From: Octopus vulgaris | Lineage: Eukaryota | DNA: 64,000 nucleotides | Assembly: GCA_951406725.2 (NCBI GenBank) | Contig: OX597819.1 | Location: 97,588,001-97,652,000 of the forward strand | Reading direction: 5' to 3' | Part shown: positions 1-64,000 of the stretch, piece by piece | How positions within the stretch are numbered: the stretch's first letter is position 1 | Layout of the letters: each line of letters begins with the position of its first letter | The notes under the pieces: generated by a model | Databases searched by the model: none | The model's input: the letters and a program-made list of their open reading frames with translations, nothing else | Told to the model about the DNA's origin: nothing | Position numbers and translations under genes: made by a program

Positions 1-437
1 GAAATTTAAGATCTTTCCCTTCTACAAATGTCCAAAGAATGACACCTCCTTCAGGAGAAATATGGAACAATACTTCATAACAAAGTTCTCCACCAAATTA
101 AATGGCTGAAAATGTTTCTATAATATTTTGTACTAGATGAAGGACAAATTTTGTAAAGTAAATTGTATTAAACACACACACACACACACACATACACGCG
201 CGCGCGCGCACACAAACAGTACTACACATATGTACATATACGTAAATAAAAACACTCTTTCATCCAGATTCTCCATCCCATATCAGCACAGGTATCAAAC
301 ATTGGATTGAAAGACTCACCAGTTGCAAAAATGTAAACACATTTTTTCTTCTTTCACTCCTCCTCCTTCCTTTCATTCCCCTTTCCCATTGGACACACCT
401 TTCTGATACACAGACACCCACCCACACGCGCGCACAT

Positions 438-489
<52 letters not shown>

Positions 490-745
490 ACACACACACA
501 CGCTCTCTCTCTCTCTCTCTCTCACAAGACAATGATAAAAAAGAAATCCAGATAATTATTTGAAAAGTGACATTTTGCTCCGCTTGGAGTGACCAGCTGG
601 GTTTGCCATTTCTAAAAGCCAAGAATCACTTACCATTGAAAGACTGACCAGCTGCAAAGATATCAGCAAATTTTTTCTTCTTTCTCTCCTTCTTCCTTTC
701 CTTCTATTTTTCTTTAACACTACTTTAGGATACAAAAACACACAC

Positions 746-779
<34 letters not shown>

Positions 780-1049
780 ACATTCTCCACATTCTTCACC
801 CTCTTGTAGCCTCATATATCACTCCCCGCCCCTACACACTCAATAATACTATAAAAGGAGAAAAAATTCCTGCAAAAGTTCAATTTGAAAACTCCACTAG
901 AGTGGACGAAAGAGCTTTTATATGATATATGACTCATAAAAAATGTAACATACTAATAAATATCTGTAAATATAAAACCATCCAGCAAATATAAAACCAA
1001 CCAGTTAATTGGACATTTCTTCTGCGACAATTTCCAAAAGAAAATTCGT

Positions 1050-1141
1050 CGCGCGCAGAGGGACTTGAACCCGCGACCCTCAGATTTCATAACACGGTAG
1101 TTCTTAAAAGTCTGATGCTCTACCGACTGAGCTATGCGGGC
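1050..1141 (-). tRNA. tRNA-Lys(UUU) with 19-nt intron, copy 1 (C3-C70 acceptor mismatch)
   Basis: Reverse complement GCCCGCATAGCTCAGTCGGTAGAGCATCAGACTTTTA[AGAACTACCGTGTTATGAA]ATCTGAGGGTCGCGGGTTCAAGTCCCTCTGCGCGCG. The 73-nt body closely resembles eukaryotic tRNA-Lys(TTT), with the intron at 37/38 and T-runs downstream. Confidence 0.88.
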
Positions 1142-1188
1142 TGACATGCGACTCAATGATGATTTAAATAGATTAAATCTTTTGAACT

Positions 1189-1228
1189 TGAAATCTGAGG
1201 GTCGCGGGTTTAAGTCTCTCTGCGGGCA
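1189..1228 (+). pseudogene. Orphan tRNA-Lys 3' half (intron end + 3' exon), inverted
   Basis: TGAAATCTGAGGGTCGCGGGTTTAAGTCTCTCTGCGGGCA. No 5' exon; B-box C56 changed to T; followed by an inverted copy of the tRNA 3' flank. Confidence 0.85.
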
Positions 1229-2089
1229 ACGAGTTTTCTTTTTGGAAATTGTCCCAGAAGAAATTACCAATTGACTGGTTTCAAGTATGGGAATTTAAAT
1301 TTCTATAATTCAATTGATTGGATGTGGAAACAGCTGCAAGCAGGAATTTCTCTGCATCAATTCGAATTTCTTTGAATTCGGAAATGCCCAACGTCGTCGA
1401 GTTATATCGAGGGAATGCCCATATTTTAACAATTGGCTGTGTCTTCATGGGGTCACTCTGCATGCTCACGCTAATGTATATTGACTATTCTTTACAGGTT
1501 TCTATTAAATGTGTGAGTGTGATTTTCATTCTTTACCAAAGGATATCTATCTCTCTATATATCTTGTTTTCTGGCACTAATATCATAATATCTTAAATAA
1601 TCAATAGTGTTGTTCTTAATGCGCAGTTGTGGTGCAACGAAGTTTAATATATGAAAATACATGATAATTTAATAGGAGCCATTGTGTGTGATTTTTGATG
1701 GCTGAAATGGATCTAGTACCATGTAATTGTATGCTTCTTGATAGATGAAAACTGTAGTCAGAGATCTATACTCATGCTTCATAGAATTACCAGGACCGTC
1801 AGTTAATTTACTTGTGACAATGATTAAATTTCACTTGTTTCAGTCGTTAGACTGTGGCCGAAGATGATGACATATCGTGGTAGGAATAAAACAGCAAAAG
1901 ACTGACTGCTAATGGAAATAGAAGAGCGTAAAAATATTTCGAAAGACCGGAAGGACATTGCCAAGCTGGAAAATGTGATGGGCAGCAAGAAAGGAATGAG
2001 CAAAAAGGGAAAACAAATGTTAGAGTTGCAGGGTGAAAATGTATTCGACCACGAGAAAAAAGAAATGGTATTGCAAGAAAATAATATGT

Positions 2090-2181
2090 CGCCCGCAGAG
2101 GGACTTGAACCCGCGACCCTCAGATTTCATAACTCGACAGTTCTTAAAAGTCTGATGCTCTACCGACTGAGCTATGCGGGC
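2090..2181 (-). tRNA. tRNA-Lys(UUU) with 19-nt intron, copy 2
   Basis: Fully paired acceptor, D and anticodon stems; intact A/B boxes; intron AGAACTGTCGAGTTATGAA; TTTT downstream. Confidence 0.93.
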
Positions 2182-2604
2182 TTCCGGCCGCCCAGTTTAA
2201 CTTTTAGACGATTGAAATATGGACTTAGCTACACATTCCTTGTTAACTGAAACGATTGTTGTATAAAGCCGTCATCTGGTATCTTACGTCACCTCGTAGT
2301 GATTACTAATAATTCCTTCACATTTACTACTGATATTTAATGCAGTAATTCGTTCACTCATCAAGTCCCATCCTGGTAAAGTCAAATTGGTCATTCAAAA
2401 TGTATATACACTATTCTCTTTCAATTATAATCTTTTCTACCCTAGGCACAAGGCCCGGCATTTTTGTGGAGGGGGCCAGTCGAATAGATCGACCCCAGTG
2501 CGCAGGTGGTATAATATAGCACTGTACCTATGCCTATGTTTAGCCCCTTGTGGGTAATAAAGAAACAGGTATAATATAGCCCTCATCTGTTTCAGTTGGG
2601 ACAC

Positions 2605-2844
2605 GAGAACTATGTTATGAAGTATTTTTCCATATTTCTCCTGAAAGAGGTGTCATTCTTTGGACATTTGTAGAAGGAAAAGATCTTAAATTTTCCTTCT
2701 CCACATGTATCTGGGTATTTACTCAGCGAAACACCTAGAAACATGTGGAGAAGGAAAATTTAAGATCTTTCCCTTCTACAAATGTCCAAAGAATGACACC
2801 TCCTTCAGGAGAAATATGGAACAATACTTCATAACAAAGTTCCC
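2605..2844. mobile_element. MITE-like fold-back element (~110-bp arms)
   Basis: 2605-~2715 is the near-perfect reverse complement of ~2733-2844; the right arm recurs at 1-90. Confidence 0.7.
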
Positions 2845-2923
2845 CACCAAATTAAATGGCTGAAAATATTTCTATAATAATTTGTACTAGATGAAGGACC
2901 ACTTTTGTAAAGTAAATTGTATT

Positions 2924-2996
<73 letters not shown>

Positions 2997-3222
2997 CACA
3001 CAAACAGTACTACACATATGTACATATACATAAATAAAAACACTCTTTCATCCAGATTCTCCATCCCATATCAGCACAGGTATCAAACATTGGATTGAAA
3101 GACTCACCAGTTGCAAAATTGTAAACACATTTTTTCTTCTTGTTTCCCTCCTCCTCCTCCTTCCTTTCATCCCCTTTCCCATTTGACACTTCCTTTCAGA
3201 TACACAGACACCAAAACACACG

Positions 3223-3268
<46 letters not shown>

Positions 3269-3811
3269 AGACAATAATATGAAAGAAATTCAGACAATTT
3301 CTTTAAAAGTGACATTTTGCTCCGCTTGGAGTGACCAGCTGGGTTTGCCATTTCTAAAAACTAAGAATCACTTACCATTGAAAGACTGACCAGCTGCAAA
3401 GATATCAGCAATTTTTTCTTCTTTCTCTCCTTCTTCTTTCTTTCCTTCTCTTTTTCTTTAACACTTCTTTAAGATACAAAAACACACACGATCTCTCTCT
3501 CTCTCTCTCACTCACTTTCTCCCCATTCTTCACCCTCTTGTAGTATCTTATATCTCTCCCCGCCCCTACACACTCAATAATACTATATAAGGAGACAAAA
3601 TTCCTGCAAAAGTTCAATTTGAAAACTCCACAGGGTGGACGAAAGCGCTTTTATATGATATATGATTCATAAAAACATGTAACATGCTAGTAATTATCTG
3701 TACATATAAACATACCAATACATATCTGTAAATATAAAACCATCCAGCAAATATAAAACCAACCAGTCAATTGGACATTTCTTCTGCAACAATTTCCAAA
3801 AGAAAATTTGT

Positions 3812-3903
3812 CGCCCGCAGAGGGACTTGAACCCGCGACCCTCACATTTCATAACACGGCAGTTCTTAAAAGTCTGAGGCTCTACCGACTGAGCTATGCG
3901 GGC
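3812..3903 (-). pseudogene. tRNA-Lys(UUU) intron-containing copy 3, probably defective
   Basis: Same 92-nt gene but C40>G breaks the anticodon stem (G30-G40) and A26>C. Confidence 0.8.
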
Positions 3904-4151
3904 TGACATACGAGTCATGGAAAATTTAGATAGATTAAATCTTTTGAACTTAGCTACTAGATACATACGTACATACATACATACATACATACATACATGC
4001 ATGCATGCATGCATGCATGCATGCATGCATACATACATACATACATACATACATACATACATACATACATGCATACATACATACATACATACATACATAC
4101 ATACATACATACATACATACATACATACATACATACACAAACAATACTCAG

Positions 4152-4192
4152 ATGAAATCTGAGGGTCGCGGGTTTAAGTCCCTCTGCGGGCG
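4152..4192 (+). pseudogene. Orphan tRNA-Lys 3' half, inverted (second copy)
   Basis: ATGAAATCTGAGGGTCGCGGGTTTAAGTCCCTCTGCGGGCG, with the same C56>T change as 1189-1228. Confidence 0.85.
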
Positions 4193-4457
4193 ACGAGTTT
4201 TCTGTTTAGAAATTGTCCCAGAAGAAATAACCAATTGACTGGTTTCAAATATGGGAATTCAAATTTCTATAATTCAATTGATTGGATTGTGGAAACAGCT
4301 GCAAGCAGGAATTTCTTCGCATGAATTCGAATTTCTTTGAATTCGGAAATGCCCGATGTCGTCGAGTCATATCGAAGGAATGCCCATATATTAACAATTG
4401 GCTGTGTCTTTATGGGGTCACTCTGTATGCTCACGCTAATGTATATTGACTATTCTT

Positions 4458-4539
<82 letters not shown>

Positions 4540-4752
4540 CATATATATATATATATATATGACAAAAAGAAGATGGAAGAAAAAAGAAGTACAGAAGTTA
4601 TCTATTCAAAGAAATTCGAATTCCTGCAGAGAAATTCCTGCTTACAGCTGTTTCCACACCAAATCAATTCAATAAAAGAAATTTAAATTATCACATTTGA
4701 AACCAGTCAATTAGGTATTTCTTCAGGGACATTTTCCAAAGAAAGAAATCGT

Positions 4753-4844
4753 CGCCCGCAGAGGGACTTGAACCCGCGACCCTCAGATTTCATCACTTGA
4801 CAGTTCTTAAAAGTCTGATGCTCTACCGACTGAGCTATGCGGGC
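4753..4844 (-). tRNA. tRNA-Lys(UUU) with 19-nt intron, copy 4
   Basis: Exons identical to copy 2; intron AGAACTGTCAAGTGATGAA. Confidence 0.92.
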
Positions 4845-5104
4845 AGACAATTACACCAACGAAAATTTAGATAGATTAAATCTTTTGAACTTAGCTACTA
4901 TAAACATACGTACATACATGGAAACATACATACATACATACATACATACATACATACAATACTACATGTAATGGTTACAGTTCCATTGCACAATCTCAGA
5001 TCGTTATAATCCTACATAACACATATTGGCATTCTTTCGATATAACTCGACAACGCATTTTACGAAATTCATTAAAAGAATGTCTGTGGCGTTTCGTCGC
5101 CATA

Positions 5105-5191
5105 TAGGGTTTTAGGGTTAGGGTTTTTGGGTTAAGGTTTTAGGGTTAGGGTTAAGGTTTTAGGGTTAGGGTTCGGGTTTTAGGGTGAGGG
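5105..5191 (+). repeat. Degenerate interstitial telomere-like (TTAGGG/TTTTAGGG)n tract
   Basis: About a dozen variants of TTAGGG, TTTTAGGG, TTAAGG, TTCGGG and TGAGGG. Confidence 0.8.
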
Positions 5192-5679
5192 CTGTCATAA
5201 ATAGTAGTGACAAACGAAATATACACCACCGGAAGTTCTTGCTGACATATAACAGCAGTAATTTTATTCAGCTGAATACACGTTATCGATTGGTTGAAAT
5301 TATCGAAACACGAGAACTTTAAGGTGAAATATCTTCGCAAATATAAGTTTTTCTCAAAAATACTAAGAGTAAAACATGTTTTATATGACACATTCTACCA
5401 GTGTCCGAAGTTTGAAAGTGTTTAGTTAGAAAAAATTATTTTTTAAATCTGTAGGTCAATTATCACCACTCGAACATTGCTGTCGAGAGTTCTAGGATTC
5501 AAGGGGGCGGTTACCTCGTCTCTATGGCGTGTAGGTGACCGTATTACTGCAAATGCTCCTCAATGAGATGCCAGTCCATTGCAGAAAGACTCATTGCAGA
5601 TGAGTGGACTACAGTGGACTACTACTACATACACACACACACACACACACGCACGCACGCACGCGCACACACACACACT

Positions 5680-5717
<38 letters not shown>

Positions 5718-6205
5718 TATAAGAACAACAATGAAGTGTATTTGTTTGACGCCGGGGGAAAATACATGAAAATTTAAGAGGAGCTATTGTGTGTGATTTT
5801 AGATGGCTGAAATTGATCTAGTACGATGTAAATATACGTTTGTTTGTAGATGAAAACTGTAGTCAGAGATCTCTATCCATGCTTCACAGAATTGCCAGTC
5901 AGTTAATTTACTTGATACAATGATTGAATTTTACTTATTTCAGTCATTAGACTGTGGCCGAAGATGATGACATAGCGCGGTAGGAATAAAACAGCAAAAG
6001 ACTGAATGCTAATGGAAATAGAAGAGCGTAAAAATATCTCGAATGACCGGAATGACATTGCCAAGCTGGAAAACGTGATGGGCAGCAAGAAAAGATTGAG
6101 CAAAAAAGAAAAATTTTGAATGAGAACTGTAACAGCAGCAAGGTGAAAATGTGTTTGACTAAGAAAAAGGAAAAAAAAAAAATGGTATTGCATGAAAAAA
6201 TTTGT

Positions 6206-6297
6206 CGCCCACAGAGGGACTTGAACCCGCGACCCTCAGATTTCATAACACTACAGTTCTTAAAAGTCTGATGCTCTACCGACTGAGCTATGCGGGC
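6206..6297 (-). tRNA. tRNA-Lys(UUU) with 19-nt intron, copy 5 (G5-U68 wobble)
   Basis: Intact cloverleaf; intron AGAACTGTAGTGTTATGAA; TTTTTT terminator just downstream. Confidence 0.92.
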
Positions 6298-7397
6298 TGA
6301 CTGATATCGGAAGTGAATTTTAGGTAGATTAAATATGTTGAACCAAGCTACTATTGACAATTGTTAATTTGTTGTGAAGTGAAGTGAAAAAGCATATCGC
6401 TGCCGTAGTTTGTCGTTTCTTGTGTCCGAGAAATCTCATTTCTTTTCACAATTAAGTGGTTTCTCCGTGTTGATGGCTTTAACGAGTGGGAAGGCCAGTC
6501 TCGCGTAAAATATTCTGGAATATGGTGGAGAGCGTAGTTGTTTTTTTAATGTTTTTCTTCAACTTTTCTTTTTCTTTTGACTTCAAAGAAGTTAATTCTT
6601 GTGATGATAGAGTGACGCCAATTGAAGTAGTTCTGGGTTCACGTTTTTGTGTCAATTCCAGTTGACTATTTTCTTTATCTTGGAGCTATCGTTTCCACCA
6701 ATTGTACTTTGAAATGATGTGGAACGCAGACTTGGACCAGCCCGTTCAACAGTTGGAAACCTGGGTCTTTAATAACAAACACTTGATTCCGCCTAAACGA
6801 AACTGATTGTCGTCAATTCAGTAATATCATATCGTTGGATACTTTATACACAGGACATCAAAATCATTGCGCTGTCTTCAAGGGCTCGGGAACAGGGGGT
6901 GCAGCGGGTGCACCTGCACCCCTTGGAATTTTCAGGTGGTGCAAGATCAAAATTTGCACCCCCTACATAATATTACCAGTTTCAGAAAATAGTGTCTCAA
7001 AAGTTATCTGTATAAGATGCTTGAAGCTAGATTTCGTTTCAAGGCAAAAACAAAGAACAAAAAAATAAATAAATAAAAGTGATGAAGCTGGGCTTAAAAT
7101 TCCCAAGGGAATTTATGACTGACCAACTTCTGAAGCAAAGTAGCGTCAAGAGAAAAAAAGGAATTACAACCGTGTTTCGTGGTCTGATACCACAACAGCT
7201 CCTTTATAAGATCCAGTTAGCTCAAGACATCATCAGGAGGAACCACGTCCGGTTTCAGCCCCCACTCCTCTACTATTTTGACGTGGCGAGGCAACTCCTT
7301 TCGGAGGTGTCTTCAGCTCTGGTGTTGGGTGCATGTCTTCTTTCTTCTGTTCCCTGGCCTCTTCGATGTATCATCAGCGAGTGTCAGCCGGTGACTG

Positions 7398-9058
7398 TGT
7401 TTCTTTATTACCCATAGAGGGCGACACAGAATGGAGAGTACAAACATTGGGAACACAAAACATCACAATTACATAAATATGGGTAAATGAATTATGAAAA
7501 TGATATATAAAAGTGATGCTAACGGCCCCATCCGCTAGCATCACTTACCTGTCCTTCAGTCGTCAGTCCCAAACAAACCTTCCTTGCTCAGTCCCAATGC
7601 AATATGCCTTCATCTCTATCCTTCTCCCAAACCACTCTTCCAATTCCTTCACCGTCTCTTCATCCATGTTCCCTTTAGATATTCCCCAGTCCTTCTTTTC
7701 GCACCTTTCCATAAACTCATATACTTGTTCCTTTGGAATTACTGCACATCGTTTCCCTCCCCTATCACACCATTGGTAGTCCGTCATTGTCTTTTTTATT
7801 TCCTCTTTCCCTGCAATACATAAAATGTTGGGCCTGGGTTCTTTTTTAGTGTCTTGGCTGTGTGTATCTTTTTTCTGTTTTCTTGTTGGTGGGGAGCGGG
7901 TGGGTTCACTGTCTGCAGGGGACGGGTGGGACTCAGAGGGTGCGGATGGTGTTGGGGTGGATTGGGGTTCCGTACTGTTTGCTTTTCTCCTTCTTCTCTT
8001 TCTTTTTTCCTTCCTTCTTCCCACTCTTGCTGGATCTCCTCTTCTTCTGTCGTTTCCTTTTCTGTTTGGTTCTCTTCTTCTTTAGTTTCTTCCTCTTTTT
8101 GGGGTTCCGTAACAATTTCCTTTTCCTTTGGTGGGGGAGGATAGTTGACTCTTATGTGACCTCTCAGGCCACACTTATAACAGCGCGGGGCTCTGCCTTC
8201 CACCCACACTCTCATGATGATGGTACCCATTCTTATATTTTCTGTTAACAATTCCAGCGTTTCGGTCTCCGCCTGTACGTTCATATCTAGGGTAGCACCC
8301 CTCCAGCCTTCATATTTTATGGTGGCAAGGAGGATATCCACCTTCTTCTCATTCCCTCCAATCACAGCTGCTGCCATATATTCGCCCTCTAGGTGTGGGG
8401 GCACTCCCTCCACCCCGACTCGCGTGGTTTTCCCGTTTAAGTACGAAGGCAGCAGGTTACTCCGCTGTTACTGCCCCGGCTGCCACCCCTCTTGCGACGC
8501 TCTCGCTCCCATATCGAACCGTCACTGTACCGCATTCCATCCCTCTTGTCAAACACACAACTTCCTCCTCTGTTTGTTTCAGCGCTTCCTCAACAATTTC
8601 CATGCCCACTACTTCAATTCTTTTCCTTCCGCTTGCATACACTCTACACTTGACGGTCCCGTGATCGAACCACTCACCACGCCTTGTTGGTGGTGACAGC
8701 TCGACTTCGCCGTCCTCCTCCTCCACAAATTCCTGGAAGCCCGGCAGTTTAACCAGGTCCACCTCCTTTTCTTCCGACCTCCTCCTCGCCACTCCTGCAT
8801 ACGCATTACCAAGCTTCCCATCCATTCCTTTCACTGCTCCTTTCAGCTCCTCCTCGGACGTCGACAACTCCGACAAACTTCTCCCGGCCATCCTTCCCGT
8901 TATGGAGGGGCAGTCCATTTTCCCCTTGTCCGTCCCAACACAGACAGACAACCAAAATCCCCACACCGAAACGCTCAACAATAACAAATTCAACAATCAA
9001 AAACTAAGCAACTCACAATAAACAGTTTCTGAGCATCGATGAATAAATGAACAAGTGA
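7398..9058 (-). mobile_element. ORF1-only (HAL1-like) non-autonomous non-LTR retroelement with 23-bp TSD
   Basis: Flanked by identical CAGCGAGTGTCAGCCGGTGACTG at 7375-7397 and 9059-9081. Contains only a frameshifted gag/ORF1-like frame and ends in ...GGGTAATAAAGAAAC. Confidence 0.75.
7563..8996 (-). pseudogene. L1/Tx1-type ORF1 (gag-like nucleic-acid-binding protein), frameshifted
   Basis: ORFs 8457-8996, 7796-8413 and 7563-8024 are collinear. Zinc knuckle RAPRCYKCGLRGHIRVNYP (last Cys lost) is followed by acidic, basic and Pro-rich tails. Confidence 0.7.
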
Positions 9059-9127
9059 CAGCGAGTGTCAGCCGGTGACTGACTGTCTTGTCAAATTTCT
9101 CCCTTTAAATACCTGCCGCATAGGCTC

Positions 9128-9341
9128 CAGCAGGCAGCCCCAGCAAGTTGTCACGTGACACAGTCTCACATTAACTGACTAGTGAAGGCGCGTAGTTTTA
9201 GCCCGCGCTTTTTCTAAACGACCGTCACCTGTCAGCAGGCAGCCCCAGCAAGTTGTCATGTGACACAGTCTCACATTAACTGACTAGTGAAGGGCGCGTA
9301 GTTTTAGCCCGCGCTGTTTCTAAACGACCGTCACTTGTCAG
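9128..9341. repeat. Two tandem copies of a ~105-bp unit
   Basis: CAGCAGGCAGCCCCAGCAAGTTGTCA...AAACGACCGTCAC occurs twice. Confidence 0.85.
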
Positions 9342-9429
9342 TCAGCGAAGCTGATTCAGTCAGCTTGTCTCACCTAATGATGTTATTTCCCATCGGTCTT
9401 CCCGCTTCAGCCATATATAGAAGCTGACT

Positions 9430-10285
9430 TTTTCGACCGTCCCCTGTACTCTCCTTATTAGTTTACGCAGCTAGGGGCTAGAAAAAACAAATCTTCTTTT
9501 GAAAAGCGTCGTCATTTTCTTTTCAATTAACCCTCTAGCCCCAACTGCCAGGTGATAATATTCGACATTCCATCCCTGTTCTCTGCATTCTTCGATTAGC
9601 TTTTCATACTTCTCCTTTCGTTCCTCTGCGTTGCCGATGTTCTCTTCTCAAGGTACTGTCAGTTCTAGTAAAATTCCCATTCTCCGGTCTCTGTTCCATA
9701 GAACTAAATCCGGTCTTTTTGTTGTTTTTATTAGTCGAAATACTACTTGTCTTTCCAAGTCCGTGGCCACCTCCCAGTATCCCTCCCATCTTTCGTCCAT
9801 CTCGTATACTTTACTTGTAGGCCTGGTTTTATAACCTTTTCCTTCCTTGTGGAAGTATACTTTCCTGCGCTTTTCTACTTTTGGGTATTTTCCCCTATTG
9901 TACCTCTCGATCTTCTCCTTGAGTGCTGCGCTTATGACACCGAGGACTTTATTATGCCGCCATGTATATCTTTCAAGTGCTAGTCTGCAACTGGACAGAA
10001 CATGTCTAACCGTCGCTTTCTCTCCGCATCTACACTCATCGGTTTTGTTTATGTTCCACCGGACTAAGTTCGCCGGTGAGGGTAAAACGTCGAAGATAGA
10101 CTTGATCAGGAAGGATGTTCTTGCTTGTTCCCAAGCCCAAAGTTCCTTCCATGATATTCTGCGGTTGATCACATATTCCTCCCATCTCAGGCACTGTCCC
10201 TGTTGACTGCATTGCACCAAATGTACATTCCGCCTTTCTTCTTCCTCCTTTCTCACTTCGTATACCACTGCCTCTTTCATCTCTT
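9430..10285 (-). mobile_element. 5'-truncated RLE-type non-LTR retrotransposon (Hero/NeSL-like) C-terminus
   Basis: CRCGEKATVRHVLSSC (CCHC knuckle), RYTWRHNKVL and RPDLVLW...LLELTVP (PD-(D/E)xK nuclease). The frame continues past a stop to ...VGARG. Confidence 0.85.
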
Positions 10286-11069
10286 TTTATGTGACAACAA
10301 CAGTAGCAGCAAACAACAAGAACGACAAGCATGACCAGCTACTCTTCATACTTGGTTTCTTGAAGACAGCCGCTAATGCTGTTCTCTTAGTAGTTGATGT
10401 CGCTAAAGACTGACGACATGGTTGAATGGATTCGACTGTTTGACCTTTTAAAAGTCCTTTTAAAATTCTTTCAGTCATATCGGTTTCCTCATTTAGGTTG
10501 TTAGGTCCAAAGTTTGACAAGGGAACAAAATGATTTATTTTTGTTTGATATTTAATGCTCATTGTTAAATACCTTGATATTTATTGCTCATTCGAAATAC
10601 TAGACCAGTTTAAGAAAAAAAAAATTTTAAAAAGATTTTGAAAGGAAACATTTAAATGATTGCAGACCGACTCCGAAATTACCTAATTTGCGAAGAAATA
10701 TATTCGACAATTTCAGACTAATCTATATAAAAAGGAAATGATATTAAAAGCATTACCTAGCGATTCACCACGAAGAGGTGCTTTTTTCGCTCATAAGTCT
10801 AACCCTAGATGAGGCCAGCATACGGGCTAATATGCTTTTAACAGGGGTCTTTAATTTTATTAATCTTAGCTGGTCCGAGGATTATATCCAGCCTGGAGCT
10901 AAGCAACTGAAGTGGAGGGATACGAACGCTTTCCTCGATACAACAAAAGACTTTCCCATACATCATTACCCGTCCAATTAGGGGAAAATAACATTCGACT
11001 TTGTCTTTATTCACAATGTTCAATTCATTCCCACAGCTATTTCCAACCAAAGCATTATCCAATTATCTG

Positions 11070-11650
11070 TATATGGCACAAAAATATATCCGACTCGCAG
11101 CATGGATTTCTACCCCGAAGATCTTGCCTAACAAATCTTCTCCCTCTTGAAGAGTGGATTACAAGGACCATGGCTGAAAAAGACTTGGTGAGCGTGGTAT
11201 TTTTGTACTTCGCAAAGCCAGAAGGAATCTTTTCCTCATCCACCGATCCTTTCAAATGGACGTCTTTTAGCCTGTATATATCACTCTAGTTCGACCCATC
11301 CTCGAATATTGCATCCATAACTCAAACCCATATCTCCAGAAAGACATTCAACACCTGGAACGGGTTCAACACTTGGCAACCCGAATGGGCGCGGGCTTGT
11401 CTAAGCTTGCGTAAGAGGAACATCCTCAACGGCTGGCATTGCCTTCATTCGAACGACGGAGGATGCAGGAAGATCTCATCCGGCTTTCAACATCTTCAAC
11501 GGACATGTAAATTTACCATTTGCGAAGATTTTCACCCCAGCGCCGGATAGAGGTCTTCGTGGACATGATCGCAAACTTTATCCCCGACACTTTCATTTCA
11601 ACAGGCGGAAGGCTGTATTCTCCGTCCGTATCGCAGCCCCGTGCATAATC
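11070..11650 (+). mobile_element. CR1/L2-group LINE RT fragments
   Basis: SQHGFLPRRSCLTNLL, LYFAK, RPILEYC and LERVQ motifs; 3' part homologous to 49830-50140. Confidence 0.75.
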
Positions 11651-11699
11651 CAAGCGAATTCTTTGATCCCACAACTCAAGTGCAGAGACACAACTTAAA

Positions 11700-12360
11700 A
11701 TTAATATCATGGAAGTTGATATACTTGCGGCTATTAATGATTTAGACTCAAACTCAGCATCTGTACCAGATAGTATTCTAGTTATATAGCTAAAAAACGT
11801 GCAAAAACCGCCTCATGAAATCATTAAAGGTACTATTTCAAAAGTCGCCAGATACCTTCATATTCCCGAGACTATTGAAAGAAGCTATAATAAAACCTAT
11901 ATAGGTACAAAGAAGGTAGCAGTGCTGAAGCTAAAAATTACAGACCTGTTTCCCTCACGTCTTACACATCTAAAATTATCCAATGCCTTGTCCGAAGACA
12001 AAAAGTAATAACATACCTGAGGGAAAACAACTTAGATGACACTCGGAATAGGTTTCGGACTGAACGAAGTTGCCTGTCACAATGCTTACAGCATCATAAC
12101 ACTACCTCTAATAATCTCTTAAGAGGAAAGATCATTGACTGTTAAAACCTTGATATTGTTAAGGCGTTTGACAAGACTGATCATGGAATCCTCTATCATA
12201 ATTTAAGAAATCTTGGTATCACAGGAAATGTCGGAGAAGGGTTCTTTAACTCCCTATACGGTAGGAGTCAACCTATTACTGCAAAAAGATTTCTCTCTAA
12301 GTTACCTGTAATACGTCGTATACCTCAGGGAACGAATTACACAAAAATATCGATGGCTAA
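11700..12360 (+). mobile_element. Degraded CR1-like LINE RT fragment
   Basis: Remnants of KAFDKTDHGILYHNLRNLGI and IPQGT; many stops. Confidence 0.6.
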
Positions 12361-12529
12361 GAGCTAAACCAGAAAAAATATGAAAATTAGTACTTTACAA
12401 TTTCAGCTTCTTCATTACAAACGAATTAACCCAAATCGCAATATTTGATACACGGTAACATAATGATTCAGGGCACTAACGACTTATTTAAATGCAGCAA
12501 ACTCATAGGCTGCCCGTTTGGGATAAGCT

Positions 12530-13212
12530 CGCAAGACATGGTAAGCGTCAGTCGCCGACCTGTCCAAGATACCGGGGGTGGGGGACAGGGAAACCGTCCC
12601 TCACGCTATTGTTCAGTGTCTGGAGATAACTGAAATGAGGGCTTATGCTGAATACCTGTTGTCCGACGAAGGAAGAGTACAGCTGTCGACTGAGTCAATT
12701 ATAAAAATTGACCCACCGGGAGTTTTAACGAACGATCGTAAGAATTGTTTTATCACGGTTGTAGCAATAGCGGAAGAGGCAGTATGGAAGACTAGGATAA
12801 AAGGAATTAAGACAGGCAACTTTATCTCTGGCCACAATTTACGATAATTTTTTTTCTTTTCATTTGAAAAGGAAGCTGTGGCTGGAGAAGAGATGTCTGT
12901 TGGAGTGTACGTTCCAAAAGAGATGGAAGCATGTAGCACGAGTGGTGTGCGTGCAAAGAACCGTATGAATAGACGAAAAAAAAAGAAGAAAATAAAGGTA
13001 CCAGCGGTAGATCGTGGCTTGTGTGGTCGGAGCGTGGCCTGATCATCGCTTCATTTGTATTGTTTTTGTATTGTTAGTTCCATTCCAATTTTTTTCTATT
13101 GTATCAAAATTTTTAAAGTCATATTATATGTAAAATCATATCATTTCACTGATCCCATTAGTTGTTCTGTCCATTTCTATGTTTGGCCCCCGGTGGGCAA
13201 TAAAGAAATTGG
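12530..13212 (+). mobile_element. Tx1/L1-type LINE 3' end (C-terminal Zn-binding region + 3' UTR)
   Basis: ETVPHAIVQC...EEAVWKTR peptide; T-rich UTR ending TATGTTTGGCCCCCGGTGGGCAATAAAGAAA. Confidence 0.65.
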
Positions 13213-13229
13213 TATTGCGTCTGTGTGAG

Positions 13230-13654
13230 TTGGAAGTGTTAGTATTATTGCCGAAGTGCAAGTGTAGTTTCTGTTGATTGTTTCCGTGTTGTTGCCTGTT
13301 TTAATTGCTCTGGTCGCCATAGCGCTCTCTGTGGTGTCGTGGCCTTGGACAGTGAGCCCAATGGTGCCCAGAGCGAGCTCTGAGCTCTGGTCGCCATAGC
13401 GCTCACTGTGGTGTCGTGGATTTGGACAGTGAGCCCAATGGCGCCCAGAGCGAGCTCTGGTCGCCATAGCGCCCACTGTGGTGTCGTGGATTTGGACAGT
13501 GAGCCCAATGGCGCCCAGAGCGAGCCCATGACACTCCTTGGGCCCTAAGTAAGGCATGTGTAAAATTTGAACGAAATTGGTTGTGTAGTTCTCATGTTTT
13601 AGGGAAACAGACAGACAGACAGACACACATTCTCAGTTTTATATATATAAAGAT
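13230..13654 (-). mobile_element. Non-autonomous Helitron-like element 5' part carrying the minisatellite
   Basis: Minus strand starts A|TCTTTATATATATAAAA then (CTGT)n and ...TTCAAATTTTAC, the usual 5' architecture of invertebrate non-autonomous Helitrons. Confidence 0.45.
13307..13526. repeat. GC-rich minisatellite, three copies of ~70 bp
   Basis: GCTCTGGTCGCCATAGCGCTCACTGTGGTGTCGTGGATTTGGACAGTGAGCCCAATGGCGCCCAGAGCGA occurs three times. Confidence 0.9.
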
Positions 13655-13689
13655 TTCAGCAATAGATATCAGGAAGATATCAGGAGATA

Positions 13690-14960
13690 TCAGGAATAGA
13701 ACAGGGATCTTATACATGACGTTTATAGACTTAACCGAGGTCTGTGACACCTTCAGTCGTGAGGGGCTTTGGAAGATCATGGAAAAGTTCGGCTGCCCAG
13801 ACAAATTGGTGCAACAGTTTCATGATAGCATGCTCACTTGGGTGCTGGGCCGTGGAGATTCTTCTGACGCATTCCCAGTCACTGAGTGAAGTAGGGCTGT
13901 GTACTCGCACCTATGCAGTTTAGCACGATGTTCTCGACCATGATGTCAGATGCTTTCCACAACATCGATGAAACCAGAGCCAAGATCAGATTCAGGACCG
14001 ATGGCAGACTCTTCAGCCTACGAAGACTACAGGCGAATAACAAGGTGAAAGAAGACTCAGTGCATGACGTCCTGATTGCAGATGATTGCACACTCAACAC
14101 TGCCACTGAGGCTCAGATGCAACAGAGTATTAACTGTTTCCCATTGCCTGCAACAACTTTGGCCTTATGATCAGTACTCAAAAGACAGAGCCTATGCACC
14201 AACCTGCCCAACAAATGCAACGTGTTAAACCAACTGTCCCTGCCGGAGAGGGAAACCCTGAAGGTTGTTAGTAAGTTCATGCACCTCAGCAGCACACATT
14301 CCAGTTCTGAGAACATTGATAATGAAGCCAACACACATATCGCAAAGGGTATTTCAGCACTTGGATGGCTGTTAGGAAAAGACAGCCATGACGCTGGCTA
14401 CCAAGCAAAGGTGCACCAAGCAGTTGTACTCCCTACACTACTGTATGCCTGTGAGAAGTGGGCAGTTTATAAATGCTGCACCAAACAACTTCCACATGAA
14501 CTGTCTGAGAATGCTGTTGAAAATCCCCTGGCAAGATAAGGTCCCAGACAAGGAGGTTGTCTGCCGAGGTGTTGAGGAGAGAGTAGATCCGGTGGGCCGG
14601 GCACCTCGTTCAAATGATTGACGCACGATTTCCTCTCCAAAAAAAAACTGTTTCCCAACGAACTGGCGGAAGGAAAGCGTACGCAAGGTGATAAGAAAAA
14701 AAGGGCTTCAAAGCCTCACTGAAGTGCTTTGATATTTACCCCGACCCTTGGGAAATGCAAGAACAAGCCCACCCTTCATGGTGAAACTGAGCCGGCAAGG
14801 GTACCACATACAAACAGAATAGGATCGCAGGAGCACAAAAACGCGACTTGCGAAAATCCATAGCCAACTCCTTGTCTTCAGTCCTAGAAGACCACCAGAG
14901 CCCGAGCTGCGGTAGAGCTTTACGAGCACGCATCGAACTGTCTTTTATCTCTCATGTGAC
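13690..14960 (+). mobile_element. RTE (BovB-like) LINE remnant
   Basis: YMTFIDLT..DTFSREGLWKIMEKFGCPDK, RFRTDGRLFSLRRLQA, LIADDC and AVVLPTLLYACE; frameshifted. Confidence 0.88.
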
Positions 14961-15423
14961 GTCCTTGGTCATCGTCGACAAAGATGAAGAAACACTATTG
15001 TATGTTTACTCAAGATCTTTTCAATATTTCTATTTAAATAATAAAAACGGTAAGTCGTTCCTGGGTAAGCTTGAACCACCAACCTTTTGGTTAACAACTG
15101 AACCATTGCGCCAAAGAAACAATTAGCGCTAAAACTTTTATATAGCTTGTTTAATAAATACCCAAGTTTATTTATCAAACTAAATTGGGAACCAAAGAAG
15201 ACATTTATTAGTTTGTGACTGTTACGAAAAGGTGGTGGTGGTGGTGGTGGTGGTGGTGGTGGTTTTAGCAGCCGCGAGAAAAGCCTTTGTGGTTGCGTAT
15301 ATAACAAGTTCGCTTTGCATCCACGCGGTTCCATGTTCGAACACACTGCGATACACTGTGATTAAACTTTGTTGGATGGAAGCTGTACAGTTCGTCAAAC
15401 ACAAACACACATGTATGTGTATG

Positions 15424-15458
<35 letters not shown>

Positions 15459-15969
15459 CGGCGATGCATCAGCATGGCCGCAGCTCTGAGGTGAAACTAG
15501 AGAGAGAAAAATATATAAGAGAGAGAGAGGAAGCGAAAGAGACAGACAAAAAGAAAGACAGAAAGAAGAGGAAGAGAGAGAATGGCTGTAATAATATATG
15601 TTCATTCTTTAATAAATTAATCAATTGAAATGATTATGCCGGCAGTAGAATTGTTGGGTAGCCAGAAACCAGCTTTGATGGAGCTGACCTCTCCTTCCGG
15701 GACCATCTTGTTGATTTAAGGTTAAGTACAACAGCATTATCTAATGTGTCTTTTCTTTATTTCAGACGGTGTAGTTTTATTTAAGGGAGATTTGGTTGCT
15801 ATTTCTAACAGCAACGGAGACAGTCAGACACTGTTGCAAAGCACTTATTAAACAACGACAAACAATGGCTAATCAACCAATCACCATTCACTGTAATAAC
15901 GATTTCAAATATTGACACAAGGCCAGCAATTTCGGGATGGGGTGAGTTAAGTCGATTATATTGACTCCA

Positions 15970-16042
15970 GCCGAGATATCTCAGTTGGGAGAGCGTTAGA
16001 CTGCAGATCTAAAGGTCTCTGGTTCGCTTTCGAGTTTCAGAA
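15970..16042 (+). pseudogene. tRNA-Phe-derived pseudogene with anticodon changed to GCA
   Basis: GCCGAGATATCTCAGTTGGGAGAGCGTTAGACTGCAGATCTAAAGGTCTCTGGTTCGCTTTCGAGTTTCAGAA resembles eukaryotic tRNA-Phe(GAA), with substitutions breaking the D, T and acceptor stems; long T-run downstream. Confidence 0.8.
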
Positions 16043-16167
16043 GTGTGTGCACGCTTGTTTATTTACGTTTTTTTTTTTTATTATTCAAAAACGCTTTTCT
16101 TGTGTGTGTCTTTACAAGGACGATTGGATCCATATACCTAGCAGGATTTCCAATTATTCATGTACGT

Positions 16168-16204
<37 letters not shown>

Positions 16205-17084
16205 CAGGGAAAATAGGATAAGCACTTTTTCTGAGTATAAATAGAAACAAAGTCGACTTTGCCGTTCATCGTTGCGGGAAATATGGAATAAGAACAACTG
16301 ATTGTACATTATCTACGCCATCAACACAGCTCTACTTTCATTTAGAAACAAATTAAAATAAACACATTATTGATTGAGCAGGCACGTATGAAAGGCACTT
16401 TCATTTCTGACCAAGGATTGACCAACTTTTTTGTCTTCCTTCTACGAGGGAAGATAAGGTTAGAAAAGAAGTGTCTGTCATCGGACAGATTCGGTAAAAG
16501 GTGGATGCAAGTGGATTGCATGTTGGGAATGAATGGTCCTACGTGAGTGCTATCCAGGAAAAGTTAAAACAAAAGGTTCAGTGGTGGAACGTGTCTTGCA
16601 GAGTCGGAACAGTTCCCCCACTGTGTTGTGATATGTCTGTCCCTTCATTCGTTTTATATTATCATAACATTTTTAGATACACTTTTGTGTAACAACATTC
16701 GATACCCAGAATCATTTGTACTGCCCCCTTGTGGTTAGAATAAATGTATTCGCTATTTCTCCGTTCTGTTGATGTATTATACTGTAAGTTGCTGGTAATT
16801 GTTAATTTAATTGTTGAATTTGCTGTTGTTTCATTTGTTGTGTGTTTTTTTAAAACAAAACACCTTGTTTTATCGTGTTTAGCAGAATTTTGAACGTTAT
16901 TCCCCTCTTGAGGAGGGGAATTATTTATTCTCTTGTGCAAGGGCTTCTCTCCAACCCCAAAGAAAAAACTATATGAGGAAACCAATTTTAAAATGCCTTC
17001 TGATAAAGTTTTGACCATGCCGTCGGGCGAAGAATTTTTGAACGGAAAAATTGTTGAAACAATCGGGTCTAATTTCGCTGCAGG

Positions 17085-17447
17085 TTTCGGCCCGAAAGTC
17101 GTCTTGAACAGGCGAGTCAGGTATTCCTCGTCGACACCCAGGTTCGCCTCGAGATCGTTGTCGTACCTCCCCTCCACTAATCTCCTATAGAATGCTTTGG
17201 TTGTGTTGAAGTCGCTCAAGGTCGACCCGGGACGGCATAGTTGCTTGAGAGCAACGCGACACTCGCGGTGCCATTCGCCCTTCCTCGGCCTCTTTTTGAT
17301 CCACGACTGTAGTTCGGTCATGGAGACGAGCTGCGGGAAAGCGTGCCTCACAAACGGCGACCACACCTGTTCACCATCGTCTACGTAGAGCCGGAGATGT
17401 CGCAGTCTCAGCCCGTGTCTGCGCATCATTAACCACGGCATGCCCGG
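17085..17447 (-). mobile_element. Tx1/L1-type ORF2 internal fragment
   Basis: GC-rich coding-like block GMPWLMMRRHGLRLRHLRLYVDDGEQVW...TTKAFYRRL, resembling the post-RT region of L1/Tx1 ORF2. Confidence 0.55.
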
Positions 17448-19009
17448 TCTTCCTTTTAACGAGTCACCGGAAAAAGGCCTCGGTGATACTCTTTTTATAA
17501 AGTGCATAAAGTGGACATGTCTTTGATATTTGATATCTTACTTTACCATATAGTGATAATTAATATTTTATTTCACTCATTACTTTATATCTAAAATATT
17601 CGTTCACTTCTGATGCATCACGTCTTAATTCATTCAACTCTCATAATTCATATCCTAAAGAAACATTTCGTACTGTCGCATATTTCAGAGCAAATCCATC
17701 AATATTTTGTAGGCAGTCGTTGTGATATAAATACGCTTGAAGGCTGTGAAAAATCTTTATAATGTAGATTAAATTGGAACAGAGATATTTAATTTGTAAC
17801 TAAGATGATGATGATGTATAGAAAGCTAGGGATTACTATATTTAAATACTGGTTGTTCATATTGGTATCTTAAAATGAAACGTTGTTGTATGTGGCTATT
17901 TTTTGTGAAGAATGAAAATCAGATACACATTTAATAGAAACTGTAGGGGATAGCTAATATGAACTTTAATTATACATTCTACACTTATTTTAAACTTGTC
18001 TAAAAAGGATATCAGATATACAGGTGTACAGAAAGGAGTGAATAGACAGTATAGACAAAGTTTTCTACATGTGGCTATCTAATGTGAATTAACCTAGATA
18101 GCAAGAATCTGTTCTTTATAGACTTGAATCACGAAATGAATGAAACATAGATATTTTAAATTTATATATAACTAATGGGGCTTCATATTTATCTCTTTCA
18201 TGACATGGGGTGAAGTGGAGGTAAAAGAAAAGAAAAGAAAATGACAGAATGTGGGGTTAGAAATGAAAATATATATACATATATAAAAGTACAAGATCGC
18301 TAATTTAAATTAAATAACGATCTTATCAAGTAGCCAGCATGGAAATAAAAACCTTCAAAAGTAATAATTATTATTAAAATTATAATTTAGGGTATCTAAG
18401 AGATACCTCTATGCTGAAAATAGCAGCCATGATATGACTCTAAAACCACATTAAATGCCCATACAGCACAAGGAGAGAAGACAAAAAGACAAAATAAAAC
18501 TAGTAAATATATATATGTATATATATATATGTATATGGCCACAGCTCATAAGCTGAAACTAGAATCAATCAATCATATGTATATATATGATATATATGAG
18601 TCACTCACTCTGTCACAGATATAACATAACGAAACAAAGTTTCTATTATTGATGTAAATTTGTTAAAAATGGTTTATCCTCTATGTATTAAATCTATATG
18701 GTCATCTGCTTCTGAAGAGAGCGGTTTCTTTCAAATTGACGTAATGTTTTCTTTGATAAATTAAATGGAGCCGCTTGAAATGGCCATAATGTCTTGACAC
18801 CTGTACAAAAGTGACTTGATCTAAGATCGCGCACTGAAACAAAAACAATTGCAGCACCAAGTTTTGTCAGTGAACGGGTCGCGGTTTCAAAGCGACGAAA
18901 ATATGTTGACGCAAATGAAAATTAAGTGTTGAAGTGAAACTAATGGTTTTTGTGTGTTCTTGAATGGCTTACAAATATCCTCCAGACTGCAATTGTTTAT
19001 ATATATATA

Positions 19010-20573
19010 CAGTGGGGGGAAATAAATATTCGTACATGTCAAAATTATTTATTTATTTAATTTCTAATGAACATAAATGGGATATACCAATACTATATTT
19101 GCATACACGTGCAAAAGAAACTAATAAATTATAGTAACTAAGGAATTTATATACAATTATAAATATTTAGGGGTGAAAAAAGTATTCATACAGAATAAAT
19201 TTACGATTTTCTATGCCACAAAATTCTGTTAAAATAATATTTTTTTTACTTGAACTTTTTCAGTTGTTCCAGTTGTCATTTCTAAGTGTCAAAACGCTAG
19301 CTTCTTCATTCAACACTGAGACAACATAAAGTAGTATCGTAATAATGGTAAAAAATAAAGAACTTACAAACTAAGTGAAAAACTTAATTATTGAACACTG
19401 GAAAGCAGGTAAAAGTTACAGGAAAATACCAGAGACCCTTTGTATTCCATTTTCTTCCATATGTTCATTTATTCAAGGATATAAAAAATCAGGTACTGAA
19501 TAAGATCCGGTGCACCATGCAAGATTTCCCCTAGATCTTTAAGAAAAATGAATCGAAGAATCGAAATAAAATGCTATGATCACCAGAAAGGAGTTGCTAG
19601 AAGATTTGTTAGCTTCAGGGATTAGTGTTACACTACGAACAATCAGCAATGAACTTCATAGGAATGAACTGAAGTCACACTCTCCTAGAAAAACTCCGCT
19701 GTTGACTAAAAGGCATAGAGATGCCCGTTTAAAATTTGTTTATGAACATAAAGATAAATCTGATACATTCTGGGAAAATGTTCTATAGACAGACGAGTCG
19801 AAAATTGAATTGTTTGGACGAAATTTGCGTAGCCATGTTTAGAGGAAAGATGATACTGCCTATTCGTCGAGAAACACAATTCCTACCGTAAAGTTTGGAG
19901 GTGGCAACATCATGGTGTGGGGGTGTTTCTCTGCAAATGGTCCTGGCAATTTACATGTGATAGATGGTAGAATGACTGCAGAGATGTACCAAAATATGTT
20001 GAACAATAATTTATGGAACTCTGTAGAAAAACTCCAGATTTGTGAAGTGTGGGTTTTACAACAGCCTAAGCATGCGGCGAAGTCTACCAAAAATGGATTG
20101 TCGATTACAATATAAAATTATTAGAATGGCCAAACCAGTCACCTGACTTGAACCCCATTGAAAATTTGTGGCGTTATTTGAAAATTAAAATTCATTCAAG
20201 AGCCCCAACGTGCATTGCAGATTTGAAGAAAATTTGTCAAGAAGAATGGGAAAAAATTCCTTAAGAAACATGTGAGTCATTGATTAAGAACTACAAGAAG
20301 AGATAGGTTGAAGTGGAACTGAATAATAGTTATGCTACGAAGTATTAAATCAATAGTATCAGTTATTTATGTTCTTTACGAATACTTTTTTCACCACTAA
20401 ATATTTATAATTGTATATAAATTCCTTAGCTACTATAATTTATTAGTTTCTTTTGCATATTCTTAGTTTATGCATGTGTATGCAAATATAGTATTGGTAT
20501 ATCCCATTTATGTTCATTAGAAATTAAATAAATAAATAATTTTGACATGTATGAATATTTATTTCCCCCACTG
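19010..20573 (+). mobile_element. Full-length Tc1-family transposon with long IR/DR-type TIRs; transposase inactivated
   Basis: TA|CAGTGGGGG...CCCCCACTG|TA; TIRs of ~180-195 bp with an inner repeat of the terminal motif. Transposase ~19344-20348 has KTPLL, TDESKIELFG, GGGNIMVWGCF, WPNQSPDLNPIENLW and YATKY, with stops. Confidence 0.95.
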
Positions 20574-20582
20574 TATATATGT

Positions 20583-23161
20583 CAGTGGCGACTCCGGCAC
20601 TCAGGCTGTTCGGGCTTAGCCCGAGTATAAATTTAACAAAGCATTAAGTGAACGCATATTTGCAAACTGATTTAATTTTTCCCAACACTGACTATATGCA
20701 AGTAATTGCAGCCAACAACTCGGGCTCCTTTTATTGAGCCGGGTCGTAGTTCATTTATATTTTGTTCAGCGTCTAGCGGTCGTCTTAGAGGTGCTCGGTG
20801 TCAAAAAATTCGTAGCAGACGTTTTCTCGACATCTTTCACATGCGCCCGACTCGGGCTCAGAAGTTACAGCCCGAGTTGTTATCTATAATCGTAAAAGTT
20901 AAAAGTAATTCAAATTCAATGTTTTCTTGAAACAATAAATTTCTATGGAGATTAGGATTTAGATTCCAATTTACGAAAAGTTTCCGTTCTACAATATTCT
21001 GAAAGGAACGATAAATTATCCAGCAACTCGGGCTTTTACGAACGAGCCTGGTAGGTTTAGAAGACTAACTGGAATCCCTTGTCAAGAGTACTGGCAACAG
21101 TCAGATCGCTGATGTTTGTTGTGCACTCCGCTGTCATTATTTGATTGCTGTTATTCTGGGCGTCTGTGTGTTTTGCAGGGTTGTCTTATTTTTAACCTTA
21201 ACTTAGAAATAGAGAAAGACATGGTGCTAGATATAAAAAATAAACCATTTGACGCTAGAAATATTGCAGAAAACGTGAAATTCTTCGAGCAGGCAGGCCG
21301 AATCCTTCATCGAAAACCAAAGTTGGAACTTGAACATTTCAGATAAAATGGTATGAACAGATTGATTGGCTTTGTGCAAGTAGCGTCACGGAGAAACTCT
21401 ACTGCTGGCTATGCTTGTTGTTTCAACCAAAAGCTAATCAGTCATGGACAGGTGAAAGTTAGGATAATTATCAAAACATCCTGAGTGACTGTAAGCACCA
21501 CAGTATATCAGTGAATCATTTAAGTAGTTAAAAAAGCTTGAAAACTTTCGGACTGTACGATATTGTGACAGCAATTAGTGAGTCTGCCAAACTGGAAAAA
21601 GAACGGCATGAAGAAAATAGACATTATTTAAAGCAGTTAACAAATGCAATGTTATACCTGTGTAAATAAGAGTTGCCGTTATGTAGACATGACAAAGGAA
21701 GTGACAGCCTTAATAGAGGAAGTTACCGTGAACGATTTCAGTGTTTTGTTGAAGTCGACAACGTGTTTGCTTCTTGACTTTCTACTAAAGAGGAGTCGAA
21801 ACAGTTCTCAGGAGTCTCAAGCACAATACAAAATGACCCAATACAAGCGATTGGAAATGTCATCTCTGATGAAATTAGAAGCGAAGTTGATAAAGCTCCG
21901 TTCATGTCTGTACAAGCCGACGAAACTACAGACTCTGCAATGCATGTCCAACTATCGATCATAATAAGATATGCATATGAAGACAAAACATGTGAACGAT
22001 TTCTTGGATCCTATGAAGTCAGTGTTGATAAAAGTGCCACAAGACTGGCTGATGTGATCGCAACTGCGTTGAACTCCTTCAGTCATGCTACCGATAAATT
22101 AGTGAGTCAGACTTACGACGGGGCAGGTGTAATGACAGGAACGCTAAACGGAATACAGAGCTAGCTAAAGGATAAAGGATTTAAACACGCGCACTTCATT
22201 CACTGATATGCGCATAAGCTTAACTTAGTCTTGAGTAAAAGTGCCGAGAAGGTGAATGGAATAAATATGCTTTTTTTCTCATTTACGCGCATTTAGTAAA
22301 TTTACATCTTCCAGTACTAAGCGGAAAAACGTTTTCAGGCAGCTTAATGTCAGTATTCCATCACTGTGCGAGACAAGATGGTGCTATAGATCAAGAACTG
22401 TGTCCTCCATAAAACTATTGCATGAAAACTCGAAAAATGTCTTCACAAGTATTCTATGCTCTAGTGAAAAGTGGGATGAAAATACACTTTGTCAAACAGA
22501 CAATCATTTGGCGAAGTTGAATGATTTCACATTCGTGTTTTTCATCAGTTGCTTTCATAACATACTTTCTCAGGCTGGAAAAATCTTTGATATCCTGCAG
22601 TGTAAGCTACTCGATATAAAGCATGGTCAGAGTAAACTAAGCGACTCCATTCATTGTGCTGAAGGTTATCGTATGGACGAACATTATGAAAACATTCTGC
22701 GCAATACAGCTGCTGTCATTGAACAGGCAGATGAGTCTGATCCATCTCTTAGAAAATGAGTCAGAGGTGCACAAATTAATTACAAAATTACCTATTTTGA
22801 AATAATTGATATCGTTCTGATGTCCTTACGAGAGAGATGTTCTGGCATTCAAGAGGATGCATTTAAAAAAATTACTAGACGTTAAGTTTGGCTCGGATTT
22901 CTATCGAGAAAAGCATTTTGAACGACGTGGGCAACAAGAAGGAGCTGCATGACACGAGTTCGCCATCAAACCAAGACGACTGGAGTTCATATATAAATGA
23001 AGTGAGTAATTTTTATATCAAAACTATATTTCGGTCTTATTGTTAAATTATCAGTGTACATATAACTCTGCGGTGTGCTTTATGCTTCTTTCTTTCTTTT
23101 ATACATGTGTCTTATGCAAAATCTGTGATGAGCCCGAGTGACGCGGATGACCTGTAGTCGC

Positions 23162-23166
<5 letters not shown>
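20583..23166 (+). mobile_element. hAT DNA transposon (ZMYM1/DUF4371-like transposase pseudogene)
   Basis: TIRs CAGTGGCGACT / AGTCGCCTCTG; 8-bp TSD ATATATGT/ATATATAT (7 of 8); subterminal GCCCGAG repeats; motifs SVQADETTD, QTYDGAGVMTG, H*YAHKLNL and TRW. Confidence 0.9.
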
Positions 23167-23216
<50 letters not shown>

Positions 23217-23218
<2 letters not shown>

Positions 23219-23480
23219 TTGTTTCTGTCATTTGACTGTGGCCATGCTGGAGCACCGCCTTGAAGGGTTTTGGTCGAATGAATCGACGCCAGGACTGTTT
23301 CTTAAAGCCTGGTACCTATCATATCGGTCACTTCTGCTGAACCGCTAGATACGGGAACTTAAACACACCAACACCGGTTGTCAAGCAGTGGTAGGGGACA
23401 ATCACAAACACAAAGACACTCACAAGTATACATACATGCATACATACATGCATGCATGCATACATACATACATACATACA

Positions 23481-23552
<72 letters not shown>

Positions 23553-23705
23553 CGACGAGCTTCTTTCGGTTTCCGTCTACCAAATCCACTCAAGGTTCAC
23601 AAGGCTATGGCCCGCCTGAGGTTATAGTGGAAGACATTTGCCTCAAGGGACTGAATACGAAACAATTTGGTTGGGAAGCAAGCATCTTACTCAACAACCA
23701 CGCCT
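23217..23705 (-). mobile_element. tRNA-derived SINE with internal microsatellite
   Basis: Conserved blocks GGTAGACGGAAAC..AAAGAAGC, GCTTGACAACCGGTGTTGG and AAGGCGGTGCTCCAGCATGGCCACAGTCAAATGAC; the family recurs throughout the window. Confidence 0.8.
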
Positions 23706-24305
23706 GTGCTTATACATACATACACACACATACACATATGTATGTATGAATGTATATATACAAAGTTGAAAATGAAGATAATAATGGAAGCTGGAAGCAA
23801 CTAATAACCAATATCAAGGTGTTAAGGCTAATCAACAGGTATAGAACAGATAAATAGAGTTAAGATCAGAAATATGTTTCTATTACCTAAATTTTAATCA
23901 GTTTCAGAAGGACTCCGTTAATGAGATCACAGTGGTGCAACGAAATTATGACACTTTTGGAAATAAAATGAAAGTAAGACAGAGTTTGTGCAATTCTTAT
24001 GTGATCGAGATAAATCTAGCACACCGTAAATAAATGTTTCTCTGTCGATGGAAATAGCAGTATGCGATACAGAGCTGCTTCAGAGGGCGGGACAATCATT
24101 TAATTTACATGTAGCAATGATAATTACGTTTTCTGATTTGATGATGACGTGACATTGTATGGTGGGACTGATACACCAATAGACTGAATCACAATGGAAA
24201 TATAACGACGCAAAAGAATTTTGAATGACAATTGTAACATTATCAAGGTGAAAATTTGTTCGACTACGAAAAAAGAAAAAAAGGAATTGCAATAAAAAAC
24301 TTTAT

Positions 24306-24397
24306 CGCCCGCAGAGGGACTTGAACCCGCGACCCTCAGATTTCATCAATCGACACTACATAAAAGTCTGATGCTCTACCGACTGAGCTATGCGGGC
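24306..24397 (-). tRNA. tRNA-Lys(UUU) with 19-nt intron, copy 6 (older paralogue)
   Basis: Exons identical to copies 2 and 4; diverged intron TGTAGTGTCGATTGATGAA of the same length; TTTTTT terminator. Confidence 0.93.
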
Positions 24398-24876
24398 TGA
24401 CGTGATGCAGAGCCAAATTTTAGATATATTAATCATATTGGACTTAGCGATAATCAACAATTGAAAAATTGCTGTGGATTGAAATGATTGTTGTATAAAG
24501 TTTATTATGGTTTTGATATCTATTATCTTACTTAATCACATTGTGATAATCAAAATTTTGATTCTTTCGGATATCAAGGTATTATATTTTGATATATTCG
24601 TTCACTTCTGAAATGCCATGCCATATCACATGCTTTACCTGCTGAGGTATGCAGACTGATCATTATTCTTAATAAAATCTTCAGAGATTACAGTTTCCTT
24701 AGGTTGTATTCTTTCTTTTATTTCACATCAAAACTCTGTAAAGACATTGCTTTTTGTCTTTTTATATTATTGTTGCTATGGTTTAAAAAAAAAATTATTT
24801 ATGGTTTATTTTTATTGTTTACGGAGATGTACTTGCATAGCGAATGACTTGATCTGAAATCGTGTGCTGGAACGAA

Positions 24877-25060
24877 AGCAATTGCAGCGTGGAAGGTGTT
24901 TATAAGCCATTTAAGAAACACTCGAAGTTTTGTCTGTGAATAGGTCGCGGTCTCAAAGCGACGAAAATATTGTGACAAATTAAATTTAAATGTTGAAGTG
25001 AATCTAACGTTTTTTGTGTTTCTTAAATGGCTTATAAACACCTTCCACACTGCAATTGTT
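24877..25060. mobile_element. MITE with ~42-bp TIRs
   Basis: AATTGCAGCGTGGAAGGTGTTTATAAGCCATTTAAGAAACAC and its reverse complement; a degenerate paralogue lies at ~18840-18997. Confidence 0.7.
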
Positions 25061-25934
25061 TTATTGTTTAGTTCTTATTATTTCTGTAGTCAATTACACA
25101 ACATTTAAATACAAAGAAAAAAAAAAGTAAGATAAAAAGGAAAAGAAAGAAAAAAGGGGCGGACAAAGCAGCAGAAGATGGAGGGGAGGAGGCAATGGGC
25201 TACATACCCCGGGACAGATGCTGTGCCCAACAGTGGCCCACGGTAACGACTTCAATGGCGTTGCCGCGGAAAGGCCAGCTACACTCGCTGCAGCAGCCAC
25301 TCCACCTGGCGGGGCTCATTTCTTACACAGGACGCCCTTATCCCGATTTTGTGGAGGAGGAAATCGGTAGTACGGAGTCGGAGAACAGTTTTTAGACTTA
25401 ATAAATATAAGCAGCTATTTGCTGGACTCTGAACAGAGCCAGGAATGAAATCGCTGAGAGTGCTCGAATTTTCGAACGTTGTGAATATTAGATAATTTCT
25501 CGTTGCTTGAGCACGCGTTCCCTCCTCTCTCTCACAGACACGCATACAAACATATCGTATACACTGTTGCTAAATGAACTTTCCAACTTCGAGTTGCCTA
25601 ATCAGCAACCAGAACTATAAATATAGTAATCCATCAATGGTTTTCGTTACAACACACTAAAATGGTCAGCTGGTAGCAATAGATTTCTCTGAGTTCTTTG
25701 ATTTTTTTTTCTATTTGAAAAGGGAAATCTTTCCCGAAATGTTAAAGAGTCTCTGAAACCACGTGGTTCTTTGAGTCGTTTTTTAACTCCCATTTCTAGC
25801 AATGTTGGTACTACTTTGTACCCTTGTTTATTAATATATATATATATAATTTTATTTCAAGACAGACCCATTTTTTTAGCACTGGCATTGAGAAAAGAAA
25901 CTACCATCCAACCCAAATACTACAGGTAAGTTCA

Positions 25935-26275
25935 GTCCCAGTGCGTAGCACTTTGGACAAGTGTCTTCTACTATAGCTCCAGGTCGACCAAAGACTTGTG
26001 AACGGATTCGTTGACGGAAACTGAAAAAGACCCATCATACATACACATGTGTGTGTGTATATATATGTATATATATGTGCGTATATGTGCGTGTTTGTCC
26101 CCTACCACTACTTGTCAGTGCTGGTTTGTTTACCTGCGCCGTAACTTAGGGACCGACAGAATAAGTGGGATCAATTGGTGCAACTAAAAAAACCTTCATG
26201 GCGATGCCCCAGCATGGCGATGCCCCAGCATGGCGATGCCCCAGTAGTTCATTGACTAAAACAAATAAAAGATAA
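25935..26275 (+). mobile_element. SINE copy (microsatellite-containing family)
   Basis: Same conserved blocks as 23217-23705, with a triplicated ATGGCGATGCCCCAG. Confidence 0.7.
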
Positions 26276-26839
26276 AGTTGTGAAAATCTTCATATCATGG
26301 TTGCTGATATTGGTATCTTAAAATGACACGCTATAGTATGACGCAGATCAATCTAACTGCTTTGATAGGAAAGTCTCTCAGTTTAATACTCACACATAGA
26401 TAATGTGATTATTATATTTGGCGAATGTAACATCAGACGTAGTTGCTAACATTTTACAAGAACGTTGTGAGACCTCTTCATACTGACAAAATAACTTTCT
26501 CTCTGAAGTTAGATATTTCCAGGAAACAGAATTCTGCAAAGACAACTGCTCTTACTGGTACAATTAATTTTGATAGGAAATTCAATGTGAACAGGTTTCA
26601 TGGTATAATGGGAGCCTTCCTTCCTTAAGAATACCTCGGAGATTTTCTTATGGTAGTGAAATAGTTAGTTTTTAACTGCTATTTCTAAATTTCGGTATGT
26701 GGTGGAGCAAGTTTTTGCTGAACCCTAATTATAATTATACTCATAATTATAAAAAAAATTTGTATAAGTTTACCGATAATGGTTCTTTTAACATAATGGT
26801 TAAATTATTAATATTAATTAATTAATTAATTTTACGCTT

Positions 26840-26929
<90 letters not shown>

Positions 26930-27127
26930 TGGGAGAATTCACAAAAAAAACAAACAAAAGACGAAGACAGGTGGTGTAGACAACAAACAGATGTATTAGT
27001 ATAACGCTCGGGAAGTGAAAAAGTCTTTAAACATTTTGAGCCTACGCTTTTCCACAGAAAGGAACACAGAAAGAAACAAAGAGAGAAAATAAAGAATGTG
27101 TAGTGACTAGCGAATATATATATATAT

Positions 27128-28370
27128 GATTGATTGATTGATTGATTGATTCTAGTTTCAGCTTATGAGCTGTGGCCATGCTGGGGCACCGCCATTTGGT
27201 GTTGCTACTTGGTTTCACTTCATGGAGGCTTTCTAGCAACTGCTATTTGGTGCATGAGAGAGTTCGATGCAGCTGCCCTCATCTGCCCCTCCTGCCGTGA
27301 AGTTGGTTCATCTGGGACACCTGACAGGAAGAGATCCAGCTCCATTTTAAAGACATCTGTATCCACCCCATGCAGGTCTCTCAGGTTCTTCGGGAGGATA
27401 TTGAAGAGCTGTGGGCCTCGGAAGCCCAGGCTATCACAGAATCTTGTCCTACATCTTGATGGCAAGTTTGGAGTCCTAGGCACCACGCAGTGGCGCCCAG
27501 TTCTGGCATTTGCGTAACTCTCGATGCCAAAGTTCAGGACACTTCCCTCCAGGATCTTCCAGATGTATATTATGGCATATCTTTCCCGCCTACGCTCCAG
27601 GGAATATAATTTTAATCTCTTGAGTCTTTCCCAGTAGCTTACATTCTGCATAGAGGCTATCTTCTTCGTGTAGCTTCGTTGGATCGCCTCAAGTTCTGTG
27701 ATCAACTTGACACTGGATGGTGACCATAGCTGAGAGCAATAGTCAAAGTGGCTTAGGACAAGTGTCTTCCAGAGGACCATCATGGTTTCTTGTTCTCTTG
27801 TTCTAAAGGTTCTAAGAATCCAGCCAGCCAGCCGTCTGCATTTCATTGTCAGTTTAGCAACATGTACATGAAAGGTCGCGTCATCACTCATGTGAATACC
27901 CAGGTCACGCACTGATTGTGCCTCTGGGATTGCAATCCCTCCGGGTCCAGTGTATTCCTTGGGTATTGCATTCAGTTTTGCATGCTGATAGTATAAAGCT
28001 TGAAACTTTTCAGCATTGAACTGCATGCTATTCTTTTCAGCCCACTTGTATATTTCGTCCAGCTCATATTGCAGGTGCTTAGTGTCTTCAGGGTTCTGTA
28101 TTGCCTGTGAAACTTTTGTATCATCTGCATAACTTGTGATCGTGGCTCTCCGCGTGGCTGAGGGCATGTCTGAGAGGGCCATTATGAACAGTAGTGGTCC
28201 CAAAACAGTGCCCTGTGGAACACCGCTCACTATTTGCGTGCTAATGGAAGTGGCCCCATTGGCTACTACCACCTGACTTCTATTCTTCAGAAAGTCGTGA
28301 AGCCATTCTCCTAGTTTTCCAACTATGCCAAGATCACGCAGTTTGTGACATATCATTCCATGATCGACTT
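27128..28370 (-). mobile_element. 5'-truncated CR1/L2-group LINE with uninterrupted RT C-terminal half
   Basis: ORF 27220-28370 has KVDHG, SGVPQGTVLGPLLF, SYADDTK, DLGI and YSLERRRERY. 3' end GGCGGTGCCCCAGCATGGCCACAGCTCATAAGCTGAAACTAG(AATC)n. Confidence 0.92.
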
Positions 28371-28381
28371 TATATATATAT

Positions 28382-28413
<32 letters not shown>

Positions 28414-28549
28414 GCATACACACATACACGACAGAAGTAAATAGACATCGCATAAATCATCGTGTTATGTTTATTCTAACTTGTAAAAGTTTATATTTTT
28501 TATTAATTGACATTTTTATGTTTCAGATTCTGTATGTGACTGTTTAATC

Positions 28550-29546
28550 CTGCCATGTAGAAAAGAAACCTTGGAATTGTCTGAATTTCAAAGAGACCGT
28601 ATTGTGGGCGTAGCGTAAAATCGCAGAAAACATTGGGATCTCGCTTTCTATAGTTAATAGAGTGATTGTGCAATTCACCAGAGAGGAGAAGGGGTCCACA
28701 TCACCTCGTTCAGATTGACTAGGTCTCTTGACAGGCCTCTTCTCTTTGTTACGAGAAGTGTGGAGGATAATCCTCTTTGCAAGGCCTCTGACATAGTAGA
28801 ACAAGTTGATGTCAGTCCCAGAACAGTTGTCAGGTATCTCCACAAACTTGGTTACTATGGCAGAGTAGCAAGAAGGAAGCCACTTCTTCGACCAGCTAAC
28901 ATCAAGCGGAGAAAAGACTGGGCTAGTGAGATGGTAGAGAGGCCAATAGCATTTTGAGACACTGTCATATTCTCTGATGAGTCCAGATTTCCTGTATTTC
29001 CTGAAAGTGGTCGAGTGTAGGTCTGGAAACACTGTGATCAAGAATTTAATGTGAAAAGATTGCAGCCAACAATGGAACACGGCAGCTATTCTGTGATGGT
29101 GTGGTGAGCAATTTGAAGTAATGGTTGATCTGAACAGGTGAAATATGAGGGAAACATAAACCCAGATAAATATATGTACACATTGCAGAAAGGACTCCTT
29201 CCAATCTTCTCCAGTAGTGAAATGATTAAAGAAGACTATTGATGGAAGATGAAGCTCCTTGTCACACGGCTAAAATGACTCAAGATTTGTTGTATGAGAA
29301 TGGCATTAAAAAGTTTCCATGGCCAAGCCAGTCACCAGATATGAATCCTATTGAACAACTCTGGGACATAATGGACAGGATACTTTATAAAAAGAAAAAG
29401 AAAGCATCTTCAAAGCCAGTTCTTTTGAGATTACTGCATGAAACTTGACAAGAAGTTCCGCAAGAAAATATTCGTAATCTGATCAGTAGCTTGCCTAATA
29501 GGGTCCTTGCATTGAAAATGCAAAGGGCATGTCTACTAAATATTAA
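28550..29546 (+). mobile_element. Second Tc1-family transposase pseudogene
   Basis: GRVARRKPLL, FSDESRF, EDEAPCHTAK, WPSQSPDMNPIEQLW and GMSTKY*; no TIRs recognised. Confidence 0.85.
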
Positions 29547-29601
29547 TCCAACCCTATACACACACACACATATACATACATACACACACATATAAATATG
29601 T

Positions 29602-29680
<79 letters not shown>

Positions 29681-29747
29681 GGTCCCGGGTTGATTCAGGG
29701 GTTAACCACAGTAAGTAAGGTACTCAATACATAGCAGAGTAAAATTA

Positions 29748-29876
29748 ATTTATTATATAGAAGGAGCTTCTACAGGACTAGTACTGTTTCATTCAAGAGA
29801 AATCTTCAGGAAGCTTCCTGAAGATTTCTCTTGAATGAAACAGTACTAGTCCTGTAAAGCTCCTTCTATATAATAA

Positions 29877-29878
<2 letters not shown>
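29748..29878. repeat. Spacerless 131-bp palindrome (Penelope-like end fragment)
   Basis: Inverted repeat centred on AAGCTT (29811-29816) with one indel; contains CTGAAGA...GAAAC; lies between (TA)n tracts. Confidence 0.85.
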
Positions 29879-29939
<61 letters not shown>

Positions 29940-29969
29940 CATACATACATACATACATACATACATACA

Positions 29970-30004
<35 letters not shown>

Positions 30005-30017
30005 TTCCTCTCACACC

Positions 30018-30069
30018 GTCTCCGACGAAGGAATATTATTAATTAATATACTAGAAATAGCTGTAAGAC
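30018..30069 (+). ncRNA. Degenerate type I hammerhead ribozyme motif
   Basis: GTCT-CCGACGA-[AT-rich hairpin]-GAAA-TAGCTG-TA-AGAC. Stem I is GTCT/AGAC; U4>C and a stem III mismatch are present. Confidence 0.45.
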
Positions 30070-30138
30070 CTTCTATCTATAAATGCTCTAATATCTATAC
30101 AGCTTGTTTTTTTTTATCTTATTACGCAAAAAATTCTT

Positions 30139-30170
<32 letters not shown>

Positions 30171-30201
30171 GCACACACACATATATATATATATACATAC
30201 A

Positions 30202-30234
<33 letters not shown>

Positions 30235-30579
30235 GATGACGGCTGCAAACTCGTGTTCGAGTATTGGCATCGCCTCATCGAAAGTCCCACAAATGCGTAG
30301 GTCTTACAATTTTTCCAGCGATGCCTGTACATCATCTTTTATAGTGGGGAAAGCATTTACACAAATCCAATCCCATTCTCTGAACATGGACAACATACAC
30401 TCGAAGAACTAATCAACATCATCGAATACTGTCAGTGTCGTAGGTTTTCTTTCAAAGTTTCCTTCTCCTAGAGAGATACTGTGGCTACAACAGTGGGGCA
30501 ACCGCGCGCCTGGAAGCAACCCAGGTATATCCACGTATGTATATATATACATACAAACATACATACATACATACATACA

Positions 30580-30613
<34 letters not shown>

Positions 30614-30619
30614 CATACA

Positions 30620-30674
<55 letters not shown>

Positions 30675-30679
<5 letters not shown>

Positions 30680-31342
30680 TTAAAATTACTAAGTCTCTCT
30701 AAAAGAGAACAGCGGCAGCGTTCCCGGAAAATAATAGTTATCGCCATACTAATATGGCATTCTTATAAAAATAAGAATAAAGCTGTCCGCTTATTAGCTC
30801 CATGAGGCCATCGCCTTAAGTTAGCTATTTGATACACAAACTGTATCCATATAATGTTCGAAGGTTATATGGATACAGTTTGTGTATCAAATAGCTAACT
30901 TAAGGCGATGGCCTCATGGAGCTAATAAGCGGACAGCTTTATTCTTATTTTTATAAGAATGCCATATTATATGGCGATAACTATTATTTTCCGGGAACGC
31001 TGCCGCTGTTCTCTTTAGAGAGACTTAGTAATTTTAATATTTCTATTATTGAAAACAAGTGGATGTATTTCACCGAAACTAGGTAAATAAAACCATCGAA
31101 CAGAGATTGTCGGAAGCGACACCTACTGGCTGGCTACGCTGCATTGAAAAGGGGCAATACCCCGAAACGCGTCTGTAGCTGCCGGTCAAGTAGTGTGGAG
31201 CGACTGACCTCCCTTGTTCGAAGGTTATATGGATACAGTTTGTGTATCAAATAGCTAACTTAAGGCGATGGCCTCATGGAGCTAATAAGCGGACAGCTTT
31301 ATTCTTATTTTTATAAGAATGCCATATTAGTATGGCGATAAC

Positions 31343-31348
<6 letters not shown>
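30675..31348 (+). mobile_element. Penelope/retrozyme-like element: 180-bp 5' inversion + ~1.4 tandem copies of a 360-bp unit
   Basis: 30675-30854 is the reverse complement of 30865-31042; 30855-~30990 repeats directly at 31215-31348; flanked by (TA)n. Confidence 0.8.
31123..31193 (+). ncRNA. Type I hammerhead ribozyme, U3-A8 core variant
   Basis: GCTGCA-TTGAAAA-GGGG CAATA CCCC-GAA-ACGCGT-C^-TGTAGC. Distal stem I TGGCTGGC/GCCGGTCA and CTACT/AGTAG; predicted cleavage after 31173. Confidence 0.82.
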
Positions 31349-31391
<43 letters not shown>

Positions 31392-31436
31392 CACATACAT
31401 ACATACATACATACATACATACATACATACATACAT

Positions 31437-31486
<50 letters not shown>

Positions 31487-31519
31487 GTATTATGCATGTA
31501 TATATGTGCGTGTGTTTAT

Positions 31520-31742
31520 GTGCGTACATGTTTGTGTCTGTGTTTGTCCCCACCAACATCGCTTGTTAACCGGTGCTTGTGCGTTTACGTCCCCGTAAGT
31601 TAACGGTTCGGCAAAGATACCGATAGAATAAGTACTACGCTTACAAAGAATTAGTCCTGGTGTCGATTTGCTCGACTGAAGGCAGGCGGTGATCCAGCAT
31701 GGTCGCAGTCAAATGACTGAAACAAGTAAAAGAATAAAAGAA
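31520..31742 (+). mobile_element. SINE 3' half
   Basis: TTTGTCCCCACC...GTCCCCGTAA...CAGCATGGTCGCAGTCAAATGACTGAAACAAGTAAAAG. Confidence 0.75.
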
Positions 31743-31747
31743 TATAC

Positions 31748-31809
<62 letters not shown>

Positions 31810-31844
31810 GTATATATCTATATAGCTATCTATCTATCTATCTT

Positions 31845-31885
<41 letters not shown>

Positions 31886-31912
31886 ATATATATATATATA
31901 TATATATATTAC

Positions 31913-31946
<34 letters not shown>

Positions 31947-32154
31947 ACATATATATTCATATATATACATATATACATATATAGCACACAAAAAATACAT
32001 ACGCACATACACACACGTATATAATATTTGTTTATCTACCTACCTATCTGCCTACCTACCCACCCACCCAACTACCTACCTACTTACCTACCTACCTATC
32101 TGCCTACCTACCTACCTACCTACCTACCTATCTGTCTGTCTGTCGGCCTGTCTG

Positions 32155-32208
<54 letters not shown>

Positions 32209-32843
32209 CATACACAAATACCCGTCCATACATAAATCCCAACACTCACACATACACATATGTGCGTACATATACATGCATGCATTACTGTTCGCACCCA
32301 CATAATGCGTGTGTGCATACTTGTTTGTGTTTAGCAGCCGACACCAAGACTCCATTGAAATATGTGGATCTGTCAAACCACCCAGCTCGATTTGACATGA
32401 ATTATTCAATTGAGTTTGTATAAATTATGACAACAGTGATTTGTCTGTTTGCCGTAGATCGGTGAACAATTTGCTCACGAGACACTGACGTTGCAAAATT
32501 ATCATTTAGCCTAAATTCTTGAAGATAAGACACCGCAGTCAAATGACTGTCAGGCCATAACTTTTGAAAGTTATCGCTGTATAAATGTGTATGTTTCCTC
32601 TTGAAAATTTGTTATATGTCGACCACACGCATTCATACACACATCAAGCCGGCCATTGACAGTCTTAGCTTGTCCTGCCAACATTCAAGACACGCGTGCA
32701 CTTCATATTTAGCCCTTCGTTCAACATACATACATACATACATACATACATACATACATACATACATACATACATACATACATACAATACATATATATAT
32801 ACATATATATATATCAGAGAAAAAGTGTACGTACGCCGCTATG

Positions 32844-32898
<55 letters not shown>

Positions 32899-33037
32899 GA
32901 AAGATGAATAATCTTGTTGCAGATTAATCAAAAGTTTAGCCGATACCTTGGTAGCAAAAATCACAGCAGAAGACAGCACGGTTGGAGGTACAACCATATG
33001 GTGTTGCAACCGTGCGTTGGTGCAGATAATTGATCAC

Positions 33038-33088
<51 letters not shown>

Positions 33089-33635
33089 CAAAATGGGACA
33101 AGAACGCAAAACATCCGGACAACTAGATGATACAAAAAGGGACAACAAAACATCTAGATAGACGATACAAAAAAACAAGGACGGGTCATTCGAAGCTTTC
33201 TATCCTCAGTCAAGAACCGGATCATCTTCGCATGTATATATACACATTTAATATTTGACTTGTCATTCAAGATACACGTACATTTCATCGTTACTAACGT
33301 TATTTTGCGTTAAAGTTCTCTACCAGTTGCTTTGCATACATTTCATATTTTGTCAATCATTCATGATATATGTATATTTCATCAAGTTCATTTCACCATT
33401 AAATATATATGTACATATCAGTCCTAGCATTGTTATGTTTGTGTTAAAGCTCCCTACCATGTGCTATGTGTACATTTCATACTTTGGTTTTTTGCATCCC
33501 CGTAACCTACGAGTTCGGCCGAAGAGACCGATAGAATAAATGTTAGGCTTTAAAAAATAAATTCCTTCGATTAGAACCCTTCAAGGCGGTGCCCCAACAT
33601 GGTCGCATTCCAATGACTGGAACACGTAATATATA

Positions 33636-34026
33636 TTCTTTTATTCTTTTACTTGTTTCAGTCATTTGACTGCGGCCATACTGGTGCACTGCCTTGAAGG
33701 GTTTTAGTCGAACAAATCGACCCCAGGACTTATTTCTTAAGTCTAATACTTATTCTATCGGTATCTTTGCCGAACCGCTAGGTTATGGGGGCGTTAACAT
33801 ACCAACACTGGTTGTCAAGCGGTGATGTGGGGACAAACACAGACACAAAACGCACACCACACACATAGATGTATATACACATACATACATACATACATGC
33901 ATACATTCCTTTCTGTCGAAGAGCGTAGGCTCGAAACGTAAAAGACTTTCTCACTTCCCGATCGTTAAACTAATACATCTTATTTACGCACCCATCTTCG
34001 TTTTTTGTTTCTTTGTAAATTCTCAC

Positions 34027-34090
<64 letters not shown>

Positions 34091-34245
34091 TGAATTCTTT
34101 CAGTTTCCGTCTACCAAATCCTCTCACAAGACTTTGGTCGGCCCGAGGCTATAGTAGAAGACATTTGCCCTATGTGCCACACAGGAGAACCGAACCCAGG
34201 ACCATATGGTTGGAAAGCAAGCGTCTTACCCCACAGCCACGCCAT
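33636..34245 (-). mobile_element. SINE whose internal microsatellite hosts a Penelope-like fragment
   Basis: The SINE 3' half (33636-33850) and 5' half (34095-34245) are separated by (CATA)n, a 33905-34030 insert and (TA)n. Confidence 0.75.
33909..33944 (+). ncRNA. Minimal Penelope-type hammerhead-like motif (A6>U, probably inactive)
   Basis: CTTT-CTGTCGA-AGAGCGTAGGCTC-GAA-ACGT-A-AAAG; more decayed relatives at ~27020-27062 (-) and ~43362-43398 (+). Confidence 0.45.
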
Positions 34246-34252
34246 GAATATA

Positions 34253-34303
<51 letters not shown>

Positions 34304-35152
34304 ACACTTAGTTATTACTGAAGTATATCTGATGTCCAACAATGACTTCTTTCTTTATTGTTGTTACCATAGTAAGCTTTAATCAAATTATTTCAATATT
34401 GAAATATTGAAATATCAACTTTAAGTTACGTCATTGGTGGAGAAGATGGATGAGATAAATTCTATAAAAGTGTACTTTGTGGATTTTCTGCATAGAATGT
34501 ACTTTGTTCATGTAATCATTTTTGACTACATTTCTGAAGCTCCCTAAATTTATTTCACTTGCAAAAATGGGCAGAGCTCTGGGAAAGAGTAAAAAAGGGT
34601 AGAAAAGAAAGCTCATTACTACTTTACTATAACAACTTGAGAGAGTGTGAGAGAGAAGGAGAAAAGGAGAGAGAGAAAGATAGAAGTAGAGATAGTGATA
34701 GAGATAGATAAATAGATAGATAGAGAGTGAGAGTGAGTGAGAGAGAGAGTGAGGGACGAAGAGGAAAATCATGAAGAAATTACTCCTATCACATCACAAT
34801 GATATGAGGCTTCAAGCGAGATTTTCGCTTCTGTACTAAAAAAGGATGTTGTTTAATATCACTTAGGCCGTCACGTTGGAAGTTTAGGAATTTCCACTTG
34901 ACGGAAAGAAGAGGAAATGAAGAAGAGGAAATGGTTTAGGAGTGGACAGCGGTGGGGTGGATAATCAAAGAACATCTGTTGTTTCATGCAATTTCATCAT
35001 TGTCATTGTTTTTCAAATTTTTGAATAAGGCACTTTAATCCCGAAATATTAAGCTTTAAGATATAATATCTATATATAAGAGTAAATGGATGAGATTAGA
35101 TTGTATAAATGTACTGTATGGCTTTCTTTTATCTGCACACACACATACACAG

Positions 35153-35186
<34 letters not shown>

Positions 35187-35232
35187 ACGCACACAGACAC
35201 AAGCACATACATCCACACAACATAGGAACTCG

Positions 35233-36409
35233 TCTATACATACATAAACGGCAGTCTGTTTGGTTGTGTTTGTTTGTGTCAAGTTGCGGTCTACACCCGT
35301 AAACGAATCTTCATGAAACTTTGCATACATATTATACTAACATCCCGTTTGTTATGAGGCTAATTGCAATTTAATAAAAATCTATAATTGGACGACTATG
35401 GCCCCTAGAATGGGTCCAGTTATAACCTATTTTCTTTTAACGGCCAAAGGGAAATAACCCATTTAGTTTTATGTATTTTTTTCTTTTGCCCACTGGTCAT
35501 TTCTACCTCCATTTATTAGAGAAGCAATATCATTAGAATGACCGGCTGCCATTGATTACGTTGTATAAATACTTGTGCTTTCTACATTATATGGACTTTC
35601 TTACAAGAAGTTGTTAGATAAGGTCAGTGATACTATCAATCTAACCCCTGTCTTAAGTCAATATATAAATTTAATAGCATTTCATACACCTACCTAAGCT
35701 CTTTAATTTAAAGCAAATTTAAGTAAAATCTCACCATGGGTTATGGAGATATCAATGTCATAACTTATTTGCAAATTTTACCATTAGCGTACTCTTTCTA
35801 TGGCAACTGTGCAAAAAATTTTCCAAATATTACATTTTATTTGGTATCGCACTTTACCAAGAACAACCCTTAAACAAGTAAAAAGTATTTTCCTCAACAA
35901 CAGGTCCACTTATTTCGGTTAGTGATTTATTCGTGAATATACCATGACTGACGATGCCTTTCATGTCATCTTCAGCCATTTGACAGGCGCTGCATGAAGA
36001 ACTTTTCAGAGTTACTTACTTTGAATTGTTATTATCTCATATCCGATTTGCCTGTTATTACATAACATGCTTCATGATTTTGGTATACATGCCTTATTAC
36101 TATTTCTCTTAAGTTCTATATACTCTGGGAACACATTTTCAGGGCTACTTTATTTGAGTTGTTACTATCAGGTAACCAATTTGCATGTTATTACGTAACT
36201 GACTTCACGATTTTGGTGTTCATAACTTACTGAGATTTCCTAAAAATAAGATCCTATGTAAGACGGTTCGGTATTCTCTGTAAATTCACAAAAACCGTTT
36301 TAAGGGTCACATACTTTGTATTGTTGCTATTAGATTAGCGAAACAATTACGAGAACGGGACCAGGGTATGAGCCCCGCTTTTCCGAGAATTATCGGGTAC
36401 GTCAGCTAG
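35233..36409 (+). mobile_element. Non-autonomous Helitron-like element (~1.18 kb)
   Basis: 5' TCTATACATACATAAACGG...TTCATGAAACTTTGCA; 3' hairpin CCGA-GAATTA-TCGG followed by CTAG|T; internal homology to ~55800-57720. Confidence 0.7.
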
Positions 36410-36636
36410 TATATATATATATATATATATATATAAACAATGATAAATATCAAAGTGAGTTATATACAGTAGCGGTAACACATCGTGACGTATATTTGCC
36501 ATCTCAATATGGCTACCCCTAAGGGTGGATGCTACTGTAGTTTTTAGCCCCAGGAGGACACACTCCTCCAGCTGGCCATAGACACACTTTCTGTGTCCTG
36601 TCAGTATTTGCAAAGGGAAGTCATCCTTCCCGTCTT

Positions 36637-36706
36637 CAACTTATGATACACACGGACTCGAGTTTCGAGGTATTGACCTCTCGTCAGCGTGTGACAATCA
36701 TAGTTG
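36637..36706 (-). ncRNA. Type I hammerhead ribozyme, canonical core (downstream copy)
   Basis: CAAC-TATGAT-TGT-CACACG-CTGACGA-GAGGT CAAT ACCTC-GAA-ACTCGAGT-C^-CGTGTG-T-ATCATA-A-GTTG; predicted cleavage 36655/36654. Confidence 0.9.
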
Positions 36707-36988
36707 TCGGCGAGAATTAGATTTCCTTCACAAATACTTATACTTTTTCCAGCGTCCACTGTCGCTGATATTGAAAAAGTGAAATCAAACAATGATAAAT
36801 ATCAAAGTGAGTTATATACAGTAGCGGTAACACATCGTGACGTATATTTGCCATCTCGATATGGCTACCCCTAAGGGTGGATGCTACTGTAGTTTTTAGC
36901 CCCAGGAGGACACACTCCTCCAGCTGGCCATAGACACACTTTCTGTGTCCTGTCAGTATTTGCAAAGGGAAGTCATCCTTCCCGTCTT

Positions 36989-37058
36989 CAACTTATGATA
37001 CACACGGACTCGAGTTTCGAGGTATTGACCTCTCGTCAGCGTGTGACAATCATAGTTG
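36989..37058 (-). ncRNA. Type I hammerhead ribozyme, canonical core (upstream copy)
   Basis: Identical to 36637-36706; predicted cleavage 37007/37006. Confidence 0.9.
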
Positions 37059-37106
37059 TCGGCGAGAATTAGATTTCCTTCACAAATACTTATACTTTTT
37101 CCAGCG

Positions 37107-37137
<31 letters not shown>

Positions 37138-37347
37138 GTGTGTGTATGTGCGCGCGCGCGTGTGTAGTTAAAGTCCTGAAGAGGAAACGTCTTCGAAGGT
37201 TAAGGATTGGGAAATCTTCCTGCTTTCGGCAATTCACTCTTTGTATCAGATGGATGTCATCAGCTGTGTTTTACAGATCATGGCTGTCATACCATCCTAT
37301 GATTTTGTGTCAATAATAATAACAATAATAATAAAAATATTTTTAAA

Positions 37348-37395
<48 letters not shown>

Positions 37396-37595
37396 TTATT
37401 CTTTTTATTGGCCACAATGGCTGACACACATGATTATAAAACATAAAGGGACAAAATAGGACGAAAGGTTACAAAGGGTTTTGTCTGTTTGGGAAAAAAA
37501 TCGAGTAAAAACTGTATAACAATCAAATAATAATAACAATGAAAAACTCCCAAAAGAGGGAGGCGTTACGAAAGGTTCCTGGTGGAAAAAAACCC

Positions 37596-37650
<55 letters not shown>

Positions 37651-37807
37651 GGAATCGCTACATGTCCCACCTTCTGTATAAATCGTAACATTTCTGTTGT
37701 AATTCCTGATGGAATTCACTTGACTCATGTTGTTGCACAATGAACAGTGCTTAACTCTCTTGCAGCTGTTTTTCAAGGTACAGCATGCAAATACTCCAAT
37801 AATAGTT

Positions 37808-38433
37808 TAAAATTTTGCCACAAGGGCAGCCATTTTGGGGAAGGGGATGAGTCGATTACATCAACCCTGTTTCACTGCTACTTAATTTATCGAGTCCGAA
37901 AAAATGAAAGACAAAGTCGACCTTGACGGAATTTGAACTCAGAACGTAACGACGGGCGAAATACCTATTTCTTTACTACCCACAAGGGGCTAAACACAGG
38001 GGTACAAACAAGGACAGACAAACGGATTAAGTCGATTACATCGACCCCAGTGCATAACTGGTACTTAATTTATCGACCCCGAAAGTATGAAAGCAAAGTC
38101 GACCATGGCGAAATTTGAACTCAGAACGTAGCAAGCGAAATATCGCTAGGCGTTTCGCCCGGCGTGCTAACGTTTCAGCCAGCTCACCGCCTTAACAACA
38201 ACAACAACAACAATAATAATCCTTTCTACTATATGCACAATACCTGAAATTTGGGGGTGGGGGTGGAGTCGATTACATCGACCCCCCAGTGTTCAACTGA
38301 AACTTATTTTATCGATCCCGAAAGGATGAAAGGCAAAGTTAACCTCGGTGGAATTTGAACTCAGAATGTAACGACGGAAATATTGCTAAGCATTTCGTCC
38401 AGTGCGTTAACGATTCAGACAGTTCGCCGCCTT
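37808..38433 (-). mobile_element. Cluster of three nested/tandem SINEs with Meta-type core
   Basis: Repeated GAGTTCAAATTCCGCCGAGGTCGACTTTGCCTTTCATCCTTTCGGGGTCGATAAA-like core. Confidence 0.8.
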
Positions 38434-38489
38434 AACAACAACAAAAGTAGAATATTGTAGAGAATCTACCGTCGTATAGCGTACCTGAA

Positions 38490-38960
38490 TATAATATGAA
38501 GGCACTTACTGGAATATTTGCAGAGAAAGTATATATTTTCCTTTTGTGGGAAGAAATATTACCAAAGGAACAAAAAGGACGCAGGAAGAGATCTCAGAGC
38601 ACCAAGGATCAACTCGTTATCGTTAAGACATTTTTGAGGTATTGTAAAAACCATCATGTCAACATGTCTATGACCTGGATTGACTTTCAAGGGCATATGA
38701 TATGGTTTCTCATTCTTGGATAGTTAAATGCATGCAAATGTTTGGTGTTACTGGTAACATCACAAATTTTCTTCTGAATAGTATGTCTGAGTGGAAGATC
38801 AAGTTGTACTCGAGCTATGTATTCCTCAGAGAAGTAGAAATCAAAACGGGTATCTTTCAAGGTGACTCATTTTCACCATTAGTATTTGTCATAGCACTCA
38901 TGCCTATAAAACTGACACTTAGGAAAGTTAAAATTGATTACCAACCAAAGAAAGAACTGG
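38490..38960 (+). mobile_element. R4/Dong-clade RT fragment
   Basis: LPKEQKG..STKDQL..MTWIDF..AYDMVSHSWI..GIFQGDSFSPLVFVIALMP. Confidence 0.8.
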
Positions 38961-39060
38961 GAGAAATAAGCTATATTTCTGAGCGAGATATAAACAGTAG
39001 CAATACGGAATCGTAACATATAATTGCATATAATTGCCAAACAAGTGAACGCCATTTTCT

Positions 39061-39132
<72 letters not shown>

Positions 39133-39462
39133 TTAGTAAATCCAATATAATTTGTATGTGTTGTTTATGACTGCAATAAACGTCTCGACAAATATTTAAT
39201 ACAATGAAATTCTGTGATACCACAGTACCATCCACCGGTGTTGACGCAATATCAACTAATATCATCAATGCTTTTGAACATTTGTCGTGTACAGGAGATA
39301 ATTTCTCGGGACGTTTATGGGAGTTCTAGGCGCTATAAACAACGCATCTAACTTATGCCGGATGTGCTAATTAATATTTGTTACAAAGGTTGACTAATAT
39401 ATTAGCTAATAGCAGTGTGTGTGTGTGCGTGCGTGTGTTAATGAGCGTGTGTGTGTCTGTGA

Positions 39463-39771
39463 AGGCGCCAGGCTTAGTGGTTATGGCTCACAATCATAAG
39501 GTCGTGAGTTCAATTCCCGGCGACGTGCTGTGTCCTTGAGCAAGACACTTTATTTCATTTTGCGCCGGTCCACTCAGCTGGCAAAATATGAGTAGTACCT
39601 GTATTTCAAAGAGCCAGCGTTGTCACACTCTGTGTCATGTTGAATTTCCCCGAGAACTACATTAAGGGTATACGTGCCTGTGGAGTACTCAGCCACGTGC
39701 ATGTTAATTTTACGAGCAGGCTGTTACGTTGGTCGGATCAACTGGAACCCTCGTTGTCGTAACCGATGGAG

Positions 39772-39775
<4 letters not shown>
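39463..39775 (+). mobile_element. tRNA-derived SINE (second family)
   Basis: GGCTTAGTGGTT (A box) ... GTGAGTTCAATTCCCGG (B box), then TGTGTCCTTGAGCAAGACACTT. Confidence 0.75.
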
Positions 39776-39831
<56 letters not shown>

Positions 39832-39861
39832 GTGTGTGTGTGTGTATATACATACATATAT

Positions 39862-39918
<57 letters not shown>

Positions 39919-41059
39919 CATACATTTATGTATGTATGTATATGTGTATGTACATAAATGAGGCATTGCAGCCATCATCTCACATCTAGTTATTCGAATT
40001 TCAGCTTCTCGATCATGTCATCTGTTTAATGATTAAGAATGTGTGAAATTCAAATAATTAGATGTGAAGCGTCAGCTGTAATAACTATAAATCTCACCCC
40101 TCGGCATTGAGTACTGTTTTACACTTCTCGCCTGTATTTAGGTACTCTACAAGTACACACACACATACTTACACATGTATACATAATACTAATCATTATA
40201 TACGTATAAAAAAGGCTGAGGATCTCTACAGATGGGAAGAGCACAGGGCAAAATGAATTACGGTATTCAACTGTAGTTCTTTGCGTTCTAATGGTTAAAT
40301 CTTACCGGGGTCTACTTTATCTTACGTAGTTGTGGCTTGATAAAATAACTCTCGCCCCAAAATGTTTGACCTTGTAGTTATGTTTGAAATCTATATATTT
40401 GCAAGTGTGTGTGTGCGTTTGTGCATGAGTGCGTATGTCCGTGTATATGTCTGTGAGTGTGTCTCTATAAATGTGTACATGTATGGGAGTGTTTCTATAA
40501 AGACAAATGAGAAGTAGTTGTTTGTCGAAAAACTCAGAAGAAAGGAAAATATTTAGTTATTTTATCAACAGATATAACCATTATCTTCCGAAGACATTTA
40601 ATATTAGATAATTAGGAAAGGTCATCAAATCTATCGACATTTTCAAAAGGTGACAGGTGAAACAGACCTAATTACCTTTAGTGAAATTGGCCAATGATAT
40701 CTGGCTGAAGTCATCATCGTTGTTGTCATTGTTGTTATTGTTGTTGCCGTTGTGTAGCCCCGAGTCAGATCTGTCTGCGACAGACAAGATATGTGACCAA
40801 AAGCATTCCTGTCATAATCATCCATTAAAAAGTATCTTCGACAATAATGTTCAATGTTGCCCTTCTTTCTCTAAGACCACAGAGTCTAAGTTGAAGTTGA
40901 TTTGGCGGTTATTTCTCCCGATCTATTGACAGCATAGAGGTTCTCTCGGTGATTCGGTTTGATAGGTGCATATTGTTCTATTCATGTCAGCAGTTATTGA
41001 TTTGAAGTTGCCGGAATTATTGATTTAAATGAATAATAAACAGCTTTAGAATGTTACAG

Positions 41060-41390
41060 TGCTCTGGGAGTTATGTAGACACAAGTGGACAGTGTTACAG
41101 CGGTCTATGGGACAAGTAGGCATTGTCAACAATATTTTAGTGCTACAGGAACATGTAGACAAAAGTGAAAATGTGGTAGGGGTATATGGACCATGTGGAC
41201 ATTGTCAACAGTGTTGTGGTGTTACATGAAACATGTAATCACATGTGGACAGTGTCATAGTGGTACATGGGACATGTAGACATAATCGACAGAGTTGTAA
41301 TGTTAAAGAAGACATGTATACACAGGTGGGCCCTGTGGTAGTGGTAAATAGAACTTGTAAACATAGTCGAAAGCGTTGCAGTATTACAGG
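41060..41390 (+). repeat. Degenerate ~40-bp tandem repeat
   Basis: Recurrent GGACATGTAGACA..GTGGACAGTGT motifs; a similar decayed array lies at ~57740-58060. Confidence 0.5.
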
Positions 41391-42024
41391 AGACATAGGC
41401 GCTGATGGACTATGGGATGAGGTTACATACTACGTTTACTTCAAATCCTGCACTAATCGTAATATCCAGTTCTTTATCTCCAGAACATCTACCTTCAAGA
41501 ATCTTCAACTCTTAGTCCATGTTGTTTCCTCTGTTACCAACTTGTAACTATTCGATAGGAATATGGAACCTTTACTTATCCAAGGCACTTTCATAAGTTT
41601 GCCCTAAAAGTCCATGCTTGTTCGCTGACTTGTTTCATACGTTCTCACTAAAATAATTCTTTCCATTCTTAAATTGCAAGTTACTTTGGTGCATGCTCGT
41701 CGCTAAGGGAGTGCATTGGACGGCACTGTCCCTTCACTATTCAATGATGCATCCTCAGATTTACAGTGATAAACTTATTTTGAAACTCCACTTTAGCATT
41801 ATTACAAATTAATGCCCACTTAGAATATTCTGAAGCACCCTTCTGCTCCGAAGTCTGGTGACGGGCTAGCTCTGTGATTGAAAAAAATTGGGAATATATA
41901 TAATATATGATGCATGGAGACCAGAGAAATATATACTGTGTATCACATGTGACACAGAGGTCAGACAAAAAGTTGACTGTGCCAATCTCACAGATTCTTG
42001 TGGTATGGACACATCCATGCTTCC

Positions 42025-42382
42025 CAACCACATGGTTCCAGGTTCGGTCCCACAGCATGCACCTTGTGCAAAGCCTTGTGAGTGGATGTTGTAGACGGAA
42101 ACTGAAATAAGCCCGTCGTACATAAGTATTTATGTACACACACGCGCGCACATACGAGTGGGTTTCCTTGTGTCTGCGTTTGTCCCGCACCACTGCTTGA
42201 CAACCGGTGTTGGTGTGTTCTCGTCCCCGTAACTTAGCGGTTCAGCAAAAAGAACCCGATAGAATAAGTATCAGGCTTATCAAAAATAAGTACTGGGGTT
42301 GATTCACTCGACTAAAAATTCTTCAAGGCGGTTCCCCAGCATGGCCGCAGTCTGATGACTGAAACAAGTAAAAGGTAAAAGA
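42025..42382 (+). mobile_element. SINE (microsatellite-containing family), near full length
   Basis: GGTTCGGTCCCAC ... GTAGACGGAAACTGAAA ... AAGGCGGTTCCCCAGCATGGCCGCAGTC. Confidence 0.8.
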
Positions 42383-43134
42383 ATCTCAGTAGAAACATCT
42401 AAAATGGCAGATCTGTTTAATAGAAATGATCTTAAAAACGCGTTAGATTAAAAACACCACTCTGTTCAGTTTTCACCTTTTCGATTTTGTCATTCATATT
42501 TAAAGTATATAAATCGTATTACTTAAATCAGATGTACATTAAATATGGGCATGGATGAAATAATCTTCAGGGAAATCACAAACCACGGTACAGTGTGCAC
42601 ACAGCTCTAGAGATAATGTCTGCTGCATCATATGCAATAAAAATAACATAAAAGCGCCATAATTGGTAACAAATACTTCACACCTAGAAGTCAAATCACT
42701 GATGGAATAATAAAGCTTGCTGAACGAACATGAAAGCTGTAAATTTTATGAAAACAGAGTTTCCATTACTGTGTACAAACAGTATAATAATTTAATTGAA
42801 CTATATAAATAAATAGATATATGATACATGCATACAGACAGGCACACACACACAGACACACAAAGACATAGATACAGACACAGACACCAACACACACATA
42901 CACACACACTCACGCACACACACATACATGCACACACACATACATGCGTAAACATATGAATATATGTACACATACATATACTATTCTGTATATCTTACTT
43001 AATGTGGATACGCTGTAGAAAGCCACAAAACTGCGGTATTCGTCTTGAGAAAGCATCTCGTATAGACGTATAGAGCTAAAAGGCACAGAAGTGTATCAGC
43101 AGGAGCCGAAAAGCGCCCAGCAGCGGTGGTGGAA

Positions 43135-43179
43135 TTACTAAATCTAGATTTCAGCGTCTTTGCGCGTCATCAGTAGCAA
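43135..43179 (-). ncRNA. Type I hammerhead-like motif
   Basis: TTGCTA-CTGATGA-CGCGCAAAGACGCT-GAA-ATCTAGAT-T^-TAGTAA. Palindromic stem III; stem II has a C-U mismatch at its base. Confidence 0.6.
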
Positions 43180-44599
43180 ATATTCACTATCAACCGCGTG
43201 CTTAGACACATTTACCCTCTACGATATAGAAAAAATAGTGACTGAGAAATAACTGCTGTCGTAAATAGCCGGCAAGCAGAGTAAAATTTCGTCATTAGCG
43301 ATAACTAAATGCCGTCCGTTGGCGATTTCTTCTCTCCTCCTTCTTTGGACTTTTCCCTTTCTCCTTTCCGACGAAGAGCTATGCACAAAACATTAAACTC
43401 TTTTCTTTCACAGAGCGTCAAGTTAATATGCTTCTTGTGCACGTACTCACATTCGTTTTTTATCCATTTTTTCGAATTGTTTATTTATTTGAATTGGTTA
43501 TATATATATATATATAAAGCAAAAAATGGAACAAGAACGTAACAAGCGATAACAAAACATCCGGACAGTTAGACGATGCAAAAAAAAGAACAGGAAAAAA
43601 CAAGGACGGGTCATTCGGAGCTTCCTATCTTCAGTCGAATTCCAGATCATCTTTGCAGTTTCGGCCGGTTACACTCGAGACTGCTCCAATCTGGCCGTCC
43701 CCAAGATAATCTAAGCTAAGAGCACTAGACTCCTTGGAACAAAGCAAACGAATGTATACGAAAAGAAGGACGTAAAAAAAACGTAGAAATAGTACACAAT
43801 TACAAATACAAACAACAGGTGTCTATCGACTAAGCTGGCGTATGAGGAAGTGAAGCCTTACGGCAGGAACATAAGACATGGCAGTCATGGGAAGGAATAT
43901 AAGAGACGTTACACAGGTGGTAGTCGAACCAAGAAAGAAAGGTCAGACTTGACGGAACACCGGTCACGTGGAAGGAGAGAGGTAGGGAGCAGAGGGATTG
44001 AAGAATTATGGAGGGACGAGAAAGAGAGAAAAAGAAAGGAAAGGGACAGAGTGAGGTAAAAGAGGAGAGAGAGTGAGAATGAAGGGAAGGCCAAGATATG
44101 TGAGAGAGGGAGGCATGAAAAAGAAAAGTGGAAAGAACGGAGAAAGTGTGAAGGGGGCTAAAAGAAAGAGTAAAAGAGTCGTACAGAATTTAGATATGTA
44201 TATGTACTTACATGCAGGAGACCAAAAGTGTACGTACGCCGCTATATGCATATATAAAAACAAAAAAACAAAAAATGGTACACGAACGTAACAGGCGACA
44301 ACAAAACATCCGGACATAGCTAATAACGAAATTTTATTCTATTCACTTTTTCATATATACACTTACCCAAACACATACAAGTGTACGTACATACATACAT
44401 ACATACATACATACATACATACATACATACATACATACATGCATAACACACAAACAAACATACATTTGGTTATAGGTTCACATTGGTGTGAATAATTGCA
44501 ATTAAGCGTATACGCACACACTCTCACACACGTCTTCAATTAGGGTAGCTGGAAAAAAAAAAAAAAGCCCAAAACAAAAAATCTGCTGAAAAATGAACC

Positions 44600-45150
44600 A
44601 ACATACTGACTGGTTATCGATGAAGAACAGGAAAGTAACCGCTGTTGTTGTTTTGAACGAGAGAAACGGAATATACACATTGATGAAAAAATTTTTGGAT
44701 GTAAAAAATACCGTAAACATTAGCGAAAAAAAATAAATAAACGCGATCGCATTTAGGCCACTCAGGAGCATAAGAATTAGATGACACCGAATTGGTTAAA
44801 AGTTTTGTGGTCTGATGGTCGAAATTTAATTTTTTTCGTTTCTGATTGCCAAATATATGTCCAGTTCACATTGGTAAAGAATTTCATTCAGCGTAGATAA
44901 ATAACTTAGTAGTAACGATGTTATGCTTAGAGTTGCATGACAAGATAAGGTACAGCAGATGAAGGTCGCCGTGAAATGTATAGTGAATATAGAGATTTTT
45001 GGGGAAAGCTATACTTTCATATGTCAAGAGGTTTTTGGGCCAGTTGTGAACTTTTGATAATAATGACTCGATTCATATCATATGAACCATCAGATGTAAG
45101 AATCTCCAAGTGTCATAACGGCTAGCTAATTCTCGGGATTGAAAAATGAG
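44600..45150 (+). mobile_element. Highly decayed Tc1-like transposase remnant
   Basis: W.KVLWSDG.KFN-like and DNDS.H-like traces. Confidence 0.35.
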
Positions 45151-45639
45151 AGAAAACTTAAAGAAACAGGGGACATGAGCATTCAACAAAGGAAATTTAC
45201 GCAGCAAGGGTATTGTATGATTACATGTCTACAAAATGGGAAGAGATTCCAGATGAGACCAACAAACTTCAATACCTTATACTTGTGATTCCAGTTTTGA
45301 GAAATTTCGGGTACATGACCAAATATTAGTGTCATATGATTGTATTCTTCTCGCTCTTTAATGCACAAGTCCATTTTCATGAAACAACCTACAGGATTTA
45401 AATATCTAAAAATTAACTGACGTTCATTTTTGTGGTATTAAGACTACTTAGATTAAACACATAAGAAGTCTTTAGGTGGTTGAAATAAATCCAAAACAAA
45501 ATGGAAAATAAGTTCTTACCCTTATGCTCAAAAGAATACTACCATTCTGCAACTAAACCATTAAACTATATAAAATTACTAGATGACATATTGAGCTAAG
45601 AAGCAAAAATCATATCATATGCGAGAAAGGTAAGTATGA

Positions 45640-46905
45640 GCTACAGCCAATCATTATGAACCACTATCCCCCACAAACTAAAACTCCTTTGAGGATCATA
45701 TGGTTGCATATGTTTCATCATACTTGATTGATATTTCCTGTTCCTTGATTGCAAACTCATACTCTTCAAAGTGGGAAGTAGTAATCCGGTTATTGGTCCA
45801 TGATAGACTATTTTGATGATAAATGTTACTATCATCTTGGAGCTTTCTACTAACATGTTCATACATAGTCTTCTGCTCATATATGCTCATCCTTTCATCT
45901 GATGATACGTTGCGGTAGAGTCGTGCGACTTCTTTGAGCATGTATTCTAGGTTATCAGACGAAGAGTGTTGCTCAATGAGCAGCCTTCCAAGTCTTATGA
46001 TGTTATCAGCCTCATGTATGCAAACTTGCTCAAGGGATGTACTTCGACACTTGGTGGTTAAAAGATGTTGCCGAAGGGATATGATACGACATTCAAAGGC
46101 ACTTTCGATCGATGCCACCTTGTTTTCGTTTTAGGTAGTGGCGGTCTGCGACACTGTTTATGTGGAAATTGTGTGCATGTTAGTATTTTTCAGGTTTTCA
46201 CATCAATGGCTCGGATATCTTCAAGCGTCCAATCAAACACATTGTGGGCCACTGTTCTGTTGAGAGCAGAGAGTTCTGAGGTCCAAATTTTCTTTATTCA
46301 GCTGTAATATTCTTTAGTGATAAGTGTTTTGTTACAGGCGCCCTTGTAAAATATATTTTTATCCACTCCTAGATACCAGTAACATTCCTCGTCAGATATA
46401 GGGAAAACAGTCAAGTCATTGATAGAGATATTGCTAGTTTTGTTTACAGTTTTCCTCCTTTTCACAACCATATAACATTTATCCTGATCAAACTCCAACC
46501 CTACATCCTTTGAGAATGTTGTAACTAGAGCAAGGCTCTTTTCATCTCGTGCATATTCTTTGCATAAAGTTCTAAGTCATCCACAAAGAAACAGTGTATA
46601 ATTTTGGTATTTCACTTTCTTTGTGAACCAGTGAGATATCCTTCAGATTTCCTTAATATGAATTACAAGGAGTTTACAGAAAGAATAAACATCAAAGAGA
46701 GGTTGTCCACTTGGAATATACGGTACTGTATTTTATCAGTGATAATACAATCACTCTTTGTGTTTAATTTCAAGATGGTGGCCCACGATGAAGTCCGGTC
46801 AGCTATGGCTTTGATTATGCTCACTGGAAATTTAGCAAGTTGAAGTGCTTCTAGCATCCAAGTGTGGGGAACTGAGTCAAAAGCTTTCTTGTAGGCTACC
46901 CACAT
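45640..46905 (-). mobile_element. R4/Dong-clade LINE RT/thumb remnant
   Basis: WVAYKKAFDSVPHTWMLEAL, IFQ, FVDDLEL, YWYLGV and FAIKEQEI. Confidence 0.82.
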
Positions 46906-46996
46906 TGAAAGTAGGTTCCTCCTATGTATGTATGTATGTATGTATGTATGTATGTATGTATGTATGTATGTATGTATGTATGTATGTATGTATGTA

Positions 46997-47027
<31 letters not shown>

Positions 47028-47044
47028 ATGCATGTATGTATGTA

Positions 47045-47173
47045 TGTGCAGATTTGTATGTTTTATGTATTCATTCTCATTCATATATTTGCATATCTAG
47101 ATATGCTCATATATATTTCAATGATAAACTTCTGGAAATCTTACAGATTTTTACAGTTCCAGTGATGGATTGG

Positions 47174-47175
<2 letters not shown>
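47045..47175 (-). mobile_element. R4/Dong-clade 3' end stub within (TATG)n
   Basis: Reverse complement of ~49145-49275, flanked on both sides by (TATG)n. Confidence 0.75.
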
Positions 47176-47204
<29 letters not shown>

Positions 47205-47533
47205 TGTATGTATGTATGTATGTATGTATGTATGTATGTATGTATGTATTAACATGTATGTATGTGTTGTGTGTGTGTGTGTGTGTGCTTGCGTGCATGG
47301 GCGGGCGGGCGTGTTGTGTTGTGTGTATGGGTTATTTTGACAGGAAGTAGCCTCTACGGAGAGGCCGTCCGTTTCATCAATCTAATATATTAACCAGGCA
47401 TCAATCTCACCGGTGCCGGTGAACCTGAGAAGGCCATGGGCACTGCCACCTCATTCAGATGTAGTATGTAATAAACACACGCATACTCACACGCACGCAC
47501 ACACTCACACAGACACAGACACAGACACACACA

Positions 47534-47586
<53 letters not shown>

Positions 47587-47699
47587 CATACACATACATA
47601 CACACATGCACAAGCACACGCACATACACAATCTTATTTTGAAAATGAAAACTCAAAAAGTCAATACTAAACATGATTACCATGGTGACTATAGAGCGA

Positions 47700-48020
47700 C
47701 ATTGGTGGTAGAGGGTGGTGGTTGTGGCGGTGGTGGTGATAGTAGTACGATGGACAGTGGTGGTAGCAGTGGAGTGGGACTGGAATTGATAGCCGTAGTG
47801 GTGTCGGTTGGAGAAGTGATAGCAGCAGAGTTATTGACCTTGGTGGTGGAGGTGACGGCAGCAGCGGTGGTGGTGGTGGTGGTGGTGGTGCTGGCTGCGG
47901 CGGCGGCGGCGGTGGTGGTGGCGACGTCGTCGGTAGTGGTGATGATGGTGGCGTTGGTGGTGGTGGTGGTGGTGGTGGTGGTGGTGATGGTAGTGGTGGT
48001 ATTGGTGTTGGTGGTGGTGT
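47700..48020 (+). repeat. Compound (GGT)n/(GGC)n triplet repeat
   Basis: Direct inspection. Confidence 0.9.
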
Positions 48021-48457
48021 ATGTTATGAGACAACATTTATCAGAGGAGTACACAGCATGTTAATGCCAACAGTAGGGGATATGACAACAGTTACGACTA
48101 TAGTTTTACTCTTCCCCCTTCTTTCCTTCCATCTTTCATCCTCTTTTGTAGTAATTGTTGCTTTACAGATTAATGATTCCCTTCTGACCTTACTGTATTG
48201 TGAACGATTCAAAACATACTGAAACATAAACTCGTATATACATGTGAGAGCATTTGTAAATGAGTTTCTATACAGCCGTCCACACACCCATCCATCCATG
48301 AATACATATATCCATCCATCCATCCATCCATCCATCCATCTAGCCTACAAGCCAGCCAACCAGCCTGCCAGCGATACATACATACATACATACATACATA
48401 CATACATACATACATACATACATACATACATACATACGTACATACGTACATACATAC

Positions 48458-49277
48458 ATCATCAAAGCAGTTTATCAGGGACCAATAGCCGGATTACTAC
48501 CTCCCACTTTGAAGGGTATGCGTATGCAATCCAAGAACAGGAAATATCAGCCAGATACCTGATGCACAAAAGGGATAGAAATGCAGGAAAAGCTGTAAAG
48601 TGTGATAACCGATGCAGTTTGATTTTGTGGAGTTCACACTGAAGATATTACCCACATCATAAGCAGTTGTCCGAAAATGTCATCACAGTATTATCTACCG
48701 ATGAGACATGACGTTGTAGCTAGGACGCTCTATAATGAAATCCATCAGAAGGATAATCTCGAGGACAAAGAAATAAGAACCCACAGTGTGGCAGAAAGGA
48801 CAGCCACTCATAATAAAAAGGAATACTGGTGGAATGTATCAGTGAAGACCTCAATAAGCACAACAGACCTGATATGATGATTTGGGATAGGGAAGAGAAA
48901 CTGTGTACAGTTGTGGAAATTAGCTGCCCAGCTGATGTTAACATAAAAGCTGAAGATCAGTGAAAAAGAGAACACCTATGCTGAGCTATTGAGAAATCTG
49001 CAGTTACTCTATCAAGATTAAAAGTTCAAGTTTATACCTATAATCATTGGGACCTTGGGATATGTAACACACTGCCTAAATATCAATCTTGAGAAATTAG
49101 GCTTCTCAAAACCAGGAAGGAGAAAACTAATTCGAAGACTACAGATCCAGTCCATCACCGGAACTGTAAAAATCTGTAAAACTTTCCAGATGTTTATCAC
49201 TTAAATATATATGAGCATGTCTAGATATGCAACTATATGTATGACAATACATACATAAAACATACAAATTTGCACAT
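48458..49277 (+). mobile_element. R4/Dong-clade LINE 3' end with RLE endonuclease, in (TACA)n
   Basis: YAIQEQEI, CDNRC..EDITHIISSC, RHDVVARTLY and RPDMMIWDREEKLCTVVEISCP; (CATA)n on both sides. Confidence 0.85.
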
Positions 49278-49799
49278 ACATACATATATACATAGACACA
49301 TACATACATACATACATACATACATACATACATACATACATACATACATACATACATACATTACATACATACATATCTTTGCAACAGCATTGACACGCAT
49401 AGTAACCCCTCTGGACGTGCGATGAGAACATTACATCTCACCTTAGAAAGGCTACAGTTTCTTTGCTATCCAAGAACAGGAGACAGCAACAAAATACCTG
49501 ATCAATAAGAGAGATAAAGATGCTTCTTGACTTCTACGTCGTGAGAGAAAATGTCGATTGTGCCATAGCAGTGTGGAAGATATCACTCATATTATCAGCA
49601 TCTTTTCAAAAGTGTCCGTGAAATTCTTCCTTCTCACAAGACATCACATTGTCCCCAAGACAGTCTACAATACTGTAAGCTGAAAGGATTGTCTTTTCTG
49701 CAAAAGGCGCACAAGAACCAGACATTATCCACACCTTTAAAAGTATAGAATAGTTTCAATAAAAACAACAACCCACTGTAAGTACAACAGGATAGATGT

Positions 49800-50145
49800 T
49801 GTTACTTACTTAGTTAGTTAGTTAGTTAGTTAATTTGGCTCAAAATCAAATAGCAAGGCCATGTAGGGGGACATGAAGTTAAGTACAGGGTGGTGTTCAT
49901 GTAAAGAGTTCAGGCCACTTGAGGTCCAGGAGGCTTTGAACAAAGCGGTCGTCGGCATCTTCACCATCTCGTCTGGCAGCTTGTTCCATGGATCCGCAAC
50001 CCGGACGGAGAAAGCTCCTCTCCTTCGATTGAGATGAAATCGTCGCAGGTAGAGCTTTTCGGAATGACCCCGCAGCCGACGCTCTGGAGCAGGAGTGAAG
50101 AACAGCTCTTTCGAGAGGTTACACTTTCCGCTTATGATGTTGTGG
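49800..50145 (-). mobile_element. CR1/L2-group LINE 3' end with (TAAC)n tail
   Basis: RLRGHSEKLY..RRGAFSVRVADPWNKLP; AACT-type repeat tail. Confidence 0.8.
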
Positions 50146-50475
50146 GGCAGGGAGCAAAAGTCGCGTACCATATTAGAGATCAACTACTCGGAGGATATGA
50201 ATGTTTCACCAAAAACTGGGGAAAGGGAGAACATATATGGAAAACTTATAAGAAACTCATAGCTCTTAAATCCAAGCTATAGATTTTTCATTCTTTCTTA
50301 TTATCCTAGGTGTATTGGTTACGTAACAACCGAACTGTGTAAAAAAACTAGAGTTGCTTGAGTTCTTCGAAAAAGAGCAGAACAGATTGATTCACATTCT
50401 CGAAATACACATTTCAAAGGATTCTTCATTTAAGGTAACTGGATCACCATATGCGCACAATCACTGCTATATATA

Positions 50476-50705
50476 TTTCTTTACTACCCACGAGGGGCTA
50501 AACACAGAGAGGACAAACAAGAACAGACAAACAGATTAAGTCGATTACATCGACCCCAGTGCGTAACTGGTACTTAATTTATCGACCCTGAAAGGATGAA
50601 AGGCAAAGTCGACCTCGGCGGAATTTGAACTCAGAATGTAGCGGCAGACGAAATACGGCTACGCATTTCGCCCAGCGTGCTAACGTTTCTGCCAGCTCGC
50701 CGCCA
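50476..50705 (-). mobile_element. Full-length Meta-core SINE with Tx1-like tail
   Basis: GGCGGCGAGCTGGCAGAAACGTTAGC...GTCGACTTTGCCTTTCATCC...GTTTAGCCCCTCGTGGGTAGTAAAGAAA. Confidence 0.85.
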
Positions 50706-50755
50706 TTTCTCTCCTATATATGGTATGTACAAACACACACGCATAAGCAGTAATG

Positions 50756-50811
<56 letters not shown>

Positions 50812-51216
50812 ACACACTTGTGTTCCATTGTAAAACGCACAACCAGGAGTGCAAGTTTATGAAGCACCAGCATATGCATGACACACACAAGTATGCATAC
50901 ATCAACCATTTCAGTTAACCACAAACCTCAAGAACTGTCTTACTCTAAATAAAAGAGCCTTGCTGCATTCTTAGCGACCAGCCTGCTTCCTGCAAAGTAA
51001 AGAAAAGTTAAATAAATTCCAAGTACACAGAAATGTAATTAAAATTTCTGTTTATGTATCAACTCTATAGGTTACATATATCACATCTAGATTGATCAAC
51101 CCAACCCAACTCCAGAGAAACAAACAGCCAATATGTTCATATACTCAACAAATTCAGCAGACGCAGAAATATTTATATATGTATTTATGTACGTATATAT
51201 ATATAAATATATATAA

Positions 51217-51253
<37 letters not shown>

Positions 51254-51257
<4 letters not shown>

Positions 51258-51316
51258 AAATTTGATTTAATACTAAATTAAATTTTTCCCTGTAAGTTTG
51301 GAGTTATACTCCTTAA

Positions 51317-51368
<52 letters not shown>

Positions 51369-51428
51369 TTAAGGAGTATAACTCCAAACTTACAGGGAAA
51401 AATTTAATTTAGTATTAAATCAAATTTC

Positions 51429-51431
<3 letters not shown>
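51254..51431. repeat. Perfect ~67-bp inverted repeat around a (TA)n spacer
   Basis: GTGAAATTTG...CCTTAATATTT-(TA)n-AAATATTAAGG...CAAATTTCAC. Confidence 0.9.
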
Positions 51432-51485
<54 letters not shown>

Positions 51486-52341
51486 ATATAATATAAATTA
51501 GGGAATAAACAACTATTATGCGATTCAAACAATGATAAACATTTACCAAGTCATAGATAAAAAATAAAATATATTTATTAAAAACATATAACTAGATCAT
51601 AAGAAGTACAAAAACGAATAAGCAATATATAATAAGTAATAAGTAATAAGTATATATACATATATGTACACGTCGTCCTCGTAATTTAGCAGTTCAGCAA
51701 TGAAGCATCACTTGCTTCGGAACTGACGTATAAGTGACCAAACATTCCAGGCATGTGTATCCTTTACGTAATTCTCAGATAAGGCTGTGACATTTGAATG
51801 TGACATTTCTCTGACAAAGTATGAGTCAACCTGTCGATATAGAAAATTACGTCTACTCATGATGTTATGCTGTAAGATCGAACCCATGGTCACGTAGTTG
51901 CGAAGCGAACTTCTTAACCGTCCAGCCAGTCTGAACCTATTAGATACACATAATGTTTGTCCAGTTGTGGCTGAGGAAGACCATCAGTGACCATTAAGCA
52001 GTAATACTCATGCAGAAGAAACAAAGGAAATTATTTTCAGCACGACATCTTATAGACCCTCTCCACCCTATTAACACGATCCAGAGACAAACCGAAGCAA
52101 GATATTTAGTGCAGATGTGGTTTGGAATGTAGGAGCGCCATGATCTCAAGCGTAAGCAAAAGCTCCCCATAGTATTCAATGCAATTTCCTGCACATCCGG
52201 CTTTATATCAGAATGACCTAGAGATATGCTTTAACAAAAGCTGAGTAGTGCCTTACACCCTGTGGTCTTTTAGCACACCGGGCGCCATACTGGAATCTCA
52301 GCAGGACTAAATATACATGTAGACATACATACATACATACA

Positions 52342-52374
<33 letters not shown>

Positions 52375-53454
52375 TCACACATACACACATACATGCGTAA
52401 ATACATACAAGTCTGTGTGTGTTTGTATCTGTACCTGTTTGTGTTTAAATGTAGAGATTAATCAGTCAGTATTGGTTAATGTGTGGGAATTCATCAACAT
52501 TATTGCGAATGACTAGAGGGAGATTTGGCCGCTATGTGTATCAGGTTTAAAGGTCTATAAACAGGTTTAAAAGGTCTATAAATATAAGCAAAATTCACAG
52601 GAATGTTATTATCACGTCTGAGGTAAATGATATCAAGTATTTGAGTGGTTAAAAAAATGTAGTGAATAGTGCATTGAGTACGCAATGTCATTTTAGTTTT
52701 TAAAAAACAGCAAAACAAAACAAAACAAAATAAAACAAGAAGAAACAAAAGAAATTATTTTCATAAAATTTCTTTGCCGTCATCTTGTATTTGAATTATG
52801 AAGCCCAATCCCCGATGGGAACCATTCGAATGCTGCACTTTCACTCTGCAAACGGAAGGAAGTTGAGACAGAATGAGAAATTATTTTAACTAATATTAAG
52901 ATATAAAACATAACTTATGGAAGAAAATTTTTTATCAACATTAACATCCTGTATAGAACTCCACAAAAAGAAAATAACGAGAAAATTACCAACTGAAGCT
53001 TTATAGCAAAATTCGATCCAAAAATCAGGGCATATATAGTACAAAGTCTAAGTGGAATTAACCGTTGAACAATTTAAAATCTGGCATTGGCGATTTTATC
53101 AAATACAACAGTATTCCCTTGATCTTTTTTTGATCTACTGCCAAGCGCGCGAAGAGCACTTCAACAGCGTTATCATTTCAGTCATATGATGTGACCAAGA
53201 AGGTCTTGAAATGTAAATAAACTCAGAAAGCGTGTTGTTTGATACTAGACATAAAGGATTAACAAGGAAATACGAAAAATCATTAATAAAAGATATTACA
53301 GTCGAACACAGTGTCCTTAATATAACATATTTAAAGAAAAGCTGTCCTTTATTTATGCACATAAACGCACTCACAATCACATACACACACAGATACACAT
53401 GTTCGTTTATATACATACATATGTGCGTGCTTGTGTATGTATATAAAGTACTTT

Positions 53455-54000
53455 TCCTTTTCCTTGTTTCAGTCATTTGACTGCGGCCATGCTGGAGCAC
53501 CGTCTTTAGTCAAACGAATCGATCCCAGGGCTTATTCTGTGCGAGCTTAGTACTTATTCTATCGGTCTCTTTTTGCCGAGCCGCTAAGTTAGGGGACGTA
53601 AACATACCAGCATCGATTGTCGAGCGATGTTGGGGGAACAAACACACATACACACACACACATACAACGGGCTTCTTTCAGTTTCCGTCTACCAAATCTA
53701 CTGACAAGGCATTGATCAGCAGTGCCACGCAGTGGGACTGAACCTGAAACATGTAGTTGGACTTTTTTTTAGGACTTTTTTTCAAAGCTTTTTAAATATA
53801 TATACATATATTTGAAAAAATGAATAGAAATGGCTGAACTTCTGCACGGTTTCCGTCTAACAAATTTACTCACAAGGTATCGGTCATCTCGGGTATCTAG
53901 TAGAAGACACTTGCGCAAGATGTCGCGCGGTGGGACTGAACTTGAAACCACACAAAGTTGCAAAGCAAGCTTCTTAACCATGAAGATATACCTGCGCCTA
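53455..54000 (-). mobile_element. Two adjacent SINE copies
   Basis: Same family blocks as 23217-23705. Confidence 0.75.
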
Positions 54001-54031
54001 TACACAGATTCATATTTAATTACTGGTATGT

Positions 54032-54084
<53 letters not shown>

Positions 54085-54089
<5 letters not shown>

Positions 54090-54387
54090 GAAAAAACAAG
54101 TCAAAAATAGAAAATGCTAAGATAATTTTATAGTGAATCTTTCGTTTTTAAACGACCTCGAACACACAAGTGCAAACAAGGGAGTCAGAGAAAGGCAGAA
54201 TGCTACTTATATCTGAACACTACTACAGAAATATTCTTTTAAAAAAACTTTTCTTCTAAATTTTCTAAATTTAATTATTTAATCGTTACAGTTGAAAAGG
54301 TCTCAAAATGACCGAAACCGGTACTGAAAGATTCACTAAAAAATTATCTTAGCATTTTCTATTTTTGACTTGTTTTTTCATATATAT
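54085..54387 (+). mobile_element. Penelope-like fragment with ~58-bp terminal inversion, inserted at (TA)n
   Basis: 54085-54143 is the reverse complement of 54326-54387; contains a hammerhead. Confidence 0.7.
54281..54333 (+). ncRNA. Type I hammerhead ribozyme, U3-A8 core variant
   Basis: AATC.TTA-CAG-TTGAAAA-GGTC TCAAAAT GACC-GAA-ACCGGT-A^-CTG-AAA-GATT; predicted cleavage after 54323. Confidence 0.7.
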
Positions 54388-54413
54388 CAACTCGTGTGTT
54401 CCTTTCCACCCTT

Positions 54414-54470
<57 letters not shown>

Positions 54471-54962
54471 TGTATGTATGTATGCGAGTGTGTTTGTCCA
54501 CCACCACCACCACCACCACCGCTTTACAACTGGCGCTAGTTTCTTTACATCCTGTAAGCTATCGGTTCGACATAAGAGACCGATTGAATAAACACCAGAC
54601 TTAAAATGAGTACTGGGTTCGATTTGTTCGACTAAAACCCCGAAGCTCGTGTCCTAGCATGGCGGTAGCCCAATGACATACATACATATATACATGGTGG
54701 TTAGGCTGTTGCACTCATGATCGCTAGATCGTGGGTTCGGTTCCCTGACAGGGTGGCGTGTTGTGTTCTTGAGCAAAACAGTTCATTTCTCATATTTCAC
54801 ATTGCTCTAGTCCTACTTCGATCAGTGGGGAATGTTGGCCTGCTCACCTAGCCAGAGGAGTGGCATCGTTTGAAGGCTAAAACAAAGCAAAAGCGAATTG
54901 TGACCAGCGATGTGTAACAATATCTGATAGACTGGTCTGTCACGTGATCACGTAATCACATG

Positions 54963-55003
<41 letters not shown>

Positions 55004-55173
55004 TGAATTTAAAATAACCAGTACTCATCACAGAGCCGTGAGTACAGCACTTTATTTATCAAACAACGTTATCATATTATATTAACAAACAACGTTATTA
55101 TCATTGGCCTCTACAAATAGATAGACAGGTGTGCGATAGCCACAGGGATTATCCACCGTTAATATTAAGATTA

Positions 55174-55385
55174 AGGCGGCAAACTGGTAGAATCGTTAGC
55201 ACGCCGGGCGAAAAATGCTAAGCGGCATTTCGTCCCTCTTTACATTCCGAGTTCAAATTCCGGCGTGGTTGATTTTGCCTTTCATCCTTTCGGGGTCGAT
55301 AAAATAAGTACCAGTTGAGTGCTGGGATCAATGTAATCGACTAGCCTCCTCTCCCGAACTTGCTGGCCTTGTGCCTAAATTTGAA
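55174..55385 (+). mobile_element. Meta-core SINE
   Basis: AGGCGGCAAACTGGTAGAATCGTTAGC...GCCTTTCATCCTTTCGGGGTCGATAAAATAAGTACCAG. Confidence 0.82.
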
Positions 55386-55789
55386 GTCAGTAGTGGCGAT
55401 AAGAACTTGGATGATCACAGAGAAAGCATCATCCTTCTCTGTCTCAACTTCGATATTTCATTTCCTGAAAGTCAATACTTATTCAGGTCTGGTAGAGACA
55501 CTATTGATTTGCAGCGAAAGAAATCTAAGAAAAACGGAAAAACAAAATCTTGATCTCACTAAAGCTTTTGATTCAGTCAGTTACGAAGAACTTTGGTGAT
55601 TCATTGTGAAGATCGGATAACTTGTCAGGTGCGGTTGAAATCATTTGCTATTTCTTCAATTGTATGAAGGCACGCGCCGGAGAAATTGAGGACACATCAC
55701 ATGCATTCTTATGCATGCCGATCATGCTTTTGGATTACGTCCGCGATAATTTATAGCGCCATGTTTTGTTGACTAATTCCATGCACCAC

Positions 55790-57725
55790 ATCCTGTAAAA
55801 ACACATCGTTTTATTGATTTCATGAAACTTGACACGTGAGTAGAAATCATGTCTCGAAATTTCGTGACATACTTAGATTGTTGAAAAATCGATAATACGG
55901 CTTCTGGAAGGGATCCTTATATCTAACTAATAATTTTTAAAACACCCAAGGGAAATAACCCATAGCAACTGCACAATATTTTTTAAACACTCAAGGGAAA
56001 TAACCATACCACCTACACTTACAGTTGTTAGTTTTTAGCAAAGCGATCAATATTTGATTCTCACGATCAGCGGACCTAATTTTGCATTTCACTTACTCAC
56101 AATTTTGAACTGCTAAATCTTATTATTGCACTTTCTTGATGCATGTACACTTTCAATGCCCTTAACTCCGATAACTCTGCATTTTTCCAGTTCATATTTT
56201 TCGATGACAGTACATAAATTTTTGATTCCAGAACGTATTTAGTAAGTGTGTCCCAATACAATAAACTCATACTTTGAATGCTTCAAATTCTCAAAAAATT
56301 AAACCAAACTTCCGCGTCACATTCAGTTGGGACATCCTGTATCACGTATACTTATTTTACAAATCATAATACTTATTGCTTATTTACAGTTCATACAATA
56401 TTTTCATGAAACTAATTAATCATAATATTTATTACTTATTTGCATTTCATACATTTTCATGAAACTAATTGAGCCATCGAATTTAGAAATATTTTACAGG
56501 TTTCATTCTTTATGTTCGATTACTTTGAATATTGATTTTTTTTGTGTGTCCAATTTCTAATTTTTGTGGACAATATCACTTTTATACTTTATTTGACACG
56601 TGAGTAGAACTCATATCTGGAAACCTCGTGACATACTTAGATTGTTGAAAAAAAGTCATTGATAATAGGGCGTCCTCCAATGGATCCTTATATCTACTAC
56701 ATATTACTAATATTTTATTTGAACAACCAAAGGGAAATAACCCATACCCCCTGCAGTTTTTAGCGAAGCGATCAATATTTGATTCTCACGACCAGCTGAC
56801 CTAATTCTGCATTTCAGTACTCACAGTTTTGAACTGCTAAACATTATTATTGCACTTTCTTGATTTGAATCTTAAACCTTAAAGACTTCATTCATACATT
56901 TCTATACATACATACTTATTTGAATGCCCATTACTCCGATAATTCTGCATTATTCCAGTTAAACTTTTTCCATGACAATAGATAAATTTTTTACTCCACA
57001 ATGTAATTGTAGTGGCTTCATGCAGGCATAGCGTGGATTCAATCTCCGATTGCCAAATTTCACATGCCCATAACTCCGATAATTCTGCAGTTTTCCAGTG
57101 CAAATTTTTCGATTATAGTAGATACATTTTTCATTCCACAACGTATTTCATAAGTTTGTCACAGTACAATGAACTCTTACTTTGAATGCTTAAAATTCTT
57201 AAAAAATGAAACCAAACTTCTACACCGCATTGACTTGCGACACCATGTATCAGTTATACATATTTTAGAAATCATAATATTTATTGCTTATTTACAGTTC
57301 ATACAACATTTTGATGAACGTCTATTCTAATTTAATATCTAAACAGTTATTTAGAATTGCTGTAATTAATTTAGATATTGCATTAATACACATTTTTTCA
57401 ACATCTCCAAATAATTAAATGCTAACAATGCATGCGGGGTTTTCAATTAAATTTCATTACATAACTCCGATAAGTCTGCATTTTTCCAGATGATAGATAA
57501 GTTTTTGATTCCAGAATTTATTTAATGTGTTCCAATACAATGAACTCATACTTTGAATGCTTAGGATTATTAAAAAATGAAACCAAACTTCCATACCACA
57601 AAGAGTTATTTACTTTGAATTGTTATTATCTCATATGTGATTAGCCTTTTATTACGTAACATACTTAACGATTTTCGTATACATACCTTATTAGTATTTC
57701 CTCCTAAGTTCTATATACTCTAGCA
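55790..57725 (+). mobile_element. Internally repetitive Helitron-like non-autonomous element (two ~760-bp subrepeats)
   Basis: ~55830-56400 recurs at ~56595-57310; shares AAGGGAAATAACCCAT and a ~120-bp block (57600-57720) with 35233-36409. Confidence 0.6.
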
Positions 57726-59108
57726 ACGATATATTTTCGCAATCTATCCACTGTACATGGTGTGTTACACAATGGTGTACAGATCTGGTAAATACTGCTC
57801 ATGGCACCTGACACAGTGCTATACTGATCTGGTGAACACTCTTTCTGGTATGTTAAAGTGATCGGTTGGACATAATTCATGGAGTTTTACAGAACATTAT
57901 TCAAATTTTGCGTTCACAGTCCTGACGTAGTACAGAGTGGTATACACATATAATGGACACCATCAACAGTGTGTAACACAATGACAAAAAGATACAACGG
58001 ACACTGTTCACAGTGTATTACACAATGTTATACAGATATGGTACATACTGTTTATGGTGTATTCTGCATGTGTGTATGTGTTGAAGTCACAGAAGCTATG
58101 TTTTTTCTCGTCAAGAAATAGTAAACAAAAATTGTGTTTACTCGTTTTCATTAATAAATAGAGATCCAAATGTCACAAAAATTTGTAAAGCACTGCCGAA
58201 GGTTAGTATGAAAATAAATATGCAAAACAAATTAAGATAAAATATATTATTTCTGAGATATTTCGGGTACAGACAAATGCTCCTTTAGTATCATCAAGAT
58301 GCGTATTTAAGTGTGTTTGAGTACGTAGTATGTCGTTTATTGGTACCGTCTGGAAGGCTAGGCTAGGCTACACAAATGACTTCGCAGGCCTTCCCAGGCC
58401 TTCCCAGGCTGTATGTGTCTGATGTAGGCATTACCTTATGAATGAAATGCTCGCTTTGCAATCATACGGCCTTGTGTTATGATTCCACTGCGTAGCGTCT
58501 TGGGTGAGTGACGAAAATCTTCTAAGGAAAATTGAGTCGCAAGTCTTCCAAGGAAAATTGGGTTAGTGTATGGAATCCCGTTGCATGGACAGTGTCTGTA
58601 GTTCGGAGAACCAGGTTTTACACATAGTTGATTATATGTTGATTTTTGCATAAAATTACATCAAAGATACGAGGTCTATTGAACCACTTCAGTGAGGGAC
58701 AGAAACTATGTGGAACCCCGTATGATGGATTGTAGCTTGATTTAGAGGGTTAACCTTGTCACATAGCATGACACATTATGTTGTCACACACCATATCACG
58801 TAGAATACCATACTGTATGTAACACAGCATATCAATCAGCTTGTTATGCTGTATATCACATAATGTGAGGAATATTCGGCCACTTTGTACAATGGAATGA
58901 ATATGCAGTTCCGTTGATTGAATTATTTGAACACTTGTGGTTGGAACTGATATGACATTCAACGTACCATACTGTGAGGGCGTTTGTGTAATGTGTGTAT
59001 GAGTATGATTGTGGGCGTGTTTATGCATGTGTGTATGTGTGTGTGGGAGAAAAAGAGAAAGGAAGAAAGAGAGAGAGGAGGTGTGTGTGAAAGAGAGAGA
59101 AAGAAGAG

Positions 59109-59192
<84 letters not shown>

Positions 59193-59524
59193 GAGGAATA
59201 GAGAGATGAGGTATGGTTGTATGTGTGTATAAGTGTGTGCGTGTGAGAGAGTGAGTGAGTGAGTGAGTGAGAGAGTCAGAGGTGACTATCCGTTCTGTGT
59301 GTATATTGGATATCAGGAAAGGATTATCGAGTGTTGAGGAGTGAGATTATTGAGATCTAAATCACAACATATGCTATCTTGACTGCGTGAAGGAAATTCT
59401 TTCAAGGAGAAAGTACTTTTGCGGTGGGCTGGTGGTGTCAGTATTTAAGACAGGGGAGTGCTATTTTCTGACTGAACATCGTTTGTTAAATAAGAGAGAT
59501 CAATAACCCATTTTTATTAATATA

Positions 59525-59705
59525 GCAACAAGGCCTGAAATTTTTTTGCGAAGGGGGTTAGCTGATTACATCAACAGGTAATTTGTTTTATCGACCCCCG
59601 AAAGGATAAAAGGCAAAGTCGACCTCCTGCGCAATTTGAACTCAGAAAATTTGAACAGAACAGCCGGAAGAAATGCCGCTGAGCATGTTGTCCGTGGAGC
59701 TAACG
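59525..59705 (-). mobile_element. Decayed Meta-core SINE
   Basis: CGACCCCCGAAAGGATAAAAGGCAAAGTCGACC core. Confidence 0.7.
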
Positions 59706-60702
59706 AGTATGTAAAATTTGCAATAATAACGGAAATAGAGCAACAACAACAACAGCAGCAGCAGCAACAACAACAACAAACAACAACAAACAAGAACAAT
59801 ATCGCCTACACTACAATAACAACCACAAGTACCATAACAACCACCACTACCACTACCACAACAAAAGCCCCAACTACAACAACAGCAACGGCAAAGCCAA
59901 TCTATTTAGCGACCAAAAAGACGACCACTAAGACACTGGCTTAAAGATCAAAGCTAACAATAGTTGCGGTAACCCGGGAAATAAGGAAACTGCACTGGTT
60001 CAACCTACTTAACACATTAACACCTAAATATTCAGAACATGGGATAACACTGATCCTAGGTCCTTTTTACAAGGGTTCTGGGCACCCCACGCATCTCTCA
60101 TTCATACTACTCCTCACCGTATTATAACCAATATTGTTTGCTGTTGTTTATTGTCGAATTGTATTCTTTTTGTGTTTTGTTGCGGAATTATATCAGCTCA
60201 GAATAACGGGATAACGGTTTATGGGCTCTTTCTTTGTTTGATGTCCATGCCCAAAGATAGATAGTTCGTGCGCACACACATACACACAACCATACATACA
60301 CGCTTACATATAAACGCATACACACAAACATACCGACACACCACACATACACACAGAGGTAGATATAGATATATAAAGAGATAGATGGATCGCAAGATTG
60401 ATGGGTAAAATATATATATATATATCTTCTACTTCTTTCTACTATATATATATATATATATATCTTCTACTATATATATATCTATATATACGTATGTGTA
60501 TATATATCTGTGTGTATATATGTGTGTATATATGTATATGTATATATATATATATGTTATGTATATATATGTGTTTTTGTGTGTGTATGTGTATCTATCT
60601 ATCTATATATAGAGATATAGATAGATAGATAAATAGATAGATAGATAGTTAGATAGTTAGACAGACAGATAGATAAATAGATAGATAGATAGACAGACAG
60701 AC

Positions 60703-60794
<92 letters not shown>

Positions 60795-62582
60795 GATAGA
60801 TAAATTGATAGACAGAGAGATAGATAGTTGCCGGATGGATTGGTAAGTAGATAAATGGATGGGTGCATAGATAAAATTTCGAAAAGATTGGCAGATAGAT
60901 TAATAGATATACAGATAGATATAAGAGAGAGAAGGGAGAGAGATAAATTCATGTACACAGAGATTATTCTATAGATAAGATATGTAAATAAAACAATAAT
61001 TGATTGACAGATAAGGCCCACAAGCAATTACTTCTATTTAACACATGCATACATAAATATACACGTACACACTGGTGTATTCATAAATACACTCACCAAC
61101 ATCGTAAGCACATACGTACATAAATGTGTGTTTAATTAATACAACGAGGGAGAGCAAAACTAGTAATTTTTTTTTTTGGATTACGCAGTCAAAAACAACT
61201 AAATCAATCATGGCTTTTTTTGTAGGTCTTAACATATTTGAAGGGGGATCATAGAGTGAAAATTGTGAAAAGCGTGGACCTGATACATTGAAAGAAGCTA
61301 CTACTACATTTAGTGGATACAAAATATTCATCACCCTTTAAAATATTATACTTTCCGTTTGTATTATTCAGTGTTGATGTGGAGAGACTCTTTTGTAAGT
61401 AAAAACTTATCAGGGCGTCTCAAAACCTTTGGGTGTGTTGCCTAACTGGCTGAGGTAACTTCCCAAGGAAAACTGTCTTCATGAATGATAAAGAACATGG
61501 AGTAAAATTCATTGGCGAAAAGCAGACAATTGGAAGATGTCTTCTAGGAATTTAATTTGTTAAACAAAACATTACAAAGCAAAAATACTAACCTTGTAGA
61601 TTACAAGAAAGCTAACGTTTCTTTTATTAAAAAAAGAAATCGAAATCGTTGTTCAATTGTGAACGTTGGGATTTTTACTTTTTCCAAACTTAAAGGCGAT
61701 CACAGAAACGATGAAAGGCGATAAACTTATAAATTATACGAAGTATCTCAAGGAGGTACAAAAAGATATGTAGGAAAGAATTACAGATTTTGAATCCATC
61801 TGAAGCAGTGATTACTCATATCCATGAGTGATCTTCAAAGTGATTTGACTGTACACATAAATCATTCTACACAATGAAAAATGTTGAGGAGAAAATGATA
61901 TTGCATGAATGATATAAAAATATTAATTATAGAAGCTTAAGCACTCTAGATAAGTAATTAAATGCTCGAAGTTCAATACCTTAGCAGACTATAAACATTC
62001 TGTGGTTATCGGCCGGAGATGGTGCCTAGCTACATGATAAAATTATTCTAAGAAGACAAGAGATGTTAGCTTCATCTTTACTTAGCAAGACCTCATTAGT
62101 TTAAATGAATTGTCTGAGCGAAAGACATTTAAAAGCTATATATTTACGTTCTGAATTGAAATTCCGCAAAGGTCGACTTTGCCTTTCATCCTTTCGGGAT
62201 CGATAAATTAAGTACCAGTTGCGTACTGGGGTCGATCAGTTGGGGTTATGATCAACGTCTATTTGAACTAAATAAATAAAAATAATGACTCTCGAACACA
62301 TCCATATAAATATATGTATTTATTACTCTACTATAAACCTTCCGGGACATCAAGATGTTTATCTATCATTTAGCTTCTTTGGCCAGTGTTAAAAGAGACA
62401 ATTTCTTGTAAAGATTTTCTTTAACTAGTAGTCAGTTACAAGGAGTTGAATATATATCGACCTGAACATACAAAAGAAACGAATGGAACGCGTTTATACA
62501 ACAGAAACTATTTCTGCCTTACTAAAGTGTTGAAAATAACAACAGAGTGCTCTCTCTCTCTGTCTCTCTCTCACTCCCTCTC

Positions 62583-62619
<37 letters not shown>

Positions 62620-62631
62620 TACGAGTACATT

Positions 62632-62684
<53 letters not shown>

Positions 62685-63123
62685 ACACACACATATATAT
62701 TTATATATTTATTTAGAATATTGAGATACCTAGAAGCTTTTATATGGTAATTAGGTGCAAATGAATTTCACAAAGCGAACCTTAATTTTGTCCAATAGAA
62801 ATATTTAATTATCGAGAGTTCTCATCGACTAATTAGGAATTAATTGAGGTTAAAAATAACGTCTATGTGAACTAAATAAACGGAAATAACGAATTTCGAA
62901 TATACCTATACAGAATACACTTACGTACACACACACTCAGTTACATGTACATACGCCCATAAAGAAACATACCCATGAATACGATATAGCTTTTACTTTC
63001 CTGACTGGCTTTTATATATGACAATCAATCACAAGCAAAACTCATTGCTAGTCATTTTCGAAAAACACTTTTAAACAAAAGAAAGAAAATAATTTAATGT
63101 TTAATTTCTAGTTTATCCATCCA

Positions 63124-63425
63124 TTTATGAGGAAACCCCCTTCGGTCATGAATGACCATGGGATTGCACCTAGAAAGTTATCCTCCGAGGCACAAGTCCA
63201 GGTAAGGTTGTTTATAGAAGGCCATGCATACCAGCCTCCCCTCTCCACACCACTGATGTTATCCAAGGGAATGGCAAAGGGGCCGATACAGCTTGGCCCC
63301 AGTGATGTCGCAACTCATTTCTACAGCTGAGTTAACTGGAGCAACGTGAAATAAAGCAGCCCGGTCCGGGAATCGAACACACAACCACACGATCGTAAGC
63401 TCGACGCTTTAACCACTGAGCCATG
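63124..63425 (-). mobile_element. tRNA-derived SINE, third family
   Basis: Head TGGCTCAGTGGTTAAAGCG...GTTCGATTCCCGGACC; tail ...CATGGTCATTCATGACCGAAGGGGGTTTCC. Confidence 0.78.
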
Positions 63426-63434
63426 CACATTGAC

Positions 63435-63521
<87 letters not shown>

Positions 63522-64000
63522 TATATACATACATATATGTATATACCTACATATACATGTATATATACATGCATATATGGGTTCAAGACAAAAAAACGTT
63601 GAACACATTGAGAAACGAAAATATAAAAACAAAAACATAGAAAACGAACTTTTTTTCGGACAATGAAGAAACAAACAGAAACGAGATATGCAATATAAAG
63701 AATATTCCTCTTCATCAGTTATCTCTGTTTCATCTACTCGGCGTTACATTATGCCGGCTACCGTCTAATGATACTGACTAGTAAGTCAGTTTTTCAAGGT
63801 TCCATCCTGGTCATACCGATATAATGTAGGATAAATATAGTAAAAACAAGAATGCTAGGACGGAATTTATAAATATTTAATACATCGCAACGCGCGTTTC
63901 CACAAATCCCATGCATCTGACATCAGAGTCGGTATCCTTGGGATTAGTACATTATATTCCGCATTATCCGCGGGAATCCGGTTGATCATCACCATTGATT

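Follow-up and report, generated by a model that had tools for sequence, protein, structure and literature searches.

A retrozyme-like element with a U3-A8 hammerhead core and Penelope-type insertion anatomy in the genome of Octopus vulgaris

Which enzyme moves the retrozymes of animals, and whether it does so from RNA circles, is the question at stake at a small ribozyme-bearing element of Octopus vulgaris. The metazoan non-LTR retrozymes were described by Cervera and de la Pena in 2020, with mussel units of 350–390 bp, and self-cleavage and circle ligation were demonstrated for those of coral, mussel and axolotl (PMC7229834). A review of the same year, in its accessible text, presents the animal retrozymes without a conserved motif that points to a helper (PMC7761336). 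The element lies in a window of 64,000 nucleotides (contig OX597819.1, positions 97,588,001 to 97,652,000), which was the whole stretch of DNA analysed, and it supplies junction-level Penelope signatures on a retrozyme. Its features and those of a related neighbour are collected in Table 1.

The element occupies positions 30675–31348, between two (TA)n tracts of this microsatellite-rich window. The first-pass annotation had described a 180-bp inverted arm with a 10-nt loop, followed by approximately 1.4 direct copies of a unit, all within (TA)n, and sequence comparison confirmed this layout: the arm and its template differ by two single-base indels and no substitutions, and the forward part (30855–31348) measures 494 bp, or 1.37 units, with the stretch 30855–30987 repeated at 31215–31348 and one indel between them. 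The unit length of 360 bp given there holds for the spacing at the locus, but the monomer of the family is 361–362 nt, the shorter spacing being the result of single-base losses in the locus copy, whose private changes are a substitution at 31070 and a base lost near 30970. The 5' breakpoint (30855, corresponding to 31215) is at the base of the ribozyme hairpin, 42 nt to the 3' side of the predicted cut. Of the two ends, the left extends to +230 from the cut and the right to +175, a difference of 55 nt. CTATTAT occurs just twice per unit, and both the right end and position 31049 terminate in it; the outer end of the arm, 31042, falls within the zone in which 3' ends of the family recur. A target-site duplication is unreadable within (TA)n. 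The unit has a G+C content of 41.6%, within the retrozyme range of under 45%, and pairs with itself far above shuffled sequences (z = -6.7; none of 100 shuffles as good). The unit is non-coding, with no open frame above 60 codons found inside the element, and neither ARAGORN nor Rfam gave a match to a tRNA-like head of the SINE type in it.

Table 1. Coordinates in the window of the U3-A8 element, its ribozyme, its hairpins and the sister element
Feature	Positions	Strand	Remarks
Left (TACA)n/(TA)n microsatellite, putative insertion target	30543..30674	.	
Inverted, 5'-truncated unit copy (180 bp)	30675..30854	-	reverse complement of 30865-31042
Junction of arm and forward copy, 10 nt	30855..30864	+	palindrome TTCGAA (30857-30862)
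One full unit, non-coding	30855..31214	+	360 bp at the locus, 361-362 in the family
Second, partial unit (0.37)	31215..31348	+	ends in CTATTAT against (TA)n
Right (TA)n/(TACA)n microsatellite	31349..31505	.	
Zone where copies meet flanking DNA	31042..31049	+	candidate priming site, with second CTATTAT
Long carrier hairpin, ribozyme at tip	31097..31220	+	extended stem I, 3x1 internal loop six pairs from core
Type I hammerhead	31138..31179	+	U3 = 31144, A8 = 31149; predicted cut after C17 = 31173
Stem I, 6 bp	31138-31143/31174-31179	+	
Core UUGAAAA	31144-31150	+	
Stem II, 4 bp	31151-31163	+	loop CAAUA
GAAA	31164-31167	+	
Stem III, 2 bp	31167-31172	+	within palindrome ACGCGU
Hairpin 1, common to both units	31232..31248	+	+58 vs +57 from cut
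Hairpin 2 (two helices), common to both units	31252..31284	+	about +80
Hairpin 3, common to both units	31321..31336	+	+148 vs +142
Sister element, 1.9 copies of a 352-bp unit	36436..37106	-	C3-G8 hammerheads, in (TA)n

The unit had been proposed to hold an extended hammerhead with UUGAAAA in place of CUGANGA, and this was borne out: the motif is a full-length type I hammerhead, present once per unit. The elements of a hammerhead core (NUGANNA, GAAA and UH, with a Watson-Crick pair between positions 3 and 8) are present as UUGAAAA, GAAA, UC and U3-A8. The canonical animal geometry has a stem I of 6 bp, a stem II of 4 bp and a stem III of 1–2 bp with a palindromic loop (PMC4209133); the stems here are of 6, 4 and 2 bp, with pair probabilities of 0.94–1.0 in the fold of the circular monomer. 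A strict descriptor recovered three motifs in the window, namely this hammerhead and the two of the 352-bp unit, and none in each of 10 blockwise dinucleotide shuffles, in which looser matches numbered 0–1 per shuffle. The carrier hairpin (about 31095–31222) folds with z = -6.0, none of 200 shuffles being as good. As a double-hammerhead fold (-55.7 kcal/mol) is predicted to be more stable than two monomers (-49.6), the hammerhead probably works as a dimer.

Searches with Rfam models gave no match at E up to 10 for positions 31050–31260, and the C3-G8 sister scores 32.2 bits, i.e. below the hammerhead cut-off of 34. The exact 32-nt ribozyme stretch had no matches in metagenome contigs or in prokaryotic genomes. 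In viral contigs a degenerate U3-A8 core pattern gave at least 120 matches, and among the 120 listed five had a paired stem II and none a 5-bp stem I, so that these were dismissed as chance matches; the U3-A8 core pattern alone is no evidence of a ribozyme.

At least half of the unit's words were present in 20 of the 24 sequencing runs listed (14 studies, seven coded organism labels), one of which may be the source of the window itself. Four of the 20 (X3, X2, X7 and X13) were compared with 30988–31352 at 80% likeness, with differences listed from 4% upwards, and the contigs matched numbered 2301, 1858, 34 and 7, respectively, depth not being equivalent to copy number; such contigs reveal neither the strand nor the ends of an RNA. 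The unit is thus a large, diverged, high-copy family. Among the variant rows, 40 of 44 were listed, including all 19 of X3 and all 14 of X2, and in these two deep runs no variant of at least 4% lies between 31142 and 31181, i.e. the whole core, positions 3 and 8 included, is fixed at a threshold below which a C3-G8 minority would escape detection. The earlier reading of U3-A8 as a compensatory, family-wide state rather than decay therefore held, positions 31144 and 31149 being invariant at 4%, and its alternative, a family consensus of CUGANGA with a decayed copy at this locus, is contradicted at that level by the same contigs of X3 and X2. Decayed copies do exist, as one X7 contig carries four changes in the core.

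Variation elsewhere in the hairpin largely follows its fold. All five well-covered common variants at paired positions (31097, 31112, 31141, 31182 and 31186) preserve the pair, in a count that was made after the fact and leaves out four low-depth rows of X3, and three further well-covered common variants are at unpaired positions. C-to-T changes, by which a pair is always preserved, account for two of the five, and the other three are at G-U wobbles; for the hairpin, preservation is expected in 4 of 30 changes from G to A and in 4 of 15 from T to C. The rows left out (31127, 31129, 31133 and 31138, at depths of 200–544) each break a pair when taken singly: two of them represent a 2-base insertion, one a compensated change and one a true break. 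In a minor subfamily, 31133 and 31182 change together (G-C to A-U) in one X7 contig, and 31125 is linked with 31191 (A-U to G-C) through two contigs that have the 31133 change, the phasing of these double changes being taken from depth sums in tables rather than from contig sequences. The depth of X3 dips at 30988–31013 and at 31118–31143.

The tandem form is a property of the family. The head-to-tail joint 31348 to 30988 (361 nt back) was found in all four runs (8, 2, 1 and 1 contigs), and a 392-nt contig from X13 forms a self-closing monomer of 362 nt; the tandem monomers of retrozymes, approximately 170–400 nt with a type I hammerhead in each, have their counterpart in this unit of 360 bp at the locus and 361–362 nt in the family. 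The locus copy has one complete hammerhead, as against the two of an active retrozyme copy, and none of the contigs listed spans two. An extra base at 31013 is polymorphic (38–44% in the deep runs), being present in the inverted arm and absent from the forward copy, which fits two templates or a homopolymer slip. Among the loose ends listed, which are 23 of 223 rows, (AT)n stands behind 31049 in 16 contigs of X3 (agreement 0.56), unique flanks behind 31045 and 31048 in one X7 contig each, and a TA run before 31215 in one X7 contig; the last of these and the locus make two cases and give a hint that the 5' breakpoint at 31215 is recurrent. The inversion junction of the locus was absent among the joints listed for the four runs.

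A second element with C3-G8 hammerheads is situated 5 kb away, and the copies of its 352-bp unit differ by one mismatch in 321 bp. The two units had been held to look unrelated, and BLASTN with a word size of 7 indeed gave no link between them, but that assessment could not be upheld in the light of alignments, three common hairpins and matching 3' ends. A ribozyme-anchored global alignment of the 361-nt and 352-nt units gave z = 6.7–8.5, and without the ribozyme z = 4.7–6.6, with none of 500 shuffles reaching either score. The ribozyme-free local alignment contains 117 identities over 216 columns; when the ribozyme-free stretches were left unjoined and shuffled in blocks, z was 3.0–5.8 (0–1 of 500), and the pair outscored 1115 or 1116 of 1116 other stretches of the window, depending on the scoring scheme. 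The three hairpins follow in the same order in both units, and the 352-bp copy ends at +219, beside the aligned zone at +230 to +237. Of 35 pairs in seven helices, 21 are identical, 3 have one-sided and 11 two-sided changes, and none is broken; the 20 of these pairs that lie outside the ribozyme give 16, 1, 3 and 0. It should be noted that the helices were picked from the folds of both sequences, so that the zero breaks are to some extent a consequence of that choice. Between the two families, the 3-8 pair too shows covariation (U-A vs C-G). Judged by these sequence comparisons, the 360-bp U3-A8 unit and the 352-bp C3-G8 unit are distant homologues and colinear.

As to the agent of movement, published Penelope-like insertions comprise a partial tandem, an inverted 5'-truncated copy, one extended end and (TA)n targets (PMC8557442). 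The first-pass annotation had likened the inverted-plus-partial-tandem layout in (TA)n to Penelope-like integration, and in the accessible text of that source the two agree; a partial tandem with an inverted 5'-truncated copy in a microsatellite is what the locus presents. The element carries neither the RT nor the GIY-YIG domain of an autonomous Penelope-like element, and it is not one. Pfam searches of 146 window frames (145 of the 147 non-repetitive frames of at least 70 codons and one added; 265 frames of that length in all) gave RT and DNA-transposase fragments and no match to GIY-YIG, and an autonomous partner was not found within the window.

We consider it probable that the locus is a copy of a high-copy, non-coding element of the non-LTR retrozyme type, mobilised in trans by a Penelope-like protein with RT and GIY-YIG domains. 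In the sequence of events that we propose, multimeric transcripts would pair two hammerheads via the palindromic stem III and be cut after C17, and ligation of the resulting monomers may yield circles. The structured RNA would be bound by a Penelope-like protein, which would then cut (TA)n; reverse transcription would begin at an internal CUAUUAU-bearing site, 175–237 nt 3' of the cut, both strands of the target acting as primers at the two CUAUUAU sites. The two cDNAs would stop near +42, at the foot of the ribozyme hairpin, and their joining at the TTCGAA palindrome would leave the inverted arm and the unequal ends. AT-rich DNA is cleaved by purified Penelope protein, which extends the two strands and initiates internally, at two sites of a stem-loop, and the hammerhead cleavage of an anole Penelope element needed the protein and was dispensable for insertion, according to the accessible text (PMC11167929). 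The inserted sequence runs across an intact cleavage junction and has both ends away from the cut, which argues against a cut linear monomer as template. A circular template, to which the partial repeat had been ascribed earlier, and an uncleaved linear multimer suit that repeat equally, and reads across the junction at 31173 are indecisive on circles because tandem DNA and read-through RNA share that junction.

Several other histories could be imagined for such a copy. The unit might be merely the pseudo-LTR of an autonomous Penelope-like element, with the locus as its 5'-truncated insertion: the insertion anatomy is identical, Penelope insertions are mostly 5'-truncated in the accounts available, a second U3-A8 motif lies in a Penelope-like insert at 54292, and the loose ends on which a judgement can draw are the small listed part mentioned above. 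That the unit is joined head to tail onto itself in four of four runs, that the share of matched sequence continuing into unlike DNA is zero in X3 and X2, that none of the loose ends listed resembles a constant flanking ORF, and that the ribozyme is of the canonical loop-loop type and not the minimal type described for pLTRs together make this improbable. A satellite that spread by DNA-level processes (unequal crossover or extrachromosomal DNA circles) and carried the ribozyme along as a passenger is very improbable, as the two related families and further hammerhead inserts occur as single insertions with inverted ends inside (TA)n, the 3' ends are clustered and the variation respects the RNA fold; to its credit, tandem joints occur in DNA-type runs, and local tandem amplification is invoked in a recent preprint on Xenopus, as far as its accessible text goes (bioRxiv 10.64898/2026.07.22.740005).

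The chances of a SINE-like element that owes its mobility to a LINE and its inversion to twin priming appear slimmer still, even with LINE-type RT fragments in the window and LINEs proposed as candidate helpers in the literature available. Twin priming inverts sequence from upstream of the break, whereas the arm of this locus is a second copy of sequence from downstream of it; the unit has no poly(A) tail and no tRNA head. An inverted arm that arose as an assembly or read fold-back artefact would account for the absence of the junction from the other runs and for an arm that differs from the forward copy by indels alone, but the mirror image ends at the 3'-end zone of the family and is followed by (TA)n and unique DNA, there are three further inverted inserts in the window, and the missing junction is weak evidence, as short-read contigs collapse palindromes; we give this hardly any credence. 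Finally, the private changes at 31070 and near 30970 could speak for a decayed copy of a canonical C3-G8 family in which both core changes arose by chance. In X3 and X2, compared at 80% likeness, any variants at 31144 or 31149 stay below 4%, by which decay from a C3-G8 form is refuted for any form above 4% of depth, and the probability that we attach to it is close to nil.

When the retrozyme-type copy moved in trans is set beside known systems, it has the testable structural traits of a metazoan non-LTR retrozyme as far as these can be read from DNA. In common with the metazoan retrozymes (PMC7229834, accessible text), it has a non-coding tandem unit of approximately 360 nt, a G+C content under 45%, a self-paired RNA and a canonical type I hammerhead with a weak palindromic stem III, and by analogy with those of coral, mussel and axolotl its transcripts would be cleaved and may form circles. 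It differs from the elements described there in its U3-A8 core and its Penelope-type anatomy (TA target, inverted arm, unequal ends), and also in a three-hairpin scaffold conserved across two families of the window. The endonuclease-bearing Penelope-like elements Neptune, Naiad and Poseidon, in the accessible accounts, share the anatomy and the (TA)n or AT-rich target (PMC8557442, PMC11167929); unlike them, the locus is without an RT or GIY-YIG frame, and its end extension is 55 nt, compared with a published Penelope tail of 30–40 nt (PMC8557442).

Natural hammerheads with the rare U3-A8 pair were reported previously, with in vitro activity cited for covarying 3-8 pairs (PMC3088659), and approximately 1,300 matches to a minimal U3-A8 hammerhead are given for Penelope-like elements of Schistosoma mansoni (PMC4209133). 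The compensatory interpretation was valid, but overstated in so far as it had already been published for Penelope-associated hammerheads in the accessible parts of both papers. The Schistosoma motifs have the same core covariation, one listed family has the heptamer UUGAAAA itself, and they are minimal, mostly single and heterogeneous (PMC4209133, accessible text); the motif of the locus, in contrast, is full-length, with a 6-bp stem I, an internal loop, a long carrier hairpin and a short tandem unit. The 2026 preprint derives the retrozymes of Xenopus from Penelope pLTRs, with one of nine tested retrozyme dimers cleaved in vitro, and in its accessible text proposes a dependence on Penelope machinery similar to that of SINEs on LINEs, as we do here; it draws there on co-occurrence and on pLTR homology in vertebrates, with insertion junctions and core variants left untreated (bioRxiv 10.64898/2026.07.22.740005). 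We found no published cephalopod retrozyme or U3-A8 retrozyme in the texts accessible to us; subscription papers and some supplements (e.g. those of PMC7229834 and PMC4209133) may list such motifs, and a squid genome paper counts 235 Rfam hammerheads without description.

The element class and the core variant are, accordingly, both already known. What is new is the combination of the U3-A8 core with a full-length, high-copy, Rfam-invisible retrozyme family, its homologous C3-G8 sister with a common hairpin scaffold, and the Penelope-type junctions on a retrozyme. The natural pair of homologous C3-G8 and U3-A8 families makes a direct kinetic comparison possible, the candidate recognition hairpins can be mutated in the existing in vitro Penelope assay, and a high-copy ribozyme family that is invisible to Rfam means that genomic hammerhead counts are probably too low. 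A more far-reaching joint reading, which we regard as doubtful, would take the 362-nt U3-A8 and 352-nt C3-G8 families as circular RNAs whose common three-hairpin module recruits the Penelope RT, with fixed internal priming and copying that rolls round the circle; two cDNAs from one double-strand cut in (TA)n would stall at the hairpin foot and anneal at a short palindrome, and U3-A8 would be a selected, slower ribozyme that spares circles as templates. If true, this would provide the first defined cis-signal and junction-level proof for the movement of animal retrozymes, and whole families would be hidden from standard hammerhead searches.

The window holds further inserts of a similar kind. 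A (TA)n-flanked insert at 54090–54412 contains a second U3-A8 hammerhead, of the minimal type, with its core at 54292 (+) and a score of 22.9 bits with Rfam HH9 (cut-off 52). It has a 54-bp inverted arm (54090–54143 mirrors 54326–54379) and a tail of approximately 32 nt, and the template of the arm begins 2 nt past the predicted cut (A17 = 54323), so the arm looks as if copied from cleaved RNA. Pairwise local comparison of the 360-bp unit with five other inserts of the window, this one included, gave no link. The neighbouring fold-back insert in (TA)n at 29678–29876 is, in parallel with the joining proposed at TTCGAA, also centred on a short palindrome, of 8 nt, which supplies the 5' strand of stem I to a hammerhead-like motif of the C3-G8 type (core 29809, -). 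Another C3-G8 hammerhead-like motif, at 43173 (-), has a palindromic stem III and belongs to an insert near a TA run at about 43500. The short insert between TA runs at 30005–30139, with a core-like CCGACGA ... GAAA noticed by eye and absent from the relaxed scan, is possibly a decayed hammerhead. At 51255–51431, two inverted arms of 66–67 bp surround a central (TA)n in a (TA)n-flanked insert.

Other repeats were encountered as well. At least six tRNA-like genes of 92 bp, on the minus strand at 1050–6297 and 24306–24397, have a 20-nt insert in the anticodon loop; ARAGORN, run with no intron model, labels them Stop or Ile, and their alignment suggests intron-bearing tRNA-Lys genes. A degenerate telomere-like TTAGGG array is found at 5105–5191, a DUF4371 fragment at 21778–22161 (+), a LINE-type RT fragment at 27223–28464 (-) and fragments of a Tc1/mariner transposase at 28661–29445 (+). 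Copies of one dispersed SINE-like repeat, which resembles octopus SINEs, stand beside TA tracts at 31490–31740, 33500–33830 and 54480–54680.

Follow-up and report, generated by a model that had tools for sequence, protein, structure and literature searches.

Two near-identical, hammerhead-bearing repeats set in a (TA)n run of the Octopus vulgaris genome raise the question of how such a non-coding sequence is copied and inserted, by which enzyme and from which form of its RNA. They lie in the stretch of DNA analysed here, 64,000 nucleotides of contig OX597819.1 (assembly GCA_951406725.2, positions 97,588,001 to 97,652,000), hereafter the window. The origin of animal retrozymes from Penelope-like elements (PLEs) and circles as templates have already been proposed; what is added here is unusually clean genomic evidence on movement. 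Both the helper enzyme of animal retrozymes and the circle as template are stated to be open in passages of two reports (bioRxiv 10.64898/2026.07.22.740005; PMC7229834). The explanation that we consider likely is that the repeat belongs to a young non-coding hammerhead family, a non-LTR retrozyme, inserted into (TA)n by Neptune-like Penelope reverse transcriptase (RT)/GIY-YIG proteins, probably from circular RNA.

The 352-bp Tandem and Its Hammerheads

The insertion (36435–37107, minus strand; locus L007), delimited by tandem and unit alignment, consists of 1.9 head-to-tail copies with a period of 352, which are 99% alike and differ at one base (36506 A, 36858 G). Unit position 1 is defined as window position 36787, the unit being read on the minus strand. 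The full 352-bp unit (36436–36787, minus strand) is preceded in this reading by a second one of 320 bp (36788–37107, minus strand), and the (TA)n target is found at 36410–36435 on the 3′ side of the element and at 37107–37127 on its 5′ side. The original prediction had described two near-identical 352-bp units in (TA)n. The repeat, the identity and the TA flanks stand; two complete units do not, the second being 5′-truncated and covering unit positions 33–352. A convincing ORF had been denied to the unit, and indeed only ATG frames of 38 and 51 aa overlap the repeat, neither of them credible.

Each unit carries a predicted type I hammerhead on the minus strand, located by motif and Rfam searches at 36649–36693 (predicted cleavage between 36655 and 36654) and at 37001–37045 (between 37007 and 37006). 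The parts announced for it, namely CUGACGA, a 5-bp stem II with a CAAU loop, GAAA, the palindromic ACUCGAGU and GUC, are seen in both units and correspond to the conserved core CUGANGA/GAAA/NUH with stems I–III. Both units match Rfam Hammerhead_1 (RF00163), the check that had been suggested, with 32.2 bits and E 1.6e-5, slightly below the gathering cut-off of 34. When six loci were scanned with Rfam, microsatellite-driven miRNA noise alone was returned, with no hammerhead at E 0.05. Since cleavage is predicted after 37007 and 36655 (in each case after unit 133), the 352-nt monomer originally drawn from 37006 to 36655 has the correct coordinates, and its release from the minus strand by double cleavage (36655–37006) is predicted from the folds. 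Folding and compensatory changes between subfamilies further indicate an extended stem I rod (36603–36738, minus strand), in which unit positions ~50–100 would pair with ~134–185.

For the window stretch spanning both ribozymes, the unconstrained minimum free energy (MFE) structure is a double hammerhead (-152.5 kcal/mol, z -6.5), in which the two ACUCGAGU palindromes make an 8-bp stem III and the stem I strands are swapped. As this is the MFE of the dimer, the view that the palindromic stem III favors dimeric cleavage gains support from modelling. The linear 352-nt monomer is predicted to fold far better than shuffles (z -7.2, 0/100), and the isolated 106-nt hammerhead region is not distinct from them (z -1.4, 17/200). 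The circular monomer, with a self-pairing z of -6.6, has a non-hammerhead MFE fold (-117.4 vs -111.5 kcal/mol with the hammerhead forced). In 20 units of older subfamilies, 15 of 112 pairs change on both sides, as compared with 9.6 after shuffling (3/500), and covariation cells number 46, as compared with 20.7 (0/500) and at most 10 when partners are slid; such counts are inflated by kinship among units, and the structure was that of the first sequence. The count of further pair types, 54 as compared with 57.7 after shuffling, did not support covariation. At the base of stem II (columns 116/129 of alignment A1), a canonical G-C occurs in the youngest subfamily only, the older ones having C-A, U-U or A-U.

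Size and Age of the Family

In the genome searched (2.8 Gb, 227 contigs), an exact search for the 33-nt ribozyme gave 439 occurrences and a relaxed pattern, which takes in older subfamilies, 1046, with 0 matches for reversed controls. A search with the 352-bp unit gave 160 matches from the best 40 of 3103 candidates, mostly 98–100% identical. Older subfamilies (74–90% identity) have the same unit length, anatomy and two ends, and between subfamilies the ribozyme retains its core and its stems, with compensatory changes. Because unit-private divergence is 0.24% (123 substitutions in 51,952 bases), the window subfamily can be judged very young from these comparisons; this and the 439 exact ribozymes agree with the recent activity that had been suspected. 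No promoter was identified in the unit; older subfamilies do not conserve the TATA-like word located near unit 322. None of the public runs holding the unit is listed as RNA; among 14 that are only guessed to be RNA, contigs of four cover the unit and those of two join its end to its start, as a genomic tandem equally would. In one public contig, 383 letters long, the 352 unit is closed on itself. At least half of the unit's words are present in runs under eight organism codes.

Two Fixed Ends and Their Pairing

Insertion anatomy was examined in 91 young insertions, comprising the 40 best unit matches, 16 from a position-ordered relaxed list and 35 from the first 100 exact-ribozyme rows (L124 was dropped as a duplicate of L119). 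Their 3′ ends fall at unit 297–306 (A) or 347–352 (B), about 43 nt apart, both internal and far from the cleavage site. On the minus strand of the window, end B (unit 347–352/353) lies at 36435–36439 and is the putative RT start site used by the window insertion; end A (unit 302–306), the other putative start site, used by other copies, lies at 36482–36486. The 43 nt between them (36439–36481, minus strand) form what PMC11167929 defines as a "tail", and inverted insertions carry it at one of their two ends only.

Head-to-head inversion is seen in 44 of the 91 insertions. Ends A and B occur together in 38 of them and a pair of the same class in none, and the remaining 6 show a single irregular end. 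One end of each class is thus found in all inverted insertions with two regular ends (38/38). This rule implies a different start site for each of the two nicked target strands, and it constrains Penelope integration itself. The 47 non-inverted insertions end at A (33), at B (12) or elsewhere (2). Nearly all scorable ends run into TA (117/126), and target duplications of 11–15 bp, shared end letters included, were seen at four of five non-TA sites checked, the fifth being imperfect. Arms reach 6.0 units, 10 of 135 exceeding three, and the insertions are whole-unit arrays with no internal region, not LTR-shaped. Their 5′ ends are scattered. Since these ends are not enriched at the cleavage site (4/69 vs 4.4 expected), the linear cleaved monomer is ruled out as template.

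The window insertion is non-inverted, has a B-type 3′ end and is cut at unit position 33; its two ribozymes are therefore a by-product of 1.9 turns. The original prediction overlooked the two internal insertion ends, unrelated to the cleavage site, as well as a sister family 5 kb upstream.

Two fixed 3′ ends with a tail, inversion, 5′ truncation and a microsatellite target are what is expected of PLE-mobilised sequences, and a dispersed multicopy family with retrotransposition marks is what is expected of a non-LTR retrozyme. A Penelope protein has been reported to nick and extend both strands, with RT starting at two internal sites that bound the tail (PMC11167929), and partial tandems, an inverted 5′-truncated copy and a 30–40-bp tail on one end have been described for PLEs (10.1101/2021.04.23.441226, PMC8557442; PMC3846280). 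The Penelope-type mobilisation proposed at the outset is thus strengthened by the anatomy of the 91 insertions. Because these have the same two fixed ends as the local Penelope retrotransposons, the 352 repeat was likely copied by Penelope enzymes, and we hold with high confidence that the retrozyme is moved by Penelope machinery.

Candidate Helpers

At least three young families encoding RT and GIY-YIG (A, B and F) are found in the genome, 150 out of 6136 GIY-YIG candidates having been scored. Each of them inserts in (TA)n, with two ends spaced by 40 nt (A), 35 nt (B) and 41 nt (F). Family A (L080–L089) has 781-codon frames. In family B (L090, 3082–5483, and others), all 121 scored copies are identical over 333 aa and many have 775-codon frames. 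In family F, one end of each class is found in 13/13 inverted insertions with both ends in view. An RT, a CX2-5CxxC linker and a GIY-YIG at the C-terminus were recognised in the three families, although Pfam GIY-YIG was not called on the scanned F copy; protein homologues confirmed RT plus GIY-YIG and named no clade. The label "Neptune-like" is taken from the linker only, as described in PMC8557442.

No clear hammerhead was found by motif scans in the ends of families A and F, and the ends A and B of the unit have no clear sequence in common with those of A, B or F. As no Penelope end homologous to the unit was found in the loci examined, the helpers remain candidates. In family B, the end carries a hammerhead-like motif, in which the young copies seen have CCGA in place of CUGA. 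Families F (L221–L228, e.g., G000:C5:131703500-131712000) and A have an extra upstream frame of ~470 codons, for which a scan of family A gave no Pfam match. RT fragments within the window (27220–28464, minus strand; 38684–39016, plus strand; Pfam RVT_1) are probably LINE-type and are not linked to the retrozyme.

Circle or Linear Multimer

The proposed course of events would begin with transcription of a multi-unit copy. Neighbouring hammerheads would pair via the palindromic stem III and cleave, yielding 352-nt monomers that a host ligase would close, the circle adopting a non-cleaving fold. Both (TA)n strands would be nicked by the Penelope protein; of the two 3′-OH ends, one would prime at site A, and the other would use site B of that RNA molecule, at a distance of 43 nt. 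The RT would then travel around the RNA as many as about 6 times, which would yield head-to-tail arms, and extension of both primers would produce the head-to-head inversion that has a tail at just one end. A dimer or longer RNA may sometimes be the template.

Variants among the units of single insertions bear on the template. In 56 insertions, 209 segments were compared, of which 17 below 96.5% identity were dropped and 192 kept. Where a locus has at least three covering units, the variant cases divide into 44 that are fixed, 9 of intermediate state and 78 confined to a single unit; 44 of the 53 cases seen in more than one unit are thus fixed across all units of the insertion. Six of the 44 are confined to one of the 56 insertions, and four of these six occur in both arms; such variants, private within 56 insertions of probably some 200 or more, are found for instance in 6/6 units in both arms of L019 and in 5/5 in L026. 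The cleavage site is crossed without indel in 144/144 cases. A variant born in one unit and later present in every unit requires a unit-length bottleneck followed by re-multimerisation, as rolling-circle reverse transcription provides. These patterns point to a monomer bottleneck with rolling-circle copying, to which local duplication or conversion could contribute. Circles were also proposed as templates for more-than-unit copies in PMC4209133. It is, in our view, fairly probable that circular RNA is the usual template.

The same family and the same Penelope helper could instead work from a linear, uncleaved multi-unit RNA, arrays being rebuilt through local duplication or template jumps of the RT, with the ribozyme only trimming the RNA or riding along. 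In four insertions (L019, L037, L045 and L130), unit differences are mirrored in both arms, in two of the four with the variant inside the ribozyme, which suggests that both arms copy one RNA, a multimer. Because of this mirroring, the template of these four was not a single monomer circle, and a multimeric one is required. Over the whole sample, 6 non-fixed variants occur in both arms (of which 5 stem from a single near-fixed locus), as against 47 restricted to one arm. A linear template would also agree with the reported in vitro behavior of the anole Penelope, for which the hammerhead is dispensable and unprocessed RNA is the main substrate (PMC11167929), with insertion ends, 5′ ends included, that ignore the cleavage site, and with the inverted PLE anatomy also shown by families A and F, where scanning for the motif revealed no clear hammerhead. 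However, 5′-truncating copying of linear arrays only shortens them, yet arms of 3–6 units persist, and new variants have repeatedly become fixed in every unit and both arms. Moreover, core and stems persist among the subfamilies, which show compensatory changes, and the sister family keeps the core by a paired change from C3-G8 to U3-A8. Taken together, a linear template for the family appears unlikely.

If twin-primed copying of a circle is the true reading, the genome would directly document that, in an animal, circRNA serves as an intermediate of retrotransposition. The questions of helper and template are directly testable here, since the family is very young, its RT starts are predicted at base level, three candidate helpers are intact and an in vitro assay for Penelope has been published (PMC11167929).

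Search for a Parent Element

The units might also be the pseudo-LTRs (pLTRs) of an autonomous Penelope family outside the sample, the window copy being its truncated end. Their anatomy is identical to that of Penelope ends, type I hammerheads occur in PLE pLTRs (PMC4209133) and, in hammerhead-like form, in family B, and GIY-YIG sampling covered 150 of the 6136 candidates. However, none of the 91 young insertions leads 5′ into an intact Penelope frame, so that the case once named as fatal to an independent retrozyme, all copies being pLTRs of a full Penelope, was not encountered in this sample; units lead instead into units, up to six times. A search with the unit profile in 108 other loci, of families A, B, F and others, found no pLTR and only two free old units, and no unit was present in 24 copies of a further Penelope family. 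No sequence common to the unit and a sampled autonomous pLTR was found, PLE families being partly sampled. We therefore regard a pLTR origin of the units as highly improbable.

Units of L113 and L310 adjoin Penelope 3′ ends with no TA gap. In L310 the Penelope is old and broken and the unit young, and in L113 the join lies at the natural end of the Penelope, 0/24 other copies of its family continuing into a unit; later insertion fits both. Several further loci were set aside. At L022 (380–830; G000:C5:97.797 Mb), unit and Penelope-F sequences interleave finely, within few bases; this was rejected as chimera evidence for a helper, and the junction, bridged by no contig of 4 public runs, is probably a consensus of two sequences. 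The two ribozymes 3.2 kb apart in L279 reflect duplication inside a satellite, not a Penelope, and where units neighbor Penelope copies, in L087 and L090, the two were inserted separately.

Satellite spread at the DNA level or a collapsed or duplicated assembly, with an incidental ribozyme, would suit the garbled edges of some arrays (17/209 segments below 96.5% identity) and the consensus-like mosaic of L022, but is already largely refuted and barely credible given short arrays dispersed over many contigs, fixed 3′ and random 5′ ends, target duplications, TA targeting and the self-closing 383-letter contig.

Comparison With Known Systems

Retrozyme identity, as originally put forward, is supported by the tandem of 150–450-bp units, one type I hammerhead per unit, the lack of coding capacity, dispersal and a stably paired monomer. 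On these sequence features, the 352 family would be a new non-LTR retrozyme family with a predicted ribozyme and candidate helpers. The metazoan non-LTR retrozymes of coral, mussel (~350–390 bp) and axolotl (330/350 bp) have the same tandem units and single type I hammerhead (PMC7229834); they also resemble the 352 family in a GC content below 50%, absence of an ORF, a highly paired predicted circle, a weak palindromic stem III favoring dimers and co-existence with PLEs, the comparison being by description and not by sequence. In that study, circles were shown by northern blot and the PLE link is a proposal, whereas the 352 family is known here from sequence; ends, inversions and tail are not described in the passages covered, whereas two fixed ends and the tail asymmetry are counted here.

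A recent preprint argues that animal retrozymes derive from PLEs and reports cleavage of 1/9 predicted retrozyme dimers (bioRxiv 10.64898/2026.07.22.740005). The vertebrate retrozymes it treats are, as the 352 family appears to be, non-autonomous, PLE-dependent and co-occurring with Neptune-type PLEs. Those of Xenopus are linked to pLTRs by sequence, in contrast to the 352 family, for which no homologous pLTR was found. Local tandem expansion is discussed there, with no mollusc sampled, whereas the 352 arrays look made at insertion.

Neptune/Nematis and Naiad PLEs share with the 352 family 5′ truncation, partial tandems, head-to-head inversion, a 30–45-nt tail on one end, (TA)n targeting and two internal RT starts (PMC8557442; PMC3846280; PMC11167929). 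Unlike PLEs, the 352 unit encodes neither RT nor nuclease, and whole units are repeated up to six times. The MRC1-type elements of Chlamys are likewise non-coding, PLE-type and multicopy with head-to-tail insertions, but are algal, have a 3′ end resembling that of an autonomous partner and belong to a clade said to have no canonical hammerheads (PMC8557442). In the literature covered, which does not extend to the supplement of PMC7229834, Repbase or Dfam, neither a cephalopod retrozyme nor an end-level analysis of retrozyme insertions was found; the main text of an octopus repeat paper contains neither "ribozyme" nor "hammerhead", and the examined text of PMC7761336 neither "octopus" nor "cephalopod".

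A Sister Family and Related Repeats

The 352-unit profile also hits the window at 31117–31287 (E 1.5e-6), within an inverted insertion in (TA)n (30674–31348) of a young, retrozyme-like family with 362-bp units, 5 kb upstream of the 352 tandem. Its predicted hammerhead (31138–31179, plus strand) has a U3-A8 core, identical in 27/34 copies; this natural covariation has been reported to be rare and active in vitro (PMC3088659). Genome-wide, 134 matches were obtained from 40 of 1202 candidates, one arm having ~10 units. The two ends of the family are ~60 nt apart, and one of each is present in 11/12 inverted copies. The predicted fold of the dimer is again a double hammerhead (z -8.1). Alignment of the 362 and 352 units scores 195, as compared with 129 for shuffles (maximum 148), from which the 362-bp family appears to be a distant sister of the 352 family.

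A wider reading takes in both families. A clade of at least two co-active circRNA retroelements, of 352 and 362 nt, with no sequence detectably common with any local Penelope, would recruit a Neptune-type RT by structure. Each would offer it two internal sites dedicated to priming, and a single circle would be integrated through twin-primed, rolling-circle reverse transcription. We put this forward tentatively, its chances being a little short of even.

Older relatives were also seen. An old short hammerhead repeat (L146, 4525–4700, minus strand; L166–L190), which has the stem III palindrome in common with the 352 family and likewise shows inversions and TA ends, has 61 candidates, with no upstream Penelope frame in the output examined. 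Within the window, a short relic at 38970–39027 (minus strand) derives from the tail region of an older 352-family subfamily. Finally, in L307 (2427–2503), a 352-family array directly adjoins a small 362-family insertion in the same TA run.
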